Source: Planctomycetota bacterium
Lineage (GTDB): Bacteria > Planctomycetota > Planctomycetia > Planctomycetales > Planctomycetaceae
Length of the DNA: 64,000 bases
NCBI GenBank assembly: GCA_043777375.1
Contig: JAYWHX010000009.1
Span: 94,918-158,917, forward strand
Direction: 5' to 3'
In this document: in pieces, positions 1 through 64,000 of the stretch
How positions within the stretch are numbered: the stretch's first letter is position 1
Layout: the number at the start of each line of letters is the position of its first letter
Program-made: the position numbers and the translations under genes
The notes under the pieces: generated by a model
Told to the model about the DNA's origin: nothing
Databases searched by the model: none
The model's input: only the letters and a program-made list of their open reading frames with translations

Positions 1-1
1 G

Positions 2-304
2 TACGAGCTGCTGGGCGATAAGTATGCGGCGGTCGACCCCGCTTCCGCCGAGATGAAAGCAGCTGCGATCCAGTGGTATCGCGATGCGGCCCATCGCTAT
101 CCAAACTCGGCGAGGATTCGTTCCTCGTTAGCGATTGCGCTGTACAGCGCAGGCAGTCGACAAGAAGCCGCGAAAGAAGCGACGCGAGCCTTAAAGCTCG
201 ATGACCTCAACCAAGCTGCGGGCCATGTCGATAAGGTTCTGCTGCCTGAGGTTCGGGAGCAGCTGGAGCAGGCAGTATCGGGTACCGCGATTTTGAAGCC
301 CTAA
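2..304 (+). CDS. TPR-like repeat protein, C-terminal part (5' end outside window)
   Basis: The frame is open from the window edge to the stop at 302-304. It encodes helical Ala/Leu-rich repeats (AIALYSAGSRQEAAKEATRALKLD). Confidence 0.45.
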   Translation, partial: YELLGDKYAAVDPASAEMKAAAIQWYRDAAHRYPNSARIRSSLAIALYSAGSRQEAAKEATRALKLDDLNQAAGHVDKVLLPEVREQLEQAVSGTAILKP

Positions 305-353
305 GCGTGACAGCAAATTCCGACGAATGCTGCGACGGGACTTCCAAAATGAA

Positions 354-386
354 AACAACCCTTCGATCGATCACCGAAGGGTTGTT
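354..386. terminator. Bidirectional intrinsic terminator hairpin between converging genes
   Basis: A 12-bp perfect stem (aacaacccttcg / cgaagggttgtt) with a 9-nt loop. T-rich tracts follow on both strands. Confidence 0.7.
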
Positions 387-412
387 TGATTTTCACGCCT
401 CACGCCAATCGT

Positions 413-1708
413 TTACCGGCGATCGGCGACTCGACCCGTGACGGACCCACCACCGGTGTTCCCCGTCTGAAGAACTTCCCGGCCCCGGCCTGTGTAAAAA
501 TCGGACAGCTGGATCACAGCGGGACCGAGCAGGAAGAGATAGACGGCAGGGAGCAGGCACAGCACAGTTGGGAACAGGAGCTTGAACGTAGCGGAGTTGG
601 CCTTTTGGTCGGCTCGCTGACGCATCGTCTCCCGCATGCTGTCGGAGTAGTCAACCAGAGCACTGCTCATGCTCGTGCCCATGCGGTCGGTTTGAATGAT
701 CAAGGATGTGAAGGAGTGGACTTCCGGCACGTCGACCCGCTGGCTAAATCCGGTCAGAGCCTGTTGCATGGAGCCGACTCGAGACTGCTCAGTGACAATT
801 CGCAGTTCTTTGGCGAGAGCGGGATAGACCGGCTCCAAGTCGCCACCGACACGTCCCAAAGCCTTGGGAACCGTCATCCCCTGGCTGACGCACATGTTCA
901 GCAGATCGAGCATGTCGGGCATGCCGTTGCTGATTTCCTTGAGTCGCTCTGCAGCCTTGCTGCGAATGATGAGGGTCGGCAACGCCCAGCCTACGATGGG
1001 CAGCATGACGATCGCGGCGATCAGAAACGGTTCCAAGCGAGGGGGACCGAACACCAGCAGCAGGCCGCAGACGATGATCGGCAAAAAGATGCCGAGATAG
1101 CGGATTGAGGAGAGATTGTGCCAAGCATTACGTCCGTAGTAACCGGCGTTCTGAAGCGACCGAGTCAGCTCGCGCCGACGCTCATCCGATTCTGGAAGCA
1201 TCGAGGACAGAGTGGTCGTCACGGGACCGAAGACGAGATCGCTGCCATCCCCGAGCGCGGATTCTTCGATGGGCTGCGCGGCGGCTTCCGTTTTGGATTG
1301 TTGTCCCAGGCCGCTGGCGGTGACGTAGTCGGTGTTCCAGATTCCCGACCCGGTGGGCTTGTTGCCGAAGATGCGTGAACGACTCCCTTCGGGGGTAATC
1401 CGCGAGGTTGAATCGTCGTCGTGAATCGAGGCCACGGTGTCGCGAGTCACCCGCGGCGTTGGCACGGCAGCGACTGCGACTGCGACTGCAGGAACAGGCG
1501 GGACGACTGCAACGGGTGGAATTGGCGGTGGTTGCAGCGGACTCGGTCCGGCTGGTGAAGCAACGGAGCGATGAATGCCGCTGCCCTTCTCAGGACGGCG
1601 CCGAATGGCAGTGTTCTCCTGACGGGAGCGCCACGCTTTGTAAATGATCCGTAAGATCAGGATCACCGACAGCGCGATCATCAGGGAGACAATGGGAAAG
1701 TTTTTCAT
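413..1708 (-). CDS. tadC: Type II secretion system F family protein (TadC-like) with ~175-aa N-terminal extension
   Basis: The C-terminal half shows the T2SSF pattern (NGMPDMLDLLNMCVSQGMTVPKAL ... FPTVLCLLPAVYLFLLGP). It is the last gene of the Tad operon. Confidence 0.75.
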   Translation of the reverse strand: MKNFPIVSLMIALSVILILRIIYKAWRSRQENTAIRRRPEKGSGIHRSVASPAGPSPLQPPPIPPVAVVPPVPAVAVAVAAVPTPRVTRDTVASIHDDDSTSRITPEGSRSRIFGNKPTGSGIWNTDYVTASGLGQQSKTEAAAQPIEESALGDGSDLVFGPVTTTLSSMLPESDERRRELTRSLQNAGYYGRNAWHNLSSIRYLGIFLPIIVCGLLLVFGPPRLEPFLIAAIVMLPIVGWALPTLIIRSKAAERLKEISNGMPDMLDLLNMCVSQGMTVPKALGRVGGDLEPVYPALAKELRIVTEQSRVGSMQQALTGFSQRVDVPEVHSFTSLIIQTDRMGTSMSSALVDYSDSMRETMRQRADQKANSATFKLLFPTVLCLLPAVYLFLLGPAVIQLSDFYTGRGREVLQTGNTGGGSVTGRVADRR

Positions 1709-1771
1709 CGCCGGGTCCGTCAGTCAGAAAAGTGTGCGAGGCGGTGAGCGAACAGTGTCAGTATGGGGGTG

Positions 1772-2653
1772 TTACGACTGCTTGCTGGACGACAGGATGC
1801 GGAGCACCCACAGAGATCCGATGATTTGCAGGCAGGCTGCCAGCAGCGTCAGGCGGAAGCCCCAGGTGGAGTTCATCAGGTTCTGCCAATAGCCCGGATC
1901 ACGGATGCAGAAGAACACGAGGATCGCAGGGGGCAAGGTGATCATCAGGATGGCGACACCTCGACTGGCTGCGGTCGCAGCTGCCAGACGACCTTGGAAC
2001 TGAATCCGATCACGGACCGTTTCGGCCAGGCGCTGCAGCACTTGCACGAGGTCACCACCGGTTTCGCGGTGGACACCAAGTGCGGTGGCGAGGACGCTTG
2101 TGCTGACGAGTCCCGTGCGGACGGGTAGCTCTTCCATGGCTTGTGACAGCGGCAGACCGAAGGCGATGCGGTCGGTACAACGACGAAGTTCCGAACCGAG
2201 TGGAGCGGGGGTGTCGTTGGCCACGACTTGCAGGCAGGATTCAAGGCTACGTCCGGTCTTAGCCGCACGAGCGAGCTCGTCGATCATCGGGGGCATCTGG
2301 TTCATCATCACAGTCTGGCGACGTGAACGCATGATGACAGACACCACGATCGGAGCAATGAAGCCGATGAAGGCTGCCATGGCTGCGGTGATGAGGTTCT
2401 CTTGAATCACGTATGCGAGTCCGCCCAAGGCGACTCCGCAGCACAGGCACAGTGCCAGGACCATGCTGGGCGAGAGCCCCATCCCCGACTGAATCATCAG
2501 CAGGTCGAACCACGAATTGATGCGGTTGCCGACGTCTTCCGATTCGCCGGTGGCGAAGGTCTCCTGCTCACGCAGAATGCCTCCAAATTCAGGTCGGGGT
2601 GTGATTAGGTCGCTGGACATGTCTGCCTCGGGTCGGGTCAGTGGGGCAGACAT
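1772..2653 (-). CDS. tadB: Type II secretion system F family protein (TadB-like)
   Basis: Polytopic membrane protein with a T2SSF-like core (MPPMIDELARAAKTGRSLESCL). It lies directly downstream of cpaF. Confidence 0.75.
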   Translation of the reverse strand: MSAPLTRPEADMSSDLITPRPEFGGILREQETFATGESEDVGNRINSWFDLLMIQSGMGLSPSMVLALCLCCGVALGGLAYVIQENLITAAMAAFIGFIAPIVVSVIMRSRRQTVMMNQMPPMIDELARAAKTGRSLESCLQVVANDTPAPLGSELRRCTDRIAFGLPLSQAMEELPVRTGLVSTSVLATALGVHRETGGDLVQVLQRLAETVRDRIQFQGRLAAATAASRGVAILMITLPPAILVFFCIRDPGYWQNLMNSTWGFRLTLLAACLQIIGSLWVLRILSSSKQS

Positions 2654-2722
2654 TCCTGCCTGCCATTGCCATGTGGGAAACTCGATCAGCAGACAGGAGT
2701 GTCTGCTCTACCTGAAGGCCAA

Positions 2723-4057
2723 TCAGGAGAAGATCGAAGTGGCTTCGAAACCTGACTTCAGTTCACGGGCGGCGAACAGCTTCGGGTTCACGTCGATCCC
2801 GCGAGCTGCGATGCGGCGAACGCATTGTGGCTCGTAGCCAGTGGCGTAGAACGAACCGAGCATGCGGCCCGCTCCGTCCACACCGGCCATGCGGTAGACA
2901 AAGATGTCTTCGATGTCGAATTCGCCGTTGGTGACACCGGTCAACTCAGAGATGCGAATCACCTTGCGTTCGCCGTTGGCGAGGCGAGCCACATGCAGGA
3001 AGATCTGAATGGCCGACGCGATGTACTGACGAGCCACTCGGGTTGGCAGTTCGGCTCCCGAGAGGGCAATCATCAGTTCCAGGCGTTGCAGAGCGTCACG
3101 AGTGTCGTTGGCGTGCACGGTACTCATCGAGCCGTCGTGACCAGTGTTCATGGCTTGCAGCATGTCGAGGACTTCGCCGCCACGGGCTTCACCAACGATG
3201 ATGCGGTCGGGCCGCATTCGCAGTGAGTTACGCAGCAGATCGCGAGGAGTCACGACTCCCTTGCCTTCCACGTTCGCGACACGCGTTTCGAGTCCCACCA
3301 CGTCCGCTTGTTGCAGCTGGAGTTCGGCGGTCTCTTCGATCGTGACCACACGTTCGGTGGCAGGAATGAACCGGCTCAAGTTATTGAGCATGGTCGTCTT
3401 CCCGGCACCGGTACCACCCGAGAGCAGCACGTTCATGCGACCACGGACGCACTGAATCAGGAACTCGGCCATTTCCGGGGCCAGCGTTCCCATGCGGACC
3501 ATGTCTTCGAACTGCAGGATCTTGGTCTTGAACCGGCGAATCGACAACGTCGGTCCCCGCAGAGCCAGCGGCGGAATCACCGCATGCAGACGCGATCCGT
3601 CCGGCAGCTTGGCATCGACCATCGGCGAGGTCTCGTCGATCCGACGACCCGCCTGGCCGACGAGCCGCTGAATGAAGTGCAGCAGATGGGCATCATCGGC
3701 GAACTTCACATCGGTGCGCTCCAGCAGACCGTTCCGTTCCACGAACACAGTGTCGTGTCCATTGACGAGGACGTCACTGATCTCAGGATCGTCCATCAGC
3801 TCCTGGAGTGGTCCGAAGCCGTAGATTTCATCCATCAGCTCCTGCACCATCAGGTCGCGATCACGACCAGTCAGATTGGCTTCCGGACGAGCACACAGAT
3901 GTGTCGCCAGCCCTTTGAGCTGCTTGCGGAATTCGTCATCGCCGAGCTCACCCGACTTCGACATGTCGATCGAGTCGACAATCTGACGGTGAAGTTTGGT
4001 CTTGAGCTGCTGAAAGGTCCGACGGTTATCGACGCCCATGGCAGGTTGTCCTGTCAA
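2723..4057 (-). CDS. cpaF: CpaF/TadA family pilus assembly ATPase
   Basis: Walker A motif GGTGAGKTT, the Asp/His box region ([31 protein letters not shown]), and the typical length of 444 aa. Confidence 0.9.
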
Positions 4058-4111
4058 TCAGTCTGAGGAAGTTCGCGGTCCGGATCAGCAAAGACCCGGA
4101 CTGCCACTGAA

Positions 4112-5404
4112 TTAGTGGCTGAGGAACAGTTTGAAGATGTATGGGTTGACCTTCTCGTCACTCACGCCGCTCATCCAAGCAGCGTCATGAGTTTCAAGAA
4201 GAGCGGTGCGGGTGGCGATCACGGCAGGCTGTGCCGTGATGTGTAGCCCTTGGCTGCCGTCATCATCCACGGCGAGGATGCGAATCCCGACCAAGTTGAC
4301 GACAGCTGCGTGACCAAGTGTGTTTGAGGTTGGTTGGTGATCAATGTAGAGACCACAGATGCGGGTCTGGCCGACAAGCTTCTGCAGCTCGTCTTGAATC
4401 GGTCCGGGCAGGGCTGCATCGACATCGAGAGTCTGCGGCCCCTGGTCGGTGCGGAACTCAGCTCCGAAAGACTTGAGGTCGGTCACAGTCCAGCCAGTTT
4501 GGACTTGGTTCGCGACTTGACTCTCATGCAGTCCGGTGCCGATATCGATGGTCAGCATGTTGGCTTTGGCGGCGTCTTCGTCCTTCGCTCCAACGGGAGC
4601 GGCATGCAGCAGGATTTCGGGAATTCCGTCGGACTCAGCGATCACGCTGCCCGACTCTGCGTCGTAGCCGTAGCGATCCATTCCCAACCGCATGTCGATC
4701 TGCCGCTGCCACGTATCGGGACGTCTTGGATCGGCGTGCGTGTACAGGATGGCCAGCGGCAGAGCCGGTACGGGTGAGTTGTCATTCGGCTGCACACCAA
4801 CGATTCGATTGTCGACACTGGCTTCGGCGATTGCCTGAGCGTCTCCTCCGGTCTTGCGAGTCAGTCCCCGAAAGAACAGAGCCACGGGATTGCCTCGACT
4901 CCGCAAGCGAGCCGCTTTGACCACGCACGTCGTGGGATGTTCGGTCTCAGCGACGAATTCCGCCTCGCCGGTCTCGGAGGACATCTCGATCGTCCCGATC
5001 AGGACATCTCCGTCATCGCCATCCTTCAGATCGACAGCTGTGCCGACTGAGAAGTTCTTGCGACCAATTGCAATCGCGGCGTCACGAGCAGAAGTCGTGA
5101 GATCCACAGACTTCGGATTGAGGCGAGCATCTGTCGCCAATTGCCCCGCTCCTGCCAGTGCTGCAGCTTCCGCTGCGGCCTGCAGTTCGACTTGGGCTGC
5201 GTCCAGCCAGAGCCGATCAAAGACCAGCGCCAGACAAGCCCCGACGAGCAGCAGGGCCATGGCGACCACCATGACGATGCTTCCACGCCGGGGACGTGCA
5301 GGCGAAGTCGTTCGGATTGGACGCAATGACAACACGGGTTGCCTCTTCTGTGCAAGAGAGTGTTCTCGATTGGAAACATTCCAATCGGCTGCAGCTGGGA
5401 TCAA
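4112..5404 (-). CDS. TadG-like pilus assembly protein (Tad N-terminal domain)
   Basis: N-terminal motif RRGSIVMVVAMALLLVGACLALVFD, followed by an Ala-rich helix typical of TadG/TadE N-terminal domains. Operon context supports the call. Confidence 0.55.
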   Translation of the reverse strand: MIPAAADWNVSNREHSLAQKRQPVLSLRPIRTTSPARPRRGSIVMVVAMALLLVGACLALVFDRLWLDAAQVELQAAAEAAALAGAGQLATDARLNPKSVDLTTSARDAAIAIGRKNFSVGTAVDLKDGDDGDVLIGTIEMSSETGEAEFVAETEHPTTCVVKAARLRSRGNPVALFFRGLTRKTGGDAQAIAEASVDNRIVGVQPNDNSPVPALPLAILYTHADPRRPDTWQRQIDMRLGMDRYGYDAESGSVIAESDGIPEILLHAAPVGAKDEDAAKANMLTIDIGTGLHESQVANQVQTGWTVTDLKSFGAEFRTDQGPQTLDVDAALPGPIQDELQKLVGQTRICGLYIDHQPTSNTLGHAAVVNLVGIRILAVDDDGSQGLHITAQPAVIATRTALLETHDAAWMSGVSDEKVNPYIFKLFLSH

Positions 5405-5468
5405 CCTTTGGTCACAAAACCGCCGCCGATCTGGAGGGTCGGCGGGGGCTTGTGTCTGGGCTTAATGA

Positions 5469-6650
5469 TTACGGGTTGCCTTCTGGTGCGCCGGTCACCT
5501 GACCAGCACCACCGCCGAAGCCTCCGGCGTTTCCGCCCGCTGCTCCCGCAGAATCACCACCGGCCGCTCCTTGAGGGACAGAGTAGAATCCGTTGCCGTA
5601 TCCTCCCCCGTTGCCGCCGAAGCCACCTCCACCGTAACCACCGCCGTAGCCGCCTCCATACCCACCGCCATAACCGCCGCCGTTGTCATCACGACGACGA
5701 TCCATTGGTGGTGGTGGTGGTTCGCTGTTCCCACCGTATCCGTATCCACCGCCGTAGCCGTTGCCATAGCCATTCGCATAGAGCGGCTGGTTGTAGTCAA
5801 ACCGCTCGATGGCATATCGATCGCTACGCAGTCCGTCCTTAAACGTCTGCAACCGACGGCTGGCTCCGGAGAAGATCTCGGTGACCGTCGGGCGCACTTG
5901 TTCGTTCTTCTTCTCTTCCGGGGTCTTCAGACCGAGGATCTCGTCCAGATAGGCCCGGTCCTGATCGCGGAGGGCGAACTGATTCTCGGCCTTGCCGTCT
6001 GGTGTATAGACAAGGGTCATCTGACCCTTCTTGCTGGCGAGCAGCAAAACGTTGGCATGATCGGGAGTCATCTCGAGAGTGACGGTGTTCTGACCACGAG
6101 TGGTCTCGGCACTTCCGCTCACGCTCTTGTTCATCGCGACGACCTTCACTCCCTTGAAGAGAGTCATGATCATGCCACCGTTCTTGGCAGCGTCCCGATA
6201 CCACGACGGAACAAAGTGGATGTCCACATGGTCGCCCGCTTTGACGAGCCCGTCGACTGCAGCTGTGCCATCGGTCAGGGAGATCGTCACAGCGCGCATG
6301 CCTGTCCCCACGTCAAGAGGTGGTCCATCATTGGGAGCGTACAGGTCGAGCGTGCTGATGGCTTCAGCCGCCTTGATCTTGGTCTTCACGACGCGACCGA
6401 GCAGGACGCGATCGCTCTTGACGATGTCACGGGTGATCGTCCCTTGAGACTTCTTGCCAATGGCCAGGTGAGCCTTGGTAATCACGGTTCCCGGTTCGAG
6501 ATCGGCTATGGCCATCGGCACATCGATCCGATCATCGACGGGTGGGGTCTCATCGCGGGCCAGCAGCTTTTTGCCGACGTAGGCCAGCACGAGGCCGCCG
6601 ATAATCAGCAGCATCAGCAGGGTGAGTGTGGCGGGTGACAGACGTTTCAC
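5469..6650 (-). CDS. cpaB: Flp pilus assembly protein CpaB/RcpC with Gly/Tyr-rich C-terminal tail
   Basis: N-terminal TM helix followed by a SAF-like segment (DLEPGTVITKAHL). The last ~103 aa are low complexity (GGGYGGGYGGGYGGGYGGGGFGG). Confidence 0.7.
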   Translation of the reverse strand: MKRLSPATLTLLMLLIIGGLVLAYVGKKLLARDETPPVDDRIDVPMAIADLEPGTVITKAHLAIGKKSQGTITRDIVKSDRVLLGRVVKTKIKAAEAISTLDLYAPNDGPPLDVGTGMRAVTISLTDGTAAVDGLVKAGDHVDIHFVPSWYRDAAKNGGMIMTLFKGVKVVAMNKSVSGSAETTRGQNTVTLEMTPDHANVLLLASKKGQMTLVYTPDGKAENQFALRDQDRAYLDEILGLKTPEEKKNEQVRPTVTEIFSGASRRLQTFKDGLRSDRYAIERFDYNQPLYANGYGNGYGGGYGYGGNSEPPPPPMDRRRDDNGGGYGGGYGGGYGGGYGGGGFGGNGGGYGNGFYSVPQGAAGGDSAGAAGGNAGGFGGGAGQVTGAPEGNP

Positions 6651-6722
6651 TTCAAGGTCTCCAGAAGGTTCCAGACGTGCGTGTTGCGCGGGTGTAGGGC
6701 GGTGACGATCCTTCGCCGGACT

Positions 6723-7130
6723 TCATTCCTTCGCCATGCGGGTTTCGCAGAGCAGTTCGCGGCCTTTGAGGCTGTAGCCAATCAGCCACAGCAGATCCGG
6801 AGAGGCCGCAGCCATCGGGACCTCAACGGCCACGCTGACTTCGTCACCGGTCTTGTCTCCCAATTCGGCGGTCACTCGAGCGTGTGGCGAGAGACGCCCG
6901 CCGAGTGAGTACCGGACTTCTTCTTCCACGGATTCGGGTGTCGCTCCATAGAGCCGTGCCGCTCGGGCTCCCGCGCGACTGGCTTCGACCACGTCACCGC
7001 GGGCAAAGAACAGCAACGAGAACTCGAGCAAGCCGAATAGCAGAACGGTCAGGATCGGCAGAGTGAGCAATAGCTCGGCACTCAGGATGCCGCGTCGACG
7101 TGTACGAGTTGTGGTGGATGTTCGTCGCAT
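6723..7130 (-). CDS. TadE/TadG family pseudopilin-like protein
   Basis: Motif RRGILSAELLLTLPILTVLLFGLLEF. The ATG at 7130 overlaps the upstream stop (TGATG). The longer ORF-track start at 7205 would overlap the peptidase gene. Confidence 0.65.
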   Translation of the reverse strand: MRRTSTTTRTRRRGILSAELLLTLPILTVLLFGLLEFSLLFFARGDVVEASRAGARAARLYGATPESVEEEVRYSLGGRLSPHARVTAELGDKTGDEVSVAVEVPMAAASPDLLWLIGYSLKGRELLCETRMAKE

Positions 7131-7729
7131 CACACGGCCTCCGTCGTTTGGGTTTGAACGGGAGCGGTGGGTGCCGTCACACGATCGAGCGTCGGCAATT
7201 TCCAAGCCATCACCAGCCAGGTGGCCACACAGACCGGGATGGCGAATGCCATGATCCGTCGGCGTTTCTTTTCATCTGCGGTTTCACTGCGAGGCTTACC
7301 GTCAGCTGTCTTCGCATTGGCGAGGTACTCGGTTTTCATTCCGCGAACGCCCTTGGAGAAGACGCTCCAGACGATAATGACCAAGGTGCTCAGGATGACT
7401 GTGCCAGTACTGGAGATGAGTACGAGTAGTGTCAGTCGATACCCGAGCCAGACGCTGAGTGCCCCCATTAACTTCACGTCTCCGCCGCCCCCGCCCCCGA
7501 CAATCCAGAGCAGGAACAGCACGCCGAACCCGACGAGGAATCCCCCTGCGGCATTCCCAACTCCTGGCCATCCATGGAAGATCCCCTGATACACCCAGCC
7601 TGCAAAGAACACAGGGAGTGTCAGGTTGTTGGGAATCCGATGCTGGCGGTAATCCCAGATCGCGGCGATCGCGGTGAACAGACCCACCACGACCACGAGA
7701 ATCCAGGATGCAAGGCTGAGCTGCGGCAT
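7130..7729 (-). CDS. A24 family prepilin peptidase (CpaA/TadV type)
   Basis: Two catalytic Asp contexts (IWDYRQHRIPN and GGGDVKLMGA) in a polytopic membrane protein. I chose the start at MPQLSL (7729). Confidence 0.8.
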   Translation of the reverse strand: MPQLSLASWILVVVVGLFTAIAAIWDYRQHRIPNNLTLPVFFAGWVYQGIFHGWPGVGNAAGGFLVGFGVLFLLWIVGGGGGGDVKLMGALSVWLGYRLTLLVLISSTGTVILSTLVIIVWSVFSKGVRGMKTEYLANAKTADGKPRSETADEKKRRRIMAFAIPVCVATWLVMAWKLPTLDRVTAPTAPVQTQTTEAV

Positions 7730-8064
7730 GAAGTCCTCTTCCCTCTCGGGAAATCGAGACAATCCATCAAGTCTATGATGCAACCCTAACACACGTTGAC
7801 GAATGAGGCGGAGCATGATGCCAAATCGTTACATGATTCCCAGCACGCATTGTTCTCCCTGACGATTACGCCAGAAGAGGCAGCCTGTCTTACCGGATCA
7901 ACATTCACGCGATTCCGGCGGGGGAACTCATACGACTCCAATAATCCGTATAATCGGTACGCAGGCATTCATGAGCAGAGCCTGGAGCAGCGAGTCATCC
8001 GCTCAATGCTTCCCCGCAAAACGAAAGCGTGCGGTGAACTGCGACGATGCAGCATTTCCAGAAG

Positions 8065-8139
8065 TCTCACGCAGAGGACGCAGAGAGGGGGAGTGTGTCC
8101 TACAGTTTTTCTGTGCGCACTCTACGCCCCTGCGTGAGA
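8065..8139. repeat. Imperfect palindromic intergenic element
   Basis: The termini tctcacgcagagg and cccctgcgtgaga match as an inverted repeat at 11 of 13 positions. The content is G/A-rich (cagaggacgcagagaggggg), in the style of the other palindromes in this window. Confidence 0.3.
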
Positions 8140-8242
8140 AATGTTCTTTCATTCTCGGTCCAAAGCTCCGCTTCGCCCGCGTGCCAGACGACTCAGAGCG
8201 GAAACTCGGGAAGGCTCCGCTTTGAAAGTCTGAACTGGCAAG

Positions 8243-9025
8243 TCACTGTGCAGCAATCAGATACCCGTAAGAGCAAATGGCCTGCACCAGTCGATCGAAC
8301 TCGGGAAGGTACTCATTCTCCATGAAGCACGAAAAGATATACCCCGATTTGTGCTGCCGAGGCCCTGCCCCGAATCTGGCTCCCCAGCGCTGAACATATA
8401 AGACGAGGGAGTGTTCGTCAGAGGCATCCAGATCTGCAGCGATCAGTGTCTGGATCAGAGTTCGGAGGTCCTCAACCCCGACCGGCGTCTTCTCACCGGG
8501 TACCAACTGAACCACTCGAAATGTCCGTCCAACGCTTGGCTCAAACAGCAAATGACGGGGAGCGATACAATCTGGCTCCTCCCCCGGGACTTGGCGCACG
8601 AATGGATTCGTAAATCCAAGCGGGAGCCGGGCCGGACTATGGTACCAATCCCACGTTGTAGGGATGCGCCATAACACACCTGGTTCTGATGGCGAGCAGA
8701 AATAGTCGTCTCCCCAAACTGTCGCTGCCAAAGGGACTGCATCAAGAGCAAACTGTTCCGGGATAATAGGTGGGACATCTTCGTCTTGCGCGGATAAAAA
8801 CCACTCTGTCAGTTTGTCTCGAAGATACGTGATCCCGCAGTCAATCTGCTTTCGATTCAACACCTGGATTTCACAGAGATCTCCCGCACCGAAAGTCGTC
8901 ACGAACGCCTCGTAGCCCTCAGGGAGCTTTCCACATTGAGACCGTAGAAACTCCACGTCCTCAGCTGTCAACAGATCTCGTTGAGAACTTGCAACGTAGA
9001 CTTGTGACCAATCGATCTTGTTCAT
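8243..9025 (-). CDS. SMI1/KNR4 (SUKH superfamily)-like protein
   Basis: N-terminal pattern LTAEDVEFLRSQCGKLPEGYEAFVTTFGAGDL resembles the SMI1/KNR4 signature. The start at MNKIDW (9025) forms an ATGA overlap with the upstream small ORF. Confidence 0.45.
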   Translation of the reverse strand: MNKIDWSQVYVASSQRDLLTAEDVEFLRSQCGKLPEGYEAFVTTFGAGDLCEIQVLNRKQIDCGITYLRDKLTEWFLSAQDEDVPPIIPEQFALDAVPLAATVWGDDYFCSPSEPGVLWRIPTTWDWYHSPARLPLGFTNPFVRQVPGEEPDCIAPRHLLFEPSVGRTFRVVQLVPGEKTPVGVEDLRTLIQTLIAADLDASDEHSLVLYVQRWGARFGAGPRQHKSGYIFSCFMENEYLPEFDRLVQAICSYGYLIAAQ

Positions 9026-9246
9026 CGTGTGCCTTTGATTGAAACGACTACCAGCAGCACTGTACATAATCCGGCCACGCCGCCCCAGAGTTGCCTGGCG
9101 AGTCCGACGGTGAAGATGGCTGCAATCAAGCCAAATATGATGAGAAACACCAGCAGCGCAATCGCCTGTGCTCGTTCGCCGGCACCTTCGGTCGAGAGTC
9201 CGAGAAGCTCCAGCAGCCAGCACAGGAAGTCACCGGGCTCAGCCAT
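9022..9246 (-). CDS. Small two-TM membrane protein
   Basis: 74 aa with two hydrophobic helices. Its start lies 3 nt after the pepF stop, and its stop overlaps the next start (ATGA). Confidence 0.45.
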   Translation of the reverse strand: MAEPGDFLCWLLELLGLSTEGAGERAQAIALLVFLIIFGLIAAIFTVGLARQLWGGVAGLCTVLLVVVSIKGTR

Positions 9247-9249
9247 GCA

Positions 9250-11085
9250 TCACGCCTCCAACACCGAATCCGCCAGCGTCACGAACCGCTCGACGCGTTT
9301 CTCGATGACCGCAATGCTTCGTTCCCAGAATTCGGGCTTTCGCAGGTCGTAGCCCAGCGTCGACTGCACTGCATCTTCGGTCAGCTGGCAACCGGTGGCG
9401 ATCAAGAACTTTCGGTATCGCTCGGGGAAGTTCTTGTCCCCTTCCGCCGCCATCGAGTACAGACCGTTCGACAACAGATACCCGAATGTGTAGGGGAAGT
9501 TGTAGAACGGCCAGCCGTGGATATAGAAATGCAGCTTCGAAATCCAGAACCCGGGATACCAGCCATCGTCCGCGAGGGCATTCAGATACGTCTCCTTCTG
9601 GGCCGCCAGCGTCATTTCCGACAACTGGGCAGCGGTGAGTTCCCCCTTGGCTCGCTCAATATGGAACCGGTCCTCGAAGACGAAGCGGCTGTGAATGTTC
9701 ATCAGGAACGCCACCGAGTCGCCGAGCATCTGGTCGAGCATGCCGAGCTCCTCGTTGACGGACGACGCAGCTGCGAGGCGCTTCTCGCCGAGGACGGCCT
9801 CGGCAAACGTGGAAGCCGTTTCGGCGAGGTTCATTGGGTAGTCCTGAAGCAGGAACGGCTGCTCGCGTAAGACCCACGAGTGGTAGGCGTGGCCGAGTTC
9901 GTGGGCCAGCGTCGACATGCTGTCGGCGGTGCCGGTGTAGGTCATGAACACTCGGGTCTGCTGCTTCGTCGGGATGCCGGTGCAGAAGGCTCCCTGGCGT
10001 TTGCCGCCCCGGTTCTCAGCCTCGACCCACTTCTCGCGGAAGGCGTGCTTCGCGAAATCGCCGAAGTCCGGGCTGAACCGCGAGAACGTCTCGCTCACCA
10101 GATCGACGGCCTCGGGATAGGTCAACTCCGATTGCGGCTTCTCCCCCAACGAGGTCGGCAGCGGGGCGTAGATGTCGTAGTAGGCCAGTTTCGGCAGCCC
10201 CAGCAGCTTGGCCTTCCGATCCAGATACGGGAGCAGACACGCCCGCTGGTCATTGACCGTTCCCCACATGGCATCGAGCGTGCCCCGCGTCATGCGGTTG
10301 AGCCGCAACGGGGCGGCGAGGTGATCAACGCCCAGCCGCTTGTACTTGGTGAGCCGCGCCCCCGACAGATGATTGAGGGCATCGGCACAAGTATCTGCCA
10401 GCCCGGCCCATGCCTTGTCGAAGGCATAGAAGTTGTTCTGTCGGACCGAGCGTTCGGGCATGTCGAACTGGATCTGGCCGGGCGATTTTTTCACCACGAT
10501 TCCGCGTTCCATGACCTCGATCTTGAGTTCTCCCGACAGCCGATCGTAGAGCCGCGACCAAGCCTGCGCTCCGTCGACCGCCAGCTCGTTGGCCAGTTGT
10601 TCCTGCTCCTTCGGCAGTCGCAAGGCGGCATTGCGGCGACACTCTTCCAGAACGAACCGCAGCGTCTTCAGCTGTGCGTCTCCGGCGATGAACTGGTCGA
10701 AGGCCGTTTCTTCCACTCCGACGAAGGCGAGTTCGACGTTGGCGAGTGCCTTCTGCCGGAGCGGCGTCAGCGCAGAGAGTGCCCCTTCGATCCGCTGGAA
10801 CTCCTTGTTCTCGGCATCCACAGCCGCATGGCATCCGAGGAACGCATTGAGATCCTCCTGCTGTGCGAGGATCGACGACAGCTGCACAATGAATGGCCCC
10901 CAGACCTGCGATGCTCCAGCTGCAGTGACCAACGGGAGCGATTCCGACGCATCGGCCAGCTGAGTGAGATCGGCCTTGAACAGCTCCAGATGCGATGCAA
11001 AGGCTGGCGTTTGCGGATTCGGCAGGATCGAATCGAGATCCCAGTTCAGGGAATACTGCGTCGGTGCGGTCATCGGGTGGTCCAT
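9250..11085 (-). CDS. pepF: M3B family oligoendopeptidase F
   Basis: HELGHAYH zinc motif, a length of ~600 aa, and family-typical segments (FCTGIPTKQQTRVFMTYTGT). Confidence 0.85.
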   Translation of the reverse strand: MDHPMTAPTQYSLNWDLDSILPNPQTPAFASHLELFKADLTQLADASESLPLVTAAGASQVWGPFIVQLSSILAQQEDLNAFLGCHAAVDAENKEFQRIEGALSALTPLRQKALANVELAFVGVEETAFDQFIAGDAQLKTLRFVLEECRRNAALRLPKEQEQLANELAVDGAQAWSRLYDRLSGELKIEVMERGIVVKKSPGQIQFDMPERSVRQNNFYAFDKAWAGLADTCADALNHLSGARLTKYKRLGVDHLAAPLRLNRMTRGTLDAMWGTVNDQRACLLPYLDRKAKLLGLPKLAYYDIYAPLPTSLGEKPQSELTYPEAVDLVSETFSRFSPDFGDFAKHAFREKWVEAENRGGKRQGAFCTGIPTKQQTRVFMTYTGTADSMSTLAHELGHAYHSWVLREQPFLLQDYPMNLAETASTFAEAVLGEKRLAAASSVNEELGMLDQMLGDSVAFLMNIHSRFVFEDRFHIERAKGELTAAQLSEMTLAAQKETYLNALADDGWYPGFWISKLHFYIHGWPFYNFPYTFGYLLSNGLYSMAAEGDKNFPERYRKFLIATGCQLTEDAVQSTLGYDLRKPEFWERSIAVIEKRVERFVTLADSVLEA

Positions 11086-11286
11086 TGATGTCAGTCGTCC
11101 AACAATCCGACGCGTTAGCGAGGGCGTACGTCTCTCGTTGTTCTACGGGAGCGATGACAATTTGAGAAGTCTTAGCGAGTCAGGTCGTGATCGCATGGAG
11201 GACAGCTCACGGACACTTCGGGTGACTGGAACTCCTCGGTGATGATACGATGGTGTCGATGGGAAATTCTACGGGAGGATGAGTGC

Positions 11287-11535
11287 GTGTCTCGGCGAGA
11301 GAAACTTCTGGAGAAAATGAGAACTCACCCCGGCGACATTCGCTTTTTGGAAGTGGATGCCTTGCTGCGAACTCACGACTTCGTGCTGTTCAACCAGCGG
11401 GGTAGCCACTGTTCGTACCATCGAGCCGATGGACGAGTGCTGACCATTGTGAAACCACACGGCGGTCGGAAGACCTGTCATCCGGCCGACATTCGGCGTC
11501 TCTTGAAGGTGCTGGGCGATGAAAACAACGCATGA
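11287..11535 (+). CDS. hicA: HicA family toxin (mRNA interferase)
   Basis: QRGSHCSYHRADGRVLTIVKPHGG matches the HicA core (GSH...H). The GTG at 11287 lies 8 nt downstream of GGGAGG. The gene overlaps hicB by 17 nt. Confidence 0.75.
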   Translation: MSRREKLLEKMRTHPGDIRFLEVDALLRTHDFVLFNQRGSHCSYHRADGRVLTIVKPHGGRKTCHPADIRRLLKVLGDENNA

Positions 11536-11758
11536 GTATCGCGGTTACGTGTTCACCGTGACCTATGAGGCCCGCGACCCCGCCTATGTCGTGGACTTCC
11601 CGGATATCCCCGACATCATCACCAGCGGGCAAGCCTTGGACGAAGCGTTCCGGAATGCGTGCGAGGCGTTGGACCTGCATCTGGAAAGCCTGCAGAAGCT
11701 GGGGAAGCGAAGTCCCAAGGCTCGGTTTCGGCTGGTGGTGGAGATGGTGAAGTCTTGA
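11519..11758 (+). CDS. hicB: HicB-like antitoxin, short form (no recognisable DNA-binding domain)
   Basis: YRGYVFTVTYEARDPAYVVDFPDIPDIITSGQALDEAFRNACEAL matches the HicB N-terminal fold pattern. The protein is only 79 aa in total. Confidence 0.7.
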   Translation: MKTTHEYRGYVFTVTYEARDPAYVVDFPDIPDIITSGQALDEAFRNACEALDLHLESLQKLGKRSPKARFRLVVEMVKS

Positions 11759-11874
11759 CTTGACTTCACCGTTCCAAGCTGGGGGGCCGGAGCAAGTCTA
11801 ATCATCGGAAGATGTGGCGAGTTGGCCAGGAGTTAGGACACGATCACCTCACGATTTCAACAGTGGAATGAACA

Positions 11875-11935
11875 GAAGGTCGCCAAGGAAGCAAAGGGGT
11901 TCCTCCGACGTTTCTTTGCTTCCTTGGCGACCTTC
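11875..11935. repeat. Perfect 22-bp stem / 17-nt loop palindrome between converging genes
   Basis: gaaggtcgccaaggaagcaaag (11875-11896) is the exact reverse complement of 11914-11935. No U-tract follows on either strand. Confidence 0.8.
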
Positions 11936-11976
11936 GTGTTCGAAATCCAATCGGGAAAGTGTTGTGGACTAGTTCC

Positions 11977-12204
11977 CTAGGTCAACCAAACCAGTGCCAA
12001 GATGATCGCATAGATGGTGATGACTCCCAGACGCCTGATGTCTCCATTCTCTTCAAACAGAATTCGACGGAGTGGATTGGCCTCTCCGAGATTCCAAAAG
12101 TCAGGATCGGATAGCCACCGAAATCGTGTGCGCCCCAAGGTAGAAAACATAATCGCCAGACCCACAATCACTCCTGTCACAACGATCTTGTCACGATTTG
12201 GCAT
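11977..12204 (-). CDS. Small membrane protein, unknown function
   Basis: 75 aa with hydrophobic helices at both the N- and C-terminus. Confidence 0.35.
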   Translation of the reverse strand: MPNRDKIVVTGVIVGLAIMFSTLGRTRFRWLSDPDFWNLGEANPLRRILFEENGDIRRLGVITIYAIILALVWLT

Positions 12205-12266
12205 GATTACCGTTCAGGATTTGGGAACTCTGAAATGCTCATCGTCGGAGGAAAGCATCTGGCAAG

Positions 12267-13457
12267 TTACACCACCGACAGCCCGCTTTGATTCAACTGA
12301 AGATTCGCCAGCAGCAGCTGGGTCGCGCGGAGTTCGCGGGAGATCCCCTCGACGAGAGAGGGCTTTTCGCCAGTGGGGAGGACGCCCCAAGTGTAGGTTT
12401 CGACTTCCAGATGCGGCGCGTAGTTCAACAGCTGGACTTGTGCCAGGGCTTTACGCAGGTCGTCGCGAGTGGTGCCGAGCAAGCCGAGAGACTCGGTGTC
12501 GACGGGCACGTGGAAGTGGACACGCCAAGTTTCAGCGTCACTGAATCCGGCGGGCGGGTTCTCGCACAGGGCCCGGTCGAGGTCGAGGAAGTTCACCACC
12601 CGGCCAGAGGCGGAGCGGGCGAACGTCTGGTGCAGGTAGCGCGGCTCGACAAAGCGGGCCAGCTCGGCGAGCGAAGCGGGCGTCGGTTGCCGAACCTCGA
12701 TCGCACACGTGATATGGACCTTATTGATCCGGATATCAGCGTCTCCCAGTTCCCGGATCGAAGCAGCGACATCCTCGAACTCAACCGACTGGTGACAGAC
12801 GTCGTAACAGACGCCGATGTGACGGTCGACAGCTGCCCGGTCCCCCGAGGTATCGGCTGCCTCCCGCAGCTGGGCGAAGAACTGAATCGTCTCGGGCGTG
12901 GTCTCCAAAACGCACAGCGGCTCCGGCTCGATGGCTAACCGAATGACCTGCCCGGAGTCATCGTGGAGTTCGTCCATCGCCCTCGCAAACTGGATAATTT
13001 GGCGAATACACAAAGATTGAAAATCGGGGGCGGTACTGAGCGACTTGAACCCCAGCGGAACGGTCGACAGGCTCCCCTCGACTCCTTCGGGCAACAGCTG
13101 GGCAAGGATGCGGGCGCAGTCGACTGTGTATTGGAGTCGTTCGGGTGCAGTCCAATCGGGTTGGTAGACCTTCTCTTTCACTCGGTCCGAGTGGAAGTCG
13201 CCATAGGGGAAGGCATTGAGGGTATATGTCACGAGATCGGAGCTGGCGAGGGTCTCGCGCAGCAGTTCGACCTGCGACGCATCGACAACTAGCTCTCGAA
13301 TCACTGGCTGGGAAAGCCACAGCCCGGCAGCAATGGGGCGCCCGCTGGTCTTTCGGATTTCTGACGCATAAAGGCGGAGTCCGTGGATGACTTCCGAAAC
13401 AGTCACACCGGGATGCACGTTCGTGCAGTAGCTCAGTGGCAGGGAACTGATCGACAT
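12267..13457 (-). CDS. Xylose isomerase-like TIM-barrel protein, EboE-like
   Basis: The N-terminus LSYCTNVHPG and the overall length resemble the EboE (metabolite traffic protein) family. I chose the start at MSISS (13457). Confidence 0.45.
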   Translation of the reverse strand: MSISSLPLSYCTNVHPGVTVSEVIHGLRLYASEIRKTSGRPIAAGLWLSQPVIRELVVDASQVELLRETLASSDLVTYTLNAFPYGDFHSDRVKEKVYQPDWTAPERLQYTVDCARILAQLLPEGVEGSLSTVPLGFKSLSTAPDFQSLCIRQIIQFARAMDELHDDSGQVIRLAIEPEPLCVLETTPETIQFFAQLREAADTSGDRAAVDRHIGVCYDVCHQSVEFEDVAASIRELGDADIRINKVHITCAIEVRQPTPASLAELARFVEPRYLHQTFARSASGRVVNFLDLDRALCENPPAGFSDAETWRVHFHVPVDTESLGLLGTTRDDLRKALAQVQLLNYAPHLEVETYTWGVLPTGEKPSLVEGISRELRATQLLLANLQLNQSGLSVV

Positions 13458-13525
13458 GAGTGGCTCGGGAGCGGTCCGGGAAGGAATGCCGCATGTTATC
13501 AGTGATCGGATTCGCTGTCTTGGAA

Positions 13526-13558
13526 ACAAAAAACCCCTCGGCCAAATTGGACGAGGGG
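13526..13558 (-). terminator. Intrinsic terminator after the small lipoprotein gene
   Basis: On the minus strand the hairpin cccctcg...cgagggg is followed by TTTTTTGTTT. Confidence 0.7.
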
Positions 13559-13622
13559 CTGTGATTCAAACGGCCAAGTACTTGCGCACTCGGCTGATGC
13601 CGTCCGAAGACAGCGAACCAAA

Positions 13623-13856
13623 CTACGGAGCGACTGGAGCCGCTGGGGCTTCAGGAGCTGGAGCAACTGGAGCTTCGGTGGTTGTTCCGCTTCCGCCTTC
13701 AACGGCTGGGGCGACAGGAGCAGCTGGAGCTTCAGCGGCGTGAGGAGCGTGAGCGGCTGGGGTGGTGGCCGCAGCTGGTGTGGTGGTTGGAGTCGTCGCA
13801 GCTGGCTCACAACCCACGAACATGACCAATGACAACAGTCCGAGGTACTTCTTCAT
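13623..13856 (-). CDS. Small Ala/Pro/Thr-rich lipoprotein
   Basis: MKKYLGLLSLVMFVGC provides a signal peptide and lipobox. The remainder is low complexity (AAPVAP). Confidence 0.5.
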   Translation of the reverse strand: MKKYLGLLSLVMFVGCEPAATTPTTTPAAATTPAAHAPHAAEAPAAPVAPAVEGGSGTTTEAPVAPAPEAPAAPVAP

Positions 13857-14376
13857 CGCATTCATCCTCAAGCAAGCCCGCGTCGACAGCGAGCAGTTCC
13901 GACCAAATATCTCAGCTCTTGAGAGACGCATGTTCTCAGCTGTGGTCTGTCAGGAAGTAAGAGGCAGATATGGCTCGAATATTCCCGTGACTTTTGCGAT
14001 GTTGTTGGAATCCGGTACAGAGTATCCCACAACCAATTGACTGGTATTAAGTTACGCACGAATCGACGCTTTACCCCCGCTGCATGAGCAATCAGGAGAA
14101 TCGTCAAAGTCGCTCCAAACGGCATTTCCGTTCAACTTCGCAGCCCTCGTGGACCGAAAACTGAGAGTAACTGTCTCTATCGGCACAATCAGTCTCGCTT
14201 GACTGATTTACCGGGACGTTCCATCCGGCAAAGAGTGCCGCGTGGCTCATCAAGAGAGAGTCCCCCCCTAGAAGGCGGAACTGTCGCAAGTGCGAACAGT
14301 CGCCATCACTGGGTACGACGGCGAGTGCTGCATGCGGCATTCGCTCGAAAGACACAGCAGGAAGCTGGAGCCATCG

Positions 14377-17300
14377 ATGAAGAAGACCTGGAAGCGCTGG
14401 CTGGGAACTGTTGCGGCCGCTCTTGTGACCAGCACCGCACTGGCTCAAACTCCGGAGAGGACGGGGGTTGCGACAATGCGCGGCCAATCGCCTTCTTATT
14501 CGGATGAAGGTTCCATCCGCACAGGACAAGCTTCGGCCAGTGCCACCGGGAACGGTGTCCGGCAGAGCCAATACGTGCAATCCGTCGATCCAGGCGATGT
14601 CTTCGAAGACGCCTTGGGCGGTGGCTATTACGCGGAGAACGGTGGAGTCGGCTTCGCCTCGACCGAGCGTGTGAACGATATCATCTGGCGTGTCGGGCGG
14701 AACAACCTCGACAACTATGGGTATAACGGGGGCTCTACGAACATCAATGCGTTCGTGCCGCTCTCGACCGATGGTTCGCGCAGCGTCATTTTCCTCGCCC
14801 CGCGAGCGTCGATCAACGATTACGGCAACGGTGGGGCCAACGTGGGCCTCGGCTATCGCTTCTTCGACCCAGCTGATGACCGGGTCTATGGGGTCTCCGG
14901 CTGGTGGGACTACGATGCGGGTCATCGGGCCAGCTACAACCAACTCGGGATGAACGTGGAATCGATCGGTCGCTGGATGAGCCTGCGCGGCGGTTTCTCA
15001 GTTCCGGTCGGCAAGGACCAGACCGAGTTTGCTTCGATTCTCGGCGACTCACAGTTCGTGGGTAGCCAGATCGTGGCGACCCGCACCTCATTTTTCGAGC
15101 AGTCGTACGCCAACTATAACGCTGAAATCGCCACCCCGCTTCCCGGGCTGGCTCGATATGGCTTCGATGTGGGATTGGGGATGTACGCCCTGGATGCCAA
15201 CAGCTCCAGCAACATCATCGGGACCAGCGTACGAACTCAGGCCCAGGTCACGGAGGATCTGTGGATCAACGGCACTTACACTTATGATTCCCAGTTTAAG
15301 TCGCAGTTCTCGCTGAACTTGGAAATTACGATGCCGGATGGACCGCCGTCGCAGTGGTTCCGCCGTAACCCCGTGCAGCGTTCGCTCACGGACAATGTCC
15401 TGCGAAACTACCGCATCGCGGTTTCCGAAGAGCAGAAGCTGACCACTGAAGTGCTGACTAACTCCGGAGGTGGTGGAAATCCGAATGGCGGTCAAGCGAT
15501 CAACGTCGCGTTCATCGACCCGAATGCGACTGTGGCCGGAAACGGATCTCAAGCACTGCCCTTCATGTCGCTCGCCGAGTACATGTCACTCTCCGTCGCT
15601 GACCGCGAGAAGTTTGACATCCTGTATGTGCGCCGAAATACAGACCTGTCCGATTCGGATTTGAATACGACAGTGACCCTGCTCGATTTCCAGAAAATTC
15701 TCGGTGACGGAGTCTTGGCGGATGGTGTCACACGGCCAGTGCTCGTCTCGGGTCAGGGAGCAGTCTCCCTGCCTGGAACGACCGGTCCACTGCCGCTGCT
15801 GTCGAATAGCGGAGCGACTGGGATGCCGGTCATCACGCTGAATGACGGCAACGAAGTTTCGGGACTCACGCTGGATGGAACAGGCACTTCCGCGGGAATC
15901 GTGGGAACGGGAATCGACGCGTTCAACATCCATGACGTGTTTATTCAGAACGTCACCGACGGCATCGCGATCACCAGCAACACCACGCCCGTTCTCGGCA
16001 GCTCGATCGAGAACTATGGCGTCATCCAACGGGTGAATGTCCAAAGCTCATCGACCGGCGATTTGGTGGCCTCGAATCGCGGAATCAGCATCACACATAC
16101 CGGGGGGACTCTCGATCTGCTGTTGAGAGGCAATACTGTCACCGGCTTCCGGGGTGAAGACGCGAACGGCAACGGTGTACTTGACCCGGCGGAAGACACG
16201 AACAACAACGGCCTGCTGGACGTGGGCGAAGATATCAATTTCGACGGGAATCTCGATCCGAAGGAAGACCAGAACGCCAACGGTGTCCTGGATCGTGGTG
16301 TCGGGATTGAAGTGGTCGCCAATGGCGGCACCATCAATGCGCATGATCCCAGTGACGCGACCCGTCCGTCATCAATCGACAACAACACGTTTACCACGAA
16401 CGGCAACGGCCTCAGCCTGATTGCGAACCCCGGAGCTGTCTTCAACGCGACGGTGTCCGACAACACGGCCACGGGCGGCACGGATCCGAACGGCCGCGCC
16501 TTTGAGGCGATCGCCAACGGCGGCACGATTCATCTGTTCGATGTGGCCAACAACAGTGCCAGCGGTGGAGCGGGCGACGGCCTGGTCCTGGTGAATCAGA
16601 ACGGCGGGACGTTGACGGTCGAAAGTAGTGTGTTGGGCGGTCCAGCGTTCGCCGCGAACAGCTTCACGGGGAACGGTGGGGATGGCTTAAAGATCGTGGT
16701 GGCCAATGCGACACTCACGATTGCCGACCTGAATGGGATCACATTCGATAACAACACCGGCGATGGCCTGGAACTCCAGGCTCTGGCAGGCGGCACATTG
16801 AATGTGACCGCGCCGATGACGGGCAGTTCCTTTACCAACAACGATGCCAACGGACTCAACGTCAATGCCGATGGCGGCACGATCAATCTCCAGATCGGTG
16901 GAGTCATCGTGGATGGAGAGACCACTCAGAATATCGGCAACCTCTTCACGGGGAACGGTGAGTCGGGCCTGGCCTTCAATACCACGAATAACGGGATCAT
17001 CAACACGGGGTTGTTCTTCAACACCGCATCCACCAATGGGGCGTCCGGCGGGGATGGTGTGCAGTTCAACGTGAACACTGGTGCGATTAATGTCTCTGGA
17101 ATCTCCGGCAACACTCTCACCAACAATCGTGGGAACGGTTTGAGCATCCTGGACACAGCTGGGGGCACATTCTCCGTGCCATTCATCTCGGACAACAACT
17201 TCAACGATAACGACGAAGCGGGGATGTTTGTTGGAGGAAGCGGTGGTCTCGTCAACGGCATCATTAACCTGGGATCTGTCACTCGCAACAGCTTCGACCG

Positions 17301-19836
17301 GACCGTACGCGGCACGGCGGGTATCCTGTTCGACACAGATGATGTCCAGACAAACATGACGCTGACCCGTAACACCTTCGTCGGCGGGAATGCCAACACG
17401 ACCTTTGGAGTCGGTGGCACCGTCCGAGATGGCGGGCTCAACATGCTCGTGGGAACCGTGAATCCTCTCGATGCGAATACCTTCACGAACAATCGTGATG
17501 CCCACATCGGTTTGGTTCTGGAGGGAGCCTCTGTCAACAACATTGAGATTGACAACGCCACCTTCACTGGAGCCATCGACATCCCGGGCACAACCAACTT
17601 CACGGGTGATGGCGTCACGCTTCTGTTGGGCGACACTGCAATCCTGACCGGGCACATCCGGAACAGCCAGATGCTGAATAACGCCGGTGACGGAGCCCGG
17701 ATCGGGGTGACCGGCAATAACGACGCTGGCAACATCGGCACGGTGGCCTCGCGGGTCAACAATTTCGAGATCACTGACAACCTGTTTCAGGCCAACGGTG
17801 ACGATGGACTGGCCCTTGTTCGAACGGAACGAGGTCAGTTCAACAACCTGCTGATTCAAGACAACATCTTTAACCTGAACCTCGATGATGGCTTGTTCGT
17901 CAACGTCGGCGGTGTCAGCCAAGGCAACCTGGCCAATGGACTTCCGGACACGATCGACATCCTGAACAACAACTTCACCAACAACGTCGGTGACGGGGTT
18001 GAGTTCCGGACAGAGGCCGATGCCGACCTGTTGGTGAACATGGATCTGAACCTGATTACGGGCAATACGCGGAACGGGATCTATGTGAGCGAACGTGTGA
18101 ACGATGCTCGCGATTCCCGGTCGATCACCGGAGTCTGGACTCGCAACGACATCACCGGGAACGGCTTTAGCGGCATCCAGCTGCAAGGTCACATGGGGAA
18201 CGCTGCGAATGACCCACTGGCGGGTCGCGGTCTGGTCATCGGAGATGTGACGCTCAACTCGGTGGGGACGTTGTCCAACCTCGGCAACCTGATCAGCGAC
18301 AACAACCTGGACGGAATCCAGATTACCGGCGGCGGTGTGGTGAACATCGGAGGTAACGAGATTACCTTCAATGGAACCACTGCGGGCGGGGTCTTCAACA
18401 ACGCGGGGATCAATATTCAGGGACCAGAATCTGAAAACGACGATTCGATTTTCCTGTCGGGTCAGGCTCCCGACTCTCTGGATGACATTAACCAAGCCGG
18501 GATCGCATTCCTGGAGGTCAGGGTTCTCAGCAATCTGATTTCACAGAACGTCGGCGACGGGGTTCGTCTGTTGAATGAAAGCGGTGCGGATGCGTTCGAC
18601 TCCCGGACCACGGACGGTGGCCCGCAGATCGGCATCACCACGAGCTTGACCCTACTCAACAACGAAATCACCCAGAACCAGTTCCGCGGCATCAATGTCC
18701 TCAACCGTGCGGGTGACACTGATAATACAGATCTCGACAACACTGACCCGAACGGAGACCCAAATCTCTACGATATTGGGGGGGTGATTGGCGATCTAAC
18801 CATCATCGGGAACCACGTGAAGGGGAACCTGCAAGAAGGAATCTACGTCGTCAACACAAACTCCACGGATCAATCGATCAGTGCGATCAGCAGTCAACTG
18901 CTGCAGGAGAATGGGATTGTGAATCGGTCGGTTTATCTGCGATCTGACATTCACAACAATCAGGTCATCGGGAACGGATCACAGGTCACGAACTTCCCGG
19001 CGACCGGACTGGTGGTTCGTGTCGGAACCTCGGGCGGTGGATTCAGTCCGTTCTTCGCGAATGTCTTCGCCACGACAGGTACGAACCTGGAAGATCCAGA
19101 CGGCGACGGCATCTTGAATGTTGACCTGGATGGCAATGGTGTCTTGAGTGCGGCAGCCAACAACTTCCTAGGTGGTGTCTCCATGTCAGTGACCGGCAAC
19201 ACCTTCGACGGCAACTACGGGGACGACATCTTGTTCCACTCGTTCCGTTCGACGGTCGACCCTGTCGCTTCGGCGGGTGTGTGGAGCGAAACAGAATTCC
19301 GGATCGATAACTTTCAGAGCGATCCTTTGTCTCGACTCGACCTGGTCTTTAGCAACAACGCCTTCAGCTCACTGGAAGCGAATAACCAGGATCTGACGAT
19401 TGTGGATAACCTTCAACCGGGTGCGTACTACAACAATGCGGAAGGGGATTTCAAATCGCGAACGGTGCGTAACGACACTTCGACTGGGCCATTCGGAAGC
19501 GCGGCGAGACTCCGGAATGCTCAACGCCTGCCGTCCCGTTACCTGACAAACACTCCTCTCCAACCGTTCCCACCTGTGCCTCCGTTCTCGATTAACTTCC
19601 TCTATCCGGGGATGGGTGACAGCACCTTCCGAGTTCGTGGTACAGGGAACACCTATACTGATCAGGGGCTGGGTGCTGTCAATGTCGCCGATGTCTTCAT
19701 CCTGGATGACCCAGGTCTGTCGGGTGACCCGACAATCGTGGACGCCGAATTCGAGGCGAATGGTGTCTTCCCGTTCCTCCCGACGAATGCCACTGGGACC
19801 CGCGGCGAATTGCCCTGGGGTTGGGGTGAGTTCTAA
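14377..19836 (+). CDS. Giant surface protein: signal peptide, inverse-autotransporter (intimin/invasin-type) beta-barrel, then a parallel beta-helix repeat passenger
   Basis: Signal peptide MKKTWKRWLGTVAAALVTSTALA. The barrel region (about nt 14602-15339) aligns by eye to the intimin beta-domain (ANVGLGYRFF..YGVSGWWDYD..LGMNVES..LRGGFSVPVG..GFDVGLGMYAL). Asp-rich TSP3-like repeats lie at 16153-16293. Many NxxxGNxxDGi PbH1-type repeats fill the rest. Confidence 0.75.
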   Translation: MKKTWKRWLGTVAAALVTSTALAQTPERTGVATMRGQSPSYSDEGSIRTGQASASATGNGVRQSQYVQSVDPGDVFEDALGGGYYAENGGVGFASTERVNDIIWRVGRNNLDNYGYNGGSTNINAFVPLSTDGSRSVIFLAPRASINDYGNGGANVGLGYRFFDPADDRVYGVSGWWDYDAGHRASYNQLGMNVESIGRWMSLRGGFSVPVGKDQTEFASILGDSQFVGSQIVATRTSFFEQSYANYNAEIATPLPGLARYGFDVGLGMYALDANSSSNIIGTSVRTQAQVTEDLWINGTYTYDSQFKSQFSLNLEITMPDGPPSQWFRRNPVQRSLTDNVLRNYRIAVSEEQKLTTEVLTNSGGGGNPNGGQAINVAFIDPNATVAGNGSQALPFMSLAEYMSLSVADREKFDILYVRRNTDLSDSDLNTTVTLLDFQKILGDGVLADGVTRPVLVSGQGAVSLPGTTGPLPLLSNSGATGMPVITLNDGNEVSGLTLDGTGTSAGIVGTGIDAFNIHDVFIQNVTDGIAITSNTTPVLGSSIENYGVIQRVNVQSSSTGDLVASNRGISITHTGGTLDLLLRGNTVTGFRGEDANGNGVLDPAEDTNNNGLLDVGEDINFDGNLDPKEDQNANGVLDRGVGIEVVANGGTINAHDPSDATRPSSIDNNTFTTNGNGLSLIANPGAVFNATVSDNTATGGTDPNGRAFEAIANGGTIHLFDVANNSASGGAGDGLVLVNQNGGTLTVESSVLGGPAFAANSFTGNGGDGLKIVVANATLTIADLNGITFDNNTGDGLELQALAGGTLNVTAPMTGSSFTNNDANGLNVNADGGTINLQIGGVIVDGETTQNIGNLFTGNGESGLAFNTTNNGIINTGLFFNTASTNGASGGDGVQFNVNTGAINVSGISGNTLTNNRGNGLSILDTAGGTFSVPFISDNNFNDNDEAGMFVGGSGGLVNGIINLGSVTRNSFDRTVRGTAGILFDTDDVQTNMTLTRNTFVGGNANTTFGVGGTVRDGGLNMLVGTVNPLDANTFTNNRDAHIGLVLEGASVNNIEIDNATFTGAIDIPGTTNFTGDGVTLLLGDTAILTGHIRNSQMLNNAGDGARIGVTGNNDAGNIGTVASRVNNFEITDNLFQANGDDGLALVRTERGQFNNLLIQDNIFNLNLDDGLFVNVGGVSQGNLANGLPDTIDILNNNFTNNVGDGVEFRTEADADLLVNMDLNLITGNTRNGIYVSERVNDARDSRSITGVWTRNDITGNGFSGIQLQGHMGNAANDPLAGRGLVIGDVTLNSVGTLSNLGNLISDNNLDGIQITGGGVVNIGGNEITFNGTTAGGVFNNAGINIQGPESENDDSIFLSGQAPDSLDDINQAGIAFLEVRVLSNLISQNVGDGVRLLNESGADAFDSRTTDGGPQIGITTSLTLLNNEITQNQFRGINVLNRAGDTDNTDLDNTDPNGDPNLYDIGGVIGDLTIIGNHVKGNLQEGIYVVNTNSTDQSISAISSQLLQENGIVNRSVYLRSDIHNNQVIGNGSQVTNFPATGLVVRVGTSGGGFSPFFANVFATTGTNLEDPDGDGILNVDLDGNGVLSAAANNFLGGVSMSVTGNTFDGNYGDDILFHSFRSTVDPVASAGVWSETEFRIDNFQSDPLSRLDLVFSNNAFSSLEANNQDLTIVDNLQPGAYYNNAEGDFKSRTVRNDTSTGPFGSAARLRNAQRLPSRYLTNTPLQPFPPVPPFSINFLYPGMGDSTFRVRGTGNTYTDQGLGAVNVADVFILDDPGLSGDPTIVDAEFEANGVFPFLPTNATGTRGELPWGWGEF

Positions 19837-19867
19837 CTCCCCAGCTGTGACAGCTTGAACATCGATC

Positions 19868-19903
19868 ACACGCCCTTCGAGGTTTTCGAAGGGCGTGTTT
19901 TTT
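19868..19903 (+). terminator. Intrinsic terminator of the giant surface protein gene
   Basis: A 13-bp stem (acacgcccttcga / tcgaagggcgtgt) with a 5-nt loop, ending in a T6 run. Confidence 0.85.
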
Positions 19904-20585
19904 ATGGGCCAGCCGCAATCCCGTGGAACACTGACAGCTTCGGAGCTACCCAGCAGAGTCTGTGGGGATTGGTGCATCCCCATCGTGATTGACCGAGCGG
20001 AGGGGTTGATGAAAAAAAGATCTGGCCAGCCTGGACTATGTGCTGGAATGTTCAGGCACACGGCTCTCGCTAATAAGGTGGGCACAACACCCCCAGCTGT
20101 CGACTTTTCCCGTCAAGTCCCAATCGCGGGGGTCACAATCGTTGAGCCCGCTGCGCCAGCCAGGGCCGCGTGGCTCAAACCTAGGTTTCCTCAGCAGGAG
20201 AGGTGAGTTGGTCGCCTTATCTCTGAAAAAGACACCGTCTCGCTGATTGAATCGCGACCCTGCCCAGCAGGTCGACTCACGGTCCCAGTGATCGATGTCC
20301 GGCACGCGGCCCTGGCTGGCGCAGCGGGCTTAGGTTGGGAGTTCTCTCCGGTGCCATAATATCTGGCCGCACACTGTCAGAGCCTCCTCACCCGCAGACT
20401 TGACGAATTCGGTAAAGTTGGGGAGTCTGGGAGGAAGAGATCATTCGGAATACGCGAACGGACTTGGAATCCATTTTCGATCATGCATTGCAAATGGCCG
20501 GAGTCGGTCATGGGGAATGATTCTGATGCCGATTCTCTGCCGAAGAGGGTTTCTCCGCTTGGCCACAAATTGATCGCAACACTCC

Positions 20586-21755
20586 ATGGCAGCCAACACA
20601 AATCTCGCCAAGAACGACTCTGCTCCCAAAGCCTCCACTCAAGGTCCATTCACCCTGTGGCTCGGGATGAATGTGTCGACGATGGCGCAGGTGGCTCGTC
20701 TCGGGGCAGAAATGCACCCATCTCGTTGGGCTCGCCTGGCCCTGCTGCCGGGTATGGCGGTTTACAATTCGGTCATGTCTTTTGTCGAAAACGTACGGTT
20801 CGGGAAGAAGCTGCGAGAAACGGAAATCAAGCAGCCACCCATTTTCGTACTGGGTCACTGGAGAAGCGGTTCCACGCTGTTGCACAACCTGATTACCTCG
20901 GACCCGCAGTTCAGTTTCGTCAATCTGTATCAGGCGATGTTTCCGACCCATTGCCTGACAACCGAGTGGTTGGGTTCGAAAATTGCGTCGCCCATGCTGC
21001 CCAAGACTCGTCCGATGGACAATATGGGGATCAGCTTCGATCTGCCGATGGAAGACGAGTTTGCCCTGTGTGTCATGACAGGTTTCTCCCCGTATTTGCT
21101 CCCCATTTTTCAGCACCAGCCCCGGAAAATCGATCGATTCTTCAATGTTGAGAAGGGCCTGAATCCCCAAGAACTTCAGTCCTGGAAAGACGCCCTGACC
21201 CTGCTGATGAAGAAGGTCACTTTGAAGACGGGAAAGCCCGTCGTCTTGAAATCGCCGTCCCACACGTTTCGAACGAAGCTCCTGCTGGAGATGTTCCCAG
21301 ACGCCAAATTTGTGTACATCTATCGAAACCCCTATGCGGTTTTGAAATCGAGCGTCCACTTCCGCAAGACGATCTTCGAAGAAAATGCACTCGGACGAAG
21401 CCAGACGGAAGACATGTCCGATGAGGTACTCAACAGCTATGAAGAGTGCTTCCAGACCTATGAGAGAGATCGACTTCTCGTCCCCAAGGGGAACCTGCAC
21501 GAAGTTCGTTTCGAGAGCCTGGAAGCAGATCCCGTCGGTGAAATGCGGAAGATGTACGAGACTTTGGGCCTAGGTGGGTTTGAAAGATTGCAGACCGCCC
21601 TTGAGCCACAGATGGAGGCGTTGAGGAAGTACAAGAAGAATAAGTTCAACGACGATCCCGAGGTGATGCAGCGGATCTACCAGCGTTTGAAGTTCGCCTT
21701 TGACCGCTACGGATACTCGCCGCCGCATGTGGAGTCCGAGCAGGCAGCGGCTTGA
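20586..21755 (+). CDS. Sulfotransferase family protein
   Basis: PAPS-binding 5'-PSB-like motif FVLGHWRSGSTLLHNLI, and a later RNPYAV segment typical of sulfotransferases. Confidence 0.7.
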   Translation: MAANTNLAKNDSAPKASTQGPFTLWLGMNVSTMAQVARLGAEMHPSRWARLALLPGMAVYNSVMSFVENVRFGKKLRETEIKQPPIFVLGHWRSGSTLLHNLITSDPQFSFVNLYQAMFPTHCLTTEWLGSKIASPMLPKTRPMDNMGISFDLPMEDEFALCVMTGFSPYLLPIFQHQPRKIDRFFNVEKGLNPQELQSWKDALTLLMKKVTLKTGKPVVLKSPSHTFRTKLLLEMFPDAKFVYIYRNPYAVLKSSVHFRKTIFEENALGRSQTEDMSDEVLNSYEECFQTYERDRLLVPKGNLHEVRFESLEADPVGEMRKMYETLGLGGFERLQTALEPQMEALRKYKKNKFNDDPEVMQRIYQRLKFAFDRYGYSPPHVESEQAAA

Positions 21756-21858
21756 TTATCGGCGTCCCATGCCGCTGAACACACCACCTTGGACGCCCCC
21801 GAGAAGGAACACCCTTCTCCACGTTGTACGAAAACGGTCAACCAGTCACCACGATTTC

Positions 21859-21883
21859 GGGCCAAGCCACAACAGCTTGGCCC
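21859..21883 (+). terminator. Possible terminator hairpin downstream of the sulfotransferase gene
   Basis: A 9-bp stem (gggccaagc / gcttggccc) with a 7-nt loop, followed by gtttgcattt. Confidence 0.3.
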
Positions 21884-22196
21884 GTTTGCATTTACATGCA
21901 ATATCCGAGGTATACCAACGAAATCGCTCCAGAATTCCAGCGGAACCCGTGCCCAGATCGTCCTGCCGTCAGTCGTCTCAGCGATGCTGGTTCGTTTTGA
22001 GGAGGAATCCTCGCAACGCCGCTCCAGCCCAACGAGACGCACGTTGACGGTTTTTGCCATTTCGGCGTAGACTCCCCGACCGGTTTTCGGCGGTGATGGA
22101 TCATGGCCGAACTGGTGCGACATCGCCCTGCGCGATTCGCCTGATTTTCTCGATGGGGCGGGCTGCCATTCCCCATCCGCTGGAGGATGAGCGGTC

Positions 22197-23204
22197 ATGT
22201 CTGCGGCAGAGCATCTCATCCCACATTCCCAGTTCGATCAGCTGCGGGAAGCCCGCGAGATTCTGAAACTGGAATCGGACGCACTCCTTGAGGTCGCCCG
22301 TCGACTCGATGCGGGATTCTGCGCAGCGGTCGATCTCCTGCTGAGCTGCTCCGGCAGTGTCATCGTCTGCGGTATGGGCAAGGCAGGCCTGATCGGCCAG
22401 AAGTTGACCGCAACGTTGTCTTCGACAGGGACCCGAGCACACTTTCTGCATCCGGCGGAAGCTGTCCACGGAGACTTGGGCTGCCTGCACCCGCAAGACG
22501 TCCTACTGGCTCTCTCCAACAGCGGTGAAACCGACGAGATCTCGGCCCTGCTTCCGACCGTGAAGCGCATGGGGGTCCCGATCATTGCCGTCACTAGCTC
22601 CGATCGCAGCACGCTGGGGCAGCAGGCCGATGTTCGCATTCTACTGGGCCGCCTGCGTGAAGCTGGACCGTGGGGGCTGGCTCCCACAACGAGTACAACC
22701 GCCATGCTGGCAGTGGGTGATGCTCTGGCGCTCGTCGTCGCGCGCCAACGAGGATTCACCCCGCAGCAATTCGCCACCTTTCACCCCGCTGGCAGCCTCG
22801 GCCGTCAGCTGAAATCCGTCACAGAGATCATGCGACCGCGGTCCGCTCTGCGGCTGGCCCGAGCCGTCCAAACCGTCCGCGAAGTCTTCGTCACCACGCC
22901 TGTTCCCGGTCGTCGCACGGGTGCAGTGTTGTTGCTCGACGAGGACGGCACGCTAGCGGGCCTGTTCACGGATAGTGATCTGGCTCGTCTCATGGAACAA
23001 CGTCGCGACGAAGCTCTGGATCGACCGATCGCCGAGGTCATGACTCCCCGCCCGGTCACGCTCCCCATGACAGCCATGTTCTCGGACATCGTGGCCATCC
23101 TCTCCGAGAGAAAGATCAGCGAGATCCCTGTCGTTGACCGACACGGAGTCCCCGTCGGGCTGATTGACATCACCGATGTGATCGGCTGGTTGCCAACGCA
23201 GTAA
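22197..23204 (+). CDS. kdsD: KpsF/GutQ family arabinose-5-phosphate isomerase (SIS + 2 CBS domains)
   Basis: SIS motif VIVCGMGKAGLIGQKLTATLSSTG and SNSGET, with tandem CBS domains at the C-terminus. GGAGGA lies upstream of the ATG. Confidence 0.85.
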   Translation: MSAAEHLIPHSQFDQLREAREILKLESDALLEVARRLDAGFCAAVDLLLSCSGSVIVCGMGKAGLIGQKLTATLSSTGTRAHFLHPAEAVHGDLGCLHPQDVLLALSNSGETDEISALLPTVKRMGVPIIAVTSSDRSTLGQQADVRILLGRLREAGPWGLAPTTSTTAMLAVGDALALVVARQRGFTPQQFATFHPAGSLGRQLKSVTEIMRPRSALRLARAVQTVREVFVTTPVPGRRTGAVLLLDEDGTLAGLFTDSDLARLMEQRRDEALDRPIAEVMTPRPVTLPMTAMFSDIVAILSERKISEIPVVDRHGVPVGLIDITDVIGWLPTQ

Positions 23205-23246
23205 CCCGCCCGCCTTCCCTCGTCCATACACTCCGGTGTGCCTTCC

Positions 23247-26200
23247 ATGCAGCGATTTCTCCTCACCTGTGCAATCAGCTTGGGCCTGCTGGCAGCCCTG
23301 CAGCTGTACACCCAGGTGATGGCCCCGCTGACTCGTGCTGTGGAGCTGCCGAAGCGTCCTGTGCGGAGTTCACCCGGCGCAAAGCCGTCCGGTATCGTCA
23401 GTGCAGTCGCACAGTCTTGGCTACCTGATGAGGAGTGGCTCAAAACGGCCGTCATCGAGTGGAAACGCTCCGACCAGTCCTTTATGTATGCCCGAACGGT
23501 GACAGCCGCGGAAAAGACGACACTGGATTCTCGTGACGTCACGTCCGGTGACACGATCCGCATGGAGCCGTTCGCCATGATCTGGAGGGACGAGCGGCAC
23601 CCCCATGATCCGCCACTCACGATCGTAGCCGAATCAGCCCGCGTGACATTCGAGAACCAGTTCTTCGATCAGGGCCAACTGGCCCACAATTCGATCAACC
23701 TCTCCGGGGGAGACGCTGGACGCGTTGTGTCCGCAGCACTCGAAGGCCTGGTTCGCGTCACGGGTCCCGATGGGCTGGTGATCAGTGGCCAGGATTTCAT
23801 TTTCGTCGAGGAGAATGCCCAACTCTACAGCGACCGGGCCGTGAACTTTCGGTATGGACCGCCGCGTCAGGGAAAGCCAGTCCAGGTCAGAGGCACAAGT
23901 GCTGGATTGGTGATCGACTTCACCCCAGCTCCGCATTCGCCGCTCGGAAATGATATGCCCCGCATCGAACAGCTGCCGCAATCCGTTCAATTGCGTGGCC
24001 GAGTCGCTCTCGATTTCATCTCCGAGGATGCTGGCCAGCCGACCAAGACTCGTGTCACCAGCGAGGGCCCCTTTCAATACGACTTCGAACACCACACTGC
24101 ATCATTCAGCGAAAAAGTCCTGGTGAGCCGCCCCCGAGGAAAAAACCATCGCGATGAAATCGAATGCAGCCTGCTCGCCTTGATCTTTGGGGAAGCCCCG
24201 AAGTCGCTCGATTCGAGTGCTCAAGACATTGTCCCCGCGAATGCCACTCAACTGGATGGAGTGGACCAGCCACAAGACAACGAGCCGGGACTGCTCTCAC
24301 GAATGGAGCTCAAGAGCGTTTGGGCTCGAACCACCCAGAAGCCCGGCTCAGTCACTCGCGAACAGGTGGTACTCCGCTCGTCCGAGAATGGGCTGACCTG
24401 TTCACTGGAAGACCTGGCGTACGATGTCTCGAAGCAGCTGTTCACATTGACGGATCGGAAGCAGGTCCAGGTCGTCCGTGAGTTTGACGGGCAGGTGCAC
24501 AAGTTCGATGCCCCCAAGATCGAAATTCGGCACTCCGACGACCAGCGGTTACAACAGCTTTCGGGTGTTGGTGCTGGGAGTTTCTCCCATCGAGCGGATG
24601 CGCAGTCTGTGGGACGGCCGGACCTGTTGGCCTACTGGAAGGATCGGATGGACCTCATTCCGAATCCGCAGGAGCAGGAGACGACTCTGACGCTGCGCGG
24701 CAACGCTACCGTCGAGCAACTCGACCAGTTGCAATTCTCGGGTCAGACTCTGACCGCCTGGTTGCCCCCTCTGGAAGACCTGAGTGCGGGTGTCGTCACA
24801 ACTGGCTCACGGACTCGACCAGTGTCCAAAAAGGTCTCCCCCGACCAAGTTCCTATCCGTCGCATTCAAGCAATAGGAAATGTGACGTTCATTGTCCCGG
24901 GTGTGGTCGGACGCCGTATCGATCAGGTCAATATTCAAATCGTACCGGGTCAGATCATTCCTCTGAACCAACCAGATCGATCACGAGACATCGACATCAA
25001 TGGCAATGAAGCGGAGGACGACTCGCTCTTGGCTGGCGAGCCGGTCGTCTTCGAGTGCGCGCGGATCGACGGGATTGCGGTGTTCGATTCTGCCACGCAG
25101 CAGGCCGATATTCGGGAACTGCATGGCACCGAAGGTGTCCAAGTATTCCGCGCCACTCCGGAGTCTAATGGCGTTGAGCTGCCCTTCGAGCAACAGCCAT
25201 TCCGGATGACTGCCCATGAGTTTGACGTGACCAATGAAGGCGGTACGCGCCAGATTCTGACTCTGCGAGGCGTCGTTGATGAACAGGGTAATATCCGCGA
25301 GCCAGTCATCGCCAAGATTGGGGACTACGCGATGGAAGGCCCTCGGATTGTGTTCGATCGAGCGAAGAATCTGGTCACGGTCGAAATCGATCGTCACAAG
25401 CTCGTGAAAGGCCCGGCCGTCTTGCGGTTTCCGGTCAATCGCGACTTCTCCGGCCAGCCACTGAATCCGCCAGCCATCGCAAACATTGCCTGCGTGGAGA
25501 AGATCACGTTTGATGGTCAAAACGCAACCTTCTTGCAAAGCGTCAAAGCGACGGTTCTGGCAAACGTCATCAAAGCCGAAGAATTGACAGTCACTTTGAA
25601 TGGACGTCTTGACTTCAGCGCCGACCGACCAGATACCAGCAACCTCGCGATCCAGACGATCCGTTGCCGGGACAAGGTCTCTGTCGAAATGTATCAGCGC
25701 GATCCCAAGAACATCCAACTCATCGAGATTCTCGTTGCGACTCTTCAACAGTTCGTCATCGACCCGGAATCGGGCAAGTTCGAGGGGCAAGGCCCCGGAA
25801 AGTTGGAGGACTGGAGACGCACTGGAACCCGTCGCATGCTCGTCCAGTCACGCGGAACCGCTCAGGCCAATCGTCCAGCTGACACCAATCGTGACTACGA
25901 ATGGGAATATGTCGGTCTCGATTTCAAAGGCCAGCTGGAAGGCAACACTCAGGACCGGTGGGGCAAACTCCATCGCGAAGTGAAGCTCATGTATGCGCCC
26001 GTCAAAAACGCTCACCAGGTGTTCAAACACGACGACCTCTCCAGCGAAGCCCCAAACTCTGCCAATGCTGTCTGGGTGGGGAGTGATACTCTGACTGTCG
26101 GCTTCGCGGGGGATCGCCTCTCTGGTCAACAGCCGTCGGTCTTCATCGAGGCTCATGGCAATGCGGCGATGGAGGGACGGTTGTTCTACGCGCAGGCGAA

Positions 26201-26399
26201 CTCGCTGCACTACGAACAGGCCAAGGAGATGTTCACTCTGCGCGGCAAGGGGCAAGACAATGCCACCGTGAATGTGCAGCCTTATCCCGGTGGGCCATTC
26301 AGTCCGCTTAAGGCACGCACCATTGAACTTCACCCGTCGAAGCAGAAGGTCTCCGTCGACGGGGCCACGACCTTCACCACAGCATTCGGGGGACAGTAA
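23247..26399 (+). CDS. Large N-terminally anchored envelope protein, unknown function (possible repeated LptC/LptA/OstA-like beta-jellyroll modules)
   Basis: N-terminal hydrophobic anchor MQRFLLTCAISLGLLAALQL (a GTG at 23238 is also possible). Beta-rich segments recur, of the type LEGLVRVTGPDGLVISGQDFIFVEENAQLYSDRAVNF and ANSLHYEQAKEMFTLRGKGQDNATVNVQ. The start lies 43 nt after the kdsD stop. Confidence 0.4.
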   Translation: MQRFLLTCAISLGLLAALQLYTQVMAPLTRAVELPKRPVRSSPGAKPSGIVSAVAQSWLPDEEWLKTAVIEWKRSDQSFMYARTVTAAEKTTLDSRDVTSGDTIRMEPFAMIWRDERHPHDPPLTIVAESARVTFENQFFDQGQLAHNSINLSGGDAGRVVSAALEGLVRVTGPDGLVISGQDFIFVEENAQLYSDRAVNFRYGPPRQGKPVQVRGTSAGLVIDFTPAPHSPLGNDMPRIEQLPQSVQLRGRVALDFISEDAGQPTKTRVTSEGPFQYDFEHHTASFSEKVLVSRPRGKNHRDEIECSLLALIFGEAPKSLDSSAQDIVPANATQLDGVDQPQDNEPGLLSRMELKSVWARTTQKPGSVTREQVVLRSSENGLTCSLEDLAYDVSKQLFTLTDRKQVQVVREFDGQVHKFDAPKIEIRHSDDQRLQQLSGVGAGSFSHRADAQSVGRPDLLAYWKDRMDLIPNPQEQETTLTLRGNATVEQLDQLQFSGQTLTAWLPPLEDLSAGVVTTGSRTRPVSKKVSPDQVPIRRIQAIGNVTFIVPGVVGRRIDQVNIQIVPGQIIPLNQPDRSRDIDINGNEAEDDSLLAGEPVVFECARIDGIAVFDSATQQADIRELHGTEGVQVFRATPESNGVELPFEQQPFRMTAHEFDVTNEGGTRQILTLRGVVDEQGNIREPVIAKIGDYAMEGPRIVFDRAKNLVTVEIDRHKLVKGPAVLRFPVNRDFSGQPLNPPAIANIACVEKITFDGQNATFLQSVKATVLANVIKAEELTVTLNGRLDFSADRPDTSNLAIQTIRCRDKVSVEMYQRDPKNIQLIEILVATLQQFVIDPESGKFEGQGPGKLEDWRRTGTRRMLVQSRGTAQANRPADTNRDYEWEYVGLDFKGQLEGNTQDRWGKLHREVKLMYAPVKNAHQVFKHDDLSSEAPNSANAVWVGSDTLTVGFAGDRLSGQQPSVFIEAHGNAAMEGRLFYAQANSLHYEQAKEMFTLRGKGQDNATVNVQPYPGGPFSPLKARTIELHPSKQKVSVDGATTFTTAFGGQ

Positions 26400-26437
26400 C
26401 TCTGCCCCGTACCGGCGGAAGATCCTGATCAGCGCCC

Positions 26438-28660
26438 ATGCGGAACAGCTTGCAACACTCCTGGACGGAGCCACCGCTCCAGCCCGGCTGGTCAATCGAT
26501 ACCGCCTCTCGGGCGCGGCTGGGGATGTTGTATTTGATGTTCGTCCTGCCGGTCCTCCTGATCGGGATGCGCCTGGTCTGGCTGCAAGTCGTGATCCCGG
26601 ACCGCTACCTGGCCGCGTGGACCAAGACTACCGAGACCTTCGAGACTCTGCCCGCGACCGATGGCCGCATCCTCTCCAGCGATGGTCAGGTGCTCGCCTT
26701 TGATCAGCCCCGGTATTCGATTCAGGTTCACTACCGCTGGCTGGAAGAACCCGTCAACGCCGACTGGTTGAAAGCCCGCGCAAGGGAAAGACTCCCACGC
26801 AGCGATCGAAGAAACTCGGAGCGGGTCGCCGAAGCCCAGGCCCAGATCCTTCAAGAGCGGCAGAACCTCTGGCAATCATTGGCCACAGTCACCGGGCATT
26901 CTCCCGAGCAACTCACCACTCGACGCCAGTCTGCACAGATCAAGGTGGAAGCCTTGGCCCACACAGTCAACGCCCGTCACGCAGCCCGCATCGCAAGCGC
27001 CGCCCTACCGACTCGCAGTGCATCCATTTTTGACCGCCTGTGGCAGGAACTCCACACCACGCCGGATCGGTCGACCAATCGCCTGATCGTTCTGGCGGAG
27101 GAGCAGGAACCACACTCGCTGCTCGACGACGTGCCGATTGATCAGATCGTGACGATCGAATCTCAGCCCTCGCGATTCCCCGGTGTTGAGATTCATACTT
27201 CAAGCGAGCGAATCTACCCACACGCGACGATCGCTCCGCACATCATCGGACTCCGGACTCCCGTCGATGCCGTCGACATCACAAAAAGAAAGACGCGATT
27301 TCCAGAAGGCGATCCCCTCGCCCTCGAAGTCGGTGATCGGTACGGCCAAAGCGGGATCGAGCGAACCTATGACAGCCACCTGCGTGGCATTCGCGGCCTA
27401 CGACGAGTCGTTCGCAATCACGCTGGAGAAGTCATTGAACAACAGGTCACTCGTCCGCCCCATAACGGAGTCGATCTCACTCTGACGATCGACGCGTCGC
27501 TCCAGCAACAGGCTGAACAGTTGTTGGATCTTGTCTTGAGTGGACAGCCGATTCAGGACTCGACCGAAACGGCACCGGATGGTTCGTCAGTGAGAGTGAC
27601 CCCCTCAGCAGGGGCCATCGTCGTCCTGGATCTGAAGAATGGTGAGACGCTCATTGCGGCAAGCAGCCCACGCTATGACCTCGCGGCCATGCAGCACCCC
27701 TCGAAGGAGCAATGGAGCCAGTGGATGAACGATCCCGGTCATCCCTTCCTCTCGCGCGTGACACAAGCGACCATCCCACCGGGCTCGATCTTCAAGGTGG
27801 TCACCGCCATCGCTGGACTGGAGCAGGGCCTCCTGAATCCCGAGGAGCCCTTTCATTGCCAGGGGTACCTCAATGATCCACAGCATGACCGCTGCTACAT
27901 TTATCGGCACTTCGGCACCGGACACGGCGATGTGACTCTGCCCATGGCTCTGAGTCAGTCTTGCAACGTCTACTTTTTTGATTTTGCACAGCGGATTGGC
28001 CCGCAACCGATCGAGACATGGGCGCGACGACTCGGGTTCGGTGCACCGACCGGCATCGACATCGGCGGCGAACGAGTGGGTCACGTGCCCTCGCGGTCTT
28101 CAGCTGGGAAGCACAACCGCTGGTATCCGGGCACCACGCGACAGTTCGCGATCGGTCAGGGCGATCTGACGGTCACTCCACTGCAAGTCGCCAGACTGAT
28201 GGCGATCATTGGCAACGGGGGAAGGGATGTCACGCCCCGCTTGACCCCGCGACCGACGGGCGACACTCCCCTGCCCTCGGCATCTCGACATGACATCCAG
28301 CTGGCCCGTTCAGAGAATGCTTCTCCCGTTGCTGAGAAGCTGCTCTCTGATCGCACGCTGCAAGCGATTCGCGAAGGATTAGAGATGACGGTCGAACACC
28401 CCCAAGGCACAGGCCGCAAAGCGCAAGTGCCGGGACTGCTTGTCGCCGGGAAAACCGGCACTGCCGAAGCCGGTGGCGACAAACCAGACCACGCCTGGTT
28501 CGCCGGTTACGTCCCCGCCGATCGACCACGCTATGCGTTCACCGTGTTCCTCGAACATGGCGGTTCGGGCAGTCAGATCGCCGCCCCACTGGCCCGCCAA
28601 GTCATCATGTCGATGATTGAAGCCGACCTGCTTTCGCCCCGCCAAGATTCTGGACAGTAA
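26438..28660 (+). CDS. Class B penicillin-binding protein (peptidoglycan D,D-transpeptidase, PBP2/FtsI family)
   Basis: SxxK (GSIFKV), SxN (SQSCNV) and KTG (GKTGTAE) motifs in order, with an N-terminal TM anchor. Confidence 0.85.
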   Translation: MRNSLQHSWTEPPLQPGWSIDTASRARLGMLYLMFVLPVLLIGMRLVWLQVVIPDRYLAAWTKTTETFETLPATDGRILSSDGQVLAFDQPRYSIQVHYRWLEEPVNADWLKARARERLPRSDRRNSERVAEAQAQILQERQNLWQSLATVTGHSPEQLTTRRQSAQIKVEALAHTVNARHAARIASAALPTRSASIFDRLWQELHTTPDRSTNRLIVLAEEQEPHSLLDDVPIDQIVTIESQPSRFPGVEIHTSSERIYPHATIAPHIIGLRTPVDAVDITKRKTRFPEGDPLALEVGDRYGQSGIERTYDSHLRGIRGLRRVVRNHAGEVIEQQVTRPPHNGVDLTLTIDASLQQQAEQLLDLVLSGQPIQDSTETAPDGSSVRVTPSAGAIVVLDLKNGETLIAASSPRYDLAAMQHPSKEQWSQWMNDPGHPFLSRVTQATIPPGSIFKVVTAIAGLEQGLLNPEEPFHCQGYLNDPQHDRCYIYRHFGTGHGDVTLPMALSQSCNVYFFDFAQRIGPQPIETWARRLGFGAPTGIDIGGERVGHVPSRSSAGKHNRWYPGTTRQFAIGQGDLTVTPLQVARLMAIIGNGGRDVTPRLTPRPTGDTPLPSASRHDIQLARSENASPVAEKLLSDRTLQAIREGLEMTVEHPQGTGRKAQVPGLLVAGKTGTAEAGGDKPDHAWFAGYVPADRPRYAFTVFLEHGGSGSQIAAPLARQVIMSMIEADLLSPRQDSGQ

Positions 28661-28699
28661 TCTGTGGCCAGGAACGAAGTGTGGGTCTCGCCTTCACCC

Positions 28700-30175
28700 T
28701 CATCGCAGCACATCGAGCGTCTTCAACCGAATCGCATTCACGGCAGGCAAGAGCCCCCCAATGAATGCCATCACGAACGACAATGCGATCCCGATCAACC
28801 AGATGTTCAAATCCACGACCAGTTTCAGCACGATCGTCTTCCCACCCCCTGCACCGCTGCTGACGCTACTATTCGCAGACCACCCATCACACAACGACCC
28901 GACCAGACAACCCAGCAGGCCGCCGATCATGCCCAGCACAATCGACTCCAGCATGAACGACGCCACCACATGCCGTCGTCCAAAACCCATCAGTCGCAGC
29001 ACGCCAATATCTTTCCGACGGGCACTGATCGCCGCGAACATGGTGTTCATGACTCCGAACACGCCGCCCACAGCCAGGATAATGGTCACGAACCAAATCG
29101 CATACAAGAACTGCTTGTTCGTGGCCTGCAAACCCGAGTAGTACTCCGTCTCGACGGTCGCCGAGAGGCGGGCCTTCGTGTAATCGTCCTTCAGATATTT
29201 GGCCAGTTGGATCGCCGCTTCCGGAGACTTCGCCTTCAGCACCACTGTCGTGTAGGTATTCTTGCCGAACATTGCTCCCACCAGCGAGCGCTTGGCCCAC
29301 ACTTCGCTGTCAAACAGCGACCCGGAACTCTGCATCACTCCCGCGATGACCCAGGTCCGCTCGTTTAACTCGAACGTGTCCCCCGTCACCAGACTCTCCT
29401 TGCCAGCTGCCATCAGATCACGATCATCACGAGCCATCTGGCGGGCCAACCCTTCGCCGACGACGCACTCAATCATCGATTGCCCAGCTGTGGAGCCTTC
29501 GCGAACGCCTGCTTCAGAGAACCACGCTCCGGCGTTGTCGAGTTTGACATAATGCACGAGGCCCGCGATCTGCGGATCATCAATCCCCCGCAGTTGCAGG
29601 AACCGACGCTTCGGTCGATCCGGGGGGGCGTTGGTCAAGGGTTGATTGACCACCATATAGGTTTCTTGACTCGCCAGTCGCCGCGATCCCTCGGACTCAA
29701 CACCCGCCTGATTGGCGATATCACCGACATCGCTAAATCCCAGTGTGCTGAATCCTTCGTCGGTGGTGCCGGCGGAAAGCACAATCACGTTCTCAGGATG
29801 CCCGCTCGATTCGGTCAGCTTGGTCATCCCTGCGACGAAGGCCAGCATCAGCGTCATCACGCTGAGAACCAATGTGAACGCCAGGGCCGTCATCCCCGTG
29901 TTCTTCCAGCGAACTCGCAGATTATTCAAGTTGTACGACAGCGGCACTTTGCTGATGATCAGCAGTAGCAACGTGACTACAACTCCGAACGCCAAAGTGA
30001 CCCACGTCAGTCGACCAATCCCCAGCCAGGCCGGACTCAGAATCCAGGTGATCGCCTGAATAGCCCAGTGGGGCGGCTTTTCCGCGTCGGCGGCCAGCAA
30101 GAAAAAGAATCCCATCGCTTCGTATCCCTGTGGAGTCAGTTTATCCCGCCGGATTCTAGTCCGTTCCCCTTTCAT
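28700..30175 (-). CDS. FtsX-like (MacB-type) ABC transporter permease
   Basis: C-terminal FtsX domain (ISARRKDIGVLRLMGFGRRHVVASFMLESIVLGMIGGLLG) and a large periplasmic loop after TM1. An ATG at 30115 is an alternative start. Confidence 0.75.
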   Translation of the reverse strand: MKGERTRIRRDKLTPQGYEAMGFFFLLAADAEKPPHWAIQAITWILSPAWLGIGRLTWVTLAFGVVVTLLLLIISKVPLSYNLNNLRVRWKNTGMTALAFTLVLSVMTLMLAFVAGMTKLTESSGHPENVIVLSAGTTDEGFSTLGFSDVGDIANQAGVESEGSRRLASQETYMVVNQPLTNAPPDRPKRRFLQLRGIDDPQIAGLVHYVKLDNAGAWFSEAGVREGSTAGQSMIECVVGEGLARQMARDDRDLMAAGKESLVTGDTFELNERTWVIAGVMQSSGSLFDSEVWAKRSLVGAMFGKNTYTTVVLKAKSPEAAIQLAKYLKDDYTKARLSATVETEYYSGLQATNKQFLYAIWFVTIILAVGGVFGVMNTMFAAISARRKDIGVLRLMGFGRRHVVASFMLESIVLGMIGGLLGCLVGSLCDGWSANSSVSSGAGGGKTIVLKLVVDLNIWLIGIALSFVMAFIGGLLPAVNAIRLKTLDVLR

Positions 30176-30212
30176 CGGCGACGCAGGGATATCGGTGTTA
30201 CGTCCTGCTTGC

Positions 30213-30881
30213 TCAGGAAACCAACTCTAGAGTCAGCCACAGACTCGGGTCCCCGTCATATGGAAACTCCGGAGTCAGAGCCAGTGAGTGCAGGCCCAAC
30301 TCCTTGTCTCGCAGCTGAGCGAAGAACCCGATGCGTGGCTGAGCGGTCGGGTCAAATCCGGTCAGAGTATTGGCAGGTAGCCAGACAGCGAGCCGGTAGC
30401 CGGTCTGGGAGTGCTCAGAGTACACGAGGAATTCTTCGCTGTCGGCGAGCTTGGCATCTTGGCTGGCACGCGGAACAGGGACAGGAACAACCACGGGCTC
30501 ACGACCCGATTCACCTCCGCCACTCGGTAAAACGCACAGACAGTGGCAAAACCTCGTTGCCCGATGAACGGTCTGCGTATCGCGTGTATCGATCCACAAC
30601 TGGATGCCGTCAGATTCAAGTGGTCGATCGGGGTTGCAGGCCCACGCCGATTGGCCGGTCACCTCGACGGCAACAGCGAGCCCCTCGGTATTCCACGCGG
30701 CCTTCCAAACAACCGGGATGTTCGCCTCTTCCAGTTTTCGCGGGACCGTCAGCTCGGCCTCCTTCGGCAGCGCCCAGAGCGGCTTCCCAGTCCCAGGCAA
30801 TCGATCGACGCGTGGAACCGGGAGGATCCAGCGGAACTGGAGTTCAGGTGGGAGTAGCAGGGACATGGAGAAAGGCTTCAC
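30213..30881 (-). CDS. Hypothetical beta-rich protein (possibly CBM9/DOMON-like), co-directional with the FtsX permease
   Basis: ORF of ~220 aa. The start is a GTG at 30881 or an ATG at 30866. The segment GLAVAVEVTG...DGIQLWIDTRD is weakly reminiscent of CBM9-like folds. Confidence 0.3.
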   Translation of the reverse strand: MKPFSMSLLLPPELQFRWILPVPRVDRLPGTGKPLWALPKEAELTVPRKLEEANIPVVWKAAWNTEGLAVAVEVTGQSAWACNPDRPLESDGIQLWIDTRDTQTVHRATRFCHCLCVLPSGGGESGREPVVVPVPVPRASQDAKLADSEEFLVYSEHSQTGYRLAVWLPANTLTGFDPTAQPRIGFFAQLRDKELGLHSLALTPEFPYDGDPSLWLTLELVS

Positions 30882-31202
30882 GAGAGGTCAATCCGGATCG
30901 ACATTCAATCCGCAGCCTCGACTTTCACGGGATTCGTAAGGCAGGTCAAGCGTGCTGGATTTGCCCAGTCTGATGAGATGTGCGCCAGCAATGTCGTCAC
31001 TGCCTGAATTCATCGGCAACTCGACAAAAAGACAGTGTCCCATGCGAGCATCAGGCTTTCTCCCCACCTTCGCTCCAGGTGACACTCTTCTCCCCACTCA
31101 CAGCCAGAGAGGCGAATCGAGCGCCGGGCGAGTAACATCTCGGGAGGCGGGTCATGGGACTCTCTTCCAGGCACGCAGAACAGCGATCACAGGCAACTTC
31201 CG

Positions 31203-31847
31203 ATGCGAATCATCACGGGGCGTTTCAAGCGTCGCCAACTACTGGCCAATCCAGGCATGGTCACACGACCGATCTCGGATCGCGTCAAAGAGACACTGTT
31301 TCAAAAGCTGTCGGACAACGGCTGTCTCGAAGGGCGCAGTGTCGCGGATGTCTTCTCCGGCACCGGGACCATCGGGCTCGAGGCCCTCAGCCGTGGTGCT
31401 GTTTCAGTGACATTCTTCGAACTCGATCGCGTGGCGTTCGACATGCTGCACAAGAACGTGACTACACTGGGGGTCGATGACGAGTGTATCTGCTGGCAAA
31501 CCGACATCCTGCGGACCTCGTTCAAACCCAAAGGAGCGAAAGCTCACTTCGCCCCTTACAGCCTCGTCTTCTTCGACCCGCCTTACAAGATGGCTCCGGA
31601 CATCAAGCCGGGGACGAAGATCAGTGCCTCGCTGGAGCGTCTCGGCCGTGATTCTGTAACCACGCCTGATGTCATCATGGTCCTGCGCGTCCCCGAGCGA
31701 GTCGATGTCCAACTCCCCCCCTGCTGGGAGATTGATTGGACCATCACGACCTCGCGAATGCATCTGCATATTTGTAAGAAGGCGGTTGGTGCGGAGCAGG
31801 GCGAAGCAGACGACGAAGGCGTCTGTTCTTCGGGTGATCCGGAATGA
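31203..31847 (+). CDS. rsmD: 16S rRNA (guanine966-N2)-methyltransferase RsmD family
   Basis: MRIITGRFKRRQL...RPISDRVKETLFQ, SAM motif DVFSGTGTIGLEALSRGA, and FFDPPY. Confidence 0.8.
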   Translation: MRIITGRFKRRQLLANPGMVTRPISDRVKETLFQKLSDNGCLEGRSVADVFSGTGTIGLEALSRGAVSVTFFELDRVAFDMLHKNVTTLGVDDECICWQTDILRTSFKPKGAKAHFAPYSLVFFDPPYKMAPDIKPGTKISASLERLGRDSVTTPDVIMVLRVPERVDVQLPPCWEIDWTITTSRMHLHICKKAVGAEQGEADDEGVCSSGDPE

Positions 31848-31938
31848 CACACTTGTGAGCGGCAAGGCGCTAGCCGCCGGTTCTACTCATCGTCCGCCCA
31901 CCAGAACCCGCAGCTAGCGCTTTGTGGCTCACACAGTG
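31848..31938. repeat. Imperfect palindromic element immediately after the rsmD stop
   Basis: The arms cacacttgtgagcggcaaggcgctagc and gctagcgctttgtggctcacacagtg are imperfect reverse complements. An inner ggttct/agaacc stem is also present. Confidence 0.35.
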
Positions 31939-32020
31939 ACCCATCGAATGCACCATCCAGCGCGCTCGTAGAATCGTTAAACTTCGAAGTCAGGAACTCT
32001 CGGAAAGGAAAAGTCGCAGC

Positions 32021-32377
32021 ATGAAACGCAATATGGACTTGATTCGACAATTGGCGATTCGAATTGAGTTGGCTGACAACCAGCTTGATGTCGGAGATAT
32101 CTTGATCGAAACCTTTTCACCGGAAGAGATTCTTTACCATTGCGGCCTGATGCGAGAAGCGGGTTTGATTGTTGGTCAAATAGTCGCACTTCCCGATGGT
32201 GTTGGATACGGGATGATCTCGCATTTGACTTGGCCAGGGCACGATTTCTTAGATGCTGCCCGAGATGACAAGCTCTGGAATCGCACCATGAAAACGGTCG
32301 GGGAAAGGGTGTCCTCTGTGACTTTTGATAGCCTTCTTGATCTCTTGAAAGCCGGGGCGCTTGCGTTGATTTCCTGA
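32021..32377 (+). CDS. DUF2513-like small protein
   Basis: MKRNMDLIRQLAIRIE...LTWPGHDFLD matches the remembered DUF2513 pattern. A 60-nt line here hand-counts at about 45% GC. Confidence 0.5.
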   Translation: MKRNMDLIRQLAIRIELADNQLDVGDILIETFSPEEILYHCGLMREAGLIVGQIVALPDGVGYGMISHLTWPGHDFLDAARDDKLWNRTMKTVGERVSSVTFDSLLDLLKAGALALIS

Positions 32378-32448
32378 GCCGCTCAGATGGCTGAGGATAT
32401 TGTCCAAAACAACTTCTCGTTTTCGCTTGAAGAAGTTGAAGAGAAGCA

Positions 32449-32496
32449 AACGAAGAGAACGAAGGCTCATTCTGAAGTTTCTTCGTTTCCTTCGTT
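32449..32496. repeat. Imperfect hairpin between the DUF2513 gene and the ligase gene
   Basis: aacgaagagaacgaag pairs with cttcgtttccttcgtt as a 16-bp stem with one mismatch and one G-U pair. The loop is 16 nt. Confidence 0.3.
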
Positions 32497-32538
32497 GTCT
32501 TCTGTTCAAAATCAGATTGGGAAGTTGTTTCGAGCCAC

Positions 32539-34755
32539 ATGTTGAATAGAGCTGAAACCTTGGACTCCTCCCTCAACATCGCCGATCGACTTCGCGACTC
32601 CGCCCGGAAATGGCCATGGAGGCGAGCTGTGGTCTGTCCGGTGGGGCGAGATCGTGAAGGCCGGGCGACATACTCCCAGCTGACATTTCAACAGTTGGAC
32701 CAGGAGAGTGACCGCCTCGCGCGCGGACTTGTCGCCCACGGTGTGAAACCCGGTTGCCGTTTGGTGCTGATGGTCCGGCCTTCGCTGGAGTTCATCGCCC
32801 TGACGTTCGCACTGTTCAAGGCCGGAGCCGTAATCGTCTTGATCGACCCAGGGATGGGGCGGACGAACATCTTCAAGTGCCTGGAAGAGGTCGCCCCCGA
32901 GGGGTTCATCGCCATCCCGGCCGTGCATTGGATTCGGACGCTGTCACGAAAGTTCCCCAATACCAAGCTCAATGTCCGCGTCGGTGGACGCTGGGCACCG
33001 GGGTGCGTCGCGACGTACCAGACGCTCCGTGGGATAGGCTTCCAGCCTGTCATTGCTGTGAGCCAGATCGCAACGAACGAGAGCCAAGGTTCCGGTCCCC
33101 TCTCCCCCGCATTCAATATGGCCAACACGAACGACTCCACTGCGGGAGAGAGGACTAGGGTGAGGGGGACCACCGTGCCGCTCACGCCCCCTCACCCCGG
33201 CCCTCTCCCCCCCAGCCACGCCCACCCTGCACTCCACACCGATGGGGGGGGAGAGGGAGCAGAACCGCAGGCAGAACGACAGGCTGGAAGCCTATCCCAC
33301 GAAGAGTTCCCGATCGTCCGCACCCGGCCCACCGACCCCGCAGCTGTGATCTTCACGAGCGGCAGCACTGGTCCACCGAAGGGGGTGCAATACGAACATG
33401 GGATGTTCAACGCCCAGGTCGATCTGCTGCAACGGTTCTATGGCATCGAACCGGGCGAGGTCGACTTGCCCGGCTTCCCGCTATTCGCACTCTTCAACGC
33501 AGCGATGGGAGTGACGACCGTCATCCCGGACATGGACCCGACGAAGCCCGCGAATGTTGACCCGCTGAAGATCATTGAGGCCATCAACGACAACGGGGTC
33601 ACTCAGGCATTCGGGTCGCCCGCTCTCTGGAACCGTGTGGGATCGTACTGTGTCGAGAACGGCATTGAGTTGCCTTCGCTTCGCAGAGCATTGTCGGCGG
33701 GTGGGCCAGTGCCGATCCGCGTGCTGGAGATGATGACCAAGGTCTTGACCGGGACAGTTCCAACGGCGACAGAAGGTGCACCACGGAGGCACGGAGGCAC
33801 GGAGGAAGAGCCGTCAGCGGTCAGCCATCAGCCATCAGCCAGATGTTCTTCAGGTGACCACGTTACCACGGAGCCAGTGGCTAGCGACGTGCCGCTCACG
33901 ATGCCTTCTTCGCACATGGTGGATCTCTATCCCTCCTCCTCCGTGCCTCCGTGCCTCCGTGGTGAAAATCTTCAAGATGTTACCAGGGGGCTGACGCCGC
34001 CCCGCTCGCCGTTGCTTGCCGATCTGCATACGCCATACGGTGCGACCGAGAGCCTACCGGTGGCTTCCATTGGGGCGAGAGAAGTCCTCTCTCGCACAGC
34101 TGCAATGACTCGAAAAGGAGCGGGCACCTGTGTCGGGCGAGCGTTCCCCGGTGTCGACATCCGCATCATCCCGATCACCGAGGGGGCGATTGCTTCGATC
34201 AGCAAAACCCACACGCTCCCCCCTGGCGAGATCGGCGAGATCATCGTCCGCAGTCCCGCAGTGACCCGTGAATATTTCCGCAGGCCGGATCTGGCGGGAA
34301 AGGCAGACAGGAATGTCTGCCCTACTCTCGCGGCCAAGATCCCCGATGGCGAAACGTTCTGGCACCGCATCGGGGATGTCGGTTATCTCGATGACGTGGG
34401 GCTGCTCTGGTTCTGCGGACGGAAGGCTCACATTGTCTCCACCAACGATGGCTCGATGTATTCGGTGTGCTGCGAAGGAGTCTTTGATACGCATCCGCAG
34501 GTCTTCCGATCAGCGTTGGTCGGGATCGGGCCGAAGGGGCAGCAACAACCAGTCCTCGTGGTTGAACTGATGCCTGGCCATGGGATGGAAACAAAGATCG
34601 AAGGAGAGTTGCGACTGCTCGCTCAATCGTCGCCTCTCACCCAGACCATTGAGTCCTTCCAATTCATCGACGCGATGCCCGTCGACACCCGACACAACGT
34701 GAAGATCAACCGCGAGGCACTCGCCGTGTGGGCCAAGGAGCAGCTGAAGCGATGA
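32539..34755 (+). CDS. ANL-superfamily adenylate-forming enzyme (fatty acid CoA ligase family) carrying two in-frame palindromic insertions
   Basis: AMP-binding motifs [12 protein letters not shown] and TPYGATE, plus a C-terminal [21 protein letters not shown]. The 738-aa ORF is intact but holds two non-enzyme-like low-complexity blocks that coincide with DNA palindromes. Confidence 0.8.
33028..33301. mobile_element. ~270-bp nested-palindrome (MITE/REP-like) element inside the ligase ORF
   Basis: 24-nt perfect terminal inverted repeats (33028-33051 / 33278-33301). Inner stems lie at 33158-33168/33187-33197 and 33201-33213/33245-33257. Confidence 0.7.
33779..33964. mobile_element. 186-bp palindromic (MITE/REP-like) element inside the ligase ORF
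   Basis: 28-nt perfect terminal inverted repeats (33779-33806 / 33937-33964), each built from three copies of the 8-mer cacggagg. The length is exactly 62 codons. Confidence 0.7.
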
Positions 34756-34780
34756 GGCTCGACCTCCCTTGGTCCCGGCA

Positions 34781-34995
34781 GGGACATCCGACAGTAGCCC
34801 ACCGATTCATCGGTGGGTTTCGACACGCCTCGCGGATGCAGCCCCGAGAGGGGCGACAGAATTCGACGCCATCGCCAGAAGTGCCTTTCGGTGATCCCCT
34901 CACGAGTCGCGAGTTTCTGTCGTCCCTGAAGGGACTTCTCGCTTCGGCGGCTCTCGCTCCCACCATTGAAACGGTGGGCTACTATCGGGTGTCCC
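34781..34995. repeat. Intergenic palindromic element with two cccacc...ggtggg hairpins
   Basis: The arms gggacatccgacagtagcccaccg and cggtgggctactatcgggtgtccc match at 22 of 24 positions. Inner hairpins lie at 34798-34817 and 34959-34978. Confidence 0.6.
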
Positions 34996-35038
34996 TAGCG
35001 GGACAACGAAAGGGTGATCGCGAGATGAGGAGCCGCTC

Positions 35039-35938
35039 ATGTTGACTCCCGACCAACTCACGCGGCTAGCCGGACTCGAACTCCAGGCTCGCGCCATCGT
35101 CGAAGGGGCGATGTCCGGCCTGCATCGCAGCCCCGCGCGCGGGGTCTCGGTCGAGTTCGCGGAACATCGCCAGTATGCCCCCGGTGATGATCTGCGGCAT
35201 GTCGATTGGAAGGTCTTTGGCCGCCGTGATCGGTACTACGTCCGGCAGTACGAGATGGAGTCGGACCTCGTCTGCCACCTGTTAGTCGATACGACCGAGT
35301 CGATGTCCTATCGCTCCGAACAAAGCGTCGTCTCCAAGCTCGACTACGCTCGCTGGCTCGCAGCTGCGACGGGGTTTGTGGTCACGCAACAGCAGGATCT
35401 GATCAGCCTCTCAACGCTCGACCAATCACTGCAAATGCGAGTCCCGCCGGGTGGACGCATGGCGCATTGGCACAACGTGGTGCAGGAACTCTCGAAGCTC
35501 GATGTCATACCGCTCACAGGCACCCCAGCTGGAAGCCCCTTTGAGGCAGCGCTCGGACAGTTCTCAGAAATGACTCAGCGTCGCTCGGTCGTTGTGGTCA
35601 TTAGTGACTGCCTGCGCCCTCTCGAAGAGGTACTGGCGGGCATGCGGGCGTTACGTTCCCGCAAGCACGACGTACTACTACTGCATGTCCTCGACCCGGC
35701 TGAACTCGAGTTCCCTTTTGACGGGCCGGTATTGTTCCAGGGTCTCGAAGCCCTGGGAGAACAACTGGTCGAAGCGCGGAGCTTACAGATCGCCTATCAA
35801 GCGGAAGTGAAGGCGTTCTGCGATGCTCTCGAACTCGGGTGCCGGGATCTGAATGCGGATTATTCGCGAGTTATGACATACGAGCCAGTCGATCTCGCGC
35901 TACGCAGGTGCCTGCTGGAGCGTGCACGGACTCGCTGA
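35039..35938 (+). CDS. DUF58 domain protein (vWA-like, usually MoxR-associated)
   Basis: GLHRSPARGVSVEFAEHRQYAPGDDLRHVDWKVFGRRDRYYVRQYE is the DUF58 signature. Confidence 0.8.
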   Translation: MLTPDQLTRLAGLELQARAIVEGAMSGLHRSPARGVSVEFAEHRQYAPGDDLRHVDWKVFGRRDRYYVRQYEMESDLVCHLLVDTTESMSYRSEQSVVSKLDYARWLAAATGFVVTQQQDLISLSTLDQSLQMRVPPGGRMAHWHNVVQELSKLDVIPLTGTPAGSPFEAALGQFSEMTQRRSVVVVISDCLRPLEEVLAGMRALRSRKHDVLLLHVLDPAELEFPFDGPVLFQGLEALGEQLVEARSLQIAYQAEVKAFCDALELGCRDLNADYSRVMTYEPVDLALRRCLLERARTR

Positions 35939-35957
35939 AGTCAGCGAGATACACATC

Positions 35958-35985
35958 TTGACATTTCTGGGACGCAGATTAAACT
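35958..35985 (+). promoter_or_regulatory. Candidate sigma70-type promoter (TTGACA-N16-TAAACT)
   Basis: TTGACA at 35958-35963 and TAAACT at 35980-35985. They lie upstream of the 8-mer repeat and the ATG at 36048. Confidence 0.35.
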
Positions 35986-36003
35986 CCACCCTAGGCGAGG
36001 TCA

Positions 36004-36035
36004 TTCGCTACTTCGCTACTTCGCTACTTCGCTAC
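36004..36035. repeat. Tandem repeat, 4 copies of the 8-mer ttcgctac
   Basis: Four exact head-to-tail copies ending 12 nt before the ATG at 36048 and adjacent to the GGAG Shine-Dalgarno. Confidence 0.9.
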
Positions 36036-36047
36036 TGGAGACTTGAG

Positions 36048-36404
36048 ATGAAGATGCTTGTTGCCAGCCTTGTAATGCTATTTTGTGGTGTTGCTGAATC
36101 CGGAGTCGTCAACGTTGCTCACGTCTCAAGCACCCAAAATGCCCTTTTGTGGGCTCACACGTATACAGTGTCTTATGTTGGGTTTCCCCCAAAACGGAAG
36201 GAGATTCATGTTTACGGAAATAACATGATCGACTCTCAGTCTCAAGTGACCAACTACATCTACTTTGCTCCGTTGTCAAATGGCACTCTCTATACAACTG
36301 GGACCCCATACACATGGCATGTGCGAACCTCGACCACTGATCCCGCAACCTATGAATCGAATCAGCCCGTTCTGGCAAGTGGAACATACACTGCGACGAA
36401 TTGA
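36048..36404 (+). CDS. Small secreted protein, unknown function
   Basis: Signal peptide MKMLVASLVMLFCGVAES, and GGAG 7 nt upstream of the ATG. The mature part is Thr/Tyr-rich and beta-like. Confidence 0.5.
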   Translation: MKMLVASLVMLFCGVAESGVVNVAHVSSTQNALLWAHTYTVSYVGFPPKRKEIHVYGNNMIDSQSQVTNYIYFAPLSNGTLYTTGTPYTWHVRTSTTDPATYESNQPVLASGTYTATN

Positions 36405-36453
36405 CCAAGTATTTATTCTATGCCCAAGTGTGACTCGAGAGTGAGAATGGAGT

Positions 36454-37341
36454 ATGAAGATCCATCGATTGCAGCTTAACTCGCGAGCCGGGTTTACCAT
36501 CGTCGAGTTGCTGGTCTCCATCTCGATTTTGGGACTACTGATCTCACTTCTATTACCCGCAGTGCAGCGAGTGCGGGAATCGTCTCGCGATACCGACTGC
36601 CGAAATCGTCTCCATCATTTCGGAATCGCGATGCACTCACATGAAGAATTGCATCACGTTTTTCCGACCTCTGAATTCTTTCACGGTAGTCCCACATCCC
36701 GGATTACGAAACTGACACGAAACCCGGCGAATTACTGGAGGTGTCCGAGTGATCGACGCTTTGATGAAGCAGCGTCTTACATCAGTTATCTCGTCAACGA
36801 TGGATTGGATGGTCTCCAAGCAAGGCACATCAGGGGTCTTGGAGATGGTTTCTCGATATCTCGGGCATCGACTCGTGATTTGCGTGCGTCAGATGTAACT
36901 GACGGACTCTCTCAGACTGCAGCAGTTGCAGAGCGGCTACTCATTCCTATCAGCGATAACATCCTCACTGAGCCTGAACTGCGAGCTGACCCGAACCGGT
37001 ACATCTGGTACTTATCGAGCGGTCACCAGACTCTCGACACTCTGACTCACGCCTGTAGAAATGATCGCTTGACCCCCTACCCGATGGAGATTTCAACATC
37101 CGGATCTGCGGGCGGACAAGGTTACGACCATATCCTCACCCCGAACGAAATTGGGTGCCAGCCTGATTCCAGTGTGACATCAGGATTTTATCATGTCATC
37201 CCGGCGTCCAGTGAACACCCCGGTCACGTGAATGTACTGATGGGTGACGGCGCGGTGCGATCAGTCGCGAACGGAATTGAACTCGTCGTGTGGCGTGCTG
37301 TCGGAACTCGGAATGGAAACGAAGTTCTTGGGGAATTCTGA
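36454..37341 (+). CDS. DUF1559 protein with prepilin-type N-terminal cleavage/methylation domain and H-X9-DG motif
   Basis: AGFTIVELLVSISILGLLISLLLPAVQ at the N-terminus and HPGHVNVLMGDG near the C-terminus. Confidence 0.85.
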   Translation: MKIHRLQLNSRAGFTIVELLVSISILGLLISLLLPAVQRVRESSRDTDCRNRLHHFGIAMHSHEELHHVFPTSEFFHGSPTSRITKLTRNPANYWRCPSDRRFDEAASYISYLVNDGLDGLQARHIRGLGDGFSISRASTRDLRASDVTDGLSQTAAVAERLLIPISDNILTEPELRADPNRYIWYLSSGHQTLDTLTHACRNDRLTPYPMEISTSGSAGGQGYDHILTPNEIGCQPDSSVTSGFYHVIPASSEHPGHVNVLMGDGAVRSVANGIELVVWRAVGTRNGNEVLGEF

Positions 37342-37930
37342 ATTGACCATCATCAAAAAGATCGCAGTCTGCTTCGCGATGATTTGTGTCACTTTCCTCG
37401 GATGGTGGGTGTTCATCCGCGATCCCTTCAAAGTCGATGAATCCTTTTACCATCATGATCAATTTCAGTTCACTGCTGACATTGATGGGAAACCGATCCC
37501 CGCGAAAATTGGGCTGGGCGAGTCTCTCCCTATCCGTTTCCGGTGCCCAGTTCCCGAGGGCATCACCAAGACCTCAAAGTATGAAGGCCATTTGATCATC
37601 GTGACTCCAGGTACATACAGAGATCCAGTCGGAACCTCAGCTCACCAGCAAATTCATGGGGGCGCAGGTGTATCTCTCACTCTGGGAAGTCCAAGCGGTG
37701 TAGTCGATGTCACACCACCATATCCCAAGAAGGACGACAACGTTTTGCAGTTTTCCTCCCTGCTGTCAGGCAAGAACTTGGAGAAGGTGAAGTCTGGCGT
37801 ACCCTTGGAGATGCATCTCTGGCTCTACCCTATGAACAGTTTACCCAACAATCGAATTCAAGTGAGTGAAGAGGGGGTGTGGGTTTTCAGGCACTCTTTC
37901 GAGTTTGTGAACGACTCTCCAGCTTCCTGA
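37313..37930 (+). CDS. Membrane-anchored hypothetical protein
   Basis: N-terminal hydrophobic segment IAVCFAMICVTFLGWWVFI. The start is uncertain: ATG at 37313 overlaps the previous gene, and TTG at 37343 lies just after its stop. Confidence 0.4.
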   Translation: METKFLGNSELTIIKKIAVCFAMICVTFLGWWVFIRDPFKVDESFYHHDQFQFTADIDGKPIPAKIGLGESLPIRFRCPVPEGITKTSKYEGHLIIVTPGTYRDPVGTSAHQQIHGGAGVSLTLGSPSGVVDVTPPYPKKDDNVLQFSSLLSGKNLEKVKSGVPLEMHLWLYPMNSLPNNRIQVSEEGVWVFRHSFEFVNDSPAS

Positions 37931-38044
37931 TTTCTTGTCGATGCTTGAGAACAACTCTTCTTGTTCAGCTGCGATCTCCACCGGATTCTGTGTGTCTACA
38001 AGACTCGCCAGACTGCTGCCTGCGCTCTCGGAATGATTCGCAGC

Positions 38045-38929
38045 TCACTTCTTCTTCAAGTGCTCGGCGAACCAGGCGAACGTCTCTGGACCGACGATCT
38101 CCGCTTGTTGTTGCGGGCTGTAACCGTGACCGGCGCCCTCAACAACGACCAGCTTGCTGACAGCTTTAGTCTTCTTGAGGGCCGCTTCCATATTGGTGCT
38201 GTGTGCGACGGGGACGAGTTCGTCCTTGTCTCCGTGAATCATCAGGATCGGGGCGTTGGTGTCGCTGACGTGCAGGATTGGCGAGACGCTGGACTCCAAA
38301 GACGCCTCGAATTGAAGTGGCGGCTTGAGGGACGGGATGTCGCGAATCACCTGGGGAGGGTTCGTAGTCCAGCCGCGCAAATCGGTCGGTGGATACAAGG
38401 CGACTCCAGCTGCAATGCGGGAGCTGTGACGCAGGACTTCATCTTTCGAATCGGCTTGGCCGTCGTCTCCGGTGGTCGCCAGCATCAGGGTCAAGTGGCC
38501 GCCCGCGCTCCCGCCAGTGACACCGAGCCGCTCGGGATCGATTCCGTAGTCATTGGCCTTCCAGCGAATGAACCGCACAGCTCGACGAACATCAGCCACG
38601 GCGTCTGGCACCTGATACCGCGGCGCGCTGCCATGCCGCACAATGATCAGAGTGAACTCCTGATCCAGGTACGGCTTCCCCGCTGTGAGAAACACTTGCG
38701 GATCGGCCCAGCCGGAATACCAGCCTCCGCTTTGAATCCATAGCACCGCTGCACCGTTCTGCTTCGCGGGCTGAATGATATCGATCGTCAGAGCCATGCC
38801 GTCTTTGTGACCGTAAACCACGTCGGCATGAATCTTGGCCGGCTCATCAGCACAGAGATCGGTCGTGGCCATAGCCCAAAAGCCACTCAAGGCCAGACAA
38901 ACGGTGAAGAGTCGTGATGCGAAACCCAT
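38045..38929 (-). CDS. Secreted alpha/beta hydrolase (esterase/peptidase-like)
   Basis: Signal peptide, GGSAGG nucleophile elbow, and a C-terminal HGDKDELV...GAGHG. Confidence 0.7.
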   Translation of the reverse strand: MGFASRLFTVCLALSGFWAMATTDLCADEPAKIHADVVYGHKDGMALTIDIIQPAKQNGAAVLWIQSGGWYSGWADPQVFLTAGKPYLDQEFTLIIVRHGSAPRYQVPDAVADVRRAVRFIRWKANDYGIDPERLGVTGGSAGGHLTLMLATTGDDGQADSKDEVLRHSSRIAAGVALYPPTDLRGWTTNPPQVIRDIPSLKPPLQFEASLESSVSPILHVSDTNAPILMIHGDKDELVPVAHSTNMEAALKKTKAVSKLVVVEGAGHGYSPQQQAEIVGPETFAWFAEHLKKK

Positions 38930-39160
38930 CTGTGATCTCCTGGGTGACTTCGGATCGGAATCCGGTGATGTTGGCGGTCAGAGTAGCAAAGCGAGATACC
39001 AGAGGGCGACCCAGAGGCCGGTCACATTGGCGACTCGCCCGGCCCGCATTCTGAACAGTGGCTTCCCACCCACAACCCGGCTATAAATTCTTTTCTCGCT
39101 CTCTGATCCTGGCCGCGCGTGGCCGAGAGAGCGGCAGGCCGTTTTCGGAAAGTCTCTTCG

Positions 39161-40411
39161 ATGTCCCGCTCTCCTTTGGAATCGTCCGATCCCCTTGTCT
39201 GGAAAAGTGTTCAGCGTGAACAACATCGCCAGAAAGAGGGCCTGGAGCTGATCGCTTCGGAGAACTACACCAGCGCCGCGATCCTGCAAGTCGCCGGGAC
39301 AGTCCTGACTAATAAGTACGCCGAAGGCTACCCCGGCAAGCGGTATTACGGCGGCTGCGAATTCGTCGACGAAGTCGAAGTCCTCGCCCGTGACCGCGCG
39401 AAGCAGCTGTTCGGGGCCGAGCATGTGAACGTCCAGCCTCACGCGGGATCACAGGCGAACATGGCGGCGTACATGTCGGTGCTTCAGCCGGGCGACACCG
39501 TGCTGGCGATGGATCTGGCTCACGGGGGCCATTTGACACACGGGATGGGGTTGAACTTCTCGGGGAAGCTGTACAACTTCAAGCACTACGGCGTGCGCCA
39601 GTCAGACCACCGCATCGACTTCGACCAAGTGGCTCGTCTGGCCAAAGAGAACAAGCCGAAGATGATCGTGGCCGGGGCCAGTGCTTACCCGCGTGAGATC
39701 GATCATGCGAAGTTCGCCGACATTGCGCGCGAGCATGGGGCGCTGTTCATGGTCGACATGGCTCACTATGCGGGTCTGGTCGCCGGTGGCGTTCACAATA
39801 GCCCGGTCCCATATGCCGACTTCGTCACGACCACCACGCACAAGACCCTGCGTGGACCCCGCTCGGGAATCGTGATGTGCAAGGAGAAGTTCGCGAAAGA
39901 GGTCGACAAGACCGTTTTCCCGGGACTGCAGGGCGGCCCGCTGATGCACATCGTTGCGGCCAAGGCCGTCTGCTTCGGGGAGGCTCTGCTGCCCTCATTC
40001 AAGGTCTACGCCCAGCAGGTTGTTTCGAACGCCAAGACTCTGGCTGACACACTGGTCGCTGGCGGCATTCGTCTGGTCTCGGGTGGTACGGATAACCACC
40101 TGATGCTGTGCGATGTCACTGCCATCGAGGGACTCTCCGGCAAGATCGCCGAGCAGGCTCTCGACAAGGCCGGGATCACCGTCAACAAGAACATGATCCC
40201 CTACGATAAGCGGAAGCCAATGGACCCCAGCGGCGTCCGCGTCGGCACAGCTGCGCTGACCACTCGCGGGATGAAGGAAGCCGAGATGAAACAAGTCGGG
40301 GCTTGGATTCTGCGTTGTCTGAAAGCAGCCAGCGACGATGAGTCTCTGGGCAAGATTCGCCACGAGATCGCCGAGTTCGCCAGCGTCTTCCCGGTGCCGG
40401 GGATTGAGTAG
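39161..40411 (+). CDS. glyA: Serine hydroxymethyltransferase
   Basis: [20 protein letters not shown] and [11 protein letters not shown] (PLP lysine) motifs. Confidence 0.95.
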
Positions 40412-40445
40412 CGAGCCAGCACAGTGTGAGCCGAAGTCTTTCCCC

Positions 40446-40474
40446 ATGACCCAAGGTGTCGGACCTTGGGTCAT
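40446..40474. terminator. Hairpin between converging glyA and the PIG-L deacetylase gene
   Basis: A 12-bp perfect stem (atgacccaaggt / accttgggtcat) with a 5-nt loop. The U-tract is weak. Confidence 0.5.
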
Positions 40475-40585
40475 TGAGTTCTCAGTGAGGGGCGATTGCG
40501 ATCGGTGCTGCGTAGAAGGGATAGAAGTCCTCTTCCCGTTCTGGGGCTTGCTCGGACACTATTCGCCCGCAATGCCCCGCGAACC

Positions 40586-41350
40586 TCATCCGCCCAGTAG
40601 CGGTCGCAGGTCGCTGACACCGATTTCTTCGCGACTCGCGAAGGGCTCACCGAACGCCGTGTGAATCGTCCAGCCCCAGTACCTCGCCCGATCGCGGATG
40701 TCATCGAGCGGCGTTGGGTATTGCCGCGAGCGTTGCTCGATCAGCTGGCTGCTGTAACAACGGACCGCCTCCATCTTGCGGTCAATCACGCTGCTGATGT
40801 CCATCACGAACGCGGGCTTCGGATGGATACGCAGATGGATACTCCAAAAGTGATACAGCTTCGGGGGCCAATACGGTTCGCCCGGCAGATCACTCCGTGA
40901 GAGCTTGGCCCAGAACCGAGCATCGTCAACGAGCTGACTCGCCACCACATGATCGGGATGCACGTCCTCGGGATACGGGGCCAGAATAATTCCGGGGCGA
41001 GTCATTCGAAACACCTCAGCCAGCCGCCACCGGGCATCCAGATCAGCCTGGAGTTTGCGATTCGGCAACCCCAGATTTCCTCGCCATGTCAGGTCGAGAA
41101 TCTTGGTCGCCGCAGCTGTCTCGCGGGCTCGGATCTCGGGCGAGCCGAGCGGCGTCGGCTCGCCATTGGTCAGCTCAAGAACGCCGACCCGCAGGCCGAG
41201 CGCACGACAGGCCAAGATCGTCCCACCAACGCTGATCTCGGCGTCATCCGGGTGGGGGGCGACGACCAGGAGATCAAGGGGCTGTTGTGGGAAGTGCATA
41301 CGACGTGGTCGAGTCTGAGCTGAGTGGAGACAAGGTCCACTCGTTGTCAC
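40586..41350 (-). CDS. PIG-L/LmbE family deacetylase
   Basis: [18 protein letters not shown] motif and a downstream HPDH. An ATG at 41299 is an alternative start. Confidence 0.8.
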
Positions 41351-41631
41351 CGGTGGGCCATGACATTTAGTCTACTGGTTGAACGCCTTGAAAAAAACTA
41401 CCCCTCGGATCGCCGCGATCATTGATGTGGGTGACACCGACTCGGTTCGTGATTCGCCCGATGGATTGAGCAATCTCACCTTCCTCGGGGACGCCAAGAG
41501 GTCTCGGACCGGGAACACTACTCTCCTCGTTTCGGGTTCATACTGACAAGTGCGAGATATGAGCGATGTCGTCATCCTGATCGTATGGTCTAAGATCGTT
41601 CTGAGCACTCCGCCCTAAATAGAGGAAAGAC

Positions 41632-42558
41632 ATGATCCGCCTTGGTCTGTGTTGCATGTTTCGTGATGAACCCATCAAGTTCGCCACGACGACTGTCACC
41701 GCCATCAGCAAAATGCAGCGACCTGCTGCCTTGGAAAAGCTGAGCCAACTCTGTCTTCACAATTCCGACTCGCTTCTGGCAGCGTTACAGTTTTGTGCTC
41801 ACAACGGCATCGGGTGCTTCCGAGTCGTCAGCCAGATCCTCCCGATCAAAACGCATCCCACCTGCGGATACCGGATGGATGAACTGCCCGAGGGAGACGA
41901 GATCATTCGTCGATTCAAGGCGTGTGGCCAGTTCGCCGTGAAGCACAAGCTACGTACCTGTTTTCACCCCGATCAATTCGTCGTGCTGAACTCGCCTCGC
42001 CCGGATGTGGTTGAGAAATCAATACTCGAACTGGAATACCAGGCGGAGGTCGCCGAATGGATCCAGGCGGATGTGGTCAACATCCACGGCGGCGGGGCCT
42101 ATGGTGACAAGTCGAAGGCACTCGGTGATTTCGCACGCAGCCTCGACAAGCTCTCTGCTCGGGTGAGAAGTCGTCTGACGGTCGAGAACGATGACAAGAC
42201 TTACACCCCAGCTGATCTCCTGCCGATCTGCAAATCGACTGGCATTCCTCTCGTCTATGACGTGCATCATCACCGTTGTCTTCCGGACGAACTGAGCGTC
42301 GAGCAAGCCACGAGCAATGCTCTGAAGACCTGGAACCGCGAGCCAATGTTCCATCTGTCCAGCCCGATTGAGGGTTGGGACGGCCCAAAGCCGGAGCGAC
42401 ATCACGACTTCATCGACGTGACCGATTTCCCGGAATGCTGGAGTCAACTCGACTTGACCGTGGAGGTCGAGGCCAAGGCCAAGGAGCTGGCGGTGCTGAA
42501 ACTAAAGACTGATCGAGAGCAGCAGAAGTCGGCCCGAAATGTTGGTCACAAAGCCTGA
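41632..42558 (+). CDS. uvdE: UV damage endonuclease UvdE
   Basis: MIRLGLCCMF start, FRVVSQILP, VNIHGGG and VYDVHHH motifs typical of UvdE. Confidence 0.85.
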   Translation: MIRLGLCCMFRDEPIKFATTTVTAISKMQRPAALEKLSQLCLHNSDSLLAALQFCAHNGIGCFRVVSQILPIKTHPTCGYRMDELPEGDEIIRRFKACGQFAVKHKLRTCFHPDQFVVLNSPRPDVVEKSILELEYQAEVAEWIQADVVNIHGGGAYGDKSKALGDFARSLDKLSARVRSRLTVENDDKTYTPADLLPICKSTGIPLVYDVHHHRCLPDELSVEQATSNALKTWNREPMFHLSSPIEGWDGPKPERHHDFIDVTDFPECWSQLDLTVEVEAKAKELAVLKLKTDREQQKSARNVGHKA

Positions 42559-42655
42559 TCGAGTTCACTGAACGAGATCGGAATCCGGCTTCCGGTTGAC
42601 GTTCAAATCGATCGACAGTGTCCATGCCAGTCGAACCTCGCGAAGGCCAATCTCC

Positions 42656-43681
42656 ATGAGTCTGCACGCCACCAATCACTTACCCAAGCTTCGCGTCGCC
42701 GTTGTGGGGGCGGGGATATCAGGCTTGGTCTGTGCGAGCAGACTGCAAGACCACGGGATTCAAGTCACCGTCTTCGAGAAGAGTCGCAGCCCCAGCGGAC
42801 GTGCGGCGACTCGTCGCGTGGAGCCGGATCTGAGCTTTGACCACGGTGCCCAATACTTCACGGTACGTGACCCCGTCTTTGCTCAATCAGTAGAGACGTG
42901 GGTGCAGCAGGGAATCGTCGCAGAATGGACGGGACGGATCGTCGACATTGACGGACCGATCACACATCCCAAAACCGATCAACCGGTCCGCTATGTCGGA
43001 GTCCCCGGCATGACGGCGATGGCCCGTGATTTGGCTGCGGCGGCTACAGTCCACTTCGAGACACGTATAACCGCCATCAACCACAGCGAGATCGATTGGA
43101 CTCTGACCGACTCTACCAAGGGAACACACGGTCTGTTCAATCACATCGTCCTGTCATTGCCTGCCCCCCAGACAGCGGACTTGATCCGTGGATACAGTCT
43201 GGAGGAAGAAGTCCGAGCGGTCCCCATGACTCCCTGCTGGACAGTCCTGATTGCATTCAATGACCGGATGGACCTGGCCTGGGACGGGGCGTTTGTCAGT
43301 CACTCTCCCCTCGCTTGGGTCGCGCGAAACAGTTCCAAGCCCGGACGTGATCAGTCGGTCGACAGCTGGGTTCTGCACGCATCGCCCAGCTGGTCCGCAG
43401 ACCATTTAGAGGACGATCCGGAACTCGTCCGGGAAACACTCCGAGCCGAATTTGCCCAGTTGACGGGGCGTGCCCTCCCCTCGCCCATGCACTTCGCTGC
43501 CCATCGCTGGCTCTACAGTGCCACTCCGTTGTCCCTCGATCGGCAGGCATTATTTGATCACCAGTCTGGCTTGGTCATCTGCGGCGACTGGCTCGCTGGC
43601 GGGCGAGTCGAAGGGGCCTTCCGATCCGGAGTCGCAGCTTCCGATTGCCTGCTCCGGCAAGTCGGGCGAGAGCCGAAATAA
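42656..43681 (+). CDS. NAD(P)/FAD-dependent oxidoreductase (renalase/amine oxidase-like)
   Basis: Dinucleotide-binding motif VAVVGAGISGLVCASRL...VFEKSRSPSGR. I chose the start at MSLHA. Confidence 0.7.
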   Translation: MSLHATNHLPKLRVAVVGAGISGLVCASRLQDHGIQVTVFEKSRSPSGRAATRRVEPDLSFDHGAQYFTVRDPVFAQSVETWVQQGIVAEWTGRIVDIDGPITHPKTDQPVRYVGVPGMTAMARDLAAAATVHFETRITAINHSEIDWTLTDSTKGTHGLFNHIVLSLPAPQTADLIRGYSLEEEVRAVPMTPCWTVLIAFNDRMDLAWDGAFVSHSPLAWVARNSSKPGRDQSVDSWVLHASPSWSADHLEDDPELVRETLRAEFAQLTGRALPSPMHFAAHRWLYSATPLSLDRQALFDHQSGLVICGDWLAGGRVEGAFRSGVAASDCLLRQVGREPK

Positions 43682-43689
43682 ACCCAGTG

Positions 43690-44157
43690 TCACAAACCTG
43701 TCTTCACATTCCTCGCTGCCAGGAAGAGCGCATTGCATTCCTCCTCGAGAACTCCGCTAATGATTTGACACCTACGCTGTGGGCTGCGACGCACGATCTC
43801 TTCGGAGCGAATGTCGATCTGCCACCACCCGTGTTGTTGCAAGAACGGAATGGATGTGCCGTACACGACGGTCCCAATCCCTCCCCAGAGGATCGCACCC
43901 TGGCACATCGGGCAAGGCTCAGCTGTCGTGTAGAGAACTAAATCGGAACGCATTTGAGAGCCGTGAGACTGGATCAACTGGTTGATGGCGTCGATCTCGC
44001 CATGCCACGTCGGATTGTGATCCGATTTGTTCCAGCCCTCGGCGAGAATGGTGTCGTGCTCGCGATCGACGATCACGGCTCCAAATGGCAAGTGGGGGAC
44101 ATGTCTCGTCAAGTCGATCGCCCGGCGCATATAGCGTTCATGATCGAGTTCTGGCAT
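43690..44157 (-). CDS. CMP/dCMP-type zinc deaminase (nucleoside/tRNA-adenosine/guanine deaminase family)
   Basis: HGEIDAI and PCPMCQGAI zinc-binding motifs. Confidence 0.8.
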   Translation of the reverse strand: MPELDHERYMRRAIDLTRHVPHLPFGAVIVDREHDTILAEGWNKSDHNPTWHGEIDAINQLIQSHGSQMRSDLVLYTTAEPCPMCQGAILWGGIGTVVYGTSIPFLQQHGWWQIDIRSEEIVRRSPQRRCQIISGVLEEECNALFLAARNVKTGL

Positions 44158-44164
44158 GTCATCC

Positions 44165-44614
44165 TCACTTCATTGTCGAAGAAGCCATCCACAGGGCCAG
44201 GATGCCACGCAGGCTCCAAGCCGCCGTGCGAATCCAATTAGTCGAAACGAGCTTTTGATGCACGGCGGGATCAAACGCCTGAGTCAGGATTTCATGACAA
44301 GGGACCTGCAAAAACATGGTCGACAACCAGTTCACAGCGACCAACGCGAGACCGATCACGCAGGGGAGGATCGATACGCTAGCGGGACGAAACCAGAGCA
44401 GCAGCACAGCTGTGCCTAACTCGATGAACATGGGCGGGGCGACGACCCATGTCGTCACGGTGTTGTGCCGCTGTTCGTACTTGGCAAACTCAGCTGTCCC
44501 GACTTGAGCGTAGAGTGGGTAGTGAACGACCTGCACAAACCAGATCAACCCCCCCATGAAGAGAGTGGACGCGAGATGCATCAGAAAGACCCACCGCACC
44601 ATCGGCTCGCTCAT
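44165..44614 (-). CDS. Four-TM membrane protein, DUF1772-like
   Basis: 149 aa with four hydrophobic segments. A 4-nt overlap with the upstream oxidoreductase gene indicates an operon. Confidence 0.35.
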   Translation of the reverse strand: MSEPMVRWVFLMHLASTLFMGGLIWFVQVVHYPLYAQVGTAEFAKYEQRHNTVTTWVVAPPMFIELGTAVLLLWFRPASVSILPCVIGLALVAVNWLSTMFLQVPCHEILTQAFDPAVHQKLVSTNWIRTAAWSLRGILALWMASSTMK

Positions 44615-45861
44615 GCGAAGTCCTCCAGGAATGCCTCAGCGGCTCGACGACCCGAGACCATCGCGCCCTGAATCGACGCATTGTCCCGATGATCGCCACA
44701 CACGTACACGCCCGGCTGCCAGTGGACGGGGCGCTCCGGAACTGACAGTGCCGGGGAAGACTGTCGCGGCAGTGCGTAGGGAATGCGGTAGGTCCGCAAG
44801 TGTCGCCAACGATGTACGTCCGGCCCATACCACCCGACGAGCTGATCACACACAGCCGCTTGCAGGGAAGAGTCATTCGCGGGATGGATGCCCAGCACAG
44901 TGGCCGAGATCAGGTGCTGCTGGGGAGGCGCATAGTGCGGTGCCACCAGACTCGGAACGCAGAGGTTATTGACCGGGCCGTGACCTTCTCCATTCAGTAC
45001 AAGCAGGGGCTGGTCCACGGGGGATCGATCGGCGGCGAAGTAGAGGCATGTGACTCCTTGCGCCGCGTCCGGAATGGTCTCTCGGAGAAGCTTGGCAGCT
45101 GCTGCCCCTTCAACGGCGACGACCACGGCTCGTGCCCGAATGGTCTCCCCCGAGGCGAGTTGTACAGACTGTGGATCGACGCGTACGACAGGGGATTTCA
45201 GTTGAACACTCTCGGTTGGTAATCCAGCGGCCAGCTGACGGGGGATGGCTTCCATGCCTAGCCCGGGGAGAGTGGCATCGCCCGTCGAGAACATGCGAAA
45301 AACAAACTCAAACATCCGACTGGAAGTCTGCAATTCGGATTCGAGAAAGATCCCCCCGAGAAATGGTCGAAAGAATCGATCAACCATAGAAGGAGAAAAC
45401 CCAGACGTTTGCAGAGCCTGCAGCGTGGTGGTCTCCGGTCCGAGAAACCGGTCTTCGAGCGTCCCCTGGAGCACGCGGGATCGCAGTAATCCGACGCGCG
45501 CTTTATCTATGAATGTCCCGATGGGAGAGAAAACTGACCGCAAGCCCTGTACCGGGCGACGCCAAGGGTCGGTCAAGCGGTGAAATGCCCCTCCAAAACG
45601 CACGAGCGCTCCGGGTTCAAAGCTTCGCAGGTCGAGGGCGTTGTAGTCGAGGAGCTTTTTCGCCTCGGGGTACGCGGTCAAAAACACCTGAAAACCGCGA
45701 TCCAGCAGGAACCCGTCGACCGTGTCTGTCCGGATTCGACCGCCGACGCCATCGGCAGCTTCTACGATTCGAAAGGGGACTTTCGCCTGTTGGAGACGCA
45801 ACGCACAACACAGCCCGGAAAGCCCCGCGCCCACGATCACGACTTCGTCACCCATGCTCAT
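44611..45861 (-). CDS. NAD(P)/FAD-dependent oxidoreductase (amine oxidase / desaturase-like)
   Basis: VVIVGAGLSGLCCALRL...IVEAADGVGGRIRTD dinucleotide-binding fold. Confidence 0.75.
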   Translation of the reverse strand: MSMGDEVVIVGAGLSGLCCALRLQQAKVPFRIVEAADGVGGRIRTDTVDGFLLDRGFQVFLTAYPEAKKLLDYNALDLRSFEPGALVRFGGAFHRLTDPWRRPVQGLRSVFSPIGTFIDKARVGLLRSRVLQGTLEDRFLGPETTTLQALQTSGFSPSMVDRFFRPFLGGIFLESELQTSSRMFEFVFRMFSTGDATLPGLGMEAIPRQLAAGLPTESVQLKSPVVRVDPQSVQLASGETIRARAVVVAVEGAAAAKLLRETIPDAAQGVTCLYFAADRSPVDQPLLVLNGEGHGPVNNLCVPSLVAPHYAPPQQHLISATVLGIHPANDSSLQAAVCDQLVGWYGPDVHRWRHLRTYRIPYALPRQSSPALSVPERPVHWQPGVYVCGDHRDNASIQGAMVSGRRAAEAFLEDFA

Positions 45862-45879
45862 GCACTTGCCCCATTATCC

Positions 45880-46890
45880 TTAAAGTGGGAGAGACGGTTT
45901 CCACTCCCCTGACTCAATCATTTGTCGAGTCTTATCATGCCGGTAGGCAAACATTCCATCGAGCTTTCGACGGATCAACCATCCCCCAAAGAACTGGCCC
46001 ACGATTCCCAGCGGGGCTTGGTACTCGACTTCATCACGAAGCAAAGTTCCGCCTTGCCCATCATCGACACAACGATGTCTGTGATACCAGAAGGCGAACG
46101 GACCCGACTGTTGCCGATCAGCGAACACGAGAGGAGGGTCATACTCGGTGTGAAGTGCGACCCAGCGGACCGGTATGACCCCGAGGACTTTTCCTTGGAG
46201 TACCACTCGGCTGCCGATTTGCAGTGAGCCATCGGTTTCCGCCACTTCCATCTTTTCCCAGGGCGGAATCAAGTGCCGGATCGCCCCAGGACTTTCGTGA
46301 AACGCAAAGACCACGGCGGGCGGTGCGGCGATCCGAGTCTCCTTCACAAAGTGCTGACTGGACGCTGAGCCGGGCTGCTCGGTCAGCGTATGGTTCCGAG
46401 CTGCATCGAGCAGAAGCAGTCCAAACGGAATCCACCAGACCAGATCGTTGGTCAGAATTGTCAGGCCAAAACTCGGAGGGAACGTGCCCTTCGACAAGGC
46501 CACGGCAAATCCGACGGGACCAAAGATCTTGCCCAACAGGCCCACCAGCACAATCGGCCAATGTGTTCGCGAATCGCCCGCAGCGATCAGGTACCCAATG
46601 CCGTACACACCCACGATCATCCCCACACACTGCCAGATCTCGGGGTAGTTCAGTCGGGGAATCCCGCACAGGTCAAACAGCAGGTTCGGAAACCCAATCG
46701 TGATCGCGCCCCACGCCAGGTTGTAAATCCCAGCTGCAATCAGCCAACGACTCGTCCGCAGGGGGGCTGAATTCGGGGTTGTCGTGGTACGCATCGGTGA
46801 CTCTGAGACTCGGACGGTTTCAGTCATCAGGACAGGACTGGCATGTGCCGAGGACATGACGACAATGATTGCGGGGATGCAGCGTATCAA
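45880..46890 (-). CDS. Fusion of an N-terminal polytopic membrane domain with a C-terminal SRPBCC (START/cyclase-like) domain
   Basis: Hydrophobic N-terminal ~170 aa. The C-terminal FVKETRIAAPPAVVFAFHESPGA...FAFWYHRHRC pattern is typical of the SRPBCC fold. Confidence 0.5.
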   Translation of the reverse strand: MIRCIPAIIVVMSSAHASPVLMTETVRVSESPMRTTTTPNSAPLRTSRWLIAAGIYNLAWGAITIGFPNLLFDLCGIPRLNYPEIWQCVGMIVGVYGIGYLIAAGDSRTHWPIVLVGLLGKIFGPVGFAVALSKGTFPPSFGLTILTNDLVWWIPFGLLLLDAARNHTLTEQPGSASSQHFVKETRIAAPPAVVFAFHESPGAIRHLIPPWEKMEVAETDGSLQIGSRVVLQGKVLGVIPVRWVALHTEYDPPLVFADRQQSGPFAFWYHRHRCVDDGQGGTLLRDEVEYQAPLGIVGQFFGGWLIRRKLDGMFAYRHDKTRQMIESGEWKPSLPL

Positions 46891-47119
46891 TGATTAGTTT
46901 AGAGAGATGAAATCAATCACCAAATCGTCGTCATCAAACCCGCGTGCATTGGTCCGAACAGAGACGCTGTCGGTTTAACGGACAGTTCGAGTCCAAATAT
47001 TCATTCGGATGTGGAACCGCTGTGGGTCAGCGATAATCTCTTGTCGAGCAGGGCGAACGCCACTCCCTCTCACACCTTCCACACTGCATGGAATACCTCG
47101 GTGAATCCGTGGAGCTGTC

Positions 47120-48076
47120 TTAAAACTCTCCTACGATTTCGGCATTTCCTCGTGTCCCGAGTGCAGCCCAGACGCCAGTATCGATGTTCTCGCTAATGAA
47201 CCTCGCAGAACCATCACACAGCGTGAATTGGGATCCACCGACATGTTCGCTGCCATACGCAGACACACGGGCATCTTCATAGCTGTTCTGATTGGGAACT
47301 GTCCCGGTCGGGTGCCGATAGTTCATTCGCTGATTCGTTCCGAGCGTGACATCTCCCAAGCCTGGCAGCCCCGTGGATGGCGCCCAGAATCCAAACCCAT
47401 CCATGGTTGAACGTGTATTCGCAGACGCCCAAGCGTGATACGCCACGTCACGATGAGCCCGTTCTCCGAAACACAGGGTACTGGTCGTCCCATCGATCAC
47501 GTCGCGAATACGGTGCTTGCTGTTCAGATAGAACAGACCATCTGGAACGAACCCGACCGGGAGTCGACTCGGGTGGAAGGACCAGCGCCCAGCATTTCCT
47601 CCGTAGCTGCCGAGTGCGTACCGTGCGAGGATTGGTGGGACAACGCTTGTGGGCGTCGACTCGTGGATCGGGGCTGCCATCACATCGGATGGACAGACCA
47701 GCACTGGCAAAATCGTGGCTGTTCGCTGCGTGATCACGTTGTTGAACGGGTTGTTATAGTCCCACTGCTGGGCCAACGGAGCCTGATCCAGGTAGGGCAG
47801 TAACAAGCAGAATAGCGAGACTGCGCGGTTCCTCGGAGGGTTCGGCAATTGCCCCGCCGGAGTCAGCCAGTTCAGCATTCCGGACGGAAACACGGTGAAC
47901 GTGTCGTGGTAGTTGTGAACTGCCAGCCCCAGCTGCTTCAGGTTATTTTTGCAGGATGATCGCCGCGCCGCTTCGCGTGCTTGTTGCACTGCGGGCAGAA
48001 GCAGAGCGATCAAAACCGCAATGATTGCAATGACCACCAGAAGTTCGATGAGGGTGAATCCGCGCGGGTGTCTCAT
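47120..48076 (-). CDS. DUF1559 protein with prepilin-type N-terminal domain and H-X9-DG motif
   Basis: [35 protein letters not shown] and [13 protein letters not shown] chose the start at MRHPRGF, because the longer ORF-track N-terminus is not protein-like. Confidence 0.85.
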
Positions 48077-48226
48077 GAGGTCGTCTCTTGAAATCCAAAG
48101 CATGCCAATCGCAAATCGCACGACAGAACTATTTGCAAATGCTATGGTACCTTGGCAGGGGTCTTCTGCAACGCTGGGGGAATTCTCGTGGCGGAAAAGT
48201 TCATTGATCACTGAGGAGTTCGGCCC

Positions 48227-48628
48227 ATGACTATTCGTCTCGTCGCGATATGGGGCGTCTTCAGCATGGCTGCCATGGCATCCATGCTTCTGGCGGAGGA
48301 GGCTCCTCCCCGGATCAAGCCGGATGAAGCACGCATGTTTGTCGACAAGAAGGTCGAAGTTGTCTTTGAAGTGAAGCACTCGAAATATTCCGAAAAGCGG
48401 AAGACTGCGTTTCTCGATTCCGAAGAGAATTTCCAAGACGAAAAGAACCTGGGCATCGCGATCACCGAACAAGGGATCCAAGACCTCAAGCAGAAGCGGG
48501 CCGTCGATGGTCCGGCGGACTACTATCGTGGCAAGACGATTCGCGTCCTCGGCACGGTGATCCTCAAGGAGGAGAAGCCGTACATCGAAGTCAACGAGGC
48601 TGATCAGATAGACCTGGCCCCGCAGTAG
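48227..48628 (+). CDS. Small secreted protein, unknown function
   Basis: Signal peptide [23 protein letters not shown], followed by a charged beta-rich mature part. Confidence 0.45.
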
Positions 48629-48665
48629 GTGTGTGCATCACAGAGGTCGGCACCCTCCAGAAATT

Positions 48666-48854
48666 CACCACGGAGGAAATGAGGCCTTCGGGTTCAGAGG
48701 GTTTTGACAGGATCAACAAGATCAACAGGATGAGATCAACGAAGCGTTTCCTCGGCCAGCATCCGGTAAATCCTCTCCATCCTTTCTCAAAACTCTTCGT
48801 CCTGCGCTGGTGTGAGGGCGATCCCCAATAGTCCTGCTCCGTGTCTCCGTGGTG
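48666..48854. repeat. 189-bp intergenic element with caccacggagg / ctccgtggtg termini
   Basis: The termini are inverted repeats and are shared with the intragenic element at 33779-33964. Internal gatcaac repeats are present. Confidence 0.5.
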
Positions 48855-48937
48855 TATTTCAGCCTACTGTTAAGCTGCACACACCCGCAGGCGTGGGCAC
48901 GACTGCTGTTTCAGCGGAAACTGGTAAGATCCGCGAC

Positions 48938-49588
48938 ATGGATGCTTCGTCCCCTTTCTGGCCGGTTCTTTGGTTGTCGCTGCAAGTCAGCGGAGCAGCG
49001 GTGGTGGTGAGTGCGCTGATTGGCCTCCCCGTTGGCGTGTGGCTGGGACTCACTCGCTTTCGAGGAAAGGCGTGGTTGACCGGGATCATTCATACCGGAA
49101 TGGCCTTGCCGCCGGTGGTCGTGGGGCTGGTCTTGTATCTGTTGCTCTCACGCAGTGGACCGCTCGGAAGCTGGGGCTGGTTGTTTACTCCCTGGGCGAT
49201 GGTTCTGGCGCAGTTCGTGTTATGCCTGCCGTTCATTGTCGGGATTACGATGGCTGCGGTAGCTTCCGTCCCCTCCGAATTGTCGTGGCAGCTGCGATCA
49301 CTGGGGGCCAGTCCCGGTCAGGCCCGTTGGGCGATCGTTCGAGAAGCTCGTTCGGGAATCCTGCTGGCGGTGGCCACAGCGTTTGGGAGAAGTCTGTCGG
49401 AAGTCGGGGCGGTGTGGCTGGTCGGCGGGAACATTGCGGGCCAGACGCGAGTCCTGACCACGGCGATTGTGTTGGAAACTGGCCAGGGGCATTTTTCGTT
49501 GGCACTGCTCCTTGGCGCGGCACTGCTCACGGTGGCGCTTTCGATCAATCTCTTGATCGTGCGTTATCAATGGCGAGTGCTGCCATGA
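48938..49588 (+). CDS. tupB: Tungstate/molybdate-type ABC transporter permease (TupB-like)
   Basis: Five to six TM segments, with an EAA-like loop (LGASPGQARWAIVREARSGILLA). Confidence 0.7.
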   Translation: MDASSPFWPVLWLSLQVSGAAVVVSALIGLPVGVWLGLTRFRGKAWLTGIIHTGMALPPVVVGLVLYLLLSRSGPLGSWGWLFTPWAMVLAQFVLCLPFIVGITMAAVASVPSELSWQLRSLGASPGQARWAIVREARSGILLAVATAFGRSLSEVGAVWLVGGNIAGQTRVLTTAIVLETGQGHFSLALLLGAALLTVALSINLLIVRYQWRVLP

Positions 49589-50316
49589 TGTCGCCAGTGG
49601 CATATGATCTGCGGGCGGTCTGCCTGAGAGTTAGTGACTCGTTCTCGCTGGAGATCGATTCGCTCACCATTCACACGGGCGAGACGTTGTGTCTGGTTGG
49701 GCCGACCGGCGCGGGCAAGAGTACGCTGCTCCGATTGCTGACTGGACTTGCGGTCCCCTTCTCCGGAAGTATTGCGTTCCAAGGGCAACCGCTTGAGCTG
49801 GGCCACATTCCCTTGCCGTCCCTCCGCCGCATCGCCACTGCTCATCAAAGCCCGCTTCTGCTTTCGGAGACCGTACGCACGAATGTGGAGTTCGGTTTGC
49901 GGGTTCGTGGAGTGACTCCGGTTCGTGAAAAAGCCGACCGGATTCTCGAATCGCTGGGGCTGCACTCCATCGCCCAACAGGATGCTCGCACGCTCTCGGG
50001 AGGCCAGCGGCAACTCGTGGCAATTGGCCGCTCCCTGGTCGTTGAGCCCGAGGTCCTGCTGCTTGATGAGCCGACCTCGCATCTTGACCCGGCGAATGTC
50101 GCCCGTGTCGAATCTTTAATTCAAGCTCAAAAACAGCGCACGGGGATGACCATCGTCTGGGTCACGCACAACCTGTTTCAAGCCCGCCGAATGGCGAGCC
50201 GCGTGGGGCTGGTATTGAACGGTCAAATGGTCGAAGTCGCCTCGACGGAAGAGTTTTTTGACCGTCCAGCAGACCAGAGAACCGCCGCCTTCATTCATGG
50301 AAAGATGGTGTACTGA
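49585..50316 (+). CDS. tupC: ABC transporter ATP-binding protein (TupC-like)
   Basis: Walker A GPTGAGKST, signature LSGGQRQ and Walker B LLLDEP. The ATGA overlap with the tupB stop sets the start. Confidence 0.8.
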   Translation: MMSPVAYDLRAVCLRVSDSFSLEIDSLTIHTGETLCLVGPTGAGKSTLLRLLTGLAVPFSGSIAFQGQPLELGHIPLPSLRRIATAHQSPLLLSETVRTNVEFGLRVRGVTPVREKADRILESLGLHSIAQQDARTLSGGQRQLVAIGRSLVVEPEVLLLDEPTSHLDPANVARVESLIQAQKQRTGMTIVWVTHNLFQARRMASRVGLVLNGQMVEVASTEEFFDRPADQRTAAFIHGKMVY

Positions 50317-51231
50317 ATGAATCGCAGACACGTGTTGTCTCAGGGCTCAGAAGCTTGGTTGGAGTTCAGGCTTCAGCCTGCTCCGGAACAGCCTCAAGGC
50401 TGGGCTCCAACGTTTCAGGCATGGGCGTTCTTACTCCTCACGCTCCTCGGCTGTTCGGAGCCAACTCCTCCGGCATCCGAGTTGACGCTGGTTTCCACGA
50501 CCTCAACACAGGACAGCGGGCTACTTGATGTACTGGTCCCAGCCTTCGAAAAGGAGAGTGGGATTGAGGTGAAAGTCATCGCGGTCGGTAGCGGTCAAGC
50601 TCTGGAACTCGGGCGACGAGGCGATGCGGATGTGTTGCTGACGCATTCCCCGGACGCTGAGAAGAATTTCATGGAGGAGGGCTGGGGCGCGCAGCGGCGA
50701 GCCGTGATGCACAATGACTTCGTGATCGTTGGCCCACCGGACGACAAGGCCAGTGTGAAGTCGGCCAAGACTGCCATCGAAGCCCTGCAAAAGATCTCCA
50801 GCACACAAAGCGTCTTCATCTCTCGTAGCGACGAATCCGGGACGCACGTGAAAGAGAAGAACCTGTGGACGGCTGCCGACATCGCTCCCCAGGGAGCTTG
50901 GTACATCCAGGCTGGCACGGGCATGGCCCCCTGTCTGCGCATGGCCCATGAGAAGCAGGCGTACATTCTGTGCGACCGAGCGACCTACCTCGCGAACAAG
51001 TCGGAAATCCCTCTTCTGATCCTGCACGAGGGCGATGACCGGTTACTCAACCGATACTCCGTAATCACGCTCAACCCCGCGAAGCATCCGCAGGTCAATC
51101 AGCTGGAAGCCCAGCGTTTCGCCGACTACCTTGTGTCTCCTAGTGGACAGGCTGTCATCAGGGGCTTTGGAAAAGAGCAGTTCGGTCAATCGCTGTTCAC
51201 TCCGGATGCGGCCCCAGGAAATCGGCCCTAG
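50317..51231 (+). CDS. tupA: Tungstate ABC transporter substrate-binding lipoprotein (TupA-like)
   Basis: Lipobox LLGC. STTSTQDSGLLDVLVPAFEKESGIEVKVIAVGSGQALELGRRGDADVLL closely matches the TupA signature TTTSxxDSGL. Confidence 0.8.
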   Translation: MNRRHVLSQGSEAWLEFRLQPAPEQPQGWAPTFQAWAFLLLTLLGCSEPTPPASELTLVSTTSTQDSGLLDVLVPAFEKESGIEVKVIAVGSGQALELGRRGDADVLLTHSPDAEKNFMEEGWGAQRRAVMHNDFVIVGPPDDKASVKSAKTAIEALQKISSTQSVFISRSDESGTHVKEKNLWTAADIAPQGAWYIQAGTGMAPCLRMAHEKQAYILCDRATYLANKSEIPLLILHEGDDRLLNRYSVITLNPAKHPQVNQLEAQRFADYLVSPSGQAVIRGFGKEQFGQSLFTPDAAPGNRP

Positions 51232-51358
51232 CGCTGTGCCCCATGTCTCTTGAGGTCGAGTCACCGTTCCCTGTTTGAACATGACGCCTTCTGAGTTCCG
51301 ACGCTTCAAGGTTCGACCACGAGCGTCCCTATGCCAGCTGTCCATCGTAGAGAAAGCC

Positions 51359-51730
51359 ATGCCCCGTCCAACGACTCTGCCTCTGCAACCTCGACTGAAA
51401 ATCTGGTTCGAGTCGAACGGCGAATACGCATTCGGTTTCGGCCTGTGCGAAATGCTGGAGGCTGTGCAGAACAAGGGGTCGATCAAGGAGGCTGCCGTCA
51501 GTATCGGCAAGAGCTATCGTCACGTGTGGGGGCGGATCAAGGCAGCGGAAAAAATACTGGAGAGGCCGCTCGTTCAAACTCGCGTGGGAGGCAAATCAGA
51601 CCACCGCAGTGAGCTGACTCCGGAAGCAACCCGCCTCTTAGAGAGCTTCATGACTCTTCGTCAGACGATGAAGGAAGTCTTGGAGCGAGAGTTCACAGCT
51701 CGTTTCAAATCCCCCTTGAAGTCGAGTTGA
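51359..51730 (+). CDS. ModE N-terminal-domain-like winged-helix regulator (no Mop domains)
   Basis: GSIKEAAVSIGKSYRHVWGRIKAAEKILERPLVQTRVGG parallels the ModE HTH region. The protein is only ~123 aa. Confidence 0.65.
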   Translation: MPRPTTLPLQPRLKIWFESNGEYAFGFGLCEMLEAVQNKGSIKEAAVSIGKSYRHVWGRIKAAEKILERPLVQTRVGGKSDHRSELTPEATRLLESFMTLRQTMKEVLEREFTARFKSPLKSS

Positions 51731-51803
51731 GATTGGATCAGTCGTTCAACGCAGTGATCATTAAGAGACGACTGATGGGGCTGGCAGTCTCTGATTTCTC
51801 AAT

Positions 51804-52505
51804 CTATTCGTCGACGAGACGATAACCAATACTCGCCTCGGTTTTGAGGTATCGCGGGCGGGCGGGATCATGTTCGAGCTTGCGGCGCAGCTGTCCCATG
51901 TAGACGCGAAGATACTGGTTCTCATACACGCTTTCCGGTCCCCAGACTTCCTTGAGAAGTTGCCTATGGGTGACGACTTTGCCAGCATGGCAGACGAGAA
52001 CTTGAAGCAGGCGGTACTCGGTGGGAGTCAGATGGACGGTCGTCGCTTCGAGAGTCACCTCGCGACGTCCCAGGTCCACGGTCAAGTCGCCAACACAGAA
52101 GACACTCTCCACGCCAGGAGCGGCTCTCTGTATCGAATGACGCAGGGCCACTCGTAAACGGGCCAGGAGTTCGCTCACCCCGAACGGCTTGGTTAAATAG
52201 TCATCGGCCCCGGCGTCGAGTGCGGCAACCTTGTCGGACTCCCGACCTCGGGCCGAAAGGACAATAATCGGAACTTTGGACCACTCACGAAGTCGACTGA
52301 TGACCGTCAATCCATCCTCGTCAGGCAATCCCAGATCCAGGATCACGATGTCGGGCGGTTCGGTGATGGCATGACCGATTCCCTTCCCGGCGGTGTCGGT
52401 CTCTGTGACGACGAACCCATGCGACTCGAGCGAGATCCGCAAGAACTTGCGAATCTGCAATTCGTCTTCAATGACGAGAATGCGTGGCTGGTCGTTGCTC
52501 GCCAT
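51804..52505 (-). CDS. kdpE: OmpR-family response regulator KdpE
   Basis: Receiver domain (ILVIEDE...DLGLPD) plus a winged-helix C-terminus. It lies immediately downstream of kdpD. Confidence 0.9.
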   Translation of the reverse strand: MASNDQPRILVIEDELQIRKFLRISLESHGFVVTETDTAGKGIGHAITEPPDIVILDLGLPDEDGLTVISRLREWSKVPIIVLSARGRESDKVAALDAGADDYLTKPFGVSELLARLRVALRHSIQRAAPGVESVFCVGDLTVDLGRREVTLEATTVHLTPTEYRLLQVLVCHAGKVVTHRQLLKEVWGPESVYENQYLRVYMGQLRRKLEHDPARPRYLKTEASIGYRLVDE

Positions 52506-52561
52506 CGGGGAAAGTGGCCTCTGTCGGATTCCCGTGTTCCAAGGAAGACATGTGCTGGATT

Positions 52562-55243
52562 CTACTGCCGCGGCTGAGTCCCTGCGAAGTCGCTCTGTGG
52601 CGGGAGCGGCAGGCTGACGCGAAAGAGCGCTCCTCCCCCTTCACGATTCTCAGCTGCGATCGTTCCCCCGTGCAGTTCGACAATGCACCGGCAAATCGTC
52701 AGTCCGATCCCCGTACCGGCTCGGGCGTTTCCCTCCACGCGATGGAACTTCTCAAAGATTCGGCCCTCCTCACCCGATGGAAGGCCCGGACCCCGATCGG
52801 CGATTTCTAAAATGAGCTGCCGTCCTACGTGGCGACCGATCAGTTCGATCTCTGTTCCGGCAGGAGAATACTTCGCGGCATTGTCGAGTAGATTGGTCAG
52901 CACCTGTTGCATCAAGAGACCATCAATAGCAACTGGCGGCAGATCGTCCGCGATCGAAGAGGTCACATGATGGTCTCGGAGCAGGCGTTCCATGCGGGCC
53001 AATGTGACTCCCACCACTTCCTCAATCGGTTGCAGTTCCTTTTGCAGCTGGATGGCATGCGACTCGAGTCGTGTCAGGTCCAGCAGATTTGCGACGAGGC
53101 GGTTAAGCCGTTCGGATTCATCCACGATCGACTCGGCAAGGTCGGTCCGCAGGGACACCTCAAGATTGGGTCCGGCGACGAGGGTACTGGCCGCACCCGT
53201 AATCGTGGCCAGAGGAGTACGCAGGTCATGTGAGACAGTACTGAGGAGTGTATTGCGAAGCCGCTCCGTCTCCATCTCCAAGCGGGTGTGTTCTGCCAAT
53301 TCGGCTAAAGCACAGCGCTCAAGAGCACTGGCGATCTGAGAGGCGAACGCCTGCAACATATCTCGTTGCGCCAGAGCGAGTCGTGCTTCCGGTTCACGCG
53401 GCCGCACTCCGAGGACTCCCACTATTCCACTCGGTACGAGGAGCGGAAGATAGGTCGCAGTGGCCCCAGGCAGGGTGTCCGTACCCGGTCCCGCAGGCCG
53501 TAAGTGTTCGAAGACCCATTGGACCACTCCCTCGTCGGATGATGGGGGAGCCTCTTTGATTGACTCTGGCACCACGAGTCGACGTTCGTGGTCAACCCCT
53601 AAGACCCAGGCTTCGACGGACATCTCTCGTTGAATAATTTCGCGACTGGCCCAGAGGATCGACTCGCGTGTGGGGAGCCCGGAGAGTTCTTTGCTCAAGG
53701 CATAGAGTGCGGAGGTCCGCTGCTCCCTGTCTCGGAGATGAATCGATTGAGAACGAACGCGGGCGGTCAGTTCGCTGATGACGACACCGATCACGAGCAT
53801 CACGGAAAACGTGAGCAGGTATTGAGTATCGGAGACCGCTAGCGTGCCATAGGGGGGGATAAACAGGACATCGAAGACAGCCACTCCCAAAACTGTGGCC
53901 TGGATCGATGGACCACGCCCCTGAGTCAAAGCCACCACGACCACACCCGCGAGGTAGACCATCACGAGATTCGTGGGTTCAAAGAAACGCGATAAAAACC
54001 ACGAGATCAACGTACAAATCGACACGGTGGTTAACGACCACAGGTACGGTCTCCATGAGGGCGAGACTCGATCACTGAAGGTCGTGGGCTTCGAGGCGAC
54101 CTCACCTTCTCCTCGCGTCACATACACATCAATGTCACCACTCTCGCGGATCAGTTCTGAGACTAGCGAGCCTTTCCACCATTCGACCCAGCGTGGGAAA
54201 TTTGACTTACCAGCGATAATCCGGGTGACGTTTTGCCGCCGACCATAGTCGATGACTGTCGCGGCGAATTCCTCTCCGGCCACCGTGGCGACCGTGGCCC
54301 CGAGTTCCTCCGCCAGTCGGAGGTTTTCCTCCAATCGTTGGCGATCGCCGGCGCTCATGACGCGGGCGGCGTTGGCTTCCACATGCAAGGCGATCCAAGG
54401 GGCGTGCAGGCTGGAGGCCATGCGCCGCGTCGCGCGAATCAACCGGGCCGACATCGGGCTGGGACCAACACAGACTAGCAGGCGTTCCGAGGTGGGCCAG
54501 ATGGGTGCCACAGCATGGACCTGGCGGTAGTCCACGGCCTCCGCCCCCACACGATCCGCCGTCTTGCGCAGGGCCAGCTCACGCAAGGCGATGAGGTTCC
54601 CTCGTCGGAAAAAGTTCTCAATCGCGCGGGCCGCTTGGACCGAAACGTAGATCTTCCCCTCTCGCAGCCGATTGATCAGATCCTCCGGAGAGATATCAAC
54701 CAGCTCGACCTCGTCGGCGTCCTCAAAGATTCGGTCCGGAACCGTTTCACGCACTGGGATCGAGGTGATCTGTGCGACCACATCGTTCAGGCTCTCCAGA
54801 TGCTGCACATTGAGCGAGGTATAGACTGTGATTCCGGCGTCCAGCAGATCCTCAATGTCCTGCCAGCGTTTCGGATGGATTGACCCCGGAGGATTCGAAT
54901 GAGCCAACTCATCGACGACGATGATCTCCGGCTTCCTCTCCAGCGCCAGCACTAAATCAAACTCGGGAATCAAATGCCCTCGATAGTCGACCATCTTCTT
55001 GGGCAAGACATCGAGCCCCATGACCAGCGCGTAGGTCTCGGGCCGAGCATGCGGCTCGACATAGCCGACAATCAGGTCCACCCCTTCCTTCGCGACCTTG
55101 CGGGCCGCCTCCAACATCGCATAAGTCTTCCCGACGCCGGGGGCCATGCCAAAGAAGATCTTCAGCCGCCCCCGCTGTTGCTGGGTTTCTTCAGCCTGCA
55201 CTCGGGCCAGCAGGGCATCAGGATCGGGACGGTCGGATGACAT
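52562..55243 (-). CDS. kdpD: Sensor histidine kinase KdpD
   Basis: N-terminal KdpD domain with GMAPGVGKTY, a Usp-like region, four TM segments, H-box SHDLRTPL and an ATPase domain. Confidence 0.95.
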   Translation of the reverse strand: MSSDRPDPDALLARVQAEETQQQRGRLKIFFGMAPGVGKTYAMLEAARKVAKEGVDLIVGYVEPHARPETYALVMGLDVLPKKMVDYRGHLIPEFDLVLALERKPEIIVVDELAHSNPPGSIHPKRWQDIEDLLDAGITVYTSLNVQHLESLNDVVAQITSIPVRETVPDRIFEDADEVELVDISPEDLINRLREGKIYVSVQAARAIENFFRRGNLIALRELALRKTADRVGAEAVDYRQVHAVAPIWPTSERLLVCVGPSPMSARLIRATRRMASSLHAPWIALHVEANAARVMSAGDRQRLEENLRLAEELGATVATVAGEEFAATVIDYGRRQNVTRIIAGKSNFPRWVEWWKGSLVSELIRESGDIDVYVTRGEGEVASKPTTFSDRVSPSWRPYLWSLTTVSICTLISWFLSRFFEPTNLVMVYLAGVVVVALTQGRGPSIQATVLGVAVFDVLFIPPYGTLAVSDTQYLLTFSVMLVIGVVISELTARVRSQSIHLRDREQRTSALYALSKELSGLPTRESILWASREIIQREMSVEAWVLGVDHERRLVVPESIKEAPPSSDEGVVQWVFEHLRPAGPGTDTLPGATATYLPLLVPSGIVGVLGVRPREPEARLALAQRDMLQAFASQIASALERCALAELAEHTRLEMETERLRNTLLSTVSHDLRTPLATITGAASTLVAGPNLEVSLRTDLAESIVDESERLNRLVANLLDLTRLESHAIQLQKELQPIEEVVGVTLARMERLLRDHHVTSSIADDLPPVAIDGLLMQQVLTNLLDNAAKYSPAGTEIELIGRHVGRQLILEIADRGPGLPSGEEGRIFEKFHRVEGNARAGTGIGLTICRCIVELHGGTIAAENREGGGALFRVSLPLPPQSDFAGTQPRQ

Positions 55244-55270
55244 ATGGCTCAGTCTAAACGCGGACGAGAA

Positions 55271-55843
55271 TTATTTCGCGGAGTCAAGTGCGAGATTCAG
55301 TTTCAGGACATGCACGCGGGGCTGCCCCAGAACCCCGAACGTTGGCTGTTCGATGTGCTGGTTGATGAGTGCTTCGATCTGATTCAGGGAGAGGTGACGT
55401 ACTCTCGCAACTCGTGACATCTGATACTGGGCCGCTGCCGGACTGATGTGTGGGTCGAGACCCGAAGCAGAGGCGGTCACCAGATCGACCGGGATGGATG
55501 ACTGGTTGCCGGGATCAGCCTCTCGTAGCCGGGCGACCCGATCACGAACAGCGTCGACGAGAGCCGGATTCGTCGTGGCCTGGTTCGAGCCGCTCCCGCC
55601 CAGACCATTGTACGGGACGGGGACGGTCGCCGATGGTCGTCCCCAGAAGTACTGCGGATCATCGAACGATTGACCCAACAGCTCCGATCCGACTTTGCGG
55701 TCCCCTTCGCGAAGCAGGCTGCCTGTCGCCTTCTGAGGAAACAGGGTATTCGCACCCAGTGTCACCACGAGCGGGTAGGCCACTCCGGTAACCAGAGTCA
55801 ACAACCCGAACAACACGATGGCTGGTTGTATTGGACTTCTCAT
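55271..55843 (-). CDS. kdpC: Potassium-transporting ATPase subunit KdpC
   Basis: N-terminal TM segment plus ASGLDPHISPAAA motif. Confidence 0.9.
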   Translation of the reverse strand: MRSPIQPAIVLFGLLTLVTGVAYPLVVTLGANTLFPQKATGSLLREGDRKVGSELLGQSFDDPQYFWGRPSATVPVPYNGLGGSGSNQATTNPALVDAVRDRVARLREADPGNQSSIPVDLVTASASGLDPHISPAAAQYQMSRVARVRHLSLNQIEALINQHIEQPTFGVLGQPRVHVLKLNLALDSAK

Positions 55844-55855
55844 GCTCTCTCTCCT

Positions 55856-57925
55856 TTAGGTCAGCCCGAGGGCTTGAAGAATCAGATCGATCAGCTTGAT
55901 ACCTACGAACGGAACCAGCAGACCTCCCAGGCCGTACACCAACAGGTTGCGGCGGAGCAACAGGTCAGCTCCCACCGCGCGGTACGCGACTCCACGCAGC
56001 GCCAATGGAATCAGGACCACAATCACCAGAGCATTGAAGATGACCGCCGATAGAATCGCGCTCGAGGGTGTCGCCAGGCCCATCACATTGAGCCGAGTCA
56101 GCTCGGGGTAAGTCGTGGCGAACGCCGCCGGAATGATTGCGAAGTACTTCGACACATCATTCGCAATGCTGAACGTGGTCAACGCTCCGCGCGTCATTAA
56201 CAGCTGCTTTCCGATCTCAACAATCTCGATCAGCTTGGTCGGGTTCGAGTCGAGGTCGACCATGTTGCCAGCTTCTTTGGCGGCTTGAGTTCCGCTGTTC
56301 ATGGCAACCGCGACATCGGCTTGCGCCAGTGCGGGTGAGTCGTTGGTTCCATCACCGGTCATTGCGACGAGTCGACCGCCCGCCTGATACTCACGGATTA
56401 GTTTGAGCTTGGCCTCGGGCGTCGCCTGAGCCAGGAAGTCATCGACCCCCGCTTCGGCAGCGATGGCCGCAGCTGTCAGGGGGTTATCGCCGGTGATCAT
56501 CACGGTCTTGATGCCCATGCGACGGAGTTGGGCGAACCGCTCTCGCATCCCCCCCTTGACGATGTCCTTCAGATAGACCGCCCCCAAGGCTCGGTTGCCA
56601 TCGCAAACGACCAGCGGCGTTCCGCCCTGTTTCGAGATCTGATCGACGGAATTCCGCAGGGAAGCCGGAAAGTCACCGCCCAGTTCCTTCACATGAGTTT
56701 CCACGGCATTGGCAGCTCCCTTGCGAATGCGACGGCTCTCAATGTCGACCCCGCTCATCCGCGTCTGGGCGGTGAATGGAATGAAGTGCGCCTTCAGAGA
56801 CTGCATGTCACGTCCACGCAATCCGTACTTTTCCTTCGCGAGGATGACGATGCTGCGACCTTCGGGAGTCTCGTCCGCCAAGGACGAGAGCTGGGCGGCA
56901 TCAGCGAGGCGCTCCATCGTGACTCCCTCGGCAGGAATGAACTCCACAGCTTGCCGGTTGCCGAGCGTAATCGTCCCGGTCTTGTCCAGGAGCAGCACAT
57001 CCACATCTCCCGCAGCTTCAACAGCGCGGCCCGAGGTCGCGATGACGTTGGCTTGAATCATGCGGTCCATCCCGGCGATTCCAATGGCTGAGAGCAGCCC
57101 TCCGATTGTCGTCGGAATCAGACACACCAGGAGAGCGACCACCACCGTCAGCGTAATGGGAACCCCCTTGCCAGCAGCCAGGACCGCATACTGCGAGAAC
57201 GGAATCAGCGTGGCACACGCCAGCAGGAAGATGATCGTCATCGCAGCTAGCAGAATGTCGAGAGCGATCTCGTTGGGGGTCTTCTGCCGCTTGGCCCCTT
57301 CGACCAATGAGATCATGCGGTCCAGGAATGTCTCTCCGGGATTCGCGGAGATGCGGACGATCAGCCAGTCGGAGAGGACCAGAGTCCCGCCGGTCACACT
57401 GCTACGGTCGCCTCCGCTTTCGCGAATGACGGGAGCGCTTTCGCCGGTGATCGCGGCCTCGTTCACAGAGGCGATCCCTTCGATGACCTCACCATCCGCC
57501 GGGATGTACTCATTGGGCCCGACCAGAACCACGTCTCCCTTTCGCAGTTGAGAGGCAGCAACACTCTCTGACGCCGCATCGCGTTTGGGTTCGCGAAGCC
57601 GTTTGGCTTGGACATCCTTACGAGAGTTCCGCAAGGCATCCGCTTGAGCCTTTCCACGTCCTTCGGCCATTGCCTCGGCGAAGTTCGCAAACAGCACCGT
57701 AAACCACAGCCAGGCCGAGATGGCCAGGATGAAGCCCGCTGGCTCCGCTCCGGGACGCGTCAATGCTTGCACGTACAGGACGGTCGTCAGGGCACTTCCC
57801 AGAAAGACGGTGAACATCACCGGATTTCGAATCTGGTGCCGAGGGTTCAATTTCAGAACCGACTCCCAGAGTGCCCGTCGAACGATCGGCGGATCGAACA
57901 GGGGACGGGATTGTTTGTTAGACAT
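55856..57925 (-). CDS. kdpB: Potassium-transporting P-type ATPase subunit KdpB
   Basis: DKTGTIT phosphorylation site, MTGDN and [12 protein letters not shown] chose the start at MSNKQS. Confidence 0.95.
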
Positions 57926-58091
57926 GATTCTATTCTTCCACAGAGAACGGTTGAAGTCGTCGGTGTGGCAGCTTGGGAGCAAGCTGCCGTCATCGGGAGG
58001 GCGAGGCTCCTGCCGAGCCGTGTATGCGAGCAGACATTGTCTTAGACTCGCGGCTCAGCAGGAGCTTCGCCCTCCCGAACTCGACACAGCT

Positions 58092-59852
58092 CTATTGATT
58101 CGCAGCTGTCAGCTGCAGGTGTTCGACAATCGGTCCCAGCGCCAGAGCCGGAACAAATGTGAGGGCTCCCACGAGCACGACAATGCCCGCCAGCAATACG
58201 ACAAACAGGGGCGTATGTGTCGGCAGCGTGCCCGCTGATGTCGGGGTCTGCTTCTTCTTCGCCAGTGAGCCTGCGATGGCGAGGATGGGAATGATCAGCC
58301 AAAAGCGAGACACAAACATCGCGATGCCCAGGAGCGTGTTGTAGAACAGGTTGTTGACTCCGATCCCGGCAAAGGCACTGCCGTTGTTGTTGCCCGCAGA
58401 CGACAACGCATACAAGATTTGGCTGAACCCATGCGGGCCAGGATTGCTGACCGTGGAGCGCCCGGCATCCAGTGACACGGCGAGGGCGGTCCCTCCCAGA
58501 ACCATCATCGGCGGGATCAGGATCACCAGAGCTGCCATCTTCATTTCATAAGCCTCGATCTTCTTCCCGAGATATTCGGGGGTTCGACCGACCATCAGTC
58601 CCGCGATAAACACCGCCACGATCGCGAAGATCAGCAGCCCATACAGACCGCTGCCGACGCCGCCGAAGATCACTTCCCCGAGCTGCATCAACCACATCGG
58701 AGTCAGTCCCCCCAGTGGGGTGTACGAGTCATGCATGGAGTTCACACTCCCGTTCGAAGCCGCAGTCGTGGCTGCCGCCCACAGGACTGACGAGCCGACT
58801 CCGAAGCGGGTTTCTTTCCCCTCCATGTTGCCACCGCTCTGCTGAGTGGTGGCGATGGCATCCACACCCATGCTGGTCAGGCGCGGATTTCCTTGTGCTT
58901 CAGCCCACAACGAAAGACAGAGCATCGGCACGAACACGACCAGCATAACAGCGAGCAGCGCCCAGCCTTGCCGTGTGTCATGCACCATGTCTCCGAACGT
59001 GTAACATAGAGCTGCGGGGATCAGCACGATTGCCAGCACTTGGAGAAAGTTGCTGAGAGGTGTCGGGTTCTCCAGCGGGTGAGCGGAGTTCACACCGAAG
59101 AAGCCGCCGCCGTTGGTGCCCAGTTGCTTGATCGCAATCTGCGATGCGGCGGGCCCCTGAGGAATCATTTGGGTGGTTACTACATTGCCATCGGCATCGG
59201 TCATGGGATCAAGGACCGAAACCTCGACTGCAGAGCCGAAGCTCTGGACCACTCCTTGTGACACAAGAGCCATGGCAAGCAGAAAAGACATGGGAATCAG
59301 GATGTAGAGAGTCGATCGAGTCAGGTCGACCCAAAAGTTGCCGATCGTCTCTGTATTCTTTCGGGTCAGTCCGCGAATCAACGCGACCAGGACAGCCATA
59401 CCCGTCGCTGCCGACAGAAAGTTCTGCACGGTCAGCCCAAGCATCTGACTCAGGTAGCTCAGCGTCGACTCGCCACTGTAGGCTTGCCAATTCGTGTTCG
59501 AGGCAAAACTGATCGCAGTATTGAACGCCAGATCCGGGGCCACATTTCCCAGCTGTTGCGGGTTGAGCGGCAGTACCGCCTGGAACCGCTGCAAGCCATA
59601 GACCGCCAGCACCCCCAGCAGATTGAAGAGGAGCATCGCTGTGGCATATTGCCGCCACGACATCTCGTCCTCGGAGCGCACTCCACTCAGCCGGTAAAAC
59701 AATCGTTCCATTGGCGAGAGGAGCCGGTCCAAACCACACGACTCACCGCGATAGACTCTGGCCATGTACCAGCCCAATGGCTTCGCTAAAACCAGGAGCA
59801 CACCAAAAAACGCGATGATTTCCAGAACCGCATAGATATTCACGAGAACCAC
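58092..59852 (-). CDS. kdpA: Potassium-transporting ATPase subunit KdpA
   Basis: 586-aa polytopic protein with NTNWQ, TNGGGF and GNNGSAF selectivity-filter-like motifs. It has a GTG start. Confidence 0.95.
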   Translation of the reverse strand: MVLVNIYAVLEIIAFFGVLLVLAKPLGWYMARVYRGESCGLDRLLSPMERLFYRLSGVRSEDEMSWRQYATAMLLFNLLGVLAVYGLQRFQAVLPLNPQQLGNVAPDLAFNTAISFASNTNWQAYSGESTLSYLSQMLGLTVQNFLSAATGMAVLVALIRGLTRKNTETIGNFWVDLTRSTLYILIPMSFLLAMALVSQGVVQSFGSAVEVSVLDPMTDADGNVVTTQMIPQGPAASQIAIKQLGTNGGGFFGVNSAHPLENPTPLSNFLQVLAIVLIPAALCYTFGDMVHDTRQGWALLAVMLVVFVPMLCLSLWAEAQGNPRLTSMGVDAIATTQQSGGNMEGKETRFGVGSSVLWAAATTAASNGSVNSMHDSYTPLGGLTPMWLMQLGEVIFGGVGSGLYGLLIFAIVAVFIAGLMVGRTPEYLGKKIEAYEMKMAALVILIPPMMVLGGTALAVSLDAGRSTVSNPGPHGFSQILYALSSAGNNNGSAFAGIGVNNLFYNTLLGIAMFVSRFWLIIPILAIAGSLAKKKQTPTSAGTLPTHTPLFVVLLAGIVVLVGALTFVPALALGPIVEHLQLTAANQ

Positions 59853-59932
59853 TCCGGACAGAGCATGGCAAACAACAGATACAGCATCAGGCCACCTGCC
59901 GAGACGGCGGCCAACAGTTGAATGGGGTCCAT
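59840..59932 (-). CDS. kdpF: KdpF subunit (30 aa)
   Basis: MDPIQLLAAVSAGGLMLYLLFAMLCPEWFS matches the KdpF consensus ending YL..AL..PE.F. It overlaps the kdpA start by 13 nt. It is absent from the ORF track because it is under 60 aa. Confidence 0.75.
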   Translation of the reverse strand: MDPIQLLAAVSAGGLMLYLLFAMLCPEWFS

Positions 59933-59933
59933 A

Positions 59934-60023
59934 TCACTTCTTCTCCAGCCGGACACAACCGGCAATCAAAAGTCCGCTCAGCAGGGACAACCCCGCGAGC
60001 ACTGACAAAAACACGATGTCCAT
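59934..60023 (-). CDS. Additional 29-aa hydrophobic peptide upstream of kdpF
   Basis: MDIVFLSVLAGLSLLSGLLIAGCVRLEKK. A strong AAGGAGA lies 7 nt before the ATG, and the stop is 1 nt before the kdpF ATG. Confidence 0.5.
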   Translation of the reverse strand: MDIVFLSVLAGLSLLSGLLIAGCVRLEKK

Positions 60024-60365
60024 TACTCTTTCTCCTTGACGTGCAAGTTCTGCTGCTGAATTCGTCCTAATCGTAGAGGGAGCTGCGTAAAATGGGTGTA
60101 AGAAGATGACGTGACCACATAAGGACCGTATAAGGAATTCGGAAACGCTGACTGACTCTCGACTTTCCCTGTCAGTGAGTCGTCTTGGGAGGCATGCATT
60201 CAGCGATCTTTGCAAAGTCATGATCCCGCGAGATACAGTTTTTGCGCCATTTTTATGCGACACCTGCTCTAATTGAATCTGGTTCAGAGAAGCCAGAGGG
60301 CACATTCACGGATTCGGACCTATGCCTCTTCTCCCCCCGATTCGCTGACCAAGGAGATCGACACC

Positions 60366-60692
60366 ATGTCACAAACAACCACCTGCCCCGGATGCCATCG
60401 CAAGAGTGGAGTCGACGAATCAATGATCGGGCGGTTCATTCGCTGTGAACAGTGCCGGTGCATGTACTATGTCGTAGTTCCGCCGTTGGGAGAGGAGCGA
60501 AGCGAGTGGACATCCGTCGCGGCGACCAGCTCGGTCTCGGGAACGAGCGACACCAGCCCTGCTCCTCGGCGAGCAGAAACAGAGGCTGAGATTCTCAATC
60601 GCCGAATTCGGAATTTGACCTCGCTCGTACTCCTCAGCCTGTTAATCAGTTTGATCGTTCTCGTATTGGCGGTAATTCAATTCCTCAAGTGA
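60366..60692 (+). CDS. Zinc-ribbon protein with C-terminal TM anchor
   Basis: CPGC...17 residues...CEQC Cys pairs, a Ser/Thr-rich linker and the TM segment LVLLSLLISLIVLVLAVI. AAGGAG lies upstream of the ATG. Confidence 0.55.
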   Translation: MSQTTTCPGCHRKSGVDESMIGRFIRCEQCRCMYYVVVPPLGEERSEWTSVAATSSVSGTSDTSPAPRRAETEAEILNRRIRNLTSLVLLSLLISLIVLVLAVIQFLK

Positions 60693-60799
60693 TGGAATTG
60701 AAGGAGGGACGCTGCGCCAGCTCGGAAGTCACGTGAGTCACAAGAACAATGTCCCAGAGTGTCGCCCTTATCGGGGAAAAAGGCGACACACGTCTCGCC

Positions 60800-61879
60800 T
60801 CACGGTATCGAAAATTGCGTCAGCAGATCACTGACTACCGGTGGGTGCGGCGAGATCAGCAGCTCTCCGGCGGCGAGGCCGGTCAGGCCGCCGAGGAGTT
60901 TGGCCTGTGCCTCGACCATGCGGAACACCCGCTCCTTCCCCGGCGGGAATTGGGTTTGATAGGCCCGGATCGAGGCGAGTTTGGTCTCCAGCGTCTCGCC
61001 GATGTCGATCACGAAACTCCCTGGGGTTTCATGCGTGGCTGACGCCCAACCCAGGGGATACCAGATCAGCTTTTGGATCGTATGCACCGGCAGGCCGTCG
61101 AACTCCGTATCCCACTTCGACAGCCGCGAGTAGAACACAGCTGCGTCGGTAATCTGCATGGCTTGCCAATGATCGGGTGAGGCCATGGGGGTTTTGCCGT
61201 AGATGCCGAGGACGACCTTCGGGCGGTACTTGCGGAAGACTTTGGCCAGCGCGACGCGGGCTTCGTAGCTATCAAAGAGTCGCCGGTTGGGGAGATCGAG
61301 CGTCAGTCGCATCTGCACGCCCAGGATCTGGGCGGCGGCTTGTGCCTCCGCGAGGCGCACCTCGGGGCCGGGGCTGCCGGGGGTCGGCTCGCCATCGGTC
61401 AGGTCGACGATCCCGACACGGTGGCCCTGCTTCACGAGCTTGGCCAGCGTGCCACCGATGGCGATCTCGACATCATCGGGATGGGCTCCGACGGCGATCA
61501 GATCGAGCGGTTGGATTGTCGCAGCTTCCGGATCAAACTTCGGTTGGAGCGAGTATTCAAGGGGACGATATGTCCCGTCGCCCCAAACCACAAAATGTTC
61601 CTCCGAGTGTTCGTACGCTGTCTTTCGAAAACGGGAGTTCTGTGGAGGATTGAGGTAGACATGATGCCGCCCTCGCCAACCGATGTTGCAGTGCGCATTG
61701 CCCTGCTCGTCGGTGACAAAAACATTGTTCCCGCCATCCCCACCGTCTGCCCCGATCAGGCACAACCCAACTTCCACGCCAGCGACTGGTTCACGGGTAT
61801 CAGCGGCAACAATGCGAATCGAGATCGACATGAGAACTGTTCCGGGTCCGTAGAGAGTCGGTGTTGCGGCTGACGACAC
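60800..61879 (-). CDS. PIG-L/LmbE family deacetylase with ~110-aa N-terminal beta-sandwich-like extension
   Basis: [18 protein letters not shown] motif and SPDH. It is a paralogue of the 40586-41350 gene. The N-terminus ([19 protein letters not shown]...VTDEQGNA) resembles a carboxypeptidase-regulatory-like fold. Confidence 0.75.
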
Positions 61880-61900
61880 CGAGAAGGCGATGCAAGTGAC

Positions 61901-63172
61901 CTATTCATTCGTGGCGGGGTTCAAAAACTGCTTGATCGTCTTTACCAGTCGATTGGGGTGCGTCAAGTACGGATAGTGCCCGGCGAGTGGGAACGGCTCT
62001 GACCGGCAATTCGGCAAGCAGGTCCCGAAATCTTCGCTCAACTTCGCCAGCGCGAGTCCTTCTCCTTCCGTGCGAATGACCAGCACCGGTGCTTTGATCT
62101 CCGGCACAACTTCGCTCCAGTCAGCTGTGCTGGCAGCGATCAAGCGGTGCGAGACCTGCCCCACCGGGGACGCTCCCAACTCATCGAGCAGGAACTGATA
62201 CCGGGTCGGGTCGAATGGCGGGAAGTATCCTTGATGGTTCTGCTGCTGAACTCGCAGCCAACCCGGCAGTGTCGACATCGGGCGGGAGAGTCGCTGTCCG
62301 ATGCGGTAGAAGAACCGCTCACGTGTTCGCGTCGGTTGGCGGAGTACCGGGCCTTGCAGGATGACGTGTCCGACTCGATCAGGGTGATTCTTCAAGAGTG
62401 ACAAAGCGACATGACATCCAAAGTCTGCGGCATACAAATCCAACCGATTGTGGCCCAGTGAATTGGCCAGTCGGCAGATCGCCTCTGCGGTCTGGTCGAG
62501 GAGTAAGCGTGGCTGCGATTTCCAAATCGGCGACGCAAGCATGACGCAGGTGTACTCTTCCTTGAGCAAGTATGCCGTCAATGCAAAGAGCCGAGTCGAC
62601 CCGGTCGCGCCGCCGATGAAATAGAGCGGCGGACCCGACCCGTACACGGTGGCCAACATTTCCCCATGCTCCAGCTGGACCGAAATTCGCTGGCACTCCG
62701 ACTCCACAGCTGTGACCACATCGACCCAGTTCAGCGGCGTCGGGCATGGTTCGCGCGGCGGCGCGGCGGGTGGGGCGGATGTGGCTGGGTCGGGACTGAT
62801 GGTGGACACTCGGTGACCTCGTGCGAGAGACCGCTGGCGGAACAGACTCCGAAACAGTCGTCTCAATGAGTCTGAATGGTCGTGGGGACGATCGCAACTC
62901 ACAGGGGTCCGGCGACTTTGAACACGCGGTGTGTCTCCAGATTGAATGGCACCTGAATGCTCTCCCAACGGCTCTCGGATTCTCATCACCAGTCTCCGCG
63001 TGTCGGCCACAACACCAGCCGCTAGCCCGCTGCGCCAGCTGACCGGGTCTCTCCTCAATTTCATCAGCGCGATCCGTACCTTAAAACAGGCCAGACTCGA
63101 ATCGCGCGAATGGAAACTCCGCATTCTGGACAATGACCTACCCTGCGGGCTAAGTTGCCGATATTGGAACAC
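61901..63172 (-). CDS. Alpha/beta hydrolase with probable Asp nucleophile (epoxide hydrolase / dehalogenase-like); start uncertain
   Basis: The core begins near [11 protein letters not shown]. The nucleophile elbow reads [12 protein letters not shown], with D where Ser usually sits. The first ~150 aa of the ORF are Arg/Ser-rich and may not be translated; an ATG at 62986 is one alternative start. Confidence 0.55.
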
Positions 63173-63193
63173 ATCAACTCCTGGAGATTCGTT

Positions 63194-64000
63194 ATGAGTC
63201 AGGCACCAAACTCAACCAGTCGGCGGCAATTCCTCAATGCCACGATCGCAGTGGGAGCAACCGCCTTCGCAGCTCCGGCGATTTTGCGGGCAGCAGGGTT
63301 GAATGAGAAGCTGCATATTGGAGTGGTCGGTTGCGGGGGTCGTGGCGGGGCGAACTTTGAGCAGATGCTCGGCGAGACGGTGGTCGCCCTGTGCGATGTG
63401 AACAAGAACGCGGTCGATTACGCGAGCGGAAAGGTCAAAGGGGCCAAGACCTTTTCTGACTATCGCAAGATGTACGAGGACTTGAAGGAGGGGGAGTACG
63501 ACGCCGTTGTGGTGAGTACACCAGAACACACACATGCGTTTGCCATGCTGCCTGCTCTGAAGGCCAAGAAGCATGTCTACTGCGAGAAGCCACTGACGCA
63601 CAATGTGAAAGAAGCTCGCATCATCACCGAAGCCGCGAAGGCCGCCGGGGTCGCGACGCAAATGGGGACACAGATTCATGCCGAGAACAATTACCGGCGA
63701 GTGGTCGAGCTGGTGCAGGGAGGTGCGATCGGCGCGGTGAGTGAGGTGCATGTGTGGGCCGGGCGGGCGTGGGGATTGCAGTCACCCGAAGAGGCCAAGG
63801 CCAACGGCGACATCGTGTCGGTACAGAACCGCCCCGAAGGTTCGTCACCGATCCCGCCGAACCTCGATTGGGATCTGTGGCTGGGCCCAGCTCCCGAGCG
63901 TCCATTTCACGAGGTCTACTTCCCCGGGCCCAAGTGGTATCGCTGGTGGGATTTTGCCAATGGCACGATGTCCGACCTCGGCAGCCATTGGATCGACCTG
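63194..64000 (+). CDS. Gfo/Idh/MocA family oxidoreductase with Tat signal (3' end outside window)
   Basis: My own translation gives [28 protein letters not shown] (twin-arginine), then [11 protein letters not shown] Rossmann and EKPL motifs. The ORF is open to the window edge, so it is absent from the ORF track. Confidence 0.8.

Follow-up and report, generated by a model that had tools for sequence, protein, structure and literature searches.

GTAG-type REPs form tail-to-tail dimers with variable spacers, and the highest count of these repeats has been found in the PVC bacterium O. terrae, where they include the GTGG variant (PMC3733652). Intragenic, in-frame copies of GTAG and CGTC REPs are known from several phyla, in which single inserts contribute 20-30 aa and clusters as many as 43-82 aa, and different REPs occupy about one site in orthologous Xanthomonas recB genes (PMC3733652). 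In R. baltica, the GTAG-20 and GTAG-21 families have other sequences than the repeat described here, and their intragenic copies are found in hypothetical proteins only (PMC3733652). Inverted doublets of REPs are termed REPINs (Bertels & Rainey 2011, PMC3116915). Rickettsia palindromic elements (RPEs) are likewise inserted in frame in unrelated metabolic genes, and the added peptide has been judged compatible with the fold of the protein (PMC10969869). The preliminary description of the DNA analyzed here knew of the phenomenon for Rickettsia but not for planctomycete-type genomes. It has been described beyond Rickettsia, with in-frame REPs inside genes of O. terrae, a PVC bacterium, and GTAG-type REPs in R. 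baltica (PMC3733652). The phenomenon itself is therefore already known, and what is notable at this locus is the nesting of one element in another, the presence of three insertion sites in one gene, the turnover of at least four repeat families at one loop, and repeat arms that are conserved to an extreme degree. Our literature search returned no account specific to Rhodopirellula or Pirellulaceae, either of the repeat that we call family A or of such insertions in enzymes.

The window (the whole stretch of planctomycete DNA that was analyzed, 64 kb long) contains a gene for an adenylate-forming enzyme that is interrupted in frame by a 274-bp block. This block is a composite, namely a REP doublet of REPIN-like organization with a MITE-like element, D, nested in its spacer (Table 1). 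Its outer arms are perfect reverse complements over 24 nt, as had been claimed in the preliminary description, and they extend to an imperfect inverted repeat of 33 nt (91%; 33022-33054 / 33275-33307). A search for the arm 24-mer gave 2 matches in the window, compared to 0 in 100 shuffles. Both inner stems reported earlier are also present and longer than had been given, the first being 29 nt at 83% (33140-33168 / 33187-33215) and the second 13 nt at 100% (33201-33213 / 33245-33257), and an additional inverted pair lies at 33098-33121 / 33234-33257. The block keeps the frame of the gene and ends close upstream of the P-loop (aa 273-282), again in agreement with the earlier account. When folded as RNA, positions 33022-33307 form one nested hairpin of -156.1 kcal/mol, compared to a shuffle mean of -105.5 (z = -9.5), an energy that was reached by 0 of 200 shuffles. 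A search of the whole window against Rfam at gathering thresholds gave no match, so the hairpin is not explained by any known RNA family.

Table 1. Palindromic insertions and neighboring repeat features at the ligase gene (positions in the window)
Feature	Position	Strand	Remark
PRK09274-family fatty-acid CoA ligase-like (OleC-related) adenylate-forming enzyme	32539..34755	+	738 aa
Family-A REP unit, left doublet arm	33028..33051	+	encodes RGIGFQPV, aa 164-171
Family-A doublet spacer, left portion	33052..33087	+	between A arm and left TIR of D
Element D, 179-nt, MITE-like, nested in A-doublet spacer	33088..33266	+	
Family-A doublet spacer, right portion	33267..33277	+	
Family-A REP unit, right doublet arm	33278..33301	-	encodes RQAGSLSH, aa 247-254
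Site 2, in-frame hairpin, family B	33779-33964	+	encodes PRRHGGTE...SVPPCLRGE, aa 414-476
Site 3, in-frame insertion	34291..34320	+	exactly 30 nt, 10 codons; one family-C GTAG REP
Family-C REP of site 3	34302-34325	-	GTAGGGCAGACATTCCTGTCTGCC; found in the tagged stem-loop scan
Family-F REP doublet in inverted repeat with 55-nt arms	34763..35013	.	intergenic, directly 3' of the gene

The identification of the host as an adenylate-forming enzyme was confirmed by a Pfam AMP-binding (ANL) match, by a fold match to ANL enzymes, and by the NCBIfam model PRK09274 ('fatty acid CoA ligase family'), whose 555 positions were matched in three separate stretches with a score of 648 bits, above the cutoff of 478. 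Scores for the OleC models were below their cutoffs (541 and 486 bits against 900 and 850). The gene is flanked by a DUF2513 gene and a DUF58 gene, with no ole genes beside it, and for this reason we call it OleC-related rather than OleC. Among 5,976 homologues the typical length is ~555 aa, and the nearest relatives span 554-729 aa. Because a sequence search of the PDB returned distant ANL enzymes only, with no close solved structure on which to map the insertion points, we turned to AlphaFold2 with an alignment of 114 sequences and to Foldseek. The model reached a mean pLDDT of 80 and a pTM of 0.80, with 484 residues at a pLDDT of 90 or above, and compared to complete solved ANL enzymes it gave target-normalized TM scores of 0.83-0.86. 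Long low-confidence segments free of structure were predicted only at residues 168-249 and 415-485, the latter being the family-B insert with pLDDT below 50, and a dip was seen at ~585-596. The first segment is the insert upstream of the P-loop, which departs from an otherwise confident ANL fold as a structure-free excursion, in keeping with the earlier view that the palindrome is carried as an extra peptide.

The gene looks functional, judging from its sequence and the predicted structure. The catalytic motifs are invariant across 114 sequences, and between the window and six orthologues codon positions 1 and 2 differ by 0.09-0.15 and position 3 by 0.38-0.51, a strongly purifying pattern of substitution. 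Loop lengths are congruent modulo 3 among the orthologues, both in family A (16, 172, 226 and 259) and in family B (92, 92, 122, 134 and 278), so every indel kept the frame, which argues against removal of the segment at the RNA level. This maintenance of the frame suggests that the block is translated, probably as a disordered loop of ~85 aa. One could instead suspect a decaying pseudogene or an assembly artefact in which the open frame is fortuitous, given that the three insertions add ~180 residues to a 555-aa enzyme and that ole-type partner genes are absent from the neighborhood. That explanation is extremely improbable, however, in view of the invariant motifs, the purifying pattern, the frame kept by all nine loop lengths, and the confidently predicted core fold. 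In addition, three contigs that derive from two sources encode the same ligase protein, so that a one-off misassembly is excluded, and a like architecture is seen in orthologues of other samples. The misassembly that the preliminary description had allowed for was thus not borne out, as the structure recurs in independent assemblies.

The outer arms belong to a widely dispersed repeat. When a 20-nt core of the arm was scanned across genomes, more than 119 stretches contained a match, and the possibility raised earlier that no other copy might exist therefore falls away. The matches are in Rhodopirellula, Novipirellula, Stieleria, Fuerstiella, Schlesneria, Anatilimnocola, and many Planctomycetota MAGs, and also in some Verrucomicrobiota, Hydrogenedentota, and Phycisphaerae. 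Within 834 kb of arm-bearing loci we counted 76 inverted pairs (doublets) and 60 solo arms; within the window, the block in the ligase gene is the one family-A copy. The unit consists of (C)GTGGGATAGGCTTCCAGCCTGTC, a spacer, and the reverse complement, with a canonical size of ~60-75 nt, and the spacers of the 76 doublets are mostly 9-30 nt long (median ~14, maximum 120). Conservation of the flanks does not go past the C/G pair that brings the arms to 24 nt. Each arm is a tagged stem-loop, made up of GT(G/A)G, an 8-bp stem (GATAGGCT/AGCCTGTC), and the 3-nt loop TCC; in the left arm of the window the layout is C, a GTGG tag, this stem with one G.T pair, and the TCC loop. GTGG is the tag in most copies and GTAG in five (L003, L019, L051, L021, and L032), while in Verrucomicrobia the arm occurs as a monomer with a GTAG or GGAG tag, the latter in three copies. 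The 19-nt stem-loop is identical across phyla.

These properties place family A among the GTAG-type REPs, which are short (20-40 nt), imperfect palindromes with a stem of 6-9 bp (8 bp here), an unpaired 5' GTAG/GTRG tag, and many dispersed, chiefly extragenic copies. The dispersal is evident from the cross-genome count. As to location, 67 of the 76 doublets (88%) lie outside long ORFs, compared to 33% of random placements, and 9 of them (12%) fall within a frame that runs for 200 aa or more with no stop, compared to 67% of random placements. Copies within one genome have identical spacers (L041/L052/L064/L115 with 17 nt, L023/L094/L108, L010/L050 with 46 nt, and L057/L074), whereas spacers are unrelated from genome to genome. 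Because the spacers are constant within genomes and different between them, the doublet is copied as a unit; two inverted REPs that are copied within a genome together with their spacer correspond to a REPIN. The family-A doublet does not have the combination of TIRs and target-site duplication of a DDE-type MITE. Flanking direct repeats at the doublets were no commoner than in shuffled pairings of flanks, and no target-site duplication was seen at the insertion site in the ligase gene. The clearest in-frame doublet in another enzyme is in a sulfatase (L077), where RGIGFQPV...RRAGSLSH takes up residues 166-195 and is covered by the sulfatase Pfam domain (residues 62-397). Other candidates for the block were rejected as well: a native low-complexity linker, since the arms recur as a repeat in many places; removal in the manner of an intein or intron, under which indels would be free to break the frame; and CRISPR or attC, as there is no array or cassette context.

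Family A thus resembles the GTAG REPs and REPINs of Di Nocera et al. 2013 (PMC3733652) in its 8-bp stem-loop with a 5' GT(A/G)G tag, its mostly extragenic location, its tail-to-tail doublets with variable spacers, and its occasional in-frame copies. It differs in that it is not among the R. baltica families of that study, in the identity of its stem-loop across phyla, and in the larger second element that lies in the spacer here, which brings the insert to ~85 aa. The likeness to RPEs is that a palindromic repeat is inserted in frame into an enzyme gene. RPEs, however, are single units of ~100-150 bp with a conserved peptide and are confined to Rickettsia, whereas the insert described here is a doublet of 23-24-nt REPs plus a nested element with TIRs; the two are set apart by organization, and kinship in sequence is not expected.

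D is an independent, TIR-bearing element that is also found intergenically. Its TIRs of ~20 nt (GGTTCYGSTCCCTCTCCCCC) lie at 33088-33108 / 33247-33266 and its internal hairpin at 33144-33168 / 33187-33213, so that the two inner stems noticed earlier are the internal hairpin of D and one pairing of its TIRs. An alignment to the copy in L081 runs from GGTTCCGG...CCCTCTCCCCC through ...GGGAGAGGGAGCAGAACC and stops exactly at 33088 and 33266. That copy is in a non-orthologous context, with a solo family-A arm ~125 nt away; ANL motifs are absent from L081, and the stretch has stops in all three forward frames when translated. Further copies are present in L111 and in L125, where D (4996-5173) lies downstream of the called orthologue gene and has no flanking A arms. 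With a length of ~179 nt, no coding capacity, ~20-nt TIRs, an internal hairpin, and intergenic dispersal, D is similar to bacterial MITEs such as ERIC, Correia/NEMIS, and Nezha, but unlike them it has no target-site duplication that is evident by eye, nor did we detect one in our test of the outer A arms, and a parent IS for D did not come to light. In metagenomes, exact matching found 0 instances of the junction between the D tail and the A arm and also 0 in a control with D alone, in a collection that may lack close relatives.

Comparison with orthologues shows that the block occupies a site that is empty in most homologues. Site 1, with ATYxxL on its N-terminal side and the strand that leads to the P-loop on the other, measures 30-36 residues in 72 of the 93 homologues that could be measured, with expansion in the other 21. 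Gene order from AMP-binding to DUF58 is common to most of the loci for six relatives, which are therefore taken to be orthologues, and in these syntenic orthologues the gap at site 1 that the preliminary description had predicted is clean. The finding that it had named as a refutation, a conserved homologous segment at this position in orthologues of distant genera, does not apply. Site 1 is empty in P0016, P0024, and every standard-length homologue. In the window, P0002, P0004, and P0010 it encodes RGIGFQPV...RQAGSLSH with a long interior, and in P0005 the A arms enclose a shorter one. A doublet together with D was found in P0002 and P0005, whereas nucleotide comparison revealed a bare A doublet in P0013, with a 16-nt spacer and ~64 nt overall. 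The left arm has the same sequence in P0002, P0005, and P0013; the left portion of the spacer in the window shows no conservation with the spacer of P0013. Other relatives carry GRHSCL...ADKNVCPT at this site (P0003 and P0021, the former being family C), GRAKLxLSRE...GSAGASPSR (P0006, P0007, P0012, P0017, and P0019, of which P0017 is family E), or SPLTPNPSPGGRGE (P0008, P0011, P0014, and P0015). This one loop of the enzyme has therefore hosted at least four palindrome families.

We consider it probable that two non-autonomous mobile elements, one nested in the other, inserted into a gene for a working adenylate-forming enzyme, at a surface loop that tolerates them. In the history that we propose, a family-A doublet would have entered first, after the 'ATYxxL' helix and ahead of the strand that leads to the P-loop, as two GT(G/A)G-tagged stem-loops of 23-24 nt arranged tail-to-tail in REPIN-like fashion and ~64 nt long as in P0013. 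The 179-nt D would then have gone into the spacer of the doublet, and subsequent indels would have altered the spacer, always by multiples of three. Insertions persist only in frame and at disordered loops, and selection that spares none but such stop-free insertions would account for the other palindrome families that orthologues carry in this loop. The order of these events is suggested by four orthologues, which themselves show recombination mosaicism. A parallel case of nesting is seen in P0016, where a family-E doublet lies within the loop of the family-B hairpin at the second site of the gene.

The perfect 24-nt inverted repeats that bound the block, and the finding of D adjacent to A more than once (as in L081, ~125 nt from a solo arm), could also suggest that the whole ~270 bp is one MITE, with the 24-nt repeats as its TIRs, and moves as a single unit. 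The spacer of 226 nt speaks against this, as the 76 doublets elsewhere have spacers of 9-120 nt and never ~226 nt, and in P0013 these arms stand only 16 nt apart at this very site. D, moreover, has TIRs of its own and occurs without A arms (L125 4996-5173), and the target-site duplication was not seen; a single transposing unit is accordingly very unlikely. The preliminary description had interpreted the block as one REP/MITE-type palindrome of ~270 bp carried in frame as an extra loop. An insertion, a dispersed repeat, and a gap in syntenic orthologues are all supported by our results, but the single element gives way to two nested ones.

For this pair of nested elements, the architecture points to mobilization in trans, most likely by an enzyme that would recognize single-strand hairpins (Y1 HUH or RAYT-like), as has been proposed for GTAG REPs. 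When the window and, in addition, the 119 loci (0.83 Mb) were scanned with strict motifs, a search in which a single-copy gene is easily missed, no ORF had a Y1/RAYT signature, and a Pfam screen of HUH-containing ORFs adjoining arms returned housekeeping genes only. The one planctomycete Y1 class in the literature consulted, 'class 3', has CnGA as its foot and not GTRG (PMC6006769).

The arms have changed far less than their surroundings. Among orthologues they diverge by 2.1% in family A and 2.3% in family B, compared to 13-32% mismatches plus indels in spacers and loops and 38-51% at third positions of the core. The arms hold 16 third-codon positions, and neither P0002 nor P0013 differs from the window at any of them, for which the chance is ~0.6^16, or ~3e-4 per pair. 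Neutral carriage alone does not explain arms that are nearly identical across species (~2%); such constancy could come from constraint by a recognizing protein, from concerted evolution with the genome's other copies, or from a function that the hairpins serve. The last of these would mean that the hairpins are retained under selection at the nucleotide level, either as mRNA structure that tunes translation or stability or as a protein-binding DNA site, and it would fit the low divergence of the arms, the stem-loop shared without change across phyla, and the concentration of five of the seven sequence-defined palindrome families sought in the window in or adjoining the ligase gene. Many orthologues, however, have no insert at site 1 or have unrelated families there, so that no gene-specific role of the hairpin is required, and copies of the same doublet are for the most part intergenic, with others in genes unrelated to this one. 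Since concerted evolution or constraint by the mobilizing enzyme could equally keep the arms constant, we regard retention for function as unlikely. The arms are the slowest-evolving nucleotides of the gene (~2% divergence compared to ~40-50% at synonymous sites). A further reading, also unlikely, is that they are not neutral and that their constancy and the four or more families at one loop reflect either a stem-loop-recognizing protein that continually homogenizes or re-targets the sites or hairpins exapted as regulators at the RNA or DNA level. If true, the recognizing protein would be a conserved factor, encoded by the host or by the element.

The preliminary description overlooked two further palindromic insertions in the same ORF (33779-33964 and 34291-34320). 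The first of them, site 2, is located ahead of HTPYGATE and consists of 26-nt family-B arms (CACCACGGAGGCACGGAGGCACGGAG and its reverse complement) with CACGGAGG repeats, the inverted repeat extending to 32 nt at 97%. The PRRHGGTE... insert is present in many close relatives, is replaced by another palindrome in P0005 and P0017, and is absent in 82 homologues of basal length. The only signs that family B is a dispersed repeat are that most homologues lack it and that a single partial arm is present at 48659-48685. At site 3, the insert was added between GA(G/T) and CC(G/T)AC, as empty orthologues read ...CCGGAG|CCGACA..., and the CTAC tag of its REP overlaps the native Pro-Thr codons. Site 3 is occupied in the window and P0003 only.

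Taken together, the orthologues offer a natural experiment, with an empty site, a bare doublet, a nested composite, and rival families at one loop, plus two more sites in the same gene, and they show small palindromic mobile elements lengthening proteins. For annotation, the elements account for ~180 'low-complexity' residues and for spurious small ORFs called on repeat clusters. For engineering, they mark three loops of ANL enzymes at which 10 to more than 100 extra residues are tolerated. They also raise the questions of what holds REP arms constant in coding DNA and why a stem-loop is common to the PVC group and other phyla.

Palindromes are not limited to the ligase gene. We sought seven sequence-defined families (A-G) in the window, of which five are in the ligase gene or adjoin it, and with up to 3 mismatches allowed, the 119 family-A loci had no match to families B, C, F, or G. 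When GT[AG]G-tagged stem-loops were sought in an unbiased way, the window gave 13 compared to 3.6 in shuffles, and the scan recovered families A, C, and F, all three of which have this architecture. The family-F arms (GTAGCCCACCGATTCATCGGTGGG) lie at 34794-34817 with their partner at 34959-34982. Palindromes of the window other than those in the ligase gene lie between long ORFs, among them an intergenic family-C doublet at 2641-2711.

The gene for the PRK09274-family fatty-acid CoA ligase-like enzyme holds in-frame insertions at site 2, where a second long hairpin is found, and at site 3, where the insertion contains a single REP (see table). The site-2 hairpin codes for a peptide starting PRRHGGTE and is common to many orthologues of the ligase, with a spacer that ranges in length from 92 to 278 nt. 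The site-3 insertion was seen only in the window gene and in the orthologue P0003. The CTAC tag of the site-3 REP shares bases with native Pro-Thr codons, and this overlap hints that the element inserted beside a GTNG-like target. Tandem peptide repeats of the PSTLNPQPS type were also observed at the N termini and near site 3 of the homologues P0003, P0012, P0031, P0049, and P0052, and these look like a further repeat family that has invaded the ligase protein.

Comparison of two orthologues, P0005 (locus L124) and P0017 (locus L125), revealed virtually identical DNA at site 2. The element present at site 1 differs between them, as do their C-terminal variable regions, a pattern that indicates recombination mosaics among the ligase orthologue genes.

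Palindromes were likewise located between genes in the window. Gene callers placed a 97-aa ORF on the family-F REP cluster that follows the ligase gene; it has no Pfam matches and is probably a spurious call.

Palindromic features in the window and in other loci (L numbers)
Feature	Location	Strand	Details
Site-2 hairpin	window 33779-33964		in frame in ligase ORF; 26-nt arms made of CACGGAGG repeats
Small GGGGGCTGACGCCGCCCC hairpin	window 33986-34003		just after site-2 hairpin
Site-3 insertion	window 34291-34320		exactly 30 nt (10 codons); one GTAG-tagged family-C REP
Site-3 family-C REP	window 34302-34325	minus	
Family-F REP doublet cluster	window 34763-35013		occupies gap between ligase and DUF58 genes
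Family-F REP doublet cluster	L001 2419-2712		ligase-DUF58 gap
Family-F REP doublet cluster	L123 2879-3172		ligase-DUF58 gap
Family-C doublet	window 2641-2711		intergenic
Family-E doublet	window 57993-58078		intergenic
Inverted repeat, perfect	window 11875-11935		22 nt; intergenic; no family assigned
Inverted repeat, perfect	window 20145-20330		28 nt, spacer 130 nt; intergenic; no family assigned
Family-A head-to-tail tandem array	L027 4174-4318		six copies of the arm, period 25; at contig end
Family-A head-to-tail tandem array	L019 6706-6751		two copies of the arm, period 26

Outside the window, the 19-nt family-A stem-loop GATAGGCTTCCAGCCTGTC is identical in contigs from Verrucomicrobiota, Hydrogenedentota, and Phycisphaerae (L021, L032, L035, L060, L066, L078, and L080), some of which are 0.2-3 Mb long. 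For REP families, identity of a stem-loop across phyla is unusual. The Verrucomicrobiota copies are monomers tagged with GTAG or GGAG.

Elsewhere in the window (5623-5772), CCACCGCCGTAGCC-like repeats form a run with a period of 12 nt, which on the minus strand would code for a Gly/Tyr-rich segment.

Follow-up and report, generated by a model that had tools for sequence, protein, structure and literature searches.

A palindromic hairpin insert carried in frame by a planctomycete AMP-forming ligase gene belongs to a dispersed repeat family

The host gene and its insertion

The window, a 64,000-nucleotide (64-kb) stretch of planctomycete DNA, contains a gene for an AMP-forming ligase that carries a palindromic insertion. 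The features of this locus are as follows.

32539..34755, plus strand: host gene, intact AMP-forming ligase of 738 aa (NCBIfam PRK09274, 'fatty acid CoA ligase family protein')
33754..34017, plus strand: whole insertion, 264 nt, residues 406-493; 88 codons in place of two (PG/PN), relative to empty-site homologues
33779..33810, plus strand: left arm, holding (CACGGAGG)x3 at 33782-33805; translated, 10 aa
33811..33932, plus strand: hairpin loop, 122 nt; varies among orthologues and has sub-repeats
33933..33964, plus strand: right arm, holding (CCTCCGTG)x3 at 33938-33961; translated, 10 aa
33809..33841, plus strand: 7-mer run AGCCATC x4.7, translated; a second short-unit repeat (Tandem Repeats Finder)
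33888..33900, plus strand: 13-mer CGTGCCGCTCACG, common to the first insertion (33174-33186)
33987..34010, plus strand: tail repeat GGGGCTGACGCCGCCCCGCTCGCC, translated as GLTPPRSP; within the insertion and outside the palindrome

The host protein belongs to PRK09274, against which it scored 648 bits (cut-off, 478), with the match falling in three stretches of the 555-position profile. Against OleC models, it scored 541 and 486 bits (cut-offs, 900 and 850, respectively). Since these equivalog scores are under the cut-offs, the gene is OleC-like but was not filed as OleC. The core motifs of the ANL superfamily, NVKI among them, are invariant in the alignment of homologues. The stop-free reading frame and its translation agreed with those of the initial annotation of this DNA. 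An identical protein occurs on ENA and NCBI metagenome contigs, among them one of 447 kb.

The empty site in homologues reads LTG-PG/PN-ADLH in protein and CCGGGG or CCGAAC in DNA, and the insertion consists of the palindrome with 25 nt before and 53 nt after it. The initial annotation described an element of exactly 62 codons. This size fits the palindrome (186 nt); however, the palindrome is off the codon register (codons start at 33778 and 33781), and the true insertion is the longer segment of 88 codons. The view that the segment is inserted palindromic DNA and not an ordinary part of the protein gained support, because in the protein alignment it is missing from distant homologues and from some of the close ones.

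In an AlphaFold2 model, the insert lies between a helix (residues 393-404) and a strand (497-502) that bears the YGATE motif, in agreement with its annotated location just before this motif. Residues 406-494 had a pLDDT below 50, and the sole secondary structure among them was a four-residue helix (471-474). A PDB sequence search with the full host protein returned nothing at E <= 1e-20, and an insert-free homologue was used for the PDB comparison instead. The FadD13 counterpart of the insertion site is the '..IYAAKN|IEVVQGYALTES' loop. The site is predicted to be a tolerant loop, modelled without structure at low confidence.

A repeat search gave arms of 32 nt each that are 97% complementary and separated by 122 nt; the perfectly paired core is 28 nt, which reproduces the perfect inverted repeat described initially. 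The three tandem octamers claimed for each arm were recovered by Tandem Repeats Finder (x3.0 and 100% in both arms). The 16-mer CACGGAGGCACGGAGG occurs exactly four times in the window against 0.14 expected, a count that none of 100 shuffles reached. The window holds one copy of the hairpin and one solo arm-like remnant (48836-48851, minus strand). The RNA fold of 33770-33975 was -112.2 kcal/mol against a shuffle mean of -69.6 (z = -9.95), and none of 200 shuffles was as stable. A 13-mer had been reported as shared with the first insertion; the position of its second copy was correct, and that of the first was one base off. This 13-mer falls within a nested palindrome that is degenerate here and clearer in an orthologue (L146, GTGAGCGGCACGGCGCTAGCC.../...GGCTAGCGCCGTGCCGCTCAC).

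Intrinsic openness and selection for an open frame had been offered as alternative reasons for the absence of stop codons, and each holds for a part of the insert. The arms are intrinsically open: (CACGGAGG)n translates as HGGTEARR and its complement as PPCLRASV, and none of the six frames of the arms contains a stop. Selection applies to the rest of the insert, as the other five frames of the whole insert hold one to five stops.

A dispersed family of hairpins

An exact 20-mer of the arm was located in at least 118 stretches when species-representative genomes were scanned, and these belong to many phyla, including Planctomycetota, Acidobacteriota, Myxococcota, and Verrucomicrobiota. An inverted partner with three or fewer mismatches was found for 60 of the 132 matches listed and was almost always downstream, which indicates the same polarity. 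Among the matches listed, 52 elements were two-armed and 62-470 nt long. The family has a 5' arm, ..(T)TCAC-CACGGAGG-CACGGAGG-CACGGAG(G/A), a loop of approximately 10-400 nt, and a complementary 3' arm. The arms nearly always contain two to three full units and have NAC/TTCAC lead-ins in common. Several copies per genome were found in some MAGs, and one Polyangiales MAG has at least eight, which also have inner stem layers in common. Copies were also present on long megabase-scale contigs and in records not labelled MAGs (Aquisphaera insulae and Endozoicomonas).

Copies in frame were identified elsewhere in genes for an Eco57I/MmeI-type methylase, a GH2 hydrolase, and an aldehyde:ferredoxin oxidoreductase, and the frames differ among these genes. 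The occurrence of the arms as DNA in other genes and outside genes, across many phyla, also supports the inserted-element reading. With the open-frame test as the sole criterion, the majority of copies appear to be extragenic: approximately 13 of the 52 two-armed copies are in any frame open for 180 nt on both sides, and Pfam verified a genic location for three. These counts did not bear out the suggested enrichment of the family inside ORFs. A preference for lengths that are multiples of three was likewise not found (remainders of 0, 1, and 2 in 16, 16, and 20 two-armed copies, respectively).

The family was not found in Rfam or the searchable literature, and it is apparently undescribed and distinct from Rickettsia palindromic elements (RPEs). 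The Rfam search gave no family match and returned only a generic hairpin, mir-H1 (35.7 bits; gathering score, 97). No recurring neighbour gene was detected within 2 kb of the copies at 118 loci, the largest protein cluster comprising three loci. Identical flanks of 3-8 nt, as expected for target-site duplications, were found in none of 47 elements, and 2-nt matches in six of 47 (control, four). Since no mobility machinery, target-site duplications, or recurrent neighbour was found, transposition of the family is assumed. A plasmid BLAST search with the arm yielded no hairpin of the family; it returned one Thiodictyon match and an array on a Burkholderia stagnalis replicon, in which the octamer forms a long VNTR (GACGCGGA / GGCACGGA / GACACGCA). 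Only six matches were obtained among 2.9 million viral contigs and, therefore, there was no hint of a phage vector. A phmmer search of 1.84 billion representatives with the 66-aa insert peptide, a query too short and variable for tracing further host proteins, gave no match at E <= 0.001. The same peptide yielded no candidate in a word-indexed protein search, which was uninformative.

Several other candidates were rejected. Some copies have AAC...GTT, as in integron attC sites, but R/L boxes and cassette arrays, as attC features, were absent, and the window copy has CAC/GTG. A T or A run, as in an intrinsic terminator, flanks just five of 47 copies and not the window copy. An intein, intron, or translational bypass is improbable judging from the small size, the absence of conserved blocks, the open frame, and the unbiased loop content.

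In PMC10969869 and PMC3733652, RPEs (Ogata et al. 2000) are described as short palindromic multicopy repeats of approximately 100-200 bp, some of which lie in frame in unrelated functional or predicted-functional genes at fold-compatible positions, with the peptide as a passenger; nearly half of those in R. conorii are in ORFs. The present family resembles RPEs as a family of short palindromic repeats, with several copies per genome in some MAGs, a putative passenger peptide, and in-frame copies in unrelated genes, namely, those for the PRK09274 ligase, the Eco57I-type methylase, the GH2 hydrolase, and the aldehyde oxidoreductase; the ligase insert lies in a predicted loop that the fold would tolerate. 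However, its hosts are Planctomycetota and many other phyla and not Rickettsia, its sequence presumably differs, its arms are three tandem octamers open in six frames, and its loop is hypervariable and invertible. Moreover, by the open-frame test, genic copies are a small minority, in contrast to the proportion given for R. conorii. We regard the family as a probable analogue of RPEs and not a member, set apart by its host. 'Selfish' in-frame palindromes are best known from Rickettsia, and the same phenomenon is encountered here in free-living Planctomycetota with a family of many phyla.

REP/BIME elements, including intragenic REPs (GTAG-/CGTC-tagged), are dispersed, mostly extragenic, non-coding stem-loops that are sometimes within genes, often nested or clustered, and found in deep-branching phyla, Planctomycetes among them (PMC3733652). 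The present family appears similar in these respects, including its occurrence in Planctomycetes. However, its stem ends, ..TTCACCACGG / CCGTGGTGAA.., have no GTAG or CGTC tag, its 24-32-bp octamer stem and long variable loop differ from the 20-40-nt imperfect palindrome of REPs, and no RAYT-type gene was detected adjoining its copies within 2 kb at 118 loci. Bacterial MITEs are non-autonomous, have terminal inverted repeats around a short non-coding core, and may make in-frame fusions (PMC10969869), and the present family shares these characteristics. In contrast to MITEs, it showed no target-site duplications, no parent insertion sequence with matching ends was identified, and its core is conserved between copies only within single genomes.

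Constant arms and variable loops among orthologues

The insert is orthologous in ten homologues, which carry it at the same site with shared outer flanks. Their DNA was obtained from exact-protein look-ups; a protein-guided metagenome scan gave only five close relatives. Filled and empty alleles are patchy on the gene tree, and the empty alleles retain the ancestral state. In the flanks, identity is 92-94% for codon positions 1+2 and 49-55% for position 3, which argues against the pseudogene that had been raised as an alternative. The arms are 92-94% identical overall and 95% identical at codon position 3, whereas third-position identity gene-wide is 0.45-0.72. Conservation of the arms as DNA was, therefore, confirmed even at third codon positions (0.95), while the loop has no protein conservation and is inverted in one orthologue. 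The arms are far better conserved than the synonymous sites of this essential-looking enzyme gene, and even than its catalytic-core codons, which implies that an insert supposed to be junk must be subject to a sequence-specific force.

The central part of the insert shows no protein conservation and ranges from 53 to 275 nt. The loop of one orthologue (L151) is the reverse complement of those of two others (L148, 85%; L152, 79%) in a gapless alignment. Nested repeats are present within orthologue loops (e.g. L153), and half-elements were found, with the left arm alone in L120/L121 and the right arm alone in L154. Between L145 and L150, identity is 88% in the loop, 97% in the arms, and 39% in the pre-flank, while the third positions of the gene are 0.54 identical; this contrast shows possible signs of arm-bounded exchange. 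The AGCCATC run also occurs in the loops of L145, L147, L149, L150, and L154, and L145, L146, and L149 have the tail repeat in their counterparts of the insert.

All of the filled alleles examined (51-375 nt) have lengths divisible by three. The insert is tolerated in frame, but the impression that it is always in frame is partly ascertainment because the filled alleles all came from predicted intact proteins. Flipping the window's own loop adds two stops. Only four of ten orthologues remain open after a flip (chance expectation, 2.7), and common ancestry links three of the four. In the L151 subclade, both loop orientations are open in frame.

Origin and persistence of the insert

We consider it probable that the insert is one copy of a dispersed, non-autonomous hairpin family, which is carried as a translated passenger in a loop of the enzyme while its arms are kept constant. 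The family would work in a manner similar to REP elements and RPEs. An ancestor of this planctomycete lineage would have gained the copy in the surface loop between the helix and the YGATE strand. The copy would be translated because the arms are stop-free, the site is tolerant, and purifying selection on the enzyme would purge frame-shifted or stop-bearing variants. We infer from the sequence that the enzyme is active with the insert. Since the loop has been flipped or replaced between the arms with the gene intact, the peptide appears to be irrelevant, and surface loops can absorb such DNA; the DNA hairpin would be the persisting entity. The loop would drift, take in nested repeats, undergo half-deletions, and flip via recombination between arms that stay near constant. 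The constancy of the arms may result from repeated conversion or replacement of arm-bounded units from the genome-wide pool of copies or, alternatively, from direct selection on the arm sequence. Besides the assumed transposition, the presence of just one copy and one remnant in the window, and the ascertainment of in-frame alleles, two further points count against this explanation. Gene conversion confined to arms of 28-32 nt is at the lower limit of usual homologous recombination, and arm constancy fits host-level selection equally well.

Such selection is central to the rather unlikely proposal that the hairpin is a host-selected cis-element, with a (CACGGAGG)3 / (CCTCCGTG)3 stem held by purifying selection and acting in mRNA or DNA. 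Possible roles are the slowing or pausing of translation between the halves of the N-terminal domain, mRNA protection, and recognition by a conserved binding factor. There are three motifs per arm, either GGAGG, which is Shine-Dalgarno-like, or CCUCC, which is anti-Shine-Dalgarno-like, and the octamer unit presumably also fits the CsrA/RsmE consensus CANGGANG. The hairpin is highly stable, the arms are still 93-95% identical at saturated synonymous divergence, and the octamer, unit number, and polarity are alike across phyla; neutral concerted evolution within a single element would not be expected to keep lineages alike in this manner. However, close relatives thrive without the insert (P0004, P0010, and P0018-22) or with half of it (P0011 and P0006), repeats of other families are found at this position of the protein in P0005, P0017, and P0012, and Rfam has no matching family. 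Furthermore, the first-insert family, although unrelated, has equally invariant arms, which indicates a general property of repeats and not a gene-specific role. The inverted loop of P0014 (L151) relative to P0008 and P0015 might instead suggest a programmed intragenic inverton, in which the arms are recombination sites and flipping of the loop switches between two protein variants in the population. Protein-recoding intragenic invertons are known (bioRxiv 10.1101/2023.03.11.532203), and inverted repeats in coding sequence here similarly bracket a segment that was seen in both orientations, each translatable (L151 vs L148/L152). Nevertheless, we regard this as very unlikely. Both orientations of an inverton coexist in a population, and an invertase recognises its inverted repeats, whereas the present inversion was seen as a difference between species, and one inversion in ten deeply diverged lineages is as expected from occasional recombination between 30-bp inverted repeats. 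The window copy would also acquire two stops when flipped, the number of orthologues open after flipping is little above chance, and no neighbour gene recurs within 2 kb of family copies at the 118 loci.

We similarly see little prospect that the inserted peptide has a lineage-specific function in the protein, for example as a disordered linker or an interaction loop, with the palindrome in the DNA being incidental. An open frame without stops has been kept in many orthologues, and the terminal peptides of the insert, PRRHGGTE and SVPPCLRGE, appear conserved when the proteins are aligned. However, this conservation is at the nucleotide level, as indicated by the third positions, and the unconserved middle varies in length and, in L151, comes from the opposite strand. 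Genes elsewhere use different frames for the arms, which are probably unread in most copies, and AlphaFold2 gave an unstructured segment of low confidence. An assembly artefact or decaying pseudogene is extremely improbable. The window comes from a metagenome-derived assembly, and chimeric reads can yield palindromes; however, the same insert was found at the same site in at least ten independent assemblies from different samples, the family is present on megabase-scale contigs and in the two non-MAG records, and the ORF is intact with the signature of strong purifying selection.

We tentatively speculate, with some doubt, that the (CACGGAGG)3 hairpin may be a sequence-specific functional module across phyla, which is bound by a conserved component and selected even in coding sequence, with the arms also serving as recombination handles. 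If this is the case, the binder could be, for example, an RNA- or DNA-binding protein or the anti-Shine-Dalgarno end of the ribosome, and the enclosed loop would be exchangeable and invertible, making the protein loop a swappable cassette.

Repeats of this type inflate protein lengths and produce spurious conserved peptide motifs in alignments and domain searches, and they probably also disrupt metagenome assemblies. We also noted that the AGCCATC repeat of the loop forms a hairpin of its own in another stretch (L106, 2516-2590) and recurs in L080 (2063-2096).

The host gene and its second insertion site

The ligase gene carrying the palindrome and the main features of its second insertion are listed below.

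32539-34755, + strand: host gene ORF, 738 aa, Pfam AMP-binding domain
33779-33810 and 33933-33964: palindrome arms of 32 nt, 97% complementary, spacing 122 nt (inverted-repeat search)
33782-33805: left-arm tandem unit CACGGAGG, three exact copies (Tandem Repeats Finder)
33938-33961: right-arm tandem unit CCTCCGTG, three exact copies (Tandem Repeats Finder)
33987-34010: small repeat GGGGCTGACGCCGCCCCGCTCGCC in the trailing part of the insert, after the palindrome

The sequence of 33779-33964 matched the description in the initial annotation, and the palindrome was confirmed. The 13-mer reported as common to both insertions of this gene was also borne out (33174-33186 and 33888-33900). The two-unit 16-mer of the arms had four exact occurrences in the window (0.14 expected), a count unmatched by any shuffle, and the RNA fold of the palindrome region was -112.2 kcal/mol (z = -9.95 against dinucleotide shuffles).

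The host protein scored 648 bits against NCBIfam PRK09274 ("fatty acid CoA ligase family protein"; cut-off 478). Since the match consisted of three stretches of the 555-position profile, it was split in two places. Olefin beta-lactone synthetase (OleC) models scored under their cut-offs and, judged by these profiles, the gene is OleC-like, not OleC. When the host protein was aligned with 27 homologues, the sequence ran uninterrupted across the second insertion point in distant homologues and in several close ones, while the window protein and many relatives carried a long segment at exactly that point. At the DNA level, empty sites read CCGGGG or CCGAAC, where the window carries 264 nt (33754-34017, residues 406-493), of which the palindrome is the core, preceded by 25 nt and trailed by 53 nt.

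In the alignment-based AlphaFold2 model, residues 406-494 scored below 50 in pLDDT and were nearly devoid of secondary structure, as were residues 166-253 of the first insertion. The second insert is flanked by a helix (393-404) and a strand (497-502), and the equivalent position in the solved structure of FadD13 is a loop; the strand after this loop runs into the YxxTE motif. The homologues P0005, P0017, and P0012 carry a different palindrome-derived insert in the same protein loop after "LTG" ("..AFRSAKDALH...TALDAPFAERKATL"). Since other lineages fill this loop with a different insert, it is a place where several repeat families have repeatedly landed or been retained.

A dispersed family of hairpin repeats with octamer arms

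The exact 20-mer CACGGAGGCACGGAGGCACG was present in at least 118 stretches of a species-representative genome collection. By record title, the hosts among the matches listed were Planctomycetota (Pirellulales, Phycisphaerae, and Tepidisphaerales), Acidobacteriota, Myxococcota, Gemmatimonadota, Verrucomicrobiota, Lentisphaerota/Kiritimatiellia, Spirochaetota, Bacteroidota, Nitrospirota, and Alphaproteobacteria, and megabase contigs held several matches. Among the matches listed, 60 of 132 20-mers had an inverted partner (3 or fewer mismatches in 20). The partner was nearly always downstream of the 20-mer; the polarity is therefore constant (5'-CACGGAGG...CCTCCGTG-3'). The same matches yielded 52 two-armed elements of 62-470 nt. 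Their arms almost always comprised two or three full units, with NAC or TTCAC lead-ins common to many, and the short copies folded into clean hairpins whose stems were 24-30 bp long. One Polyangiales MAG held at least eight copies with inner stem layers in common and a variable centre. None of the 118 loci listed encoded a ligase homologue or had a recurrent neighbouring gene. We conclude that the element is a dispersed hairpin repeat in a tolerant loop, translated as a passenger.

The initial annotation had raised the possibility that such copies are enriched inside ORFs and have lengths that are multiples of three. Neither was found among the matches listed: the 52 elements had remainders of 0, 1, and 2 in 16, 16, and 20 cases, and approximately one quarter of copies lay in a frame that extended 180 nt to either side without a stop, a test that many spurious frames pass in GC-rich genomes. 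Pfam-confirmed in-frame copies occurred in an Eco57I/MmeI-type methylase with DUF7008 (Polyangiaceae) and, in Planctomycetota, in a GH2 glycosidase and an aldehyde:ferredoxin oxidoreductase. The arm frames of these three genes differed (HHGGTEARR..., EGTEARRH..., and TTEARRHG...). The arms cannot stop translation: because three octamers equal 24 nt, or 8 codons, any frame of the arms encodes HGGTEARR (one strand) or PPCLRASV (the other) in cyclic permutation. The remainder of the window insert is open in the frame of the gene only, with 1-5 stops in the other five. The earlier interpretation was supported at its core: the element is a palindrome lying in frame, and its own sequence accounts for part of its openness.

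Among known systems, the Rickettsia palindromic element (RPE), for which in-frame insertion has been documented in unrelated genes at fold-compatible sites (PMC10969869, PMC3733652), is the nearest analogue; the octamer family is, however, not RPE by host. Intragenic REPs have also been documented, Planctomycetes included (PMC3733652). The octamer family differs from tagged REPs in having no GTAG or CGTC tag, and from MITEs in that target-site duplications were not found among the matches listed, where only 5 of 47 copies had flanking T or A runs. No Rfam family matched the palindrome, and the two-unit 16-mer and the peptides HGGTEARR and PPCLRASV were not found in the literature searched.

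Two further octamer-containing sequences were noted. A solo arm-like remnant on the minus strand of the window (48836-48851, ..CTCCGTGTCTCCGTGGTG..) has two units and a GGTG end, with two mismatches to the two-unit 16-mer and no nearby partner. A locus of Burkholderia stagnalis (NZ_CP156686.1, about 2487.1-2487.4 kb) was rejected as a family hairpin because it is a tandem array (VNTR). In this long head-to-tail array, the octamer unit changes along the length (GACGCGGA, GGCACGGA, GACACGCA, and GACACGGA) and includes the family octamer in another phase.

Constancy of the arms and change of the loop

The DNA of eleven close homologues was compared, ten of which were filled at the second site and one of which (P0004) was empty, with the two codons PG/PN instead of an insert. 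Both arms were present in nine of the ten inserts, and P0006 retained the right arm only; P0011-type alleles had the left arm only. Filled alleles shared the codon position and began ([ST]V.) and ended (.L) alike. All had a length divisible by three (51 to 375 nt), which is partly ascertainment because the alleles were found via predicted intact proteins.

In the 150-nt flanks on each side, codon positions 1 and 2 were 92-94% identical and position 3 was 49-55% identical, which shows that the enzyme is under strong purifying selection and that its synonymous sites are close to saturation. Across the whole gene, identity at third positions among orthologues was 0.45-0.72. The two 30-nt arm windows were 92-94% identical overall and 95% identical at third positions. 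The outer arms of the first insertion, CGTGGGATAGGCTTCCAGCCTGTC and GACAGGCTGGAAGCCTATCCCAC (encoding GIGFQPV and RQAGSLSH), were likewise identical in four orthologues (100% in the orthologue DNA L145, L150, and L155) and in L091, an unrelated gene for an aldehyde oxidoreductase, where the element encloses a nested CACGGAGG hairpin. We conclude that arm constancy is held at the DNA level and that the loop is free to change.

Orthologue loops ranged from 53 to 275 nt. One loop subfamily opens with a 7-mer run (window 33809-33841), a repeat also present elsewhere, including as a separate hairpin. P0014 has a 110-nt loop that aligns without gaps to the reverse complement of the P0008 and P0015 loops (85% and 79% identity as reverse complement vs 19% and 28% forward); at this point of the protein, the peptides of close relatives are therefore encoded by opposite strands of the same segment. 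The flipped loop was open in this subclade only, and flipping the window copy gave two stops. Of the 10 orthologues overall, 4 were open after the flip vs 2.7 expected. This single inversion resembles intragenic invertons (bioRxiv 10.1101/2023.03.11.532203); no evidence for programmed loop inversion was found.

In a neighbour-joining tree of ungapped columns, filled and empty alleles were interleaved; for instance, P0013 (filled) has P0004 (empty) as its sister, and P0009 (filled) and P0018 (empty) form another such case. The empty alleles kept the ancestral PG/PN codons. Between L145 and L150, the arm-plus-loop unit was nearly identical (arms 97%, loop 88%), whereas the pre-flanks were just 39% identical and the third positions of the gene 0.54. 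Exchange or replacement of a unit bounded by the arms is a better fit to these patterns than simple vertical decay, although the patterns are not proof of it. Arm identity between lineages cannot result from neutral homogenisation inside one element. We infer one of two causes for the arm constancy: recurrent conversion or replacement of the unit by members of an active pool of copies, or direct selection on the arm sequence. The interest of the finding lies in this unexplained arm constancy and in the breadth of the family across phyla.

Other palindromes and repeats in the window

The first insertion of the ligase gene (33022-33307, residues about 166-253) is itself a nested palindrome:

33022-33054 / 33275-33307: outer arms
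33098-33121 / 33234-33257: nested arms
33140-33168 / 33187-33215: nested arms

At this site, P0003, P0019, and P0021 have the peptide motif "ADRNVCPT". A further palindrome at 57993-58078 (TCGGGAGGGCGAGGCTCCTGCCGAGCCG / CGGCTCAGCAGGAGCTTCGCCCTCCCGA; 28-nt arms, 93% complementary) represents a family that is also nested in the CACGGAGG hairpin loop of P0016, and P0006, P0007, P0012, and P0017 have its peptide signature, "..GSAGASPSR..", at their first insertion site.

A third in-frame palindrome of the ligase gene (34302-34321, GGCAGACA-GGAA-TGTCTGCC) belongs to a 10-codon insert, vs "E-PT" in most homologues, and residues 582-592 had pLDDT < 50. Two further copies lie at 2645-2664 and 2688-2707 (0 expected by chance). 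Directly downstream of the gene is a large imperfect palindrome (34763-35013) with 55-nt arms (34763-34817 / 34959-35013) that are 80% complementary. These arms gave sub-threshold matches to Rfam Acido-Lenti-1 (RF01687) of 31.0 and 27.4 bits (E = 2e-4 and 2e-3; gathering score 37).

A perfect 28-nt inverted repeat at 20145-20330 (AGCCCGCTGCGCCAGCCAGGGCCGCGTG / CACGCGGCCCTGGCTGGCGCAGCGGGCT, arm spacing 130 nt) is mostly intergenic, with ORFs at 19895-20206 and 20483-21151 (both + strand), and probably represents a further hairpin repeat. At 36004-36036, upstream of and close to an ATG at about 36029, lies an exact tandem array of four octamers, TTCGCTAC; it has no inverted partner in the window and may be the solo arm of another octamer-arm hairpin. 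A perfect 22-nt inverted repeat with a 17-nt loop is present at 11875-11935 (GAAGGTCGCCAAGGAAGCAAAG / CTTTGCTTCCTTGGCGACCTTC).
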